Positions 1 to 64,000 of a stretch of DNA of 64,000 nt are shown piece after piece (the stretch's first letter is position 1; the number at the start of each line of letters is the position of its first letter). A program made the position numbers and the translations under genes. Below the pieces are notes generated by a model. That model did no database searches, was not told the origin of the DNA, and saw only the letters and a list, made by a program, of their open reading frames with translations. This DNA is from Mustelus asterias (taxonomy: Eukaryota), in NCBI RefSeq assembly GCF_964213995.1, contig NC_135812.1:46438001-46502000 (forward strand), given 5' to 3'.

Positions 1-371
1 TCTCCTGACTAAACTGAGACCGTACAAATCACCAAGTCTCAAAGATTTAAGTGATAAATAAGAAGTTGGATTAATTTTGTTACTATTTTCCTGAAATTGG
101 CAGCACAAATGCATTTTAATTACACAAATCGAATATTCTTGAAATTCTTCAAGTCTAATGGCAGAAATGACACATGATGAATATCATCAATGTGTGCAAT
201 TATATTAGTTACTGAACCATCTCAAATAAGACATCTTTCCTAAGTGCCTGTGATACAGCTTTTTCAGAAGTAGCAGCATGAATTTAATCCATTCTGTACA
301 AGGACAAAAGCATTTCAACAAATCCATTTGTCATAGCATGTTGTTCTAATCATGGAGGACAAAAAGCTATA

Positions 372-1063
372 GGTGGAATTTAATGTCCTTCTTCTTGGCA
401 GGTTTGATGGTGGAGGCATTTAATCAGGTGGTGAGGGGTGAGGGGGTGGGGGATGGCTGATGTATATCCCGCTTCTTTTGCGTCTCCATCTCAATGAGGT
501 ATGTGTCAGGAAGGCACGGAAGGACGGCCTTCCCATCCTATCACCACTTGAGGCTGTCAGGTGAGTAATTAATGACCACCTAAGGGCCTCATCCCATTGC
601 TGCTAATATTTATCCAGATACAGGCAGGGGGAGCAGGCTGGGGGGTGCTCACCATTCAGGAAGGACAGGATTGTTTGCGGACCTCTAGGAGGGTTGTTGG
701 GAGGGGTTCCCTTGTTCTAAGGCATTCAGTGCCTGATTGAGTCATCCAGTATCAAAAGGATTGGTGGGGAGGGGAACTGCTGAGAGTCAGCCCTCATCCT
801 TGCTAGCGACCCTCCTCCATCCCTTTCTCCAATGACCCCTCGCCTACAAACCCCCTCCCACCATCTCCAGCGTTCAAAAGGTAGCTGGGACTTCTGCCCC
901 CACTTGCCATCTGTCCTTGATTTTGGGAGGACCCTCTGCTGTCCAGTTAAGTACCTGATTGGCATTTAATGCAATGGGACCTCCCTGAAAGAGATGGCGT
1001 GGGGCTCCTACTAACTCTTAAGCCAGCAGGTGAGATTCCGATCACCTCCATTAAATCTTGTCC
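372..1063. mobile_element. Degenerate MITE / non-autonomous DNA transposon-like element
   Basis: Imperfect terminal inverted repeats GGTGGAATTTAATG (372) and CATTAAATCTTGTCC (1049-1063) enclose a GC-richer non-coding interior; no transposase ORF. Confidence 0.35.
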
Positions 1064-1552
1064 GATGAGTAGAACATAATTATTCTCTAATCAGCCTCAG
1101 CAAGAAATGGGCACTGATTCATGGAAATTCAGTTAGTAAGAACAGGTAAGTTAGTAAGTTATACATGAAAATAAATACAGGAAATTGATAGATTACAAAA
1201 GAATTTCAGAAGTTCATAAGCATAGCAGTACGAGAGCTGATCTATTGCAGGATTTACAGACATAAATACATGAAACAATGAAACTAGGCAAAGCTGCACA
1301 TGATTTCACTCTCTGATTCCTCCCTTTAAGGAACCTACTACTTATTAGAATACAGTTCACATACTTCAGTTATCCTCACGAACCTTGTCCAAAGTAGGCA
1401 TTCTCCAGGTGTAATCTTCCACTGTGTATGTTGCAGCCTATCCTCTGATAACCACTATTGTCTTTCCAAGTGAGGCTCTGTTTGTTTGCATGGGTGACTT
1501 CCAAATTGGATAGCGCATTCATCAACTAACCAGCAGTGGAAGATGACTGTCA

Positions 1553-1877
1553 GAATCATAGAAACCCTACAGTGCAGAAGGAGGTCATTCAGCAAATCAA
1601 GTCTGCACTGACAACAATCCCACCCTGGCCCTGTCCCCATAACCCTACATATTTACCCCATTAATCCCTCTAACCTACACAACCTGGGACACCAAGGGGC
1701 AATTTAGCATGGCCAAACCATCTAACCCGCACATCTTTGGACTGTGGGAGGAAACCGGAGCACCCGGAGGAAACTCACACAGATACGGGGAGAATGTGCA
1801 AACTCCGCACAGTGACCCAAGCCGGGAATCGGACCCAGGTCCCTGGAGCTGTGAGGCAGTGGTGCCACCGTGCCGCC
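1553..1877 (-). mobile_element. HE1-like tRNA-derived V-SINE with CR1/HER1 tail
   Basis: Minus strand reads GGCGGCACGGTGGCAC...CCTCACAGCTCCAGGGACCTGGG, V-type core (GTTTCCTCCGGGTGCTCCGGTTTCCTCCCACAGTCCAAAGATGTGCGGG) and a ...CACTGTAGGGTTTCTATGATTCT tail. Confidence 0.9.
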
Positions 1878-3322
1878 GAAGATTTATTTGTTTTACTTAG
1901 TTAGTTGCGCACTTTTTTAGTGAATGCTGATTTGCCCTTTAACTATTATCTTACCTCCTGACCTCCTGCTGATTACCACCTACCATCATCCCTCAGATGA
2001 TGAATCAGTACTCCTCCATGTTGAACAGCATGTGGAAGAACTAAGGGTGGCAAGGGGGCAGAATGTACTGTGGGTGGGGACTTCATTGTCCATCACCAAG
2101 AGCAGCTTGGCGGCACCATGACAGAAGGTGGTGAGGGAACCAACAAGAGGGAATGAAATACTTGACATCATCTTTATCAAACTACATTTTGCAAATACAT
2201 TTGCCCATGACAGACTTGATAGCAATAATCACTACACAGTTGTTGTTGGAACAATGCTCTGTTTTCACATTGAGGGCACACTTCATTGTGTGGTGTGGCA
2301 CTACCACCATGCTAAATGAAGCAGATTCAGAATAGACCTAGCTGCACAAAACCAGGCTTCCATGAGGCGGTGTGGGCCATGAGCAGGAGCAGAATTGTAT
2401 TTAACTACAATCTGTAACCTTATGGTCCACCTTGCCAGCTTTACTGTGAAGACAAGGGGCCAATTCTGGTTCAAAGAGAAGTGCAGGAGAGCATGCCAGG
2501 AGCATCATAAAGCATACCTAAAAATGAGGTGCCAATCTGGTGAAGCTACAACATAGGACTAAGTACACGCTAAACAACAAAGCAATATGCTATAAACAGA
2601 GATAAGTGATCCCACAATCATCATATCAGATCAAGGATTTAAAATTCTGCTACATCCAGTCATGAATTAAACCACCACCTGGAAGATGAGGCTCCACAAA
2701 CATCCCATCCTCAATGATGGCAGGGCCTAGTATGAGTGCAAAAGACAAGGCTGAAAGCATTTGTAAAATCTTCAGCCAGACGTGCCAAGTGGATGATCTA
2801 TTTTAGCCTCCGAGGTCCCCGGCATTATACGATACCAGTCTACAGCCAGTTTGATTCACTCCAGATGATATCAATAAACGGCTAAAGGCACTGGATGTAG
2901 CAATGACTATGGGCCCTGATAACATCTGTACTCTAGGACTGAAGACTTGTGGTCTAGAGCTAGTCCCCAGCCCCAAGCCAAATTATTTCAACACATCTAC
3001 AATACTGGCATCTACTCAACAACATAGAAAATTGCACAGGTATGTTGTGTCCACAAAAAACAGGATAAATCCAATCTGGCCAGTCACTGTCCCATCCATT
3101 ATCAGAAAATGATGGAAGGTATTAACATAGAACAGTACAGCACAGAACAGGCCCTTCGGCCCACGATGTTGTGCCGAGCTTCATCTGAAACCAAGATCAA
3201 GCTATCCCACTCCCTATCATCCTGGTGTGCTCCATGTGCCTATCCAATAACCGCTTAAATGTTTCTAAAGTGTCTGACTCCACTATCACTGCAGGCAGTC
3301 CATTCCACACCCCAACCACTCT

Positions 3323-6100
3323 CTACGTAAAGAACCTACCTCTGATATCCGTCCTGTATCTCCCACCACGAACCCTATAGTTATGCCCCCTTGTAATAGC
3401 TCCATCCACCCGAGGAAATAGTCTTTGAACGTTCACTCTATCTATCCCCTTCATCATTTTATACACCTCTATTAAGTCTCCCCTCAGCCTCCTCCGCTCC
3501 AGAGAGAACAGCCCTAGCTCCCTCAACCTTTCCTCATATGACCTACCCTCCAAACCAAGCAGCATCCTGGTAAATCTCCTCTGCACTCTTTCCAGCGCTT
3601 CCACATCCTTCTTATAGTGAGGTGACCAGAACTGCACACAATATTCCAAATGTGGTCTCACCAAGGTCCTGTACAGTTGCAGCATAACCCCACGGCTCTT
3701 AAACTCCAACCCCCTGTTAATAAAAGCTAACACACTATAGGCCTTCTTCACAGCTCTATCCACTTGACTGGCAACCTTTAGAGATCTGTGGATATGGACC
3801 CCAAGATCTCTCCGTTCCTCCACAGTCTTCAGAACCCTACCTTTGACCCTGTAATCCACATTTAAATTTGTCCTACCAAAATGAATCACCTCACATTTAT
3901 CAGGGTTAAACTCCATTTGCCATTTTTCAGCCCAGCTTTGCATCCTATCTATGTCTCTTTGCAGCCTACAACAGCCCTCCACCTCATCCACTACTCCACC
4001 AATCTTGGTGTCATCAGCAAATTTACTGATCCACCCTTCAGCCCCCTCCTCTAAGTCATTAATAAAAATCACAAAGAGCAGAGGACCAAGCACTGATCCC
4101 TGCGGCACACCGCTAGCAACCTGCCTCCAATCCGAAAATTTTCCATCGACCACCACCCTCTGTCTTCGGTCAGACAGCCAGTTACCTATCCAATCGGCCA
4201 ACTTTCCCTCTATCCCACACCTCCTCACTTTCATCATAAGCCGACCATGGGGGACCTTATCAAACGCCTTACTAAAATCCATGTATATGACATCAACTGC
4301 CCTACCTTCATCAACACACTTAGTTACCTCCTCAAAAAATTCTATCAAATTTGTGAGGCACGACTTGCCCTTCACGAATCCGTGCTGACTATCTCGGATT
4401 AATCCGCATCTTTCTAAATGGTCGTAAATCCCATCCCTAAGGACCCTTTCCATCAATTTACCAACCACCGAAGTAAGACTAACCGGTCTATAATTACCAG
4501 GGTCATTTCTATTCCCTTTCTTAAACAGAGGAACAACATTCGCCATTCTCCAGTCCTCTGGCACCATCCCCGTGGACAGCGAGGACCCAAAGATCAAAGC
4601 CAAAGGCTCTGCAATCTCATCCCTTGCCTCCCACAGAATCCTAGGATACATTTCATCAGGCCCAGGGGACTTATCGACCTTCAGTTTATTCAAAACTGCC
4701 AAGACATCCTCCCTCCGAACATCTATTTCCTCCAGCCTATTAGCCTGTAACACCTTCTCTTCCTCAAAAACATGGCCCCTCTCCTTGGTGAACACTGAAG
4801 AAAAGTATTCATTCATCACCTCGCCTATCTCTACTGACTCCATACACAAGTTCCCACTACTGTCCTTGACCGGCCCTAACCTCACCCTGGTCATTCTTTT
4901 ATTCCTCACATAAGAGTAAAAAGCCTTGGGGTTTTCCTTGATCCGACCCGCCAAGGACGTCTCATGTCCCCTCCTAGCTCTCCTAAGCCCCTTTTTCAGC
5001 TCATTCCTTGCTAACTTGTAACCCTCAATCGAGCCATCTGAACCTTGTTTCCTCATCCCTACATAAGCTTCCCTCTTCCTTTTCACAAGACATTCCACCT
5101 CTTTTGTGAACCATGGTTCCCTCACTCGGCCATTTCCTCCCTGCCTGACAGGAACATACCTATCAAGGACATCCAGTATTTGTTCCTTGAAAAAGTTCCA
5201 CTTTTCATTCGTTCCTTTCTCTGACAGTTTCTGTTCCCAACTTATGCCCCCTAATTCTTGCCTAATCGCATCATAATTACCTCTCCCCCAATTGTAAACC
5301 TTGCCCTGCCGTACGGCCCTACCCCTCTCCATTGCAATAACAAAAGACACCGAATTGTGGTCACTATCTCCAAATTGCTCTCCCACAACCAAATCTAACA
5401 CTTGGCCCGGTTCATTTCCCAGTACCAAATCCAATGTGGCCTCACCTCTAGTCGGCCCATCCACATATTGTGTCAGGAAACCCTCCCGCACACACTGCAC
5501 AAAAACTGCCCCATCCAAACTATTTGACCTACAAAGGTTCCAATCAATATTTGGAAAGTTAAAGTCCCCCATGACAACTACCCTGTGACCCCCACACATA
5601 TCCATAATCTGCTTAGCAATTTCTTCCTCCACATCTCTATTACTATTTGGGGGCCTATAGTAAACTCCTAGCAACGTGACCGCTCCTTTCCTATTTCTAA
5701 CTTCAGCCCATATTACCTCAGTGTGCAGATCCCCCACGAAGTGCCTTTCCGCAGCCGTTAAACTATCCTTGATTAACAATGCCACTCCTCCACCTCTTTT
5801 ACCAGCTTCCCTACACTTAGTGAAACATCTATACCCCGGAAGGTCCAACAACCATTCCTGTCCTTGTTCTACCCACGTCTCCGTAATGGCCACAACATCG
5901 TAGTCCCAAGTACCAATCCACGCCCCAAGTTCATCTACCTTGTTCCGGATGCTCCTTGCATTGAAGTAGACACACTTCAACCCACCTTCCTGTCTACCAG
6001 TACCCACCCTTGACCCTGATACCTTCCCCAATATCTCACCACCCTCACTGACTTCTGGACTACAACTCCTTTTCCCACTCCCCTGACAAATTAGTTTAAA
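3323..6100 (-). CDS. CR1 ORF2: AP endonuclease + reverse transcriptase (truncated by TAG at 3323-3325; frame continues to TGA at 3197-3199)
   Basis: APE motifs YFNARS, AITETW, GVYYRPP, MGDFN, SDH; RT motifs [36 protein letters not shown]; CR1 C-terminus LEYCVQFWSP, LFSLERRRLRGDLIEVYK. Confidence 0.95.
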   Translation of the reverse strand, partial: FKLICQGSGKRSCSPEVSEGGEILGKVSGSRVGTGRQEGGLKCVYFNARSIRNKVDELGAWIGTWDYDVVAITETWVEQGQEWLLDLPGYRCFTKCREAGKRGGGVALLIKDSLTAAERHFVGDLHTEVIWAEVRNRKGAVTLLGVYYRPPNSNRDVEEEIAKQIMDMCGGHRVVVMGDFNFPNIDWNLCRSNSLDGAVFVQCVREGFLTQYVDGPTRGEATLDLVLGNEPGQVLDLVVGEQFGDSDHNSVSFVIAMERGRAVRQGKVYNWGRGNYDAIRQELGGISWEQKLSEKGTNEKWNFFKEQILDVLDRYVPVRQGGNGRVREPWFTKEVECLVKRKREAYVGMRKQGSDGSIEGYKLARNELKKGLRRARRGHETSLAGRIKENPKAFYSYVRNKRMTRVRLGPVKDSSGNLCMESVEIGEVMNEYFSSVFTKERGHVFEEEKVLQANRLEEIDVRREDVLAVLNKLKVDKSPGPDEMYPRILWEARDEIAEPLALIFGSSLSTGMVPEDWRMANVVPLFKKGNRNDPGNYRPVSLTSVVGKLMERVLRDGIYDHLERCGLIRDSQHGFVKGKSCLTNLIEFFEEVTKCVDEGRAVDVIYMDFSKAFDKVPHGRLMMKVRRCGIEGKLADWIGNWLSDRRQRVVVDGKFSDWRQVASGVPQGSVLGPLLFVIFINDLEEGAEGWISKFADDTKIGGVVDEVEGCCRLQRDIDRMQSWAEKWQMEFNPDKCEVIHFGRTNLNVDYRVKGRVLKTVEERRDLGVHIHRSLKVASQVDRAVKKAYSVLAFINRGLEFKSRGVMLQLYRTLVRPHLEYCVQFWSPHYKKDVEALERVQRRFTRMLLGLEGRSYEERLRELGLFSLERRRLRGDLIEVYKMMKGIDRVNVQRLFPRVDGAITRGHNYRVRGGRYRTDIRGRFFT

Positions 6101-7017
6101 CCCCCCTGAAGAGCCGTAACAAATTTCCCTCCGAGGATATTGGTGCCCCTCTGGTTCAGGTGCACCCCGTCCTGTTTGTACAGGTCCCACCTTCCCCAGA
6201 ACGTGTTCCAATTATCCACGTATCTGAAACCCTCCCTCCTACACCATCCCTGCAACCACATATTTAACTGCACTCTCTCCCTGTTCCTCAACTCGCTATC
6301 ACGTGGTACCGGCAACGTACCAGAGATGACCACATGTTTCGTCTTGGCTCTCAGCTTCCAGCCCAGCTCCAGAAATTCCTGCTTTAAATCCCCGTCCCTT
6401 CTCTTACCTATGTCATTGGTACCAATGTGCACCACGACTTGTGACTGTTTCCCCTCCCCCTTCAGAATCTGGAAAACACGGTCTGAGACATCACGGACCT
6501 TGGCATCCGGTAGGCAACATGCCATCCGTGAGTCTCTTTTGCTGCCACAGAACCTCCTATCTATCCCTCTAACTAACGAGTCCCCAATAACTATCGCCCT
6601 CCCGCTCTCCCCCTTTCCCTCCCGAGCCACAGAGACGGACACAGTGCTGGAGATCCTCTCACTGCGGCTCCCCACTGGTATGTCATCCCCCTCAACCGTA
6701 TCCAAAGCGGAATACTTGTTGCTAAGGGGAACGACCACAGGGGATCCCTGCACTGACTGCTTCCTCCCAGCCCCTCTCACCGTCACCCATCTGTTTTCAA
6801 TCCTCGGAGTAACTGTATTCCTAAAGCTTGTGTCTATGGCCATCTCTGCGTCCCTGATGATCCTAAGTTCATCCAACTCCAGCTCCAGTTCCCTAACACG
6901 GTTTTGGAGGAGCTGCAGATGGGTGCACTTCCCACAGGTGTAATCAGTAGGGACACTGTCGTCGTCCCTCACCTCAAACATAGTGCAAGAGGAACATTGC
7001 ACTGCCTGCACACCCAT
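6091..7017 (-). CDS. CR1 ORF1: zinc finger + coiled coil + SGNH esterase domain
   Basis: CxxC..CxxC (CSSC...CGKC), heptad segment LQNRVRELELELDEL, SGNH blocks IVIGDS, HIGTND, DGVH. Confidence 0.93.
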   Translation of the reverse strand: MGVQAVQCSSCTMFEVRDDDSVPTDYTCGKCTHLQLLQNRVRELELELDELRIIRDAEMAIDTSFRNTVTPRIENRWVTVRGAGRKQSVQGSPVVVPLSNKYSALDTVEGDDIPVGSRSERISSTVSVSVAREGKGESGRAIVIGDSLVRGIDRRFCGSKRDSRMACCLPDAKVRDVSDRVFQILKGEGKQSQVVVHIGTNDIGKRRDGDLKQEFLELGWKLRAKTKHVVISGTLPVPRDSELRNRERVQLNMWLQGWCRREGFRYVDNWNTFWGRWDLYKQDGVHLNQRGTNILGGKFVTALQGGLN

Positions 7018-7528
7018 CCCCTCTAGATACCTTGCCAGTACCAGGTAGAAAGTGCAAAAATGAATTCAACTCACCCCTGCTCGCCCTTTCAGCCTAAGCC
7101 CTGTGAGCCAAAGTCTTATAGCTCACACTCCACTGCCCACACCCGACGCTGCCCGCTGTATACTGCAGCCTACCTTTTATACTTCACGCGCTTAAAAAAC
7201 CCTTCCCAGACTCCTTTGCTGCCCGGTCATCATCGATCAACAGTGCCATCAGGGGACACATATCAAGTAATCTTAAAAATATTGAAGTCAATGGGAATTT
7301 GGGGAAAATTCTCCACTGGTTGGAGTCATACCTTGCACAAAGGAAAACTGTTAGGTTTGTTGGTGACCAACCATCTCAATCCCAGGACATCGCTGCTGGA
7401 GTTCCCCAACCATCTTCAGTTGTTTCATCAAAGACCTTCCCTCCAAGAACAAGACACACCTGGGTAATTTTCCACATTGTTCGCTGATTGCAGAGTGCTC
7501 AATACCACTCACAACTCCACTGATACTG

Positions 7529-8319
7529 AACCATAGAACCATAGAAAATTACAGCTCAGAAACAGGCCTTTTGGCCCTTCTTGTCTGTGCCGAACCATTT
7601 TTTGCCTAGTCCCACTGACCTGCACTTGGACCATATCCCTCCACACCCCTCTCATCCATGAACCCGTCCAAGTTTTTCTTAAATGTTAAAAGTGACCCCG
7701 CATTTACCACTTTATCCGGCAGCGCATTCCACACTCCCACCACTCTGCGTGAAGAAGCCCCCCCTAATATTCCCTTTAAACTTTTCTCCTTTCACCCTTA
7801 ACCCATGCCCTCTGCTTTTTTTCTCCCCTAGCCTCAGCGGAAAAAGCCTGCTTGCATTCACTCTATCTATACCCATCAAAATCTTATACACCTCTATCGA
7901 ATCTCCCCTCAATCTTCTATGCTCCAGGGAATAAAGTCCCAACCTATTCAATCTCTCTCTGTAACTCAGCTTCTCAAGTCCCGGCAACATCCTTGTGAAC
8001 CTTATTTACATCCTTCCTGTAACTAGGTGACCAAAACTGTACACAATACTCCAAATTCAGCCTCACCAATGCCTTATATAACCTTACCATAACACTCCAA
8101 CTTTTATACTCGATACTCCGATTTATAAAGGCCAATGTACCAAAGGCACACTTTACGACCCTATCCACCTGTGACGTCACTTTTAGGGAATTTTGTACCT
8201 GTATTCCCAGATCCCTCTGTTCAATTGCACTCTTCAGAGTCCTACCATTTACCCTGTACGTTCTACTTTGGTTTGTCCTTCCAATGTGCAATATCTCACA
8301 CTTGTCTGCGTTAAATTGT
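7529..8319 (-). mobile_element. 5'-truncated CR1 LINE 3' fragment
   Basis: ORF pieces QFNADKCEILH..LEYCVQFWSP and LYSLEHRRLRGD; short (TTCTATGG) repeat tail at 7529-7546. Confidence 0.9.
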
Positions 8320-8513
8320 CTGTAGTTGTCTGTACGCACATATTGCAAGATCTGGACAGCATTCAGACTCGGGCTGATAAATGGCAAATAACATTCACAC
8401 TACACAAGTGCCAGGAAATAACCATCGCCAACAAGAGAGCATCTAACCATTTCCCTGCTACCTTTAATAGCATTAGCATCGCTAGATTCCCCACCACGAC
8501 ATCCTGGGCGTTT

Positions 8514-8858
8514 AGGGGAAGCACGGTGACACAGTAGTTAGCACTGCTGCCTCACAGCTCCAGGAACCTGGGTTCAATTCCAGCCTTGGGTGACTGTCTG
8601 TGAGGAGTTTTCACGTTCTGTGTTTATGTGGGTTCCTCCGGATTTCCTCCCACAGTCCAAAGATGTGTAGGTTAGGTGAATTGGCCATGCTAAATTGACT
8701 CTTATAGTCCCAAGATTGTAGGTTAGATGGATTAGGCATGGTAAATGTGTGGGAGCTACAGGGTGGGGGAGAGGGCTTTGGTAAGATACTCTGTCGGATA
8801 GTTGGCGCAGACTCAATGGGCTGAATGGCCTCTTCTTCACTGTAGGGATTCCATGATT
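8514..8858 (+). mobile_element. HE1-like V-SINE
   Basis: GCACGGTGACACAGTAGTTAGCACTGCTGCCTCACAG head with B-box-like GGTTCAATTCC, V-type core, CR1-type tail. Confidence 0.88.
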
Positions 8859-10104
8859 AACCAGAAACTTAACAGGACCAGCCATATAAATGTCATGGCT
8901 ACAGAAACAGGTCAAAGGCTGAGGATTCTGCAGTGAGCAACTCAGCATCTAACTCCCCAAAGCCTGCCCATCAGCTGCAAAGCACAGGTCAGGAGTATGA
9001 TGATAGACTCTCCACTTATATGAATGAGTGCATCTTCAATGTCACTCAAGAACCTGAATATTTTTGTGGACAAAAGAGCCCACATTACAGGCACCCCACC
9101 CACTATCTTAACATACAAACAAGGAGCAGGACTAGGCCAGTCAGCCCCTTGAGCATGATCCACCATTTAATAAGATCCTCCACCACTAATGCAGTGTACA
9201 CCAAATAAAAGATGCACTGCAGCGACTCACCAAAGCTCCATTGATCGCACCTTCCAAACCCATCAACCTCTACCACTACAATGGCAAGGGCAGCAGATGC
9301 AAGGGAACACTTTCACCTGCATGTTGCCCTCCAAGCCACACACTATCCTGACTTGGAACTATATTGCCGTCCCTTCACTGTCTCAGAGTCCTGGGACTCC
9401 CTTCCTAACAGCATTGAGTGCACCTACACTAAATGGACTGCAGCGGTTCAAGGCGACAACTTACTACCATCTTCTCAATGGCAATTAGGAATGGTAATAA
9501 ATGATGGCCTTGCATGCTCACATCCCAGAAATGAATTAAAATTGTGTTTTTAAATTATGATTAATTATTAAAAACGAATCTGCAAAATCTCACATCATTC
9601 CTGTTATTTTTTAAAAGGTTGCTTTAAGAGCTGATCATATGACTTGATGGTGATGTCATTCGGGTGTGTGCTCAGGCTGTTGTTTTACTTTCAGTTTTGT
9701 ATTCTGTGCAGAGAAAGGGCAGCTCTTCTACATACGTAAACCAAGTTGTTTCTTTCCATGTCAAACCCACAATGCCAACAGTTAGGACATTACAATTCCC
9801 ACCTAGCAGACCCAGTTCTGAGATCAATTGGGACCTAGGAACTTAGTACTGGCTATTTAGCCTCAAGTTTATACGGCCATTCAATGAGATCATGGCTGAT
9901 CTGTGGCCTAACTCCAAATGCCTGATGTTTCCTATACCCTTAAAATCATTGATTTAAAAAAATCAATGTCTGATTTAAAATTAACAATTGATATAGCGCA
10001 AATTGCTATTTGTGGAATAAAATCTCAAATTTCTACCATCTGTGCAGGCATGTTTCCTAATTTTGCTCCTGAAAGATCTGCTTCTATTTTTTTTAGATTT
10101 TGCC

Positions 10105-10428
10105 ATATCGAATCCCTACAGTGCAGAAGGAGGCCATTCGGCCCATCAAGTCTGCACCGATCACAATTCCACCCAGGCCCTAACGCCATAACCCCATGCA
10201 TTTACCCTAGCTAGTCCCCCTGACACTAAGGGGCAATTTAGCATGGCCAATTCACCGAACCCGCACATCTTTGTACTGTGGGGGGAAACCGGAGCACCTG
10301 GAGGAAACCCACACAGACATGGGGAGAACATGTAAACTCCACATAGATGGTGACCCAAGCCAGGAATTGAACCCGGGTCCCTGGTATTGTGAAGCAGCAG
10401 TGCTAATCACTGTGCTACCGTGCCGCCC
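10105..10428 (-). mobile_element. HE1-like V-SINE
   Basis: Complete head/core/tail on minus strand, collinear with the other copies. Confidence 0.9.
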
Positions 10429-10884
10429 TGTATCTTGTTCTATCCTTTTTACATCCAAACTGGATTACCTCAAATTTGTCTATGTTGAAACCTATTTTCC
10501 ACAGTTTTGTCAATTTACTTAGTCTATCAATACCCATTTGTAATTTTATACTTCTTGCTACACTGATTACAATGTCGCCTTAATTTGTGTTATCAGCGAT
10601 TTTAGATTTGTGGCATTCTATTCAATCATCTAAGTTAAGAAATATAGCGAATAGTTGAGTGTTCAACACAGATCCTTGTGGGACCCCACCAACCATGTCC
10701 TGCCGAATAGATTATTGGACCATTATTCTGACTCACTGTCTCCTGCCACTCAGTCAATTTCCTAACCAGGTCAATAATTTGCCTTCAATTCCACATTTAG
10801 TTAACAGTCTCTTATGAGGGACTTTATCAAATGACTTCTGGAAGTTCAGATAAATAACAGCCATAGACATTCCCCTATAATAAG

Positions 10885-11998
10885 CAACCTATTACCTCCA
10901 ACATCTCATCCCCTTATCCCTGCACCTTCCCATACAATCGTAGGAGGTGTGACACCTGCCCCTTTACCTCCACTCTTATCATCTAAGGTGATGTTAGAAG
11001 TGCAGGTCTCTTATCGAGTAAACTAGGACACTCTATGGAGTGAGTTGAGGGCAGGTGATGCTCATTAAATCATGTACTTAAGAGCTGAGTTTTTCCTCAG
11101 TGGGAGGGTTGCTTCTGGACAGGATCCAGAAGAGAAGAGTATAAACTGGTATTTGTACTGAAGTATAATATAACAATAAAACAGTTATGAACCACAGAAA
11201 GTCATCTGCTGCCTGATTTGGGAAATGGATATCTACCTATTATAAACACGCCTTCCAGGTGAAGCCATGATCCACTTCTTTCAATTCAGTCGACTGTATT
11301 TGCTGCTCACAATGTGGTCTCCTCTACATTGGGGAGGCTAAACGCAAGCTCGGTGACCACTTTGCGGAACACCTTTTCTCAGTCCAGAAGCATGACTCTG
11401 ATCTTCCTGTTGCTTTCCATTTCAATTCACCATCTTGCTCTCATGCTTATGTTTCTGTCCTTGGCCAACTACAAGGGTCCAGTGAAGCCCAATGCAAACT
11501 GGAGGAACATCATCTCATCTTCCAATTAGGCGCTTCACAGTTTTCTGGACTTAAAATTGAGTTCAATAATTTCAGACCATGAACTTCATTTGGATATATT
11601 TTTCCCCAACCCCCTCTCCCCACAAGTGCAGATTGTATCTTGTTTTTATGTTTTGATTTCCGAAAGTGCTGACCTTTATTCTGCTATCAACATGTGACCT
11701 ATCTGACCTTTATGCCACCATTAGCACCAGTCTTAAGTTTTTAACACTACCCTAACCATTCTCTTTGTCTTGTGTCCATGACATCTTTGTCAAATCTCTC
11801 CTGAGCTCCCACCTATCCATGACCTATTTTGCTCCACCTACTCCACCCCTCCCCTTAAATAGTGTAAAACCCATCACATTTCTCCCTTTCAGCTCTGTCG
11901 AAGTGTCACACAGACTCAAAATGTTACCTCTGTTTTTCTCTCTCCACAGATGCTGCCAGACCTGCTGAATTTTTTCTAGAATTTTCCATCTTTATTAC
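10885..11998 (+). mobile_element. Degenerate Penelope-like element 3' part (GIY-YIG remnant + pLTR)
   Basis: 11295-11375 translates as CICCSQCGLLYIGEAKRKLGDHFAEHL (GIY-YIG); pLTR-like end ...CTCTCCACAGATGCTGCCAGACCTGCTG with a decayed hammerhead-like segment at 11890-11930. Confidence 0.75.
10992..11248 (+). mobile_element. Possible solo LTR inside the Penelope fragment
   Basis: TGTT...AACA termini, internal AATAAA at about 11175; interrupts Penelope sequence. Confidence 0.35.
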
Positions 11999-12129
11999 AG
12001 ACACTCCCCTGTCTGCTACTTTATTTACCTCTTCAAAAAAAATCAATCACGTTTGTCAGACATGACCTACACTTTATAAATGTGTGCTGGTTCTCTGATT
12101 AGCTCTTATGGTGTTTAGTCACGTTATCC

Positions 12130-12385
12130 TTGTACATTCTCCTCGTGTCTGCGTGGGTTTCCTCCGGGTGCTCCGTTTCCTCCCACAGTCCAAAGATGTG
12201 CGGGTTAGGTTGATTGGCCATGCTAAAAATTGCCCTTAGTGTCCTGAGATGCGTAGGTTAGAGGGATTGGTGGGTAAATATGTAGGGATATGGGGGTAGG
12301 GCCTGGTTGGGATTGTGGTCGGTGCAGACTCGATGGGCTGAATGGCCTCTTTCTGTACTGTAGGGTTTCTATGATTTCTATGATC
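12130..12385 (+). mobile_element. 5'-truncated HE1-like V-SINE
   Basis: V-type core and ...GTAGGGTTTCTATGATTTCTATGA tail. Confidence 0.88.
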
Positions 12386-12819
12386 CTTAAATACAGACTC
12401 TAGCAATTTCCTAGCAACAGGTGTTAGGCTAACTACTCTATAATTCCCTGGTTTCCCACTGTCAACTTCCTTAAATAGCAGAATGTCATGTGCAACTTTA
12501 CAATCTAAAAAATGGTTTGCTAAATTGGATATGTTTACATCCCCTTTATTGTCAAATGCAAGCCTAGTATTACATATAGATTCACGGCTCTATATGATAA
12601 TTGAGCACACACTTGCGGAAATATTTTAAAATCAAGTATTAAATATAACTTTCATGGAACAAATGTTACATTTGTACAATGGAACACACAAAATTACCAA
12701 CGATACTCATCATTGAATCGCACATCATTGAATGGCCAATGAGCCCATCATGTCTGTGCTAGCACTTTGAAAGAGCTATCCAATTTATCCCAGTCCCCTG
12801 TGCTTTCCCAACAGTTCAA

Positions 12820-13095
12820 AGCACGGTGGCACAGTGTTTAGCACTGCTGCCTCACAGTGCCAGGGACCCAGGTTCGATTCCCAGCTTGGGTCACTGTCTG
12901 TGTGGAGTTTGCACATTCTCCCCATGTCTGCGTGGGTTTCCTCCAGGTGCTCCGGTTTCCTCCCATAGTCTGAAAGACCTGCTGGTTAGTTGCATTGACC
13001 TGAACAGGCACCTGTGTGGAAACTAGGGGAATTTCACAGTAACCTCATTGCACTGTTAATGTAAGTCTTACTTGTGACTAAGAAATAAACTTTTA
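12820..13095 (+). mobile_element. V-SINE variant with alternative (non-CR1) tail
   Basis: HE1-type head and core followed by ...ACTAGGGGAATTTCACAGTAAC...TTGTGACTAAGAAATAAAC; same tail at 38676, 58855 and 62218. Confidence 0.8.
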
Positions 13096-13439
13096 AACAA
13101 AGATTTCTCTTTCTCAAGTATCTATCCATGTCCACTTTTAAAACCATTGTTTAATCTACTTCCACCTTCAGGCTGTGCATTCCAATTGCATTAAACAATT
13201 TCTCCTCATCTCCCTTCTGGATCTTTTGTAAATTAGCTAAAATCTATGTCCTCCACTTAAGGACCCTTCCTGATTTCAGTCAATACTATATAGGTTGCAG
13301 CATTTGGTATTTAAAGGGGGCAATGGCAGGGATCACTCTTGCCTTTGATGTATCCAGCACGATATGCTGGACAAACAGAAACAGTTTGCGTGGTTCTTTC
13401 CACCGTTTTTTTTCAAACCTTCAAAAAGGGGACTCATTT

Positions 13440-13640
13440 GCATGAGTTTCCTCCGGGTATTCCGGTTTCCTCCCACAGTCCAAAGATGTGTGGATTAGGT
13501 TGATTGGCCATGCTAAATTGACCCTTAGTGTCAGGGGGATTAACAGGGTAAATACGTGGGGTGGGTGGGATTGTGGTTGGTGTAGTTTCGATGGGCCAAA
13601 TGGCCTCCTTCTGCACTATAGGGATTCTATGATTTCCATA
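13440..13640 (+). mobile_element. 5'-truncated HE1-like SINE
   Basis: V-type core and CR1-type tail. Confidence 0.82.
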
Positions 13641-14889
13641 AGTTAGAACTTGGCTGGCTCAAACAAAAATGAATCTAGCCACTTTGGTGGTTTCATCCGG
13701 AAATAATCCTCTTTTAATTCCAAAATCCATCCACTGTGGTAGTTCATGGAGTCCTGCCTTCTCATCTTGCCCCAAGCTTATGTAATGGTGCCCCTCAAGC
13801 TATATATAACTGATTGTTTCTCCAATGAAGAACGATGCCTATGCTGCTTTCTGGATTATAGCTAATTACCTAGTTCCAAAATCTGAAGCTAATGCTGTAA
13901 CATTCACATATTGTACAACACATTCTCTGTGGAGTCAGAAACTTACAAACACTTTAACATAAAAATCAGAGGCGTGTATAGAACTGTTTTCACCCAAATC
14001 TGTCTGATACAGCAGTGATCATAAAAATTCTTACGGCTACTTTCCAAAACTTTAGCCTGATATCAAGTACTAACTTATTTAGGAGTCAATAACTATGGCT
14101 TGAAAATGTAAACCAAGTGTTCCACCTGATGGGATTTGAATTATCCTGTATAGCAAACCATCTGCATGAAGCAAAATCCATTAGTACTGATCTTAATCCA
14201 ATGGGAATTCATTGGTGCTTGAAAAAATTCCTTGCTGAATAAATGTCCTCATTAACGGGTGACAACAACTAAGGACCATAGCTCATCGGCTAGAAAACTG
14301 CTGGTGAAAACCTACATCTTATTACTTTGAGGTGCTGCTCATTAAGCTAAAGGAGATACACAAAAATTTAAAAAAACTCAGAGGTTTTATACAGTTACGT
14401 AGATTTTGAATGGATGTAGTTTGGTGAGACAGGATCAGAATTTTTCCAAAATATGCCATACTTCCTTACCACATTCTATAATCATTGATTGGCCTGGTAC
14501 TAGGATATTGGAGCCATCGACAGCCTGTGTAGGCTTTCCCACTAAGGAGCCAGCATCTTCATAAGAGGGAGAGAATGGGAGAATCTGGATGGAAAATAAC
14601 CAGTTGCATTTTGCAAGAGAGGTTCAAATCCTGCCTGGGCAACAAGCTACTGAATGGAACCCATACCAGCGGAAAAGGGTATAGCAATACATCAAATGGT
14701 TCAGGAAAGTTTCACTATGATGCAGCATTAAACTAATATGCACATATTTAATGCCTGTAATACAGCAGATTATACTAAATTGTAGAGCAGTAACAAGTGC
14801 ACTACATTTGACTGATTAACATTAGCTGAATTTATTACATGGCAGCTTCACAGTTCTCAGGTCTTTTGCTCTTTCAGCTTGGTGTCCAA

Positions 14890-17362
14890 ACACTAAATTG
14901 CTGGCTTTAAATAGTGAAAATAGAAGGTTTAGAGAGGAATTGGCCAAGCAGATAAGAGAAGCAAAGGCAGAGTATGAGAAGGGACTGGCAGTTAACATGA
15001 AAGAGAATCCAAAGGTTTTCTGTAGGCACATAAATGGTAAAAGAGTGGTTGAAGGAGGAGTGGGGGCCATTAGCTAGCAAAAGGATGATTTACGGATGGA
15101 GGCAAGGGTCATGGCTGAAGTATTAAATTAATACTTTGCATCTGTCTTTACCAAAGGTGAAAATGCTGTGCAAGCAGATCGTGGTGAAGGAGATAGTTCA
15201 GACACTTGATGGGTTTAAAATTGAAAAGGCGTTATTGGATAGGATGTCTGCACTTAAAGTTATTTAAAAGAGCGGCATGTTTGCATGATTAGCACTGCTG
15301 CCTCACAGCGCCAGGGTCCCAGGTTCAATTCCGGCCTCAGGTCACTGTCTGTGCGGACTCTGCACGTTCTCTCCGTGTCTGCGTGGGTTTCCTCCGGGTG
15401 CACCAGTTTCCTCACACAGTCCAAGATGTGCGGGTTAGGCTGATTGGCCATGCTCAATTGACCCTAGTATCAGGGAGATTAGCAAAGTAAATGTATGGGG
15501 TTCCGGGAATAGGGCCTGGGTGGGATTGTGGTCGGTACAGACTCGATGGGCCAAATGGTCTCCTTCTGTACTGTAGGGATTCTATGAAAGTTGCTAAAGC
15601 ACCAGAACTGGGTGGGAAGCAGGAATAGATATTGCAGAGCCACTGGCCATAATTTTCCAATTTTCTTTAGACACAATGATGGTGCCAGACTGAAGAATTG
15701 TAACTGTTATACCTTGTTCAAAAAAAGGTGTAAAGCTAAACCTAGCAACTGTAGGTCAGACAGTTTAACCTTGGTTTTGGAATAGCATCTAGAACTGAAA
15801 ATTTGGGATAAACTTAATAGTCACTTGAGCAAATGCAGGCTAATTAAGGAAAACCAGTATAGATTTGTTGAGGGAAAATCATGTTTGGTTAACTTGTTTG
15901 AATTTTTTGATGAAGTAACAGAAAAGGTTGATGGTGGTAATGCTGTTGATGTGGTATAAATAGACTGCCAAAAAGCATTTGATAAACTGTTGCACAACAG
16001 ACTTGAAAGCAAAGTTAGAGCTCATGGAATAAAAGTGACAGTAGCAACATGAATGCAAAAGAATAGCAGTTAACAGTAATATTTTAGACTGGAGGAAGGT
16101 TTATACTGGTGTTCCCCAGGAGTAGGTGTTAGGGCCCTTGCTCTCCATCATATATTAGCAGCCTAGAACTTGGCGTACAGGGCACAACTTCAAAATGATA
16201 CAAAATTCAAAAGTATTGTGAACTGAAATGAAGATTGTGTAGACCTTCAGAAAATAAACGAACCAGGTTGGTGGAATGGGCAGACAAGTGGCAGATGAAA
16301 TTTAATGCAGAGAGGTGTGAGGTGATTAATTTTGGTAGCATAAACATGGAGACTGCTATGTGGGACAAATTTGGGTGAAACCAGCTAAATATGTGAATCT
16401 AATTTTAATCTCAAGGCACACCCAAGTTTCAGCATTACACAATAGTTTCAGACTTTGAAATTAGGTAAATTAGTGATCAATTAGGGCCATAGCCATCACT
16501 TCCCAATTCAGAGACAATTGGTTACATATAGCTTGAGGGACACTATTCCACAGGCTTATAGCAAGGCAAGGAGGCAGGCCTATATGGACTATCACAGTAC
16601 GTGATTTTTGGAATTAGTGGGTACTTATTTCTGAATGATGGAAAATAAAAGGGTACAATTGTAAAGGTGTGTAGCAGCAGAGACCGGAGTGTATATAGGC
16701 ATAACTCATTGAAGGTGGCAGGACAGGTTGAGAGAGGAGTTAATAAAGGATACGGCATCCTGGGTTTTAGCAAGAGAAGCATGAAATACAAAACCATGGA
16801 AGTTATGCTAAACCTGTACATTCTGGTTGTGTCCGGTTCTGGCTACCACACTTTCAGAAGGATGTAAAAGTATTAGAGAGAGTTCAGAAAAAAATCAGGA
16901 GAATCTTTCCAGGGATGAGAAACTTCAGTTAAGTAGATAGATTGGAGAAATGGGGGCTGTGCTTCTTGGAGAAAAGAAAGTTGAGAGAAGATTTGATGGA
17001 GATATTCAAAATCATGAGGGAGCTGGACTAAGTAGATCAGTAGAAACTGGTCCCATTGATGAAAAGGATTGAGAGCCAGAGGGCACAGATTTAAGGTAAA
17101 TAGCAAAAGAAATAATGGCAACATGAGGAAAACCTTTTTCATGCAGTAAACATTTAGGTCTGGAATGCGCTACTTCAGATGATGAAGAGGTGATGAAAAG
17201 GTATTGAAGAGGGAATTGAAATATTATCCGAAAAGAAAGAATGTACAGGGTTACAGGGAGAAGGCGTCCCCGCCTAAGTAAACTGCTTCTTCCAAGAGCC
17301 AGCACTGATAAGATGGGCCAAATGGCCTTCTTCTGTGGTGCAATCATTCAATTATTGTGATT
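14890..17362 (+). mobile_element. Degenerate CR1 ORF2 fragment with 3' end
   Basis: KENPKVF, NLFEFFDEVT, KAFDK, QMKFNAERCEV-like remnants; 3' UTR ...GATGGGCCAAATGGCCTTCTTCTGTG at about 17312-17340. Confidence 0.8.
15270..15586 (+). mobile_element. HE1-like V-SINE inserted in CR1
   Basis: Full head/core/tail; flanking AAAGTT duplication at 15256-15261 and 15587-15592. Confidence 0.9.
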
Positions 17363-19272
17363 CAACTAAACCAAACAAAGTCCTTCTTACCCAAGTTGAA
17401 GAATTGCATGGTGTCCCACCCTGTAGATTAACGCAAATGAGAAAGGCTGTTCTGCCATGTAATTTTAACTTGTTAAAACCAAATTAAAGCTAAAACTATA
17501 AGTTCGATGTTTTAGATGCAAATGAATGAATAGTAATAATAGAAGAAAAAAAACTTGAATTTATGCACTCTATCACAATGAAGCCCTGCTAACCACTGAT
17601 AAGCAACAACATCTTCTGTCTCGGGTGTTGAAAATGCAGAAGGAAATAGTCAATTAGTACTATGCCACTAGGTACGCAGAGTTATGTGTTCAATTGAATA
17701 ATCTATTCACAACATAGCATTGAGACAAAGATTTCCATTAATATTCTTCTTGAAAAATATTTAAATACTTTTACATTTATTTAGATTCCATGCCTGGGGA
17801 TATTACCTACAACAGTGAACAAGCAGGATGAGATTTTGCATATTTTGAAAAGAATAGAGTAAGAAATAATATTCAAGAAAACGTCATTTAGAGTGTCAAG
17901 CCGTTCTAAACACTTTCACCAATACCGTGGGTGAATTGCAAATTACTTCAGTCCTTCAATTTCCCCAGTTTTTAAGATGTAATGGCCATACCACCCAGTG
18001 AAAATCAGGAACCCCAAAGGAGGAAAGAAATCAATTGAAGGGAATTGGAGATGACGTACCCTTATGCTTCCAACCCTTAGATCTAAAGGAGATGAATGCA
18101 ATAGAGTCAGGCCTCTAATTGTGCAATAAATCATAAAGTTGCCAGGGCATCAAGAGTTAATTAGAATAGTTCTTTAAAATTGCTGCTGTTTTAATTAGCA
18201 ATCTGTGGCACCCACAATGAAACCATCACATGCTGCGGAAGGCCAGTGGGGAATTCTTTGTGGTACAGCTTTATTTTCACTTTCCTTCCTTCATTTTGTC
18301 TGAGTTTACTATTTATTTGTAAGAAACAGGATTGGACGAACAATTAATTCGCAGGACTATTTTATTTTTAAAGATTTCTTTGTTTTCTGCCGGGCAGTAG
18401 GTACAGGAAAAAATGCATGGTAATTAAATTGAAGTTTAATAACTGATTCAACCATCATGCAATTCAAAGTAATACAGTTGGCACTCCTACGTACTGTTTA
18501 ACTAAATATTAAATCACAAGCAATTGCTTCATGCTTTAATGAACAAGGACGGTTTCAATCGAACACAACACTGACTTGGCGACAGTAAACTCGGAACTTC
18601 CAATCAACCAACTGAAAGGAACTCTTAACCCAACACATTGTAGGAACCAAAGTACAATTCACATTCTACAGAGCCTGGTCTTTGTATTTTTCTCCCTCTC
18701 CTTCAACTCTATGACATATTACACAGACCGTACAATGTTGAGATAAATACCTCTCAGAGGATGTAATAAAGTGCTTTAGAAAAAAAAATAAGTCCTTGAA
18801 TGTCAGTTTACCGGAAATTGCCAAACTGTCCCAACTGAACACGCTCTCTTTACAAATCTCCCATCAGCGGTGCTAATTAGAATTCAGTTGCCCAGCAACA
18901 ATATGAACCGAGGCAGACGTTTGAACAAATTTGAGTTATCTCTTATCAAAAGAATCCAATAGAAACATTGTGATTCTGTCCCTGGTGTGAATTAAATGGA
19001 ATTACTCTGAAAGGTCCAGTGTAAACATTCACCTGGAGGATTTAATGTGGATTTACCGTGCATCTCCAGCTACGGTTGGGTTTAACTCAGGAGTTATTTC
19101 GGACAACAAGCTGTTCGGAAAGTGTGGCCCAAACTTTTCTTTTTAAAAATCAATGCTGCCCAGAAAATGGGTGGGGAAAACGTTATCATTTGAACGTATT
19201 GTCTGCACTTGGTTTTCGGGATTCCCCCTATACCAGCCCAGTGTGCAGCATGAATGCACCCAGCACACTTAC

Positions 19273-19520
19273 CCTTGTTCCTCCATCATCTCGTGGAGCT
19301 CCATGCATTTGAGCTCGACTCGTCTTTTCCGTTCGTGGTCCAGTATTTCTCGGTTGGCCTTTTTCACCACCAGCGTCGGTTCCATTTTCTTGGGGTCTTC
19401 TTCAGCAGTACACTCGGCGCCACTGTCCGGCCTTGGGCAGACTGCAGGCACGTTCCGCTGGCCGCAACCATTTGTGCAGCTTTCCCGAGGAGAGAGCGAG
19501 CCATCGCCGTTATTGTGCAT
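19273..19520 (-). CDS. SRRM3: First coding exon of a serine/arginine repetitive matrix protein with cwf21 domain, most like SRRM3
   Basis: MHNNGDGSLSPRESCTNGCGQRN...KKANREILDHERKRRVELKCMELHEMMEEQG matches the recalled SRRM3 cwf21 start (REILDHERKRRVELKCMELQEMMEEQG) better than SRRM2. Acceptor TTCCCTTGCAG| at 19550/19549, 29-nt UTR part with in-frame TAA, AACATG start at 19520, phase-2 donor GG|GTAAGT at 19273/19272. Confidence 0.85.
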
Positions 19521-20246
19521 GTTGATGACGAACGATTACCACTTCAACTCTGCAAGGGAAATACAAGAGAAAAAAACAGGACTTCAGTGTCATTCAATCC
19601 ACCATGAGATCATTCAAAGTGACGGGTTTGAACAGGAAGAGGGGCCGATTATGTCGGAGCCTTACTAGGGCACTATTTTAAGAGCAGGGCGGCGATTTTA
19701 TCTTTACCAAAACCTTTCCGGTGGAGAAGAGAGTGTCGAATTCAATAACATATCTGCCGTTTTACAAAGCCTGAAGCTGTTCATTATTAAATTCACTAAG
19801 TGACACCTGGTGGATAGGGTCGTACGGAACTAGTCCCAGCCTCGTTAATGATCTGCTAGTTTACCGAATGCATGGTGATTGCAGTTCAGTGATTCCGCTG
19901 GTTATTAACATGCATTGGAGATTACAGTGCTAAATTCAATTATGTCACTATTCCAGGAAGTATTACCGCTCAGCATAAACTCCACTGGTCAAGTATGTGG
20001 ATAACTGCCCAGATCCCAATGCAACTCTTTCAAACATACTGTACAGCCATACTCTACAAATACAATATCGTCATTAATCTAAAAATGTCTATTACCCATT
20101 CGCAGCCCCAACTTTAACCAGTCCGGTGCTGTTAGCATTGAGTCCAAACGTTCACAAAACCTATCACCATCCGTTGCGCTGGCCACAGCAAGCCCAGTTG
20201 ATACGTTGCTGAAATAAAGTAATGGAATTAGGAGTCTCTCTGTTGA

Positions 20247-20713
20247 GATACTGTCCACGGTGCTGAAAACTGGAACTCCTGGCGCTGTGCCGCTGTCCCG
20301 GGTCCAGAAAGCAGCTGCTTTTTGCCGTTGTCCGCGGTGCTGAAGAGAGGCTCCTGGCGCGGTGCCGCTGTCCAGGGTTCTGAAAGTAACTGTTTAGGTG
20401 CTGTCCACGGTTCTGAACAGGGGACTATTGGCGATGTGCCGCTGTCCAAGGTCCCGGAAGCAACTGTTTGACGCTGTCCACGGTGCTGAAAGCGGCAGCT
20501 CTCCAGCTCGATGTTGCTTTTCAACGCTGCTGAAGGCAGTTATCCGTGGAGTGTTGTTGTCCACGGTGCTAAAATCAGGAGCTCTCACTGCTGGGTTGCT
20601 ATCCACAGTGTTGATCAGACTTTAATCACAAGGTGCAAGTTTCCGAAGAGCTGCAGTATCCCGCTCTCACCATTTGTGGTGCAGTAAGGCGAAGCGCTGT
20701 GCAGGGTGCTGAC
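20247..20713 (-). promoter_or_regulatory. Tandem array of RE1/NRSE (REST-binding) motifs
   Basis: Minus-strand matches to TTCAGCACCnnGGACAG with cores starting (plus coordinates) at 20251, 20293, 20328, 20368, 20401, 20442, 20474, 20518, 20557, 20599 and 20697; e.g. TTCAGCACCGTGGACAGCGTC (20470-20490) and TTCAGCACCGTGGACAGTATC (20247-20267). Confidence 0.85.
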
Positions 20714-22764
20714 GCTGACTGCTCGCTATGCTTAACGCGGCTCTGATACCTCACTGATCCCTTCAGAAATCTGTCACGCCAATCTCTTGGTCAGATGGGA
20801 CAGACATACACCCTTTGAGCGTGACAGTGTGTCCGCCTGTGGAACTATCAATGTCGCCCGCTCCCGACCTCCGAAAATCTCTCTGAAGAAGAGCTCGAAA
20901 CGTGGCAGTTTAAACACTGAAAAAAGGTTTGCTTTGCCAGCTATCTGGTGTAATACTACGCGTCGACTGTTGCTAACACCTCACATATATAACTACAGCT
21001 CTCCACAGTACAGCGCGCACTTGACAACTCCCAAGCGGAAATTGGAGCTAAATCCTCCTTATGATATTAAAAGCCAGGCGCTATAATTAAAAATGTGTAG
21101 CATCGCCTCCCAACCGGTCAACTCGAATGTGGGGAAACAAAACAGGAAACGAAATTTGCAACTTCTACATTAGCTTAAATAGGACTTCCGTGCGAGATTT
21201 GGCGACTGTACAACTGGATCTATTCTTCGTTTCTTTTTTTAAAAAACAAAACTACATTTAAGCCCTACAGAAGCAATAAAGCTGGGATGTAATTATAACC
21301 CAGGCAGGAATAAATTCTCTTCAGGCTAACTCGTCACTTGCGTAAAACATAATCAGGTATTTCACTGAAAGGCAATCTGACGGTGCAAATGGAAGTGTGG
21401 AAGTGAAGACATACAGTTCCTACTTCTCTCTGAAATGAAAATGCCGCTTTCAATCGCCTGGTTTACCCACACCGTGCGGAAGAAAGGCCAAAGATCAAGA
21501 ATGCAATTTCTTCCAGTCCATTCCCATTGTATCTCCGCAGACCTCAAAATACAGGAAACTTAAGAGTTCATCATGCAGTTTGTCGCGTTTGTTACCCCCA
21601 CTGAACACAATTCCCGTCATCAAGATATCCTCGAACTTTCGTCTATCCTTGTAGTCATTTTATTCCTTATGGCTGATTTGGTAATCTCATTGACATCGAA
21701 ATGACAATACAGACTGAGGGAGTGAGGACTCGGCAAGCATGGCCGAATAAACAGCTTTTGATCAAATCCACAGAACGAACACAGCCGAATGTGAAAGGCC
21801 TCTGGCTCAGAGGTGTCTTTTGTCTGGTGGATTCAGGTTAAAGAGATATGCTCCCACTAACCACCGCCTCTCGATCAGTTCTTTTACTCCCCCCCCCACC
21901 CCCCGCCCACACAATAACACAACAAAAGCCACATCCAAACATCACTAAAGGTACTTGCTAAAATAAATCCCCCCCAAATAGTTGCTGAACTTCTGCTCAC
22001 ATCATGGGGAGATACTTTAACGTTAAGCAAAGCGCGTGTTTTGGGGTCTATTCACTCTGATCCCTCAGAGCTGCACATTAAGACAGTTTTCTGTAAAGTA
22101 TCGTATATTAAAGTGGGGATTACACAATCCTCAGGGTGAAACTACAATGCAACATTGTAGGAGCAAACGAACCATCGAAAATGTCTTCATTTCACGCCTT
22201 TGTATAAGAGAGCCACGATTCGCAAATGACCAATCTACGTCGGGCAGAACCCAAGTAGTCGCAGCTTCACTTGCAACAGCCCGTTGCACAGGGCTGTGCT
22301 CCCCTCCCCCTCTCCACCCCCCGCCGCACGTCAGCTCAGGGAAAGCATTCGTATAGCATTTCAATACCGATTTTCAGCTGTTTGTAAATTATTGATAGCA
22401 AAGAGAGAAGGTGTGACACCTTTCATCACTGGAAGATGATCAAGTGCACCTACCCAGCTATACAATGGTTCTCATGTATATTAGATGAGTCACATCATTA
22501 AAAGTTGAAGCAGGTAGGCCTGGATTCTATGTGAATTGCATTTTACCAGTTTCCTCTCCGAGAAACAAGCTAAGCTTAAAACATTGCTGCAGTAGCGCCC
22601 TAACACCCGACTCTTGTCTCTTTCCAATTCTAACAGGAGAAAGTGGAAATCTAGTTGAGAAGACCATCGCCAAGTCCCCATTGGTACACATTTGAAAACA
22701 TGACCTGACCACTATAGAACACATGGTACATTGTCAGGAACACTCTACTTCAGGATAACAAATA

Positions 22765-23125
22765 AACGACTTCCACTTATAGAGTGCTTTTCATCACCAC
22801 CAGATGTCTCAGTGCTATGTAGTTAATGAAGTACTGTTGGAGTGCAGTCAACTGTTGTAATGTAGGAAATACAGCAGTGAATTGCACACAGCAAGCACCC
22901 ATAAATAGCAATGTGATAAAGAGCAGATAATATTTTATATGATATTAATTGAGGGGTAACAATTGGTCAGATGATACCGGTGATATTTCATATGCTCTTC
23001 TTTGAAATTGTGCCATGGGAGTGTTTACATCCACCTAAGAGGGCAGCTAGGGCCTCCGTTTAATGCATCATCCAACAGACAACTCCTCTGACAGTGCAAC
23101 ACTCGCTCAACACTACACTGGAGGG
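22765..23125 (-). mobile_element. DeuSINE-like (SacSINE1/AmnSINE1-type) copy
   Basis: Minus strand ...GCACTGTCAGAGG...GGATGATGCATTAAACGGAGGCCC..CTGCCCTCTTAGGTGGATGTAAACACTCCCATGGCAC resembles the recalled Deu domain; L2-type tail ...AAAGCACTCTATAAGTGGAAG. Confidence 0.65.
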
Positions 23126-23149
23126 TGAAAAAGTTTTTTTTGTAGTTGT

Positions 23150-23806
23150 CATGGAATAAAAGGGACAAGGCAGCATAGGTACAAAGTTGGCTGAGTAATA
23201 GAAGACAGTTGTGGACAATTAGTTTTGGTTCCTGATGGGCTAGTATTAAAACCACTGCTTTTTATGGTGTACATTAATGGCGAGACAGGGCACACTTTCA
23301 AAATTAGAAGTTGCGAGGAGGATAGTGATGGATTTCATGAGGACATTGAAATGGGTGGACACATGGCAGATTATATTTAATGCAGAGAAGTGTAAAATTA
23401 TACATTTTGGTAAGAAGAATGAGGATGGACACTCTAATTAAATTGTATAATTCTAAAGGTGGTGCAGGAATAGAGAGGCGAGGGATCTTTGTGCACAAAT
23501 CATAGAAGGTGGCAGGGAAAGTTGATAAAGTGGTTAAAAAGGCATAAGGGATCCTGGGCTATATAAACAAAGGCATGGAGTACAAAAGCAAGGAAGTTAT
23601 GATGAACCTTTCAAAGATACTAATTCCATCTCACTGGAGTAGCGTGTTCAATTCTACCACACTTTAGAAAGGAAGTGAAGGCTTTGGAGAGTGGAAGAAA
23701 AGATTTAAGAGAATGGTTCCAGAAATGAGATACTTTAATTACAGGGACAGATTGGAGAAGCTGGAGTTGTTCTCCTTGGAGAACACAAGTTTGAGAGGAG
23801 ATTTGA
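23150..23806 (+). mobile_element. Degenerate CR1 fragment
   Basis: FNAEKC, LELFSLENTSLRGDL remnants. Confidence 0.75.
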
Positions 23807-24805
23807 CCGCAATCAGTAAGGATAGGCAACAACACCTCCTCCACAATCATCCTCAACACCAGTGCCCCACAAGGCTGTGTCCTCAGCCCCTTACTATACT
23901 CCTTATACACCTATGACTGTGTGGCCAAATTCCCCTGCAACTCGATTTTCAGGTTTGCTGATGAAACCATCGTAGTGGATCGGTTCTCAAACAAACAATG
24001 ACGAGACAGAGTACAGGAATGAGATAGAGAATCTGGTGAACTGGTGTCATGACAATAATCTCTCCCTCAATGTCAGAAAAATGAAGGAGATAGTATCAAC
24101 TTCAGGAAGCATAATGGAGGACATGCCCCTGTCTACATCAATGGGGATGAAGTGAAAATGGTGGAGAGATTCAAGTTTCTAAGACTCCAGATCAACAACC
24201 TGTCCTGGTCTCTCCATGCTGATGCTATAATTGAGAAAGTCCACCAACACCTCTACTTCCTCAAGAGACTTAGGAAATTTGGCATTTCTGCTACGATTCT
24301 CACCAACTTTTACAGATGCACCATAGAAAGCATTCCTTCTGGTTATATCAGAGCTTGGTATGGCTCCTGTTCTGTCCGAGATCGCAAGAAACTACAAAAG
24401 GTCAGCAACAAAGCGCAGTCCATCAAGCAAGTCAGCCTCCCATCCATTGACACTGTCCACACTTCCCACTGCCTTGGAAAAGCAGCCAGCATGATCAAGT
24501 ACCCCACGCACCCCAGACATACTCTCTTCCACCTTCTTCTGTCGGGAAAAAGATACAAAAGTCTGAAATCATGAACTAACTGACTCAAAAACAACTTCTT
24601 CCCTGTTGCCATCAGACCTTTGAATGGACCTACCTCATGTTAAGTTGATCTTTCTCTACACCCTAGCTATGACTGTAACACTACATTCTGCACTCTCTCC
24701 TTTCCTTCTCTATGTACAGTATGTTCTGTCTGCATAGCGTGCAAGAAACAATACTTTTCACTGTATATACTAATACATGTGACAATAATAAATCAAATCA
24801 AATCT
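23807..24805 (+). mobile_element. 5'-truncated Rex1/Babar-like LINE
   Basis: GAPQGCVLSPLLYSLYT-like and FADE/D remnants, LYFLKRLRKFG..LTNFYRCTIES, HTLFHLLLSGKRYKSL; tail GTGACAATAATAAATCAAATCAAATC. Confidence 0.85.
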
Positions 24806-26152
24806 AAGATATATGCTTGGGATCATTCAACTGCAGATTCAATCCCGCACTCCACTGTCGCAAAGCTTCAAGGAATGCGCAAATGTTTTCCTCCACAGGC
24901 TAAAGTGAGACTAAATTTTGAGACTAGACTGTGTTTCTCCTGGGAACCTAATGGTGGACACTCATCAGTCTACTGTCCTCAAAGTCAGCTCAGATACAAG
25001 AAATAAATACATTAATTGAGCAAAGAACATCTGTAAAACAGGATGAAAATTCATATAACAAGGCATTTAGCTTGAGCAAGCACATTTAAACATGTATTTG
25101 ATGGCAAATTTGAGAGTTCATCCTTGTATCTAACTGGACTCCCTAAACCCCTCCATCTACTTCTCCTGCCTCAAAATCCTCCTCCAAGTCCATCTCTCTG
25201 CCCAAAGTTTTGGTCAACCTTCCTAATAGCTTCTTCTTCACCTCAGCATCCATTTTCATTTGATTAAATCTTAGTGAAACTCCATAGGACATTATTCCAT
25301 GTTAAGTGAAAGTTGTTTGTTGTTATGATGCAGATTACACCAAGCTCCAGAAAGGAGTTTTTTTTCCAATTTTGAACAATATCCACATTGAACATTCCCA
25401 GCTAAATTATAATACAGGCTAAATCAGATTAAATCCCACCCTAATAATGTATATTAAACTATAGAAGCACTCACTTAATGTACTACTGGGACACTTAACT
25501 TTTTATGGTACTAGTGGGAGATTTTACCTGCCATATCGGAGGGCTCTAAGTGAGGCTGCTGAATTTTGATTTGTGTCGTGAAAGGTTGATTTGATCTGAT
25601 GCTTTTATAGCCAGCAGGCACAGAAGGCTTTCCTGCACATTTTTCACCTAGATGCTAACCCACGTATATTAAATTGGTTATCATCTCTGAAAATAGCAGG
25701 CATGGTATTTTCATGACAACACGTTCAGCTCTTGTATGCTGATATTCACAAAGCACAATTTCAAGGCAAAGACACAATTCAAAATTACTCACTCACTTCA
25801 CCTTGAACTGGTCTATTCAGATTCTCAAGATTTGAAAGATCATGATGTGCCAATGAACTACACCAATAGTGTCCAATGACCATTATTTGTCCTTTCTGAA
25901 GCTCATTCACTCAAGTGTTGTGGAAAACTAGTGGAACGTATGTAACTACATGAACGCGAGTTCTAAAATAATCAGCAGGTTGCATCAATGTGACTGAATC
26001 ACATCTCCAATAATATCACATATTACCATAACAGAATCATTTCTTATAGTTTCACCTGACAAATACAAAGCGAGTGAGAAGTTACTCAAGATACACTGAA
26101 TAGCAAATTCAATTTCTTCAATAGTTTGCACCATTTACTGTACAGCATCAGC

Positions 26153-27200
26153 TACAGTAAGTAGTCTCACAACACCAAGTTAAAGTCCAACAGGTTTATT
26201 TGGTAAGCACGAGCTTTCGGAGCGCTGCTCCTTCATCAGGTGAGTGCAGGATTTGTTTCACAAACAGGGCATATATAGACACAAACTCAATTACAAGATA
26301 ATGGTTGGAATGCAAGTCTTAACTAATCAAGTCTTTACAGGTTCAGACAACGTGAGCGGAGAGAGGGTTAAGCACAGGTTAAAGAGGTGTGAATTGTCTC
26401 AAACCAGGAAAGTTAGTGAGATTTTGCAAGCCCGGGCACATCATGGGGGTTACAGAGAGCGTGACATGAACCCAAGATCCCGGTTGAGCCGTCCTCATGT
26501 GTGCAGAACTTGGCTATCAGTTTCTACTCGGCGATTCTGCATTGTCGTGTGTCTTGAAGACCGCCTTGGAGAACGCTTACCTGAAGATCAGAGGCTGAAT
26601 GCCCTTGACTGCTGAAGTGTTCCCCGACAGGAAGGGAGCACTCCTGCCTGGTGATTGTCGAGCAATTCATCCATTGTCGTAGCATCTGCATGGTCTCCCC
26701 ATTGTACCATGCCTCGGGACATCCTTTCCTGCATTTCAGGTAGATAATATTGGCCGAGTTGCAAGAGTATGTACCGTGTACCTGGTAGGTGATGTTCTCT
26801 CGTGAGATGATGGCATCCATGTCGATGATCCGGCACGTCTTGCAGAGGTTGCTGTGGCAGGCTTGTGTGGTGTCGTGGTCACTGTTCGCCTGAAGGCTGG
26901 GTAGTTTGTTGCGTACAATAGTCTGTTTGAGGTTGCGCGGTTGATTGAAGGCAAGTAGTGGGGGTGGCCTTGGAGAGATGTTCGTCTTCATCGATGACAT
27001 ATTGAAGGCTCCGGAGAAGATGTCATAGTTTCTCCGCTCCGGGGAAGTACTGGATGACGAAGGGTACTCTGTCCGCCGTGTCCCCTGTTTGTCTTCTGAG
27101 GAGGACTGTGCGGTTTTTCACTGTGGCGCGTCGGAACTGTCGATCAATAAGTTGAGCACCATATCCTGTTCTTACGAGGGCGTCTTTCAGCACTACAGCA
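26153..27200 (-). mobile_element. Penelope-like element 3' part (GIY-YIG endonuclease remnant + pLTR)
   Basis: CKTC...TYSCNSANIIYLKCRKGCPEAWYNGET...PVGEHF motifs; pLTR 26153-26245. Confidence 0.9.
26208..26242 (-). ncRNA. Minimal type I hammerhead ribozyme motif in Penelope pLTR
   Basis: CAC-CUGAUGA-A-GGAGC-AGC-GCUCC-GAAA-G-CUC-GUG: intact core boxes, helix II GGAGC/GCUCC, palindromic AGCU helix III, helix I CAC/GUG. Confidence 0.75.
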
Positions 27201-30200
27201 TAAAACCACACAGACCTCCTCAGAAGACAAACATGGGACTTTCCAGCATTTTCCATTTTTGTTTCAAATTTCAGCATCTGCAGTATTTTGCCATGAAGAA
27301 CTGCTTGATGCTTTGGTTAACGCACAAGAATAGAGTGAAGCTAATAAAAACATCATTGCCTGGGCTAAAATCTATCCCCAATTCTCTCCCAAACTGTGTA
27401 TGGTCCACTCTCAATTCAGTTCTTTAAGCAAGAGTTCACATTATAAACTGCTATTAATCTGGTAGCAAACTGCCAGTTTTTTTCATACTATTACAGGTGG
27501 CCATCCTAAAATTTTCAGCACACTGATGCCAAAAGCAATTTAACTAGTTCACTGCAGGCTGACATGCATTCAAGGGGTGGTGGGTGTTTCTTGTACCTTT
27601 TGTTGTGCTTTGTACTATTGCTTTTAAATTTTATCAGATTGCTTTTCAATCCCTACCAATTGAAAAAAGGTTAACTGATCTTCATGATGGACTAGACACT
27701 CAACTGTAAAGGCTTGGACTTTGTCTGCACTATCTGTGGGAGGCTAAGAAAAGATGGTCCAGGAAATAAAATAGCAAGCTATACTGGGTTAGTTGGAATG
27801 TGAGGCAAGTTTCTAGAGAAGAGCAAAGACAGTTTTGCACTCTAACAATTTATATAGCATTAGATTAATTGGAGATTGATCGATACTGACATTACATACA
27901 AAAATGTGTTAAATTGCAGCATTGCATCTCTCTACTTGCTAAGCACTTAGTTTAGAACATAATGCTTTAATAGTGAAATACTGTATTATGTTATGTATTT
28001 AATTATTGTGAAGCTGTGTTTCATTGATCACTAACATTAATAATCAGTTTTCTAACTGAAGCCAGAGTGCATCTTTACATCATACAGAATTTCATTGCAA
28101 TACAGAAGACAATCCTGTCTGAAAATGAAGATCAAAGTCTAACTGTTCCATGTAAGGTGGAATTTATGAGCCTCCAGCCATACTGAACTGGCTATACTGT
28201 GACAGTGGGAACAGAGTGATAGTATCCCATTAAAATTACAGGTGTACAAATTGCTATGACCACATTAAGATCTCAGCCATAAATCAATTTGAACATTCAT
28301 AGAATGTTCTACAATGCGGAATACGACTGTTCTCAGCAAAGCCTGCTTCAATGTTCGTTTGACATGAATAGACAAAATGGTTCACTCCTGCATAAAAATG
28401 TGGTGGAAATATTGAATTTTGGACTGTGTCAGTATATAAAGAACTCTTTAACTTGACCTGAAGACCAGTATGAATTGTTTCATTGCGCACAAGATGAGGA
28501 TATAGTTTAGAATTTTTCTTGGATGATATGCAAAGACTTCTATTACCAGCAACTGACTGATACATTCCATGAAATTGGCCAATATTGCCAGGCTGATAAG
28601 CAGTTATAAAAGAAAGAAAGTGATATAGTTGACATCAGTGACCAACTAGTGAAAGAAGGGCTGTGTGAACAGTAACCATATGATCAAGAATCTGCATCTC
28701 AAAGCTAGAAATGGGAAGAAAAGATTTGTATTTGGAAAAGAAAATAGATTCCTAAAGAAACAATCCCAAGGCAGTCAGATCCAAAACATATTGTTCCAAT
28801 TCCTTTGTGTTGCGTTATGTCATGATGGAGATTAGTTACAAACAATGACTGTGAATACACTGAATATTTGGTTAATTCTGCAATGCATTGTGACATAACA
28901 ATGTAACATATTACACCATTAACATGTCTAGGCCATTAAGAACCAAATTGGTTGTTTGTAAATTATAGATAGCATTTTTGTTATTTTAATGTTGTAATTA
29001 TTTGAAAAGTGGACTCAATGGATGGCAGGTTCTCTCAAAAGGTTTAATTCATCTTGAGCTGGATTTTCCTTTTAATGGAAACAAGTATTTTGAACAGCTG
29101 TGACAGAACTGTGCATCATGGTAGTCTGTTTGAAAAATTAACACTGTGACAGCTAATCCCCCTTTAATGTACTCTGGAGGTAAGATTTGATAGGAATGTA
29201 ATAAGTTATTCCTCCTAACTATGTATATAATCTCACATTGCTCCACCTTGTAATTTACCTGACCATTAGGTGCATGATACCAAAACACACTGTAATGATA
29301 GCAGCACTGACATTTGCCAGAGACTGCTGAGAATAGAATTTAGTCACTTATTTGCGATAAAAAGTTCACTATATTTGACCTGTGCAGACACGTTATTTCT
29401 GTTATCAGTCTCGGGACTGAGGCTTTGTACTGTCAATTCATTTCAGCTTCTAGGGAAGAAGCAATTGCATTCAAACAAGTGATTGCAATTACCACATTAG
29501 TCTAAGAGAGCTTTCTGTTGAATGAACTTGCTTCAATGCTTATCCAGTCTCTCTCTACCAATTACATTGAATCAAACATCGAGTGTTCAGCAGCTGGAGG
29601 AATGACCTATGTGGGGGCATTTTGCTGAAACAGCATAGCTTGGCAAGTGTAGAGAAGAAGATACAGCTGGATTGAGGCATTTCTCAAGTCGACTGAGTAG
29701 CAGTATCTACTATTACATTTCTAAATAATTCTGTGATAAGGAAACATTGGGAATTGCTCATTCAAATTCAACTCATCAAGCAATTGTCAAAACATAGATC
29801 CATCCAAACACTTATTTATAGGCACAAATGTTTATTTACTCCCCAAATTGCTCTGCACACTAAGTAGTTGCAAAATTACTTTTTTACTCACAACATAGTA
29901 ACCAGATAGCATGGTGCTATCTGATCTCAGCCGCATTGTCAGTAATGTCAGTGGTAATCCTCAGAGGGACTAATGAAGGGAAAATCAGCTGGGGGTTCCT
30001 GGACCTGATCACTATCCAGTGATGCCTGTTGGAAATTGTGTTTGCATACACAAACTGGGACAAAATCAGTGTTGATCATGATGTGCTCAATAATGGTGGT
30101 TACCAGCGGTTACCAATCTCCAGTACAAGCAAGCATCTTTGGAAAAGAGATAAAATTTGCAGAAGGATTGAGGACACAATGTCTGAATAATGTAGCTATG

Positions 30201-30389
30201 ATCTCTCTAAGTGCAAGTAGCAACACCATGATTATAAAATGTGCATAAGATCAGCAGGTGCCAAGTGCTATTTTGGGTACATCTCTGGCATCATGAAGCA
30301 GAAACTGAACTGGACCAGTCATGTAAATACTGTGGCTACAAGAGCAAGATCAGAGAAAATCTTTGGCGAGTAACTCACCTCCTGACAAG

Positions 30390-31092
30390 TGTTATAATTC
30401 CGGTCAGAAACTCCAAAGCGTTTTATGGAGCCCGCCTGGATCATAAGATTTGCACTTTGAATTTGGCTAGGATAAGCATGATATGTTTTCACTTCAGGCA
30501 TGATTCAAATGACCCACTAGGGAGCTTTTATCAAACAAAGTTTATTTAAGAATATGGTTAACATGTATAGTAAGAAAATTAGCAATAACATTTATCAATT
30601 ACAGCCAAAAGCAAAACAACCACAATAATGTATAACCCTTAATAAATGTATCTAAAATGTTCCAATCAAACAAAAACTTCCCATAGACAAGAAAACCCTT
30701 TCCACAGGTTTAACATAGCAAAGACAAATGCTCACATGATACTACAACTGAGTCCTTTGGTTGGAGAATTGAAAATCCTGACTTCTCAGCTTTGTAACTT
30801 TTAGCAGCCCTCTGGACACACTCAGAACAGTTTGAAGTCAGAACAGCTTCCCAGAACACCAGAGAGAGACCCTGGTCAAGCCACCAACAGCAGATGTTCT
30901 ACTCCAGGAAGGCAAGAAGCCTTGCTTTCAGTGAACCAGAAGAATTTCCAAAACCAGGGAGAGGGAGAAATACTTATTTTCAGCTTTGAGCAAGGGAACC
31001 CATCTCTCAACATTTCTTTTGAAAAGTTATTACTGTTCAGGAACCCGCACCACATGGTTGGTCTTGATCCTAAACAGTGGGTTTCTGTTACA
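30390..31092 (-). mobile_element. Solo LTR-like sequence
   Basis: TGT...ACA termini, minus-strand AATAAA at about 30541-30546; no clear TSD. Confidence 0.5.
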
Positions 31093-31275
31093 CCCTTATG
31101 AAGCTAGTGTGCATTTACATTCACTCATTCAGCATGCCACTACTGCAGATTAAAGGAGGTTGTGCCTTTTACCTTCATGCCTGCCTTTCACTTGTCTTCA
31201 GAGTCACAAATGGAAGTTTCTTCCTCCCCAACACAAGGTATTCAAGAAACTCCCTGAAGGGCAAAGAAATAATGA

Positions 31276-31395
31276 AGATAAAAGCAAAATACTGTGGATG
31301 CTGGAATCCGAAACAAAAACAGAAAATGCTGGAAAATCTCAGCAGGTCACAGATGCTGTCAGACCTGCTGAGATTCTTCAGCATTTTCTGTTTGT
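31276..31395. mobile_element. Inverted Penelope pLTR fragment
   Basis: AAACAGAAAATGCTGGAAAATCTCAGCAGGTC / GACCTGCTGAGATTCTTCAGCATTTTCTGTTT inverted pair; same family as 11940 and 47575. Confidence 0.65.
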
Positions 31396-32179
31396 GTAAG
31401 AAATAATGAAGGCCTGGCATAGTGTCATCCCTTGTCATTGTCCAGGGATGTCACTGGACTTATTTATGACAAAGTTATTCTCCTCATGGAAAATCAGGGC
31501 TCATGTTTTTAACAACAAGGCTCACAAATGTTTAATTTGATGATTAGTTAGATAATTGCTGAACTTTCAACTTTGGCAGGGCTGAAAACAATGTTGGATC
31601 AGTCGTTCAATGTTCAACCTGCCAACTGAAGTGAATGAAAAGGAGATTCAGGCTTGTCAGTCCACCTTCACCCATTTTACATCCTCCATTCCCAAAAAAG
31701 ATGAATGCTCCGCCCTTTTTAAAGTTATCACTTAAATCCTTTGGATCCAGTAGTTGTAATTCCTCCATTGCTTTCCAAACAATGACATATCACCCATAAT
31801 TGGCCTTCCCCAAATCTGCGTTGAGTTATTTACGTGAACTTTGGTAATGAATGGTTAGGCTAGATTGTGTTACTCCAAAGTGAATCTACAACAAAAACAA
31901 CCTGCGGTTAGATAGAGCCTTTACTCAGTCAAATGCCCAAAGGCTTTTCACAGTAGGGTTATCAGACACAATTTGACACCAAGCCATATCTATCTCAGAG
32001 TCCAAGGGATGTGTGCCTTGTTCTGGATTGACTGCAATCTGTCCCCAGCTGAAGGTGCTTGGCATATCCAGGCATCATTACAAATTGTTGCAGCTAAACA
32101 ATTTCTCGAATTAAGTACTGATGAATGGTGTGTTTCACCACAGAAGGAAAGGGTATACCTTTTCTAAGACAACCGTTTT

Positions 32180-32510
32180 CATGTGTTCACAGGATGTGGG
32201 CATCGCTGACAAGGTCAACATTTATTGCCCATCAATAATTGCTCTCAATGTGGTGGTGGTGAGTTACCTTCTTGAACCGCTGCAGCCCAAATGTTGTAGG
32301 TATATCCACAGTGCTCAGTGACAGTGAAGAAACGGTAATGTCAGGATGATTTGTGACTTGGAAGGGAACTTGCAGGAGATGGTGTTCCCGTACACTGCAG
32401 CCTTTGTCCTTCTAAGTGCGAGAAGGGTTTGGAGGGTGCTGTCGAAGGAGAATCGGTGAGTTGCTGCAGTGCATCTTATAGATGGTACATACTGCTGCCA
32501 CTGTGTGTCA
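32180..32510 (-). mobile_element. 3' fragment of the old CR1/L2-superclade LINE
   Basis: Reverse complement is collinear with 9190-9540. Confidence 0.7.
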
Positions 32511-33939
32511 CGGTCCTTTAGTTAATCAATTCCACTCATATTTCCTAAACAGCTGCTACTGCAAGCTGTTACTCTGTACAATCCAATATAACCATTGGAG
32601 TTCTTTTCCAACACATTATTAAATGCATGAGATGATATCTGCCCGTTTCAGTTTTAGCTTCTGGAAGGATTGATCTGTGGCAAGTAATTTGATTAATATT
32701 CACATGTGAAATCTGTTGTACCATCAGGATCCAGTAGTAAACCTAGCTCTTTCCACCTTTAATTTCATTACATGTTCTGATACAGTTTTATATGGAAACA
32801 TAGAAACTAGAAGCAGGAGTAGGCTATTCTGCCCTTTGAGCCTGAACTGCCATTCATTTTGAACATGGCTGATATTCCTCTTGATCTTTCTGTTACCTCA
32901 CTCTAAGAATCTTACCAAGAACTTGCCTCAAAGCAGCAAAGACTAAGGTAATGCAAATTTGCGATGATGCTGTACAAAAAGCGAGATACCTCTACAGTGC
33001 CAGTAATAACAGTGAGTTTGCAGCAAGCATCATGCACTCAGATTTAATTGTATGAGTCTCAAGGAAACTAGAATGGAATCTTGAGAGAACAGAACAAGTC
33101 AACAAACATAATAAATCTTACCCAATGAGTGTCAGCATTCTTTATTATCTCTCCCAGCCCGATATTAAGAACAACTGAAGAAGACAGATTTTATATTAAA
33201 AGTTGAAGCTTTAGGAGAAATATACTATTATATTTTGAATTATGGAAACAATATTTCACAACTTACCCTCTCAGACCTCTCCTAATCTTGGAGATTTCTG
33301 CCAGATCTCTCTTAATCTTCTTGGTTCCAGTTAAAAATTAGCAATTTTTTAGAGTCTTTTTTTCGTAACTGTTGTCTCTTATTCATGGTATCATTCTTGT
33401 GAATCTTTATTGTAATTTACATGTCTAAAATATCCACCCTTCAATGGGGAGTTCCTACCACTTAAATAATGTCTTGCCAAAATTCAACATCATTTCCTTG
33501 CTTTTGTATGCAATGACCCCATGTATAAACACTAGGATTGCAGTTGTCTTTCTCACTCCCAATGCTATAGATCAGTGTATCTAGATCCCTTGATCTCCAT
33601 TACTCCATTCTAAGATTACTATCATTTCGGGTATGCTGATTCTCATTATTCTTTGCCCCAAAATGTCCTTCTTCATACTTCTATCCAGGTCACTTTTTCT
33701 AACCTGTTTTCTCTCATCTTTTTCTACATTATCTGACCACAGTCTCATGTCAGGAAACTTGAACACAGGAACGGGAGTTAGACATTCAGACCCTCTGGGG
33801 TATTTCTACCATTCAGTTCACTCACGGCTGATTTGTATTCCATTTACCTGCTTGGTTTTCATATCCCTCAATGTTTTTACCCAGGAAAATCTATCACAAT
33901 CTTGAACCTTTCTGACTATCTACTACTTTGAATTGACCT

Positions 33940-34165
33940 GATGTGGAGATGTAGGCATTGGACTGAGGTGGGCACAGTAAGAAGTCTCACGACACCAGGT
34001 TAAACTCCAACAGGTTTATTTGAAATCACGAGCTTTTGGAGCACTGCTCCTTCATCAGGTGACATCGTCACTGTCACTCACCTGATGAAGGAGCAGCGCT
34101 TCAAAAGCTCATGATACTAAATAAACCTGTTGGACTTTAACCTGGTGTTGTGAGATTTCTTATTG
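33940..34165. mobile_element. Palindromic Penelope pLTR mini-element with two decayed hammerhead motifs
   Basis: About 85-bp inverted arms centred near 34070; CUGAUGA on both strands, GAAA mutated to AAAA in both. Confidence 0.8.
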
Positions 34166-34898
34166 AATATGACCTAGCATCATCCAGTTTTCTAGGGAAA
34201 GTGTGTTCCAGATTTTCACCCCTTTGTCCAGAGGAAGTGCTTCCTGCCATCACTCCTGAATGGCTTCCCTCTAAGCTTAAGTTTATGCTCACTTGCTCTG
34301 GACTCCCCTGTCAGAAGAAAGAGTTTCTCTCGGCCAATCGTATCCAATTTTCAACTGCCAAACATTTCAATTAGAATACACCTTCATCTTCTACAATCAA
34401 GGGAATTCTTCTCAAGTCCCATTCTGGTGAATTTGCACTGGAACCGCTTCAAGGTTAATGTATCCTTCGTGAAATCAGCTCCTTGGAGTCCTTAATATAG
34501 GATGACATCAGTCAACACTTTGAAAAGTGGAATCTTTCCTTAAATGTTTACCCAGGATACTTCTGTTAGAATATCAGGACAATAAAGATACATCACGTAA
34601 CCGGAAGGAACAGCAATTTTACACAGAAATAATTATGCACATTGGTTCAGTGCGTAAGCTGTCATCTGAGAGGGTTGAAGTAGGATTTTCCAGAGTTTTT
34701 TCCTTGATCAATCGTGGTCTTTGTTCTTTTTTGCCTCTCTCAGAAATTTACATGGATGTGGAAGAGAGGATGGTGGGAAGTGTCTCATTCTGATGTTCAA
34801 GCCATAATGAATGTGGGGGAGGCTTGTTGGATCAGCCGGTCTTTTCCTACAGTCAGCTACTATATTGTAACGCTTTCCATCTCATAGCAACAGATCAA

Positions 34899-35690
34899 AG
34901 GTGGAATTTTCCCAAAAATGTGCAAAGTGCCAGGTTCTGACTGAAAACCAGTGGGTTTCTCCCCAGAGGAACAGGTAGTTTTCTTTCCAGATCTTATGAC
35001 ACTTTGCCATTTTAAAGTAGAACGAGGTGAAGGGGGTGTTTTCCGCCCTCACTGAGAGAGTCGGGGCTTAAAGATGCTGATGAGGCCGGTTCCACAGGAT
35101 CTTTTTAAAGGGTGCTCCGATCTCAAATTACATTAAAGGCCCACTTCCCCCAACTTTTTTGCCAGCACCAGTGGCTTGGACACCCCTCCCTCCTGTCCCA
35201 CCTCCCCCCCCGCCACACCCACCAGCATTGGGGCATCGGCAACCCCCGCCCATCACATGAAGCAAAAGGGGTTCAGCCCCTCTTAGGCCACACGTTCTGC
35301 CAGCAGCAGTGCCCCATGTCCCTGACCACCCGGGGGGCTACACTGACCTCCACGCTCCTAACATGGTCATCATGACATGTTTCCACTTCTAGAAACTGCA
35401 AACCTGTAAGCAATGGCGTCAAGCCATTTTAAAATATTTAAATATATGTTAATCTATGGTAATCAGGTTCACATTCCCGTTGGTGGTGGTGGTGGTGGTG
35501 GGGCGGGGCGGGGTGGGGCGGGGGGGGGGGAGGGGGGGGAGAAAGAGAGAGAGAGAGAGAGAGTGGTGCAGAGAGAGGCCTCATCCAGAGATCTCCCTGG
35601 CATAAATCCCATTATGGCCCTCTCCCAAGAGTTTCCAGCCATAATGGGATTTGCGTCCACATGAACGTGGCCAGAAAATCACTCCGCAAT
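34899..35690. mobile_element. Possible MITE-like element
   Basis: Starts GGTGGAATTTTCC, ends GAAAATCACTCC; GC-richer interior. Confidence 0.3.
35481..35563 (+). repeat. G-rich simple repeat (GGT)n/(GGGGC)n/polyG/(GA)n, G-quadruplex-prone
   Basis: Directly visible low-complexity tract with more than four G-runs. Confidence 0.85.
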
Positions 35691-36234
35691 TTGTAGAGTA
35701 GACAAAGGAAGATTATAATGAACCACACGAGAAAGCATAGCTAACAGAAGGTCAGTGTGTCCAGGAAATAATGAGCAGAGGCATCAGAAACTGATTATTA
35801 CGCTGGAGACCACTGGTTCCATGTTATGAATCTGATCAGGGTTCAAATGCAGTAAAGTTTAAACTCACTGGGACTTGAATGTGAGTAAATGCAGCAATCT
35901 AATTGCCAGTAACAATATCCGAAGACACAGTTAAGCAAATTATTATCCTATATAGTTGAAATATGGAGCTTATTCCACACATTTGCAAAAATATTCTAAA
36001 CAAGACAGTTTGGCACAGATTAGAAACCAACAAATGCAGAATGTGTATGATGCTTATAAAAGTCAATTTTGAATTTGTTTCTATGAATAATGAAGTTGGA
36101 TTCAGGCAGAAAATAAAATCTGTCTTCAATATTTCTTGATTTGGTTTTAACAGTTGGCTTATAACTGAGGCTGCAATTGTATGGAACACAAAATTGTTGA
36201 AGGAAGGATGAACTTGCATTCATATAGTGAATTC

Positions 36235-36600
36235 CATGATTTCTGGATACCCCAGGGCACTTTGCCGCCAATGGTATTTTTGAAATCTAGACATCGTGTA
36301 GGAAACATTGTCAATTTTCAGAGAGGAAGGGCCCAAAAAGAGCAGTATGCGAATGAGCAGACGATTTGTTTAGTGTTGTTTGAGAGATAAATATTGGCCA
36401 GGTCACTGGAGAGAACTCCACTCTTCTTCAGCCTAGTGCCACTGAATCTTTTACATACAGCTGAGAGGGCAGATGGGCCTCAGATTAATGCCTCATTCAA
36501 AACACACAGTTTATCACTCCCTCAGAGTTTCCTTAAAGCATCAGCATATACTATGGGCTTGGGATTTGAATCTGCAACCTTATGACTCACAGGCAAGGCA
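36235..36600 (-). mobile_element. DeuSINE-like copy
   Basis: Collinear with 22765-23125 (AAATATTGGCCAGG...GAACTCC..CTCTTCTTC...GTGCCA...ATCTTTTACAT...GAGAGGGCAGATGGGCCTC on plus). Confidence 0.6.
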
Positions 36601-36894
36601 GAGCAACATTCAGCACTCAAACAGAGGGTAAGTTAGCTCTGTATTGTTGGAAAAAGTACAAGTTGAATGATACAGCATTGAAGGAAGCAATTCAGCCTAT
36701 AATGCCTTTGCCAGTTGTTTGAAAGAGCTTTCCAATTAGTCTCACTCACCTGCCCTTTCCCCATAGCGTAACAAATGTTTCACTTTCAAAGATATATCCC
36801 ATTCCCTTTTGAACATTGCTATTGAATCTGTTTCAATCATCTTATCAGGCAGTGCAATTCATAACAATTCACTGCATGTATTATATCACTCATG

Positions 36895-37285
36895 CTGCTT
36901 CTGGTTGAGGGGAGGTTTGATGGAGATCTTCAAAATCACAAGGAGTTGGGACAGAATAGACAGGGAGAAACTGCTTCCATCGGCATAAGGGACAAGAACC
37001 AGAGAACAACGCTGTAAGGTGAATGGTAAAAGAACCAAAGGAATCAGAGGAGATTTGTTTTAAAAAAAGCGCGGTTAGGAGCTGGAATGCACTGCCTGAG
37101 TGTCTTTTAGAAGCAGCTTCAATTGTGACTTTCAAAAAGGTATTGGATAATTATCTAAATAGAAGAAAAATTGTACAGCCACAGGGATAAGGTGAATGGA
37201 GTCAGCCGAGTTGCTCTTACAGAGAGCTAGCAAAGTAACAGTGGTCCAAATAGCCTCCTTCTGTATTGCAACCATTCGAATGATT
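36895..37285 (+). mobile_element. Degenerate CR1 3' fragment
   Basis: LRGGLMEIFKI..WNALP remnants and CR1-type 3' UTR. Confidence 0.7.
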
Positions 37286-38675
37286 CAATTGCCAATTACC
37301 TAAAGGCTGTGGCCTCTGGCATTTTTAAGCTTAAGACAGGGTGGTTGGTTGAAACAGGTGATACAGTCCTCAAAATCTCATTAAGTAAGGGAGTATTCAG
37401 AATGCATGATACATGAATTTAATTCAAATGCAGCAAAGGGCAGTGCATGTAATATTTATGGATATATAACAAGGTTCGTAATTTGATCTTTTGTAAAGTT
37501 TAGCCAAAAAAAACAGGCCAAGTAAGCTGTGGGAGTATACCATTTGCAGAAGTGGTATTCAATAAAATAACTATAACTAGATACCGTTTACACAATTTTG
37601 CAGTACGTGGAAATCCTAACCAGAGAATTTTTACAAATGAATAAGAAACTGCACTTCAATGGGATCGCAAAAAGCTGAATAAATCAGATTTTAGATTCTC
37701 AAAAATACAAGTTTGTATTACAGTAGCTGCTATTAGAGGATATTATATTGAAAAGAAACTGTTTGCTCCTGCTAAATATTTAAATTATTATAACAAAATA
37801 CAGTGTGTTTACAGCTGCAGCTTTGACTGTGGCTGCAGCACATCATTTGCAAATGTTGCAAGGGATGCACTTTTAGTTTAGCAGAGAGTAAGTACTTTAC
37901 ACAAACACAACTCAGTCTCTTCTGCATATACCTCACCAAACATTGCTGATTAGAATTTGCGAAAGCAGATTACGTACAGCTGGCAAAATTGTTTGAGCAA
38001 ATCTTGCAAAACTGCCCATCATTTTACGATGACCCAAATAAATACCAGGAACAGGATCCTCAACTTCTTCCGAATAAAATAGCAAACATGGTTACATATA
38101 TAGAACTGCTGCTAAAAATGCTACGAGTCAGCAAGTACAACACGATTGTACCCATTCTTTCCACACACCATTCTGGGGTTTGTTTTATTTACTCACCTTC
38201 CTTCTTCCCAGAAGTGACAACTCCATCTTCCCACAGGTTGTGTGGAATTCAATGAGACTCGTTGAGTCAAAAGGGCAATTTTATATCTGGTCTAATGAAG
38301 CCCTACTTTTCCTCAAGAGCTTCAAACATATTTCATCGATTCTGATGCACTTCAGAAGGTCATAAAAGACAATACAGAAGTGCAAGCTCCTTATTTCACA
38401 TTGGAAAGGGTCTAATAACTTTTTTTGTATTCGCTCATTAAATGTGGTCATCACTGGCTAGGCCAGCATTTAATGCCCTTCCCTAAATGCCTTCGAGAAG
38501 GTGGTGGTGAGCTGCCTTCTACAGTCCATGTGGTGCCCATGGATTTTCAGAATTACACTGCATGAACATTTTGAACCGAGTTATCAAGGTCTAAATTGCC
38601 AGTGATGTAAATGCACCACTTCTGTCACCCAGTGCAGGCATCAAACATTCCCAAGACACATGTAGCATCATCATA

Positions 38676-38970
38676 GGGTGGCATGGTGGCACAGTGGCTA
38701 GCATTGCTGCCTCACAGCACCAGGGACCTGGGTTCAATTCACAGCTTGGGTCACTGTCTGTTCGGAGTCTGCACGTTCTCCCTGTGTCTGCGTGGGTTTC
38801 CTCTGGGTGCTCTGGTTTCCTCCCACAGTCTGAAAGATGTGCTGGTTATGCTAAATTCTCCCTCAGTGTACCCGAACAGACGTCAAAGTGTGGTGACTAG
38901 GGGATTTTCACAGTAACTTCATTGCAGTGTTAATGTAAGCCTACTTGTGACACTAATCAATAAACTTTAA
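38676..38970 (+). mobile_element. V-SINE variant with alternative tail
   Basis: Full HE1-type head and core; tail ...GACTAGGGGATTTTCACAGTAACTTCATTGCAGTGTTAATGTAAGCCTACTTGTGACACTAATCAATAAAC. Confidence 0.85.
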
Positions 38971-40209
38971 ACAGTACTAAATCACTTAATGTATGCAGGT
39001 TTAATACTGTTAGCTTAATATGAACAATTTGGTGGAAATATCAGTTTGCTCAGCAATAAGAGGTTTCTTCTGTACAATGCTTCCCTGGCTTATATTCAGG
39101 CAACTCATTTATGATCTCCACAGGAGGCTGAGCAGAATCGCAGTATGTAATTTTCAGAGTCACAGAATCCCATGCAGTAAAAATGGATTTGATGCAACCT
39201 GCTTATTTCTTTACTAGAATCATGCAGTATGCTGGCTAATGGTGGAGGAAAACCCTTCCTTGGCAATGCTACACTGACAACAGCTTCAGGAAGAACTCCA
39301 AGCATGGCAAGCAGTACAGTGATCAGAAAGTGATAAAAGTATACTTTATTTTTATATAGGTAGCTGAGAAAAGGATGGTTTTCGGACGAATGCTTTAACA
39401 AATAAAAAAAAGTACTTACATTTCAAGCAAGTGCTGTGAAGGCAGAGAAGAATCACATTTAAATGCTGTTTCTCTTTCTACAATGCTGTAAGACCTGCTG
39501 AGTGCTTCTGGCAATTTGTCTGTATTTCAAATTTCCAACATTTGATTTTGTCATATATATTTATATATACGACAATGGCAGGAGGTTTTTCATCAGGATT
39601 GACAAACAGTTAAGCAAGTCTTATAAAGTGATGGGTAAGTAAGTTTAAAAATGTTGGCCGCAAAATTCAGTTGCCTAGCACCAATATTTCTGACATAATG
39701 GCTGCCATTTTAGGTCCAAAATGTCATCCACTCTGCATGCAGACAAATCTAATGAGATCATTAGCACAGGTACAAGAAGTATGTGTACCAGGCAGATCAT
39801 GATGTTATTCAGCATTGAACACCAATTTGTTTCTAGCTGTGCTATTTTTGCCCTCAAGTGAATGCCCTCTCTGACAGAGTCACATATATATTCAACATCA
39901 GGCAGGAGCCAACAGTGTTACTTAAAGGAATCATTAACCATTTTCAGGTTAGTTGCTGATTGGTTTCTACCAAGTTAGTATGAATTTTGAAGGTTTGCAT
40001 TGTTACGCAAAGTCAATGATGTCATCAGTGAGAGGTACAGCATGGGGTGAAGGACTTGGTTCACCATTCAAAAATTCTGTTCACAGCGCTTAGTTTATAC
40101 TCCCTTTGACCTACAGAATGATGGGGTGAATGAGCAGAATTGACCCGGAGGAGATCAACTTAATTTAAACAGCCCTGATTTTTCTCTCACTAAGAAGTTT
40201 GTAAACAGT

Positions 40210-42383
40210 CTTATGACCAGCCCTGGTGAGGTTCCCCAAAAGTTGCTGATCTGGGCAAGAACCTCTATTTGTCATTGTCCAGTGGGATACCCCCAAATTG
40301 TTACAATCCCAGATGAGGAGGGATGCTCGTCTCAATGTCATTATTCAACCCACCCTCTGCTGGTAGCAACAAGGCTTAATCTAACAAAGTTCCCTTTCCC
40401 TTGGAGACCTTTTCCAGACCCAACAGTTATGTTTAAAAAGGAGCCAATTTAATTGAGCTTTGAGTTAAATCAAATAGTTTATTAACTACTAAAAAGGTAA
40501 GCAGAAATGTTGAAACATGCACATCTACATTCGTACAGATTTGGAGTAAGAATGGAGTCCAACAGTAAATTTGTACAAAACAGTCCTTGATTTGCAAGGA
40601 GTAGATGACGATGCATGTGACCATTATGAACTGAATCCAGTATAGTTGACCTCTGCTGACGAATACTTGATTCTTCAGTTCAGGTGTTCTGTGGTTTGAT
40701 AGAGAGATTTCAGTTCTCTTTCCAGCTGTGATCCTTTGGCTGGCTGGTTAACTTCCACAGTCAGACAGCGAGCTTTTAGATATTCCTACAAAAAATGTTT
40801 ATTTCCTTTTTCTAGGGGCACTGCTTCTGGTACTATATCACATACCTTCAGTGTGGAAAACTTCTGGCTGCTTTTCCTCGCATCACGTACACACACAAAA
40901 CCAGCAGGGCAGACCCAGGCAGGAAGGCAGGCATTAAGCAGCTCTCTCAGCTAGTTTCTTAACCCCTATTATTGTGTATTCCAACTGGACTCGGAATCCG
41001 CTAGTTGGTCTGGAGTGGCAATTACACCTTTGGTCTCAAGATGACATAGGGTCATAATGCCTTTGTCTTTACTGGAGATGCTAATTAGCCTTTGGATGCT
41101 TTTAGCAGTACCTTGTCTGGAAACATAGGGAGAGGTCCATTGTCCCTTACAGAAACACCCGGCAACCATTCCTGTTAGTGGCTAACTGTACACTCTCAGC
41201 CATCTTCAGGGTTTGTGTCCATTTGAAAATCTACAACTCGGTTTCTTTTTAAAATCCAAGATTTTTGTGTATAATTCCATGTTCTTTTCAAAACAACAGG
41301 AAAGTGTTTTTGATTTTTGTTTCCCCTCTTTATAAGAGGTGACGTATTTTTCCCAACCCTTAAATTTGGAGTGTTCTAATCCTCTACAAATAACTCGCAC
41401 AGCAAACTCCCACACACAAAACACAGCAAAGGGGTTTCACAATGTCCGTTCCTCTTTGCACTCATACAATAAAAGAGGGATAAGGGAATGAAAGGGATAC
41501 AGGGCCAGACCACAAAAAATCCAAGTTATAGTCTTACACGAGTCCAGAATTCAGAATCGAAAGTCTAATGGGGCGTTTCTTCAGAGGATAAGTTGGTTGA
41601 CGTCACAGGTTGATCCGTCTTTCCAGAAGTGAAGATTTCCAGGAGGGGAGAAAGCGTGTAGAGTTGAGTTAGTCTCAAAGACACTAGTTCCAATGATCCA
41701 GTAGTTTGCAGCATAAATGAGGATTGGGCAATTGTACATGGAAGGAGTTCTTTTTTGCTGCTACCTGTTTGATAGTGAGATGGTAGGCAGCTACAAGCTG
41801 GTGTTATTGGTCTCTTCGGAGGTCATACGTGACTGGAGATAAAGATCCAACAGCTTATTAATGAAAGGAATTCAGACAACTCAGATTTTGGGTTGAAATG
41901 ACGGATGGGCCCTTGGTTGAAAGCCATTCGATTTTGGAGCAGGTAATGCTTAAGCCGTTAACCTTACATTGGGTATTAGGACCCACAAACAGTCTTTGTC
42001 ATTGGACACAGCATCTCTGGAGACCAGAACTCTTCTTCAGAATGCAAAGAAGCTTTCTGCATTCCAGGAATGGGCATTAGCACCTTTTATTTTTAAAGCT
42101 AAAGCTAATGAGACTCTGCTGGTTTATCTGAAGGTTAGAAATTCCTCTGGTAGTAGTAATGGCGAGTCAGGGAAAAGCTATTATTTAAAAATAAAAAATA
42201 ATAATGTTTCAAAGTAGCCTGGTTTATGCAGATAAGTATTTATATTTCCCTTCCCATTTCAACCGAAACAAAAAGGGCAGAGGACATGTAGAAGTGCTCT
42301 CAGGAGAAGGTCATATCCACTGTGGATCATCTGGGAGCAATGTTTCAATTTCAACCTAAATGGGAAAGTGTGTGTGATATTAA
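40210..42383 (-). mobile_element. LTR-like sequences (probably two adjacent solo or partial LTRs)
   Basis: Minus-strand AATAAA at about 40477, CA-ending segments at about 41441 and 42383, composition similar to 30390-31092; boundaries uncertain. Confidence 0.3.
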
Positions 42384-42394
42384 CACTTCACTCA

Positions 42395-42705
42395 GGAGGT
42401 GAATCCAATAAATATCTGGAATTAAAAGCCTAATGCTGACCTTGAAACCATCCCTGACTTGTCATAAAAACCCATCTGTTCATTAATGTTCTTTAGGGAA
42501 GAAAATCTGCTGTCCTTATCTGATCTGGCCTACATGTGACCCAGATCCACAGCAATGGGGTTGATTCTTAAAAGCACTCTGAAATGGCCCAACAATCCAC
42601 TCAGCTGTATCAAACCGCTCAGCACTGAGGACTGCAGCGGTTCAAGAAAACAGTTCACCACCACCTTCTCGAGGGCAATTAGGACTGGGCAATAAAAGTT
42701 GAATT
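42395..42705 (+). mobile_element. Second tRNA-SINE family (body + LINE-derived tail), 5'-truncated
   Basis: Body AAAAACCCATCTG..TAATGTTCTTTAGGGAAGAAAATCTGC..GGCCTACATGTGAC; tail GGACTGCAGCGGTTCAAG..GGCAATTAGG shared with 9435-9490. Confidence 0.8.
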
Positions 42706-42914
42706 TAAAAAAAAAGTCACTCTCAATATTGGAAATGATGGGATCTTTTTCATTCACCCAAAGGAGCAGACAGGGCCCGAGTTTAAAATCTGGCTTGTCT
42801 GGTACACCACCACTCCCTCAGTACTGCAGTGGAATGTCAGCCCAGATTTTGTGCACCAATCCCAGGAGTGGGACTTGAGCAGATAGTTACTGCCTGAACC
42901 TTCAATCAGATTAG

Positions 42915-43131
42915 ACAGTAAGAAGTCTCACAACACCAGGTTAAAGACCAACAGGTTTATATGGAATCACAAGCTTTCGGAGCGCTGCTCCTTCATCAGG
43001 TGACTCACCCTGAAGAAGGAGCAGCGCTCCAAAAGCTCATGATTCCAAATAAACATGTTGGACTTTAATCTGGTGTTGTGAGACTTCTTACTGTGCCCAC
43101 CCCAATCCAATGCCAGCATCTCCACATCAAA
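42915..43131. mobile_element. Palindromic Penelope pLTR mini-element
   Basis: Inverted arms 42915-43003 and 43004-43094; flanking direct repeat ATTAGACAGTAAG at 42910-42922 and 43132-43144. Confidence 0.85.
42964..43006 (-). ncRNA. Minimal type I hammerhead ribozyme motif
   Basis: GAGUCAC-CUGAUGA-A-GGAGC-AGC-GCUCC-GAAA-G-CUU-GUGAUUC; 7-bp helix I including one G-U pair, intact core. Confidence 0.75.
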
Positions 43132-43594
43132 ATTAGACAGTAAGCGGGACAACTACTGAGAACATTAGGGGAGTGATGGGGTGTGCCAAGACACAGTCAA
43201 TGATGCACACAGGAAAGGAAATGTGTGAATTGGCAATTTTGGGAACCAATACGAATTTTAAAAAATTTTGTTACAAGGTACAAATAGATTTCGTGTGACA
43301 TTGATCATGGCCATCTTTCAGCATTTACCATTGTTCCAGCTGCAGATTATGCACAGCAGCAAATGAATCATCTTACTAAAGCTTTGCATCACATGGGTGC
43401 TTCAAGGTAAAATACTATCTAACTTAGTAAAATCAAAAAGTACAGTACAACACATTTTGGCCGTAAAACTCAATAAGACCTGAAAATAGATGCAGGGATT
43501 ATGGCTATTATGCAGACTTCATTCTGCCTGCTCATTACTGAAGCATGTGACCAGCATTAAGCATGTTGGTGAGTGGGTGCACACTCTAATGGTA

Positions 43595-44372
43595 TATAAC
43601 AAATTGGTGAAGTGGGCAGGCAGGTGGCAGATGAGGTTCAATGCTGAGAAGTGAGAGGTGATGCATTTTGGTAGGAAGAACAGGAAGAAACAATATAAAA
43701 TAAGGGGTACAGTTCTTCAGGGCGTGCAGGAGTAGTGGGACCTGGGTGTATATGTGCATAGATCACTGAAGGTGACAGGGCAGATGGTGAGAGTAGTTAA
43801 AAAGTATATAGCATTCTGGGATTTATTAATATATATTAATATTGAATGAATGTATACAAGAGACTAGTTAGACTTCAGATGGAGTATTATGTACATTCTA
43901 GGCGTCACAATATAAGAAGGATGTGAATGCATTCCAGGGATAAAAAACTTTCAGTTATGAGGTTAGATTGGAGAGGTTGTGACTGTTCTCCTTGGAGAGA
44001 AGGCTAAGAGGAGATTTGATAGAGATGTTTAAAATCATGAGAGGGCTGGACAGAGTAGATCGGGAGAAGCCTTTTCCGCTTGTAAAAGAATCAAGAACCA
44101 GAGGGCACAGATTTAAAGTGTTTTGAAAAAGAAGCAAATGTGATGAGAGAAAAAACGAGTGGTTGGGGTCTGGAATGCACTACCTGGAAGTGTTGTGGAG
44201 GCAGGTTTAACCGAGGTATTCAAGAGGGAAGTAGATGATTACTTGTTTTGTGCAGGGGTACGGGGAAAAAGCAGGGGAATGGCAGTAGGTTATGATGCTC
44301 ATTTGGAGAGTCGGTGCAGACACGATGGGCCAATTGGCCTCCTTCTACACCGTAAAAATTCTGTGATAACGT
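43595..44372 (+). mobile_element. Degenerate CR1 3' fragment
   Basis: WQMRFNAEK, LFSLE.RLRGDLIEMFKIM, VVGVWNALP remnants. Confidence 0.8.
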
Positions 44373-46431
44373 CATGAAAACCTCAGTTCAGGTTAGTCTA
44401 CACTATTTAAGCACTTAGGACATTCTGAAATTGTGAAAGTTGCTACATAAATGCTAATCTTTCTTTTTTGCTTTCTTTGAGTAAAATTTTCTAAATTTAA
44501 AACAGAGATTGTGGGAATCATAGATCCCACTTTGGAACAAAACGGAGATTTGATGGCTAACCAAGCGCTAACCTTTCCACTCTGCAGATGCTGACTGCCT
44601 TGCATTTGACCAGCATTTCCTGTCTTTATTTCAGATTTCCAGCATTTGCAGAATTTTCAATCTATTTAAAAGACTAAAATATTTATGCCCATTTTATTTA
44701 GATTAAAAAATTTCTCAAGTTTACTTATCAGAAAGGAAAGGAGAAACGCGATTAACAATCATTTTTTTATCAGGTTTTGTCCAAACTTCAACTATTATAT
44801 TTTCTCATGAATTACCATTTTATATTTTTTTAAACAAGCTGAGAGAAAAACCCAAAAAATGTTAGAGACGAGTGCCAAACAGTTGTTTCGAGAGGTTGCC
44901 ATCATTTATTTCCCATTGGCCATGGGATGTGGGTAATATCAGAGGTCAGTGTTAACTGCAATACCTAATTGTCCTATGGGCTTTAATATCCCTCTGCCAA
45001 TTGTGGAGCTAGAATTACATGTAGGTCCAGACTAGATACCGAGTGGCAAGTTCGTCCTCTGAAGGACACGAGTGAAGCAGCTTGTTTTTTAAAAAAATCC
45101 AGCAGATTTCATGGTTATTTTCTGCAGCCAGCCCCACAAGTATTCCAATTAATTGAATTCAATTTCACAATTTGCTGTGCTGGGACATGAACTCAGCACC
45201 TTTGGGTTGCCAGTGCAGTGCAGGTAACCAACAGAATACAGTCACACACAACAAAAAGGCAGACACATTTCCAAATAAGGAATCCTCACATAAATCCACT
45301 GCTACTACTAATGACTTTGGTTCATGCAATTAGGGTTCTCGGAATACAGATGAAAAAGTTAAACAGGAAGTCTGAAGATCTGAAATAAAGTCAGAAAATG
45401 CTGCTAAATGTATAGCATCTAGAAAAGAAAAATAAATTTGTCCATTGAGCAAATGCTCGAAGAAAGGTAATCATCAAATAAAACAGCTTTCTTTCAAATC
45501 TTGACCAACCTTCTTCACTACATTGCCATTGCAATGCTAAGATTCAGATAGTTGTAATGTAATAACAGCTTGGATTTATACAGTGCCATTAACAGTAAAT
45601 TGTCCCAAGGTCTTTCACAGGGTATGATCAGATATGAATGAACACCAAGACAAAGGAAACACTATTAGGATGACCAAAAGCTTGGTCACCAAATTAAATG
45701 GCTATTTATGAAAATGGCAATCAGCGTCTGTGATTCATGGTTCTACAGACATAAAATTGTTATTTTTGATGATTTTTCTTTACTGAAAAGTCTCAGTAAC
45801 TACCTACAATTGAGAAAAGAGAAACACAAGATAAAAGAGCACTGGTGAATTTCCAGTTGCTTGGCCCATCTATTTTTTTTCCAGATATATTTGACGTTAA
45901 AAAAAAGGTTAACAGTGTCAAATCTACGATGATTTCAATAGCTTGTTGTGATTTAACAGAGAACCATGAAAACAGTGGATGTTTGAAGACTTTACTTCTT
46001 CAATTTCAGTCCCTTGTATACAGGTTTAAAACTCCACAGGGGAAGCTACTGAGCAGTTGAGAGATGCTTTGCTTCACATCAGTCTGTAACAGATGGCAAG
46101 TTACATTAGTACACCAGAAAAGACTGAACACCTTACAGCATATGATGATTTTTATAATACATCCTCCCCTTAATTTGTTTCTGTCGATTGACAAGAGATT
46201 GCAGTGAGAATGCATCTTGTTCCTGTAAAGGCAACATTTATTTGCATACCAAGACCTGTCACATTTCACAAAGTATCATTACCAAATTGAAATTTGCAGT
46301 TCAAAAATAAATACCTACAAAACTGCCTCAATAAAATACACAACATGTGCATGAAAAAAATCTTAACAGAGTTTCTGGATAGACAAACAGTAATGTCAGC
46401 AACTATTACTGGATTAGTTTAACAAACTTAG

Positions 46432-46885
46432 TTCACAGAATCACAAAATTGTTACGGTGCAGAAGGAGACCATTCTCCTGCCTTTTCCCCGCACTCCCTG
46501 CACATTGCTTCTATTCAATTCAAGTAATCGGGTGTCCTCTTAAATGTTTCGATCGAACCTGCCTCCACCACACTTTCAGGTAGTGCATTCCAGATCCAAA
46601 CCACTCACTGTATGAAAAAATTTTATTCTCACATCACATATAGGGGCGGAATGGACAAGTTGGCCGAAGGGCCTGTTTCCATGCTGTCAACCTCTATGAC
46701 ATTTGCTTTTTTTGCAAATCACTTAAAATCTGTGCCCTCTCATTCTTGATCACTTTACAAGTGGGAACGGTTTCTCCCTATCTTCTCTGTCCAGCTCCCT
46801 CATGATTTTGAACTTCTCTATCAAATCTCCTTTTAGCCTTCTTCTCTCCAAAGAGAACAATCCCAACCTCTCCAATCTGTCCTCG
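46432..46885 (-). mobile_element. Degenerate CR1 3' fragment
   Basis: Reverse complement gives LFSLERRRLKGDLIEKFKIM; tail-like TTCTGTGA repeat at about 46432-46445. Confidence 0.7.
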
Positions 46886-47564
46886 TACAGATGCAATTCA
46901 TGATTCTAATCATCTGTCATTTTAGGAAGTAGTTGCTATTCCAGTAATTGTTTTCCCCAATTTTCTCAACCCTCCACTGACAGGGATAGTTTCATGTATA
47001 CTAGAAACCTGTAGTGCTCACGATACTTGTGTAAATTGGGAAGTGAGCACCAGCGGACTATTCAACTATGTCTTAAGATCATAAGAAATAGACGGAGGAC
47101 TAGGCCATTTGACCCATTGAGCCTGCTCTGCCACTCAATAAGATCATGGCTGATTGGATTGTAGCCTGAACAGCATTTTCGTGCCTGTCCCCAGAAGTGG
47201 ACTCCCTCATCAATCAAATATTCTGTCTAACACAGCATGACCCAGCCCCCACTGATCACGGGGGGAGAAAATTCCAAAGGCTAATGACTCTTTGGAGAAG
47301 AAACAATTCCTCCTCATCTCCATCTTAACTGGGCAGAGAACAATCTTGATTGGACCTGTGAACTAGCCGTCACTGGATTACAAATCAGAAGTAGGCACTC
47401 AGACAGGCCTTCACAGCCAGGGCATCAGGGCCACATGTACTGCCTACATCACTGACATTAACAGTGTTCCACCACACATATAGAAATAGGGCTATGAAGA
47501 AAGAACCTGCAGGATGTGAATCGCAAGAGAGGCTGTCTGTAGCCAACATAGATTGAAAACAAAG

Positions 47565-47750
47565 AAACATCAAAAGCTGAAAATGCTGGAAGATCTCAGC
47601 AGGTCTGACAGCATCTGTGGGGAGAGAATAGAGCCGACGTTTCGAGTCTAGATGACCCTTCGTCAGATCTACGAGCAAAGGTTTTTGCTCTTAGCGCTGA
47701 CGAAGGGTCATCTAGACATGAAACGCATCTGCAGTATTTTGCTTTTAACA
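47565..47750. mobile_element. Inverted Penelope pLTR mini-element (second family) with hammerhead motifs
   Basis: Minus: CUGACGA-A-GGGUC-AUCUA-GACUC-GAAAC-GUC (47636-47666); plus: CUGACGA...GAAAC (47697-47724) lacking the NUH triplet. Confidence 0.75.
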
Positions 47751-48789
47751 TCAAATGCTTTTTGCTTTTGGATTTTCCAGACATTGAACAGATAGACTGG
47801 GGGCTAATTTGGGCCTCGAACTGTCTGGTTTCCAGACTTGGCTGCATAGGAATGCCAACTTGGTAAAGGAGTTTGCACCAGCGAACCTAACGACCATGCG
47901 CAGCCCTGGAGAGATTTACAATGATATGAAAATCCTGAACCTAACCACCATCGGCAGCCTGAGGAGATCCATGTAATGCTGATTTGATGCCAATATTGCC
48001 ATTTTCAAACTGCGCATTCTCATAGAAACCCTACAGTGCAGAAGGAGGCCATTCGGCCCATCGAGTCTGCACCGACCACAATCTCACCCAGGCCCTACCC
48101 CCAATGCTGTCACACAGCTGAACAATAAGTTCGGTGGAAAGGTCATTTAGATCCGAAATGTTAACTCTGTTTCTCTCCACAGATGCTGGTAGACCTGCTG
48201 AGTCTCTCCAGTATTCTCTGTTTTTAATTCAGGTATCCAGCACCTGTGGTATTTTGCTTTTTATATGACGTTGAAAGGAATGAAAGAACATGTCTCCGAA
48301 ACAGCCCCCAACACCAACATTTATTTAGAGGGATTATGAATGGCAAGTTACTTACTGGATTATTTTCTCTGTTTGCTAGTACAGTTGTACATGTTTTTGG
48401 AATTTTCCTGTTTTTGGCTAGAACTTGAATATTCTTGATGAAACGGGCAGGCTGGTGTTGAAATATTTTTTGGTCGTTTAAAATCTTCTGCTGAAACAAG
48501 TTGCTTCCAGACATGAATGGCCTGATGGGATTTCCATGGAGAATTAAATATGACTGACAGAATGAAGTGTGGCCAGGTGGAGCAAAAACAAGCTGCTTTG
48601 AAGAGGGATTGGCGGGTTGCGGGGGACTCTCAGGAGCAGGCTATACCACCTCAGGGAGGTTTCAGGGAGAAATTCTAATTCTTCAACTTCAAGAAACACT
48701 AATACGCCTTCACTGGAGACTGAAACCTGTCAATTGCAGCAACACAACTGCAAATTCAAAGCAGGGTAAAGGAAAGATTGCCTGTCTCG

Positions 48790-49078
48790 ATTCCCGGGTT
48801 CGATTCCCGGCTCAGGTCACTGTCTGTGTGGAGTTTGTACATTCTCCTCGTGTCTGCGTGGGTTTCCTCCGGGTGCTCCGGTTTCCTCCCACAGTCCAAA
48901 GATGTGCGGGTAAGGTTGATTGGCCATGCTAAAAAAAGTGCCTCTTAGTGTCCTGAGATGCGTAGGTTAGAGGTATTAGCAGGTAAAATATGTGGGGGTA
49001 GGGCCTGGGTGGGATTGTGGTCGGTGCAGACTCGATGGGCCGAATGGCCTCTTTCTGCACTGTAGGGTTCTATGATTC
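48790..49078 (+). mobile_element. HE1-like V-SINE (slightly 5'-truncated)
   Basis: B box GGTTCGATTCC, V-type core, CR1-type tail. Confidence 0.9.
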
Positions 49079-49155
49079 TCTGTATAGGTGACCATGGCTT
49101 TCAACTTCAAAATGCCTGGTTCCTTCCAGGCTGCTGCTGGAGACATAAATAATAT

Positions 49156-49510
49156 ATTTTTTTAATTCATTCGTGAGTCATGGGTATCGCTGGCTGGCCA
49201 GCATTTATTGTCCATCCCTGGGTGCCCTTGGAGGGCAGTTGAGAATCAACCACATTGCCGTGGCTCTGGAGTCACATGTCAGTCATACCAGGTAAGGATA
49301 GCAGATTTTCTTCCCTAAAACACATTAGTGAACCAGATGGTTTTTTCCGACAATGGTTTCAGGGCCATTAGTAGATTCTTAATTCCAGATATTTTGGGAA
49401 TTCAAATTCCACCATCTGCCGTGGTGGGATTCGAACCTGGGTCCCCAGAACATTAGCTGAGTTTCTGGATTAATAGTCTAGTGATAATCGCACTCGGCCA
49501 TTGCCTCCCC
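49156..49510 (-). mobile_element. Second tRNA-SINE family, full-length copy
   Basis: Minus head GGGGAGGCAATGGCCGAGTG...GGTTCGAATCCC (A/B boxes), conserved body, tail ...AATAAATGCTGGCCAGCCAGCGATACCCATG..GAATGAATTAAAAAAA. Confidence 0.85.
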
Positions 49511-50175
49511 TGCATCTGCACTGCTGCACAAGATAGATCATTGAATGCTCTCTATGCACAGAGATGCAGCTCCATTTCATTCCATCTTACTAGAGATACA
49601 CAGGGAAAGTGAACAGTGTCAGCAGAGTTGCAGGCTTCCCCATTGTGCATGTTACCTTTGGTACATTGTTTTGTGTGTGTCTCATGTGAATTTGGCCATT
49701 TTTATGAATCGAGAGGGACTTCACTCACTCAGTGTATAGCAGCTGTGTGACCACAGGCAGCCCATCATGCAACTGAACACCCATTATGCTGGCAATAGTC
49801 AGGATTCCTTCATTCTGTCCTTTGTGCCACCTGTATCTGACATACTAGACCAAGTCAAAAGCTAGCTATTGAGCATCAAGGGCTACCCCCTTATAACATG
49901 GCTTATGATTCCCATTTGGAACCTGTACACAGCAGGCTTACAATGAAAGTTATGCTACGATAAAGAACAATATAGAGAGTAAAGTAGCACCATCCTACAG
50001 CATCTGTCACAGCTTTGCTGTAATCAGCTGAGTGGTGTCAAGATTTGTAGCTGTATCCTGCTTGCTGCACAATCTGACCACTATGAGAGAATGCCTCCTG
50101 CCATCAACTATCAGTTGGGAAGCTGAGGAGTAGGAACACAAGGAGGAAGAAGAGATAGTGGCTTGGAGGAAACAC

Positions 50176-51168
50176 AACATAGAACATAGAACATAGAACA
50201 TTACAGCGCAGAACAGGCCCTTCGGCCCACGATGTTGCACCGACCAGTTAAAAAAAAAACTGTGACCCTCCAACCTAAACCAATTTCTTTTCGTCCATGA
50301 ACCTATCTACGGATCTCTTAAACGCCCCCAAACTAGGCGCATTTACTACTGATGCTGGCAGGGCATTCCAATCCCTCACCACCCTCTGGGTAAAGAACCT
50401 ACCCCTGACATCGGTTCTATAACTACCCCCCCTCAATTTAAAGCCATGCCCCCTCGTGCTGGATTTCTCCATCAGAGGAAAAAGGCTATCACTATCCACC
50501 CTATCTAAACCTCTAATCATCTTATATGTTTCAATAAGATCCCCTCTTAGCCGCCGCCTTTCCAGCGAAAACAATCCCAAATCCCTCAGCCTCTCCTCAT
50601 AGGATCTCCCCTCCATACCAGGCAACATCCTGGTAAACCTCCTCTGCACCCTCTCCAAAGCCTCCACATCCTTCCTGTAATGTGGGGACCAGAACTGCAC
50701 ACAGTACTCCAAGTGCGGCCGCACCAGAGTTGTGTACAGTTGCAACATAACGCTACGACTCCTAAATTCAATCCCCCTACCAATAAACGCCAAGACACCA
50801 TATGCCTTCTTAACAACCTTATCTACTTGATTCCCAACTTTCAGGGATCTATGCACACATACACCTAGATCCCTCTGCTCCTCCACACTATTCAAAGTCC
50901 TCCCGTTAGCCCTATACTCAACACATCTGTTATTCCTACCAAAGTGAATTACCTCACACTTCTCCGCATTAAACTCCATCCGCCACCTCTCGGCCCAACT
51001 TTGCAACCTGTCTAAGTCTTCCTGCAAACTACGACACCCTTCCTCACTGTCTACCACACCACCGACTTTGGTGTCATCAGCAAATTTGCTAATCCACCCA
51101 ACTATACCCTCATCCAGATCATTAATAAATATTACAAACAGCAGTGGCCCCAAAACAGATCCCTGAGC
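50176..51168 (-). mobile_element. Young 5'-truncated CR1 LINE with open RT C-terminal frame
   Basis: QGSVLGP..FADD..LEYCVQFWSP..GRFFTQRVVRDWNALP uninterrupted to the stop at 50275; (TTCTATG)n tail at 50176-50200. Confidence 0.93.
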
Positions 51169-51179
51169 TACACCATGAT

Positions 51180-51975
51180 TTGGAAATGTGAAGTTATCCA
51201 CTTTGGTAGCAATAATAGGAAGACAGATTATTACTTGAATGGGTGTAAATTGAGAGAGGTGGATATTCAGCGAGACCTTGGAGTCCTCGTGCATCAGTCG
51301 CTGAAAGTACGTGCGCAGGTAGAGCAGGCAATACAGAAGGCGAATGGTATGTTGGCCTTCATAGCAAGAGGATTTGGGTATAGGGATAGGGATGTTTTTC
51401 TGCAATTGTATAGGGCGTTGGTGAGCTCACACCTAGAGTATTGTGTGCAGTTTTGGTGTCCTTATCTGAGGAAGGATGCCCTTGCTATAAAGAGAGCACA
51501 GCGAAGGTTTACCAGGCTGATTCCTGAAATGATATGAGGAGAGACTAAGTCAGTTCGGATTATATTTGTTGGAATTTAGAAGAGTGAGGGGGAATCTCAA
51601 AGAAACTTATAAAATTCTAACAGGGTTTGACAGGGTAGATTCAGAAAGAATGTTCCCAATGGTGGGGAGTCCAGAGCTAGGGGTCATAGTTTGAGGATAA
51701 GACCTTAGAACTGAATTTGAGGACCTTTTAGAACTGAGGTGAGGAGAAATTTCTTCACCCAGAAAGGGTGGTGAATATGTGGAATTTACTACCACAGAAT
51801 AGTTGAGGCCAAAACGCTGTCTGATTTCAAGAAAAAATTAGATATAGTTCTTGGGGCTAAAGGGATCAAGGGATATGGAAAGGGGGATATTGGATATTGA
51901 ATTCAATGATCATTAAAATGAATGGTGGAGCAGGCTCAAAGGGCCGAATGGCCTGCTCCTGCTTCTAGTTTCTGT
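51180..51975 (+). mobile_element. 5'-truncated CR1 LINE
   Basis: KCEVIHFG..HLEYCVQFWCP..RRFTRLIP; 3' UTR GGGCCGAATGGCCTGCTCCTGCTTCTAGTTTCT. Confidence 0.9.
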
Positions 51976-53594
51976 GGAAGGGAGCAGTCCGCCCACTTCT
52001 ACCCAGGCTCTGTGATCAGATTATTTCTGAGCAATATTAGCAAAACTCAAGCACATCATCCCAGTCACCAATAACCCCACACTATCTACTTTCCTCTATC
52101 ACTCACCATCACATTATCATCTTTCTGACAGCACCAACATCAAACCATCAGGAAATATGTATTCCAATTCAATTTTATAAATTCACACCTTACATATCGC
52201 ATACAAAACTAAACAAATCACCCTTGTGTAATCCATTAGTGCTTTCTTCTGCGTACCTTTGCCAATTTGAGTGCTCCCTCAGTGCTTGAGGACTGCTCGC
52301 CATCGATTGAGGAGACTTGGAGGCCGACCTTGATCTGTGATTACCTTAGAGAGCTCGGGATTCAGACTGCACCATCAGCGTGGCCTGGGCTGATGAGTGA
52401 TGGCAACAGTAAGGGAACTGGCAGAGTGCGAGGGGTGGGAGCAGCAATGCTGTCATCCTCAGACAGGACAGCCACTGCTATTCAGGCCAAGTGGCATTTC
52501 AGCAATCTCTCTGATCTATTGGAGAACAGATTAAATACAACATAGAGCACCAAAACAAGCCATTCATACCAACCAGTCCATGACAACAGTTATGCCCCAT
52601 TCTACCTCAAGCCTCCTCCAACCTGCCTTATCTAACTCTTATTGGCATAATCCACTGTTCTCTTCTCCTTCATTTGCTTACTTAGCTTCCCCTGAAGTGC
52701 AATTATAGATTTGCCTAAATTACCTGCGAGGGTACCAAAATTCATATTCTCATCACTCTCTGGTAAAGAAATTTCTCCTGAATTCCCCCATTTGATTTCT
52801 TGGTGACTATCTTACTCTCTAGTTTTGCTCTTCCTCACAAGTGGAAATACGCTATGTCTACTCTGTCAATATTAATGGATTGCTGATATACACTGGAAAT
52901 CCCTTTGCACAATGGTATGCAGAGTCACGGTGGCAGAAGTCTGAGTTTGCAAGATAGCACTCAGATTATTAATGGAAGCTATTTCCACTGCACCTGAAGC
53001 AGCAACGTAGTCATCAGATTTTGCATTGTGGCAGATTCCACAGCTGTGTTCATGGTAGTGACAACCCATTCCAATGCTGGAAAGGATGGGTTCCAAATTC
53101 TGTTCAATGGTCTGGAGCAAATTGGTGCTGAATTCCTTCCTGCTCCTTGTATCTGCACAAACTTTCTGGTAAGCTTTCAGCTGCTCCAAGTGTTTAGCTA
53201 TGTATGCACATTAACCTTCCTCACCTGGCCCATTAAAGTGCTCATCTGACTCCACTGAGGGCAAGATTTTCCAGTGGGATCTTCTGGTCTTGTAAAAGGC
53301 ACGCCTGTGCCAGTGCCACCCACCACCACCCCCCACCAGTTCCCTGGCGGCGGGACAGATGAGTTACGGCAAAATGGCAGGACCAGAAAATCCCACCCAC
53401 TGGCCAATGACAAGCCGCCTCCACAAAACACACCATATGGGACGGGGGCAAAAAATCCCACCCCAGTGTGTGATCTGGCGAGCAGACAACTGCGCTGCAA
53501 TCTCCCCCGGACATGGCATCTACGTACTCTTGCTCTCGGTTTCTCTCCTAGGCAAAGTGCAGTGTCAGTCTCTTGAACTGGTGGTTGGAAGTGT

Positions 53595-53955
53595 GCAACA
53601 GCAATTTGCATTTATATAGTGCCTTTTATATGGTAAAATGCCCCCCGATGCTTCACAAGAGTGTTATCGAACAAAATGTGATACCAAGTCACAAAAAGCG
53701 ATGTTAGGGGAGATGAACAAAAGCAAATAGGTAGGTTTTGGAGGAAAGAGAAAAGGAGAAATAAAAAGATTTGGAGAGGGAATTCAAGAACTCAGCAACT
53801 GAAGGTCTGGCCAGCAATGGTGATATCATTAAAATTCGAGATTCTCAAGAGGCCAGAGATGGAGGGATACAGATATCTTGAGAAGTGTAGAGATGGAGGA
53901 ATTTGCAGGAATTCAAGGAAACGGAGAGATTACAAAACAAAGATGATTTTTAAAT
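53595..53955 (-). mobile_element. L2-like LINE 3' remnant
   Basis: Minus-strand end ...GGCACTATATAAATGCAAATTGCTGTTG typical of L2 tails; similar ends near 31895 and 45565. Confidence 0.55.
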
Positions 53956-53989
53956 TTGAAGCACTGTTTAATCGGGATCCTGTCTATGA

Positions 53990-55690
53990 CTAAGTGGAAT
54001 GTCCTGCTAGGAATGGCCACAAAGGAGAGGGATATGTTGACTGGTAGTGTCTTAGAGAGATGTGTTGACCCGTTAGAAAAAATCTCAATTACAAGGGAGG
54101 AATTGTTAGGTATTTTAGGAAACATTAAGACACCCAAATCCCCAGGGCCGGATGGCATCTATCCTAGACTCCTCAGGGAGGCGAGAGATGCAATTGTTGG
54201 GCCTCTAACAGAAATCTTTATTTCTTCACTGGACACAGGTGAGGTCCCAGAGGATTGGGGGAAAGCAAATGTGGTCCCGTTATTTAAGAAGGGTAGCAAT
54301 GATAACCCGGGTAATTATAGGCCGGTGAGCTTGACGTCTGTGGTAGGGAAGTTGTTGGAGAAGATTCTTAGAGATAGGATATATGCGCATTTAGAACTGA
54401 ATAATCTCATTAGCGATAGACAGCATGGTTTTGTACGAGGGAGGTCATGCCTCACAAATTTGGTTGAGTTTTTTGAGGAGGTGACAAAAACGATTGACGA
54501 GGGAAGGGCTGTGGATGTCATCTATATGGATTTTAGTAAAGCGTTTGACAAGGTCCCTCATGGCAGGCTGGTGCAAAAGGTTAAATCTCACGGAATAAAA
54601 GGTGAGCTAACTAGATGAGTGGAGAACTGGCTGAGCCATAGAAGACAGAGGGTAGCAGTGGGGGGGTCTTTTTCCGGTTGGAGGTCTGTGACTAGTGGTG
54701 TTCCGCAGGGCTCTGTACTGGGACCTCTGCTGTTTGTGATATATATATATAAATGATTTGGAGGAAGATATAGCTGGTGTGATCAGTAAGTTTGCGGACG
54801 ACACGAAGATTGCTGAAGTTGCGGATAGTGATGAACATTGTCAGAGAATACAGCAGGATATAGATAGGCTGGAACGTTGGACGGAGAAATAGCAGATGGA
54901 ATTTAATCCAGATAAATGCGAAGTGATGCATTTCGGTAGATCTAATGTAAGGGGGAGCTATACAATAAATGGCAGAACCATCAGGAGTATAGACACACAG
55001 AGGGACCTGGGTGTACAAGTCCACAGATCCTTAAAGGTGGCAGCACAGGTGGAGAGAGTGGTGAAGAAGGCATATGGCATGCTTGCCTTTATTGGACGGG
55101 GTATAGAATATAAAAGTTGGCATATGATGTTGCAGCTGTATAGAACGATGGTTAGGCCACATTTGGAATACTGCGTCCAGTTCTGGTCGCCACACTACCA
55201 GAAGGATGTGGAGGCTTTGGAGAGAGTACAGAGAAGGTTTACCAGGATGTTGCCTGGTATGGAGGGTCTCAGCTATGAGGAGCGATTGGGTAAACTGGGG
55301 TTGTTCTCCCTGGAAAGACGGAGGATGAGGGGCGACCTAATAGAGGTGTATAAAATTATGAAGGGCATAGATAGGGTGAACAGTGGGGAGCTTTTTCCTA
55401 GGTCGGAGGTGATGAACACAAGGGGTCACGGGTTCAAGGTGAGGGGGGCAAGATTCAACACAGATGTCAGGGGGACGTATTTTACACAGAGGGTGATGGG
55501 GGCCTGGAGTGCACTGCCAAGCAAGGTGATTGAGGCGGACACACTGGGATCGTTTAAGACTTATCTAGATAGCCACATGAACAGTCTGGGAATAGAGGGA
55601 TACAAAAGAATGGTCTAGTGGGCACATGAGTGGCGCAGGCTTGGAGGGCCGAAGGGCCTGTTCCTGTGCTGTATTGTTCTTTGTATTCTC
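53990..55690 (+). mobile_element. 1.7-kb 5'-truncated CR1 LINE (RT pseudogene)
   Basis: Full set of RT motifs; TGA at 54616-54618, (AT)n expansion frameshift at about 54740, TAG near 54890; CR1 3' UTR. Confidence 0.93.
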
Positions 55691-56264
55691 TTATTTGACA
55701 CTATTATTAGTTGTGCACTTCTGTGAAACTGTAGCTGGTAGCCAGAGTCATTTACAGTGACAAAATAGCTTTTGTCAAGAATTCAGGAGAAACTTATTTC
55801 CCCAGAGAATCATTAGGATGTAGAAAAAGTGCTGAGGCAAAGTGCACAGGTGACTATAAGGGCAAGTTAGGTAAACATATTAGTGATAAAGGAATAGAAA
55901 GTTATATTGATAAGGGTGGGAAAAGTGGTGGGAGGAGGCTTCTGTGGAGGATAAATCTTCACACGGACCAGTTGGGCCAAATGGCTCATTTCATTGACAT
56001 TTGTTTCATGCAGTTCTATGCCCAACCTTGAGTCAAGGAATTTCCATTCAGAACAATTTATGTCATTGAGGATTGGCAGATTCTTGTCCTCATCTATTCC
56101 AAGGTCTTCATTAATATAATATGAAGCAATTTTGTCAGTTTAAGAAACGGCCTTTGGCATGGAAAGGAAGAACCATTTCAATTATTCTATCCTTATCTTA
56201 TAGCGAGATTAGAATTGCTATTCATCTTAATGTGCAAGACCATTTATCAGCACTCCGAAGCAGT

Positions 56265-57068
56265 CGCATGTGGTTGCAATATTGGACTAGCAATCCAGAG
56301 ACCTGGCCTAATGATCCAGATCCAGCACTGCAACTGGGAAATATAAACTCAGCTAAATTAAGAGAAAACGAATAAGAATCTGGAATTAGTAATGGTGATC
56401 ATGTTTTTAAAATCCATCCTGTTCACTAACATTTTTTGGGACATAAATCTGACATCCTTACCAGTCCTGCATTATATGTGACTCCGGACCTTCAATAATG
56501 TAATTGACTTGTCTTGTGAAATGATTCAACAAGCCAGTGTACTAAACCACCAGGACAAAGCAGAATAAAACCAATGTACCACCCGACGTCAGGTTAGGAA
56601 ACAACAAGAACATACCCAGCCCAACCCGCTCCACAAAGTCCTCATCACTAACATCTGGGGAGTTGTGCCGAAATTGGAAGAGCTGTCAAGCAGCAGCGTC
56701 ATACAGTCATATTCACAGGATCATACCTTTCAGCTCATGTCCCACACTCCTCCATGTCCATCCTTGGGCATGGCCTAATCCACTGGTAAGCCAGTCTCAC
56801 CAGAGGAGGCAGCATTGACATAGGCAGCCAGGAAGGACTAACTCTGGGAGTCCTCAACATAGACTCCAGACCGCATGAAGTCTCATGGTATCTGGTCAAA
56901 CAGTAGGCAAACCTCATTCTGATTTCTACTACCCTCTCTCTTGATGAACTAATACTCCTCCATGTTGAATACCACTTGAAAGACGCATCGAGGACCACAA
57001 GAGTGCATAATTTACTTTAGCTGGGCAGCTTTAATGCTATCATCATGAGTGGTTCAGTGGCAATACCA
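56265..57068 (+). mobile_element. SINE-like head and body fused to the APE N-terminus of the old LINE family
   Basis: 56265-56550 is collinear with the second SINE family; continues into VLITNIWGVVPKLEEL (about 56637) and ILLHVEYHL (about 56952), matching 1960-2120. Confidence 0.65.
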
Positions 57069-57439
57069 GCAAAAAAAAAATACTGTCGAAACACAGTCCC
57101 TGGAACTTGGAGGTAGTGGAAGCAGATACAATGGTGACTTTTAAGGGTCATCTTAATTGATGCTGGAGTCTATGGATCACTCTCCCCATAAGGTCATGCA
57201 AAGCTAACTGAGAACAGCGAAACTTTCAAAATTTAACTTATCTCATGGGAGCAATCAAAGACTCCTGCAAAAGTAGATAATGCTGCAGATTGTTAGGCTG
57301 GGAAAGTCACTGGGCCAATGAAGCATCAGTGGGTTATATTCACTAGCAATTGTGCACAATTACACAAGAGTGAGCCTGTGTCAGTTTTCCACTGATAAAA
57401 ATCTGCCAATAGTCAAGATCACTCAGGTTTCCCTGAGAT

Positions 57440-57675
57440 ACAAGTTTTTTACACAGAGGGTGGTGGGTGCCTGGAACTCGCTGCCGAGGGAGGTAATGGA
57501 AGCAGATACGATAGTGACTTTTAAGGGATGTCTTGACAAATACATGAATAGGATGGGAATAGAGGGATATCGTCCCCAGAAGGGTAAAGGGTTTTAGTTA
57601 AGTCGGGCAGCATGGTCGGTGCAGGCTTGGAGGACAAAGGGCCTGTTCTTGTGCTATAATTTTCTTTGTTCTTTG
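57440..57675 (+). mobile_element. CR1 3' fragment
   Basis: KFFTQRVVGAWNSLP..DKYMNRMGIEGY and 3' UTR. Confidence 0.85.
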
Positions 57676-57679
57676 TTGT

Positions 57680-58175
57680 TCTAAAATCCAACAAATCCCT
57701 GGGACTTGACAGCTTACATCGTAGAGTTCTAAAAGAGGTAGCTGCAGAGATAGTGGACACACTGGCCAGGAGTTTCTAGATTCTAGAATAGACCAAGCAG
57801 ATTAGAAGTTAGAAAACGTAACACCTATCAAGGAAGGAGAGAGAGAAAGAGGGAACTACAAGCTAGTTTGCCTGACATCAATCATCAGGAAAGTGCTGGA
57901 GTCTATTCTTGAGAGAGACTTAATGTACTTCAAAAATCACTGATGATCAGACAAAGTCAGTGTGGAAAATGAGAGGTAAATCATTGTTGACAAATTTATT
58001 AGAGCTTCTTGAGGATGTGGCAGAGAAGGTAGAAGAAGGGAATGCTGTTGAAATGATGTATATGGACTTTCAAAAGGCATTTTATAAAGTGCCACAGAAC
58101 CGACTTAAGGGACAGTCGCCAAAATGGATACAAAAATGGTTGAGTGACAGGAAACACAATAGTGGTGAATGGTTG
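57680..58175 (+). mobile_element. Degenerate CR1 RT fragment
   Basis: KSLGLD, LTNLLE, MYMDFQKAFYKVP. Confidence 0.75.
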
Positions 58176-58855
58176 CTTCAGTATCCTTTGTTCCATTATA
58201 AGGTCAGAAATGGGAATGATCCCTGATAACTGTACAGTTACATTTGAAACTCCTCAGATGATGAAGCAGTCCATGCCCTCGTAAAACAAGATCTGGACAA
58301 CAGTCAGGCTCCAGAGCCAAGTAGTGTTGCCTGGCATTTGTGTGGCACAAAAGTGACCATCTTTAATGAGTCTAACCACCTTTCCTGGACATTCACTGGC
58401 AATACTATTGTCAAATCCTCCACCATCAACATTGTGGGGTTCACCATTGACCATCAGACCAGTCGCATAAATGCTGTGGTTCCAAGAGATCGTGCGCTGA
58501 GAATTCTGCAGAGTGAATCATCCCCTGATCCACTAAAGCCTGCCTACTTCCTTCAAGACACAAGTCAGGAGTGTGATGGAATCCTCTCCACTTGCCTGAA
58601 GCTCCAATACTCAAGAAACTCAACATCATCCTGAACAAAGCAGCCCTGCTTGACTGGCACACTACCCAACAGCTTAAAACATTCACTCCTGTGGCTACAG
58701 AGTGTATCATCTTCAAGATGCAACTCACCAAAGCATCTAGATAACACTTCCGAAACCTATGACCTCTACCACCTAGAAAGACAAGGAGGTCAACACCATC
58801 TTGTTGTTCCCCTCTAAATCACAGACCACCCTGACTTAAGAACATTTTTTGTAAA

Positions 58856-59533
58856 GTGTATTTATTATTGTCACAAGTAGGCTGACATTAACATTGCAAT
58901 GACTGTGAAAATCCCCTAGTGGCCACACTCCAACGCCTGTTCGGTACACTGATGAGGGAGAATTTAGCATGGCCAATGCACCTAACCAGCACATCTTTCG
59001 GACTGTGAGAGGAAACCAGAGCACCCAGAGGAAACCCATGCAGACACAGGGAGACTCCACACAGTGAGGGTTGTGAACGTAGCCCTGTCCATCACTCAAA
59101 CCAGCCTCCCATCCATTGACTCTGTCTACACTTCTCACTGCCTCAGAAAAGCAGCTGGCATAATCAAGGACCCCACGCTCACTGGACACACTTTCTTCCA
59201 CCTTCTTCCATCGGGAAAAAGATACAAAAGTCTGAGGACACGTACCAGCCAACTCAAAAACAGCTTCTTCCCTGTTGCCATCGGACTTTTGAGTGGACCT
59301 ACCTCACATTAAGTTGATCTTTCTCTACACCCTAGCTATGATTGCAACACTACATTCTGCACCCTTTCCTTTCCTTCTCTATATATGGTATGCTTTGTCT
59401 GTATAGCACACAAGAAACAATACATTTCACTGTATACTAATACATGTGACAATAATAAATCAAATCGAATCAAATCAGTGATCCAAGCCGGGAATTGAAC
59501 CCATGAGGCAGCAGTGATAACCACTATGCCGCT
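58856..59533 (-). mobile_element. Alternative-tail V-SINE split by a Rex1 insertion
   Basis: Head at 59476-59533, core and tail at 58856-59067. Confidence 0.8.
59068..59475 (+). mobile_element. Rex1/Babar-like 3' fragment
   Basis: Collinear with 24400-24805; CAGTGA duplication at 59062-59067 and 59476-59481. Confidence 0.88.
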
Positions 59534-60852
59534 CATGTTTGTCCTCCTTTTATAGACACTTAATTGAGTACCTTTACTACATGGTTTGCAATGGTTGAAA
59601 AAGGCAGCTCACCTTTTACCTTCACACTAGCAATTAGGGATTTTCACTGAATGTAACATCATCCAGCACTGGATAGCCACAGGTAATTGCATTTGGCTAG
59701 TGATGGCCATGCCATCAATGAAAAAAACATAACCAGAGCCGTGACCATAATGGAGAGTAAGTTGTACAATCCACCTGCAGGAAAATGAATAACTGTAGAA
59801 AGTCATTGATCTATGCAATGTAATCAAAATGTCATCTTAGATTGGCAATAATGCAGCTGGCTATTCTCAATCACCTCATTACTGGGGAGTGTGCAATCAG
59901 GCATCATCTAAATCCCTTACCCCGCAAATACTCCAACTGGATTCGCATTTGTTCATTCAGCAATGCTTTTCGGGTCACAGGAGTTATCCACTAATACATG
60001 GTTTGCGTAATGTGATTTATACAGCAGATCTGAATATTAGTTCTGGCGCTTGACCTATCGGTGACACTAACGCACAGTAATTAAGTTTGAAGCCGCTGTC
60101 TTTTTTATGAGGCCAGTGGAGAAATTCAGCTCATCAATAACATTAGCTGCAGCTCAGCTACAATCCTCATCATCCTGGAAATACATCAATATTTCAGAAG
60201 AAACACAATCACAACATTGGTAAACAGTTATTAGGGCTTCAGATGCTCCTTCTCGGTCTGCACCTTACAGCAGACGAAGCATTTTCCTCAAAATGGTGAA
60301 GGCGGGACATTTTCCATCCACTGCAGGAAAGAAAATGTCGTAAATATTCAGCAAATTATCCAGATGCGCTCCTTATCTGACAGATGTCCCACCTCCTGAC
60401 GTTTTATTTTGCCTGACGAAAATCAGAATGGCACTGTGCCATCTGGAAGCTCAGCAGAAATGACAGGGACAGAATGTCTCAAGTAAGCCCCACAGATTTT
60501 CACCCTCTCAGATAATTGTCTCTGCTTTTGATATACAATAAAAAAAAATCAGCAAGGCAGCAGCATCCAAAGGAGCTGGAACAAAATAGCTCTTGGGGCG
60601 TATGAATGTCGCAGGAGCCTGGTTAAATTTGCAGTGCTGAATTTAATTAAGTTGAATTAAGCACAGCAGTCATCTGCTAAAACTGACTTGAAATAACCCA
60701 TAAAAAAAATGCACTGGGCTCAACGAAACTGTTCTATTACATTAACGTTATCCTGTTAAAACAATGTAATTATTGCTCAAGCTTGGTGCTTCTGAGTTAC
60801 TATTTCTTGGTTTATTCAATCCTCTCCTTCTCCCTGTTGCCCCCATGTTCAT

Positions 60853-61201
60853 TTATTTTACTCATTCGTGGGACATGGGTGTCGCTGGCTGGCCAGCATT
60901 TATTGTCCATCCCGAGTTGCCCGAGGGAAGTTGTGAGTCAACCACATTGCTGTGGATCTGGAGTCGCACGTAGGTGGTAAGGATGGCAGATTTCCTTCCC
61001 TAAAGGACATTAGTGAACCAGGTGGTTCGATGCTATGACAATCGGTTTCGTGGCCATCAGTAGATTCTTAATTCCAGATATTTTTATTGAATTCAAATTC
61101 CACCAGCTGCGGTGACGGGATTCGAACCCGGGTCCCCAGATCATTAGCTGAGTTTCTGGATTAATAGTCTAGCAATAATACTACTAGGCCATCGGCTCCC
61201 C
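60853..61201 (-). mobile_element. Second tRNA-SINE family, full-length copy
   Basis: Collinear with 49156-49510; A box TGGCCTAGTAG, B box GGTTCGAATCC. Confidence 0.85.
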
Positions 61202-62217
61202 TTTTAGCTGTTCAGCTTAGTTTGTCAATATAACAATAAAAGTCAACGTATAAACTGTATTAGCTCTGTATGCCCAAGTGACACACCTTTCCCAATGGGA
61301 TTCTAACAGCCAGCAGCTCATTGGTATTGGAACCTTTTATGTTATTTCAGGCCTGTTCAAGAGGTTAAGGCGTAAGAATGCCAGGGAAATAAGCAAACAT
61401 CAGAAATGCAAAATGTTTCATTAAGACTTTTTTTTTATCCTGCTGGTAATGGCCTGTCTGTGAAACCCCTACACACAACATTCTCCCCCAATTAGTGCCG
61501 TGCTTACCATAATTATTTTTTCCAAACACTTTATTATAATCATTAATGAAGGTCACATGTGTTCCATATCGACGCTTAAATAAGAGAGATGAGTCATTCT
61601 CAGCTGTCACGGTTCTGCAATTACCAGCTTGTGAGAAAATGACACGGAACCGGGGTTTTGTGTTGATCACCACTGGGGTGATCCATTTTCACCCATTTTT
61701 TTCTCCAAACAAAAACTAGGACTTAATTTGAATCGTTCCTGAGTGAACGTAAGCTTCAAACCTAGCAATCAATCAGACAATGGAATAATCCAAATGAGAT
61801 GGGCATCATGTGGCCTGACTGATGGAGATTAATTGGAAAGGAATGGGCACAGCTGTAAACGAGAAGCTGACATGCTTTTCAACTTTCCAACTCCTGCAAA
61901 ATGAAGCCGTTTTACTAATGAGGTAATCAGTCACTGAGTATCAATATCCTTAATCCCCCCAAAAAGAAAATTAATTCAATTGCATCTTTTGAAAGAACAA
62001 ATTGATCGCTTTTTATTCTTTGACAAAGTAAATGTTTTAATGTCATCAGATCTTGACCACATTTCTCACCCATTTTCTTAGCAACTTTTATCTCTGTGGC
62101 ACTTTACAATTGTAATTATAAAATTTGAGATGGCTGCTACTCTGCAATGAGAAATGTGGCGTTACGTAATAGCAAAAAAAAGGCAAAGTTTTTTTTTCAA
62201 TTCAGCAGTTAGACCCA

Positions 62218-62532
62218 AATGCTCCAGTTTCCACCAAAGACATGCTGGTTAGGTGCATTGGTCATACTAAATCCTCCCTCAGTATACCCGAACTGGCGCC
62301 GGAGTGTGGCGACTAGGGGATTTTCACAGTAACTTTATTGTAGTGTTAATATAAGCCTATTTGATTGATTAATTAAAACCCTAAGGGGCCAATATCACTT
62401 AGAATCATAAAATTCCTTCAGTGCAGAAGGAGCTATTTGGCCCATCGCGTCTGCACCAACTGATGACAGAGCATCTTACCGTGGCCCACCCCATGCATTT
62501 ACCATGGTGAAACCATCTAACCTGCACATCTT
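62218..62532. mobile_element. SINE fragments (alternative-tail V-SINE on plus, HE1 tail on minus)
   Basis: 62218-62365 matches the 38676 tail; 62400-62532 matches the reverse HE1 tail. Confidence 0.7.
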
Positions 62533-62731
62533 ATTAGAAAACAAACAAAAAAGTGTCATGGAGATCGTCACTGTTTAAAAACACAAACTATCAACAAATC
62601 CCCTCGGTCCCTCCACATGCCACTCAGTCCCTACTCTCTAGCACCAAACAGCAGCCACCATTCCCCACCAGTGCTGTTTAAAGGGATCATCAGTTATGGT
62701 TACAGGTTAGCTGTTAGTTGACTTCTTCTAA

Positions 62732-63070
62732 GTACTGGAAGGGTGCTGCGCTCTGATGCTGCGGTACAGGGAGGATGCTGCACTGTGACAGTGCGGACTG
62801 GGAGGGTGCTGCGGTACTGGGAGGGTGCTGCGCTCTGACAGTGCGGTACTGGGAGGGTGCTGTGCTCTGACAGTGCGGTACTGGGAGGGTGCTGATCTCT
62901 GACAGTGCGGTACTGGGAGGGTGCTGCGCTCTGACAGTGCGGTACTGGGAGGGTGCTGCGCTCTGACAGTGCGGTACTGGGAGGATGCTGCGCTCTGACA
63001 GTGCGGTACTGGCAGGGTGCTGTGCTCTGAAGCTGTGGTATGGGTAGGGTGCTGTACTCTGATGCTGCAG
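62732..63070 (+). repeat. 32-bp minisatellite, about 10.5 copies
   Basis: Unit GTACTGGGAGGGTGCTGCGCTCTGACAGTGCG with diverged outer copies and one truncated unit. Confidence 0.95.
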
Positions 63071-63546
63071 AACATGGAGGCATCAGTTGCTATGATTCCA
63101 CAAGTGTTTGGTCCTTTCCACGGTTACTACAAGTTGCAGAAATCAACAGGGTGCGGCGCAGTAGATGCTAAAAAATATTTTTGCCGACTTCATTAACTAC
63201 TTGTTCCCAACATGAGTGCACTAACACATTTGCCCCTTAGTGTGGTAATTTAAGCAGTGCCTGAGATTTGTCAAGCAGTTGCTCAGTTATGTCATTTGAA
63301 GATGCGTTCACCAACCTTGACCACTCAAGTAAGGTAATTGAACTTCTTTTACACTGCAAATAGGTCCTCAGAGCGTGACACCTGGCATTGAGCTCCATCT
63401 GCTCCCACTGCCCATTGACTGTGTGTCTGGAAGAACTCCTGCCTCACCTAACATACAGGACTTACCTCCTTCTTTCCACTTCCTGTAGCTAGATTTCTAG
63501 TGCACTTTCCTAAGACCATGAATTACGCTCTCTCCTACGTTGTACC

Positions 63547-63862
63547 TGATGCGCGACGATCAAGCACGAGGTACAAGGCTTCAGCGATTGAAGGCTTTTA
63601 TTGACAAACAATGGAACTATCTAACACGAGTACACCAATCCAGACTGGAGGGGTCCCGCCTGAGCAGAGGGTCTTATACCTCTCCCCAGGAGGCGGGGCC
63701 CGACCGGGATGTGCCATAACAGCATCCACCACAGGTATATTAATCCCACAGTGTAAACACCCTAACCCAACAACATTATAACAACCCCCACAGTGGCAAC
63801 ACCCTAACCCAACAGTAACATTGGAATAACCCCACAGTGGTAACCAACGATGGTTCACCACA
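63547..63862 (-). mobile_element. 3' LTR of a Gypsy-like retrotransposon
   Basis: Minus TGTGGTG...GCATCA termini, TATAAG and AATAAA signals, preceded by polypurine tract AAAGGAGGGGTGAA (63863-63876). Confidence 0.85.
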
Positions 63863-63925
63863 TTCACCCCTCCTTTAAAAACAAAGGCCGGCGGGGTGCG
63901 AAAACAGATTACATATATACAAAAT

Positions 63926-64000
63926 TTACAAGTCCAGATGGTCTGGAGGACCGCACCGTCGCTGTGATCTTCTCAACACCGGTTGCGACACCGGAGCAGG
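63926..64000 (-). CDS. C-terminal end of Gypsy-like pol/integrase (continues beyond the window)
   Basis: PAPVSQPVLRRSQRRCGPPDHLDL* resembles the LRRSxRxxxPPxxL motif ending many Gypsy integrases; lies just before the PPT. Confidence 0.65.
   Translation of the reverse strand, partial: PAPVSQPVLRRSQRRCGPPDHLDL

What the first reader, a model, noticed from the sequence alone, without database searches (positions are those of the whole stretch)
20247..20713. Array of 10-11 RE1/NRSE (REST) sites just upstream of the SRRM3-like start exon
Seen: same-orientation motifs TTCAGCACC-GT-GGACAG (20251, 20474), TTCAGCACC-GC-GGACAA (20328), TTCAGAACC-nn-GGACAG (20368, 20401), TTTAGCACC-GT-GGACAA (20557), GTCAGCACC-CT-GCACAG (20697) and weaker copies (20293, 20442, 20518, 20599). 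The motif is retained while the spacers have diverged. Established: REST binds the 21-bp RE1 with a 2-nt spacer, RE1s usually occur singly or in pairs, REST represses SRRM4, and SRRM3/4 drive neural microexon splicing including REST-inactivating splicing. Inference: tandem amplification created a multivalent REST silencer that could make this double-negative switch unusually tight in sharks.
Basis: partly seen in the sequence, partly recalled or inferred. Interest (0 to 1): 0.85.

Follow-up and report, generated by a model that had tools for sequence, protein, structure and literature searches.

The report
Ten REST sites in SRRM3 leader
The first, non-coding exon of a shark gene for the nerve-cell splicing regulator SRRM3 carries ten head-to-tail copies of the DNA motif that the repressor REST binds in other vertebrates, which likely keeps this promoter shut outside neurons; the same genome holds several other arrays of this size, a larger form of the tandem clusters already described in human.

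Summary
Ten same-strand RE1/NRSE motifs lie at 20247-20713 (five strong, two medium, three weak), plus one decayed copy. The gene is SRRM3.

A spliced contig from a related species puts the whole array inside a 628-base or longer non-coding first exon, not in an intron or the upstream promoter. The core is a two-site, 73-77-base unit, tandemly repeated; four relatives show no gain or loss of a unit. It is single-copy, not a dispersed repeat.

It is not unique in kind. Four of 21 other loci fetched hold 9-13 sites, some inside coding exons, and head-to-tail RE1 groups of up to five, with the same proposed origin, are in print for human. REST repression of mammalian SRRM3 is known.

Against the 'unusually tight shark switch': SRRM4's start and an internal SRRM4-like start exon of SRRM3 have no canonical site within 30 kb, and between species the motifs were no better conserved than spacers (weak test). 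REST binding, the shark REST gene and bony-vertebrate orthologues remain unchecked. No earlier scan finding matched.

Verdict: a likely multivalent REST silencer, a new variant of a known kind.

The parts
20247..20713 (-). Array of ten head-to-tail RE1/NRSE motifs plus one decayed copy
20268..20490 (-). Core of the array: three full copies of a 73-77-base unit, each with a strong A-type site and a variant B-type site
20491..20573 (-). Older, degenerate copy of the unit: A-type site (20.8 bits) and decayed B-type site 20514-20534 (2.8 bits)
20247..20267 (-). RE1, 29.3 bits, A-type; no B-type partner follows
20289..20309 (-). RE1 variant, 17.7 bits, B-type (intact right half)
20324..20344 (-). 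RE1, 28.2 bits, A-type; perfect core in all four relatives laid
20364..20384 (-). RE1, 29.2 bits, B-type
20397..20417 (-). RE1, 29.3 bits, A-type
20438..20458 (-). RE1 variant, 16.2 bits, B-type (intact right half)
20470..20490 (-). RE1, 32.1 bits, A-type, perfect core
20595..20615 (-). Weak RE1-like site, 15.3 bits
20693..20713 (-). RE1, 23.0 bits, 10 bases inside the 5' end of the RNA-like contig
20096..20723 (-). SRRM3 exon 1, non-coding, at least 628 bases; the 5' end given is only where one contig stops, the true start is not mapped
   Evidence: run X20 contig covers 20096-20723 and is joined to exon 2; GT donor follows 20096
19550..20095 (-). Intron 1, 546 bases, GT...AG with a pyrimidine tract
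   Evidence: joint and letters between its sides; sequence
19273..19549 (-). SRRM3 exon 2, first coding exon: ATG at 19520, start of the cwf21 domain; in-frame stop at 19538 upstream of the ATG
19001..22000 (.). CpG-rich stretch (observed/expected 0.72-0.76; most other 1-kb bins of the window are below 0.5), promoter-like

Best explanation
The array is a tandemly duplicated row of ten RE1 motifs in the non-coding first exon of shark SRRM3 that likely loads several REST molecules just downstream of the transcription start and would keep the long, cwf21-bearing SRRM3 transcript off wherever REST is present, even at low levels. Shown here: the motifs, their head-to-tail order, the two-site repeat unit, the place in a spliced leader exon (in a relative), the gene identity and the stable unit number in four relatives. 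Taken from mammalian and fish work: REST binds RE1 one molecule per site, recruits corepressors, represses SRRM3, and is inactivated by SRRM3/4-driven splicing. Inferred: binding in sharks, multi-site occupancy, and a lower REST threshold for release, which would make SRRM3 the late, locking arm of the REST-SRRM feedback and leave SRRM4 the less REST-dependent, priming arm.
For: Ten sites of 15-32 bits where the rest of the window has none. The exact core is enriched 189 to 3 over its reversed control in this genome, so a REST-type motif is under use here. Other arrays sit in or beside genes of neuronal type: a piccolo-type zinc-finger exon, an intermediate filament, a receptor ligand-binding exon, a GPCR. 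A-type cores are 93% alike while spacers of the same duplications are about 70% alike. No unit is gained or lost in 4 of 4 relatives laid; the only indels listed in the array are in one T run. The array lies in a CpG-rich stretch at the 5' end of the transcript. In mouse outer hair cells REST overexpression cut Srrm3 by 68% and left Srrm4 unchanged (PMC7652395, passages); in breast cancer lines SRRM3 rose more than 2-fold on REST knockdown and fell about 3-fold on overexpression (PMC4459148, section 8). This fits the asymmetry here: 10 sites at SRRM3, 0 of 15 bits or more in 30 kb around SRRM4's first exon and 0 in 10 kb around SRRM2's. Tandem sites each bind one REST (PMC8096226, passages) and are reported to recruit REST better than single sites (PMC1557810, passages).
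Against: No binding or expression data from any shark. Between species, motif bases were no better conserved than spacer bases in the part of the table shown (4 of 87 against 1 of 66 plus one indel, p = 0.39; 40 of 111 rows visible). B-type left halves have drifted like spacers and one copy has decayed, so not all ten need be bound. An internal exon like SRRM4's first exon, with its own ATG and donor, lies 172 kb downstream with no site of 15 bits or more in 30 kb and could bypass the array. The exon structure rests on one contig of one run whose RNA nature is a guess by the tool. The REST gene was not found in 580 kb searched.
Confidence: 0.72

Rival explanations
1. One or two sites do the work and the rest are neutral by-products of old tandem duplication, now slowly decaying; repression is ordinary REST repression with no special threshold.
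For: One copy has decayed to 2.8 bits, three score 15-18 bits, and B-type left halves drift. No excess conservation of motifs between species was seen. Young, microsatellite-like RE1 repeats exist in this genome (L013), so copies can multiply mechanically.
Against: Four A-type cores stay 93% alike and all three B-type right halves are invariant while spacers fell to about 70%. All four strong sites that could be rescored stay at 26 bits or more with the relatives' letters. Unit number is stable in four relatives.
Confidence: 0.17
2. Double duty: the DNA binds REST, and the same sequence in the mRNA leader dampens translation, because the motif's two free bases sit in a Kozak-like context and supply near-cognate start codons that would divert scanning ribosomes. 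This is compatible with the best explanation.
For: Seven of the ten sites give GTG, CTG or TTG with a purine at -3 and G at +4, none gives ATG, and the 657-base leader has four upstream ATGs and an in-frame stop 18 bases before the main ATG.
Against: The context follows automatically from the RE1 consensus, so it needs no selection. The copies share ancestry, so the lack of ATG is only a few independent events. The leader folds no better than shuffles (z = 0.47). No ribosome data.
Confidence: 0.08
3. The likeness to RE1 is incidental: a locus-specific minisatellite, repeat remnant or coding repeat without REST binding.
For: Tandem Repeats Finder reports a 73-base period. Satellites with weak RE1 likeness exist in this genome (L019, L038).
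Against: Two perfect cores and four with one mismatch. Single copy in the genome search. Matches to other arrays are mostly motif-length and weak. No reading frame runs from the array into the coding region. The gene is a known REST target in mammals.
Confidence: 0.03

Closest known systems
Tandem head-to-tail RE1 clusters of human (SNAP25, L1CAM, KCNN4; groups of up to five), Johnson et al. 2006, PMC1557810 (passages read; its supplementary list could not be read)
   Same: Head-to-tail orientation, variable spacing, proposed origin by tandem duplication, proposed recruitment of REST at low concentration.
   Different: Ten sites here, 9-13 at four other loci; a two-site higher-order unit; placed in the leader exon of the splicing factor that inactivates REST. 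Whether human SRRM3 is on that paper's list is unknown.
Tandem NRSEs in the first exon of human CELSR3, Tang et al. 2021, PMC8096226 (passages read)
   Same: Several NRSE motifs in a first exon, each bound by one REST molecule in one orientation.
   Different: CELSR3 has four half-sites forming two non-canonical sites; here there are ten canonical-spaced sites over 467 bases.
REST repression of mammalian SRRM3 and the REST-SRRM3/4 feedback, PMC7652395 (passages) and PMC4459148 (section 8 and passages)
   Same: Same gene; REST sensitivity of Srrm3 greater than that of Srrm4 in mouse outer hair cells.
   Different: The passages read map no RE1 in SRRM3. The cis-element, its multiplicity and the shark case are not described there.
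Multiple NRSEs across protocadherin clusters, including coding exons, PMC2926608 (passages read)
   Same: Many sites per locus, exonic sites, NRSEs predicted in a cartilaginous fish (five in elephant shark).
   Different: Those are one site per duplicated gene over a large cluster, not a compact array at one promoter.

Membership tests
Canonical RE1/NRSE | Left half and right half separated by 2 bases, matching the 21-base consensus | tested here: met
   Ten sites at 15-32 bits, two perfect cores, four with one mismatch. The consensus comes from the finding and from recall; a fish consensus is quoted in PMC2926608.
Canonical RE1/NRSE | Motif enriched over control in the host genome, as expected if REST acts there | tested here: met
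   189 exact cores against 3 for the reversed pattern.
Canonical RE1/NRSE | At a neuronal or neuroendocrine gene that REST represses | tested here: met
   Gene is SRRM3; repression is shown for mouse and human only.
Canonical RE1/NRSE | Bound by REST and needed for repression | not testable with these tools
   Needs gel shift, ChIP or CUT&Tag, and reporters.
Canonical RE1/NRSE | Motif positions conserved above flanks across species | tested here: inconclusive
   4 of 87 against 1 of 66, p = 0.39; relatives only 4-6% diverged and 40 of 111 rows shown. Between copies within the array, A-type cores are better kept than spacers.
Canonical RE1/NRSE | Intact REST gene in the genome | tested here: inconclusive
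   Not found in 400 kb upstream of POLR2B or in 180 kb beside another Rpb2-family gene; no REST query sequence was at hand.
Tandem RE1 cluster (Johnson 2006) | Sites within 100 bases of each other, all head-to-tail | tested here: met
   Spacings 42, 35, 40, 33, 41, 32, 83, 42, 98, all on the minus strand.
Tandem RE1 cluster (Johnson 2006) | Signs of origin by local duplication | tested here: met
   73-base period; aligned units share spacer sequence at about 70%.
Transposon-borne or dispersed RE1 family | Unit with flanks found at many unrelated loci | tested here: not met
   One match in the genome (a search that skips common words); other arrays give mostly motif-length, weak matches.
SRRM3 | cwf21 exon at the 5' end, SRRM_C exon downstream on the same strand, MDH2 upstream | tested here: met
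   SRRM_C 320 kb downstream; named hits nearly all SRRM3; malate-dehydrogenase-family exons 1.17 Mb upstream, same strand. SRRM2 and SRRM4 lie elsewhere.

The most novel reading that the evidence does not exclude
Sharks have repeatedly and independently amplified single RE1 sites into 9-13-site 'super-silencers' at selected neural genes, even inside coding exons where the motif becomes a protein repeat. At SRRM3 the array sets the lowest REST threshold in the REST-SRRM loop, so SRRM4 (no site) primes and SRRM3 (ten sites) locks the neuronal splicing switch, and site number acts as a tunable timer of derepression.
Probability: 0.25. Interest if true: 0.72.

Novelty: new variant of a known kind. 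Interest (0 to 1): 0.47.

Why it matters
SRRM3 and SRRM4 switch on the neural microexon programme and inactivate REST. In vertebrates their neural expression is set at the level of transcription (PMC8797185, passages), yet the ten paper searches run here returned no map of RE1 sites in SRRM3. A ten-site array in the leader exon, against none at SRRM4, offers a concrete cis-basis for the unequal REST sensitivity of the two paralogues reported in mouse hair cells. It also supplies a natural series (2 to 13 sites per locus in one genome) for asking whether site number sets the REST level at which a gene is released, an idea proposed in 2006 from human clusters of at most five. If the orthologous array exists in mammals, it bears on islet, hair-cell and neuroendocrine-tumour regulation of SRRM3.

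Tried and rejected
Dispersed repeat: rejected (one genomic match; mostly motif-length matches to other arrays).
Coding repeat or N-terminal extension of SRRM3: rejected (in-frame stop at 19538).
Structured RNA or known RNA family: none (z = 0.47; 0 Rfam matches in 18000-23000).
An intronic place for the array (possible donor near 20670): rejected by the contig.
Bony-vertebrate orthologues through metagenomes: 15 loci returned, 37-75% identical and apparently non-vertebrate SRRM2-type by identity; none holds a site of 15 bits or more. No information on vertebrates.
RE1-derived peptides in N-terminal extensions of SRRM3 gene models: 19 of 121 proteins had an extension; only chance-like 5-residue hits.
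Homologue search with the SRRM4 C-terminal exon: no hit at 1e-9; the representative search then gave SRRM4.
Locating REST by synteny: not found.
No listed holder was on record as RNA, which says nothing on expression; X20 is a guess of RNA.
Naming the genes at L002, L004, L011, L012, L013, L015, L016, L018: no Pfam match other than reverse transcriptase among 147 open frames scanned. L035-L039 were not scanned against Pfam.
A genome-wide tally of the two spacer bases was not made, so whether ATG-forming spacers are avoided in the leader is open.
Papers not held: Nakano 2019 and Torres-Mendez 2019; either may mention RE1 sites in Srrm3 or the internal start. The supplementary list of human tandem RE1s could not be read.
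Earlier scan findings: nothing relevant.

Full report
Observation. The region 20247-20713 holds the motifs listed, all on the minus strand. A degenerate pattern matched 15 times in the window against 2.93 expected, none of 100 shuffles reaching 15, and 9 of the matches are in the array. A matrix trained on 61 sites from other loci of this genome, not on this array, scores ten sites at 15.3-32.1 bits; no position among 126,836 elsewhere in the window reaches 15. Five sites score 25 or more, two 21-23 and three 15-18. The eleventh (20514-20534) scores 2.8 and is a relic. The RE1 consensus itself is taken from the finding and from recall. That it is a used motif in this genome is shown by 189 exact cores against 3 for the reversed control.

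Anatomy. The array has a higher-order unit of 73-77 bases carrying a strong A-type site and a variant B-type site. There are three full copies (20268-20490), one older degenerate copy (20491-20573), a lone A site (20247) and two outliers (20595, 20693). Among copies, A-type cores are 93% identical, spacers 68-72%, B-type right halves 100% and B-type left halves 71% (pairwise counts share ancestry).

Gene. The exon at 19273-19549 encodes the start of a cwf21 domain. Its peptide is identical to a protein that NCBI names SRRM3-like in Mustelus asterias, and the named hits among the 120 listed are nearly all SRRM3. An SRRM_C exon lies 320 kb downstream on the same strand and malate-dehydrogenase-family exons 1.17 Mb upstream, matching MDH2-SRRM3 fused gene models in a hamster and a thrush. 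SRRM2 and SRRM4 lie on other contigs.

Place in the gene. I laid 4 of the 21 runs listed. In run X20 (organism F; RNA is the tool's guess) one contig covers 20096-20723, skips a GT...AG intron (19550-20095), covers exon 2 and runs on into letters that encode the next exon of SRRM3. The whole array is therefore inside a non-coding first exon of at least 628 bases, beginning 10 bases after the contig's 5' end, in a CpG-rich stretch. A contig end is not a mapped start site, and this is one contig from a relative. The spliced leader is 657 bases, has four upstream ATGs and an in-frame stop at 19538, so the array cannot extend the protein. It folds no better than shuffles.

Conservation. All four relatives cover the array in one contig each, at about 4-6% divergence, with no unit gained or lost; the only indels listed in the array are in a T run. 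Units differ from each other far more than species do, so the duplications are older than these splits (inference). The table showed 40 of 111 differences, complete for X11 up to 20399: coding exon 1.2%, intron 4.4%, 3' leader 4.6%, array part 3.3%. Within the array part, 4 of 87 motif bases and 1 of 66 spacer bases differ (p = 0.39), so no excess constraint on motifs was seen. Three of the four motif differences raise the score in the relatives, one lowers it, and all four sites stay at 26 bits or more. DNA of bony-vertebrate orthologues could not be obtained, so the claim that this is special to sharks is untested.

Is it unique? The sequence is single-copy, but the architecture is not. Two pair-pattern searches gave 38 and 24 matches against 3 and 1 for controls. 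I fetched 21 other loci, leaving out three simple-repeat-like ones (on C8, C18:55 Mb and C794). Four hold 9-13 sites of 15 bits or more (L009, L010, L011, L013), two hold 5-6, seven hold 3-4, six hold two or fewer in a cluster, and two are satellites with only weak sites (L019, L038). Most of these loci trained the matrix, so their scores are favoured. All clusters are head-to-tail, each with its own spacer, which points to independent local duplications. Where Pfam gave a name, most genes are of neuronal type: a piccolo-type zinc-finger exon, an intermediate filament, a receptor ligand-binding exon and a GPCR. The piccolo-type frame and an InaF-motif frame carry the sites as coding repeats. 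A neuronal pentraxin-like first exon (L009) and a MAP1-like exon (L014) are named from recall only. Eight of the loci scanned stayed unnamed.

Paralogues. No site of 15 bits or more lies in 30 kb around the first exon of SRRM4 or in 10 kb around that of SRRM2. SRRM3 also has an internal exon 53% identical to an SRRM4 N-terminus (P0122), with its own ATG and donor, 172 kb downstream and without a site in 30 kb. If used as a start, it would bypass the array. The REST gene was not found in the 580 kb searched, so the other arm of the loop is unchecked in sharks.

Mechanism. Most likely several REST molecules bind just downstream of the start and hold the long SRRM3 isoform off until REST falls very low (0.72). 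The support from other species is as follows. Each tandem site binds one REST (PMC8096226, passages). Tandem sites are reported to recruit REST better and at low concentration (PMC1557810, passages). REST represses SRRM3 in human lines (PMC4459148, section 8) and in mouse outer hair cells, where Srrm4 was unaffected (PMC7652395, passages). Rivals: one or two working sites with neutral extras (0.17), an added translational brake from near-cognate starts in the leader (0.08), incidental likeness (0.03).

Known or new. Head-to-tail RE1 clusters, their duplication origin and the low-concentration idea were published in 2006 for human, with 27 pairs within 100 bases and groups of up to five. First-exon tandem sites are known at CELSR3. 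Ten searches of the held library listed nothing that describes an RE1 array at SRRM3 or arrays of nine or more sites; most hits were seen only as listings. Two key papers were not held and the 2006 supplementary list was unreadable, so prior mention at human SRRM3 is not excluded.

Noticed in passing
L010:2701-3313 (G000:C24, 59.405 Mb): Thirteen RE1 motifs at a 48-base period inside a 679-codon open frame with an InaF motif; the DNA motif is read as a 16-residue protein repeat.
   Followed up: partly
L005:2947-3061 (G000:C19, 84.89 Mb): Four RE1 motifs inside a coding exon with a piccolo-type zinc finger, read as Ala/Pro/Ser repeats.
   Followed up: partly
L009:3010-3424 (G000:C23, 51.418 Mb): Nine RE1 motifs at a 50-base period just after a first exon that resembles a neuronal pentraxin (name recalled).
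   Followed up: partly
L013:2738-3170 (G000:C756): Young, microsatellite-like array of 17-19-base units alternating canonical and 4-base-spaced RE1 cores; gene not named.
   Followed up: partly
L011:2545-3010 (G000:C20, 32.376 Mb); L002:5058-5236; L016:2962-3242: Further arrays of 9-12, 5 and 6 sites with diverged spacers; neighbouring genes not named.
   Followed up: partly
L041 (G000:C12:46285452-46285565, minus): Internal SRRM3 exon homologous to the first coding exon of SRRM4, with its own ATG and GT donor: a candidate alternative start.
   Followed up: partly
L040, about 170 bases upstream of the SRRM4 ATG: A perfect RE1 right half with a left-half-like word one base too close, seen by eye; it scores under 10 bits.
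   Followed up: no
window 21011-21240: Only 3 differences in 230 bases in run X18 against about 5% next to it: a candidate conserved promoter element upstream of exon 1.
   Followed up: no
window 3323-7065, 50275-51426, 53947-55618: Long open frames of LINE-type retroelements (endonuclease and reverse transcriptase, by eye), ordinary intronic or intergenic repeats.
   Followed up: no
window 62732-63062: 32-base minisatellite, about 8 copies at 92% identity.
   Followed up: no
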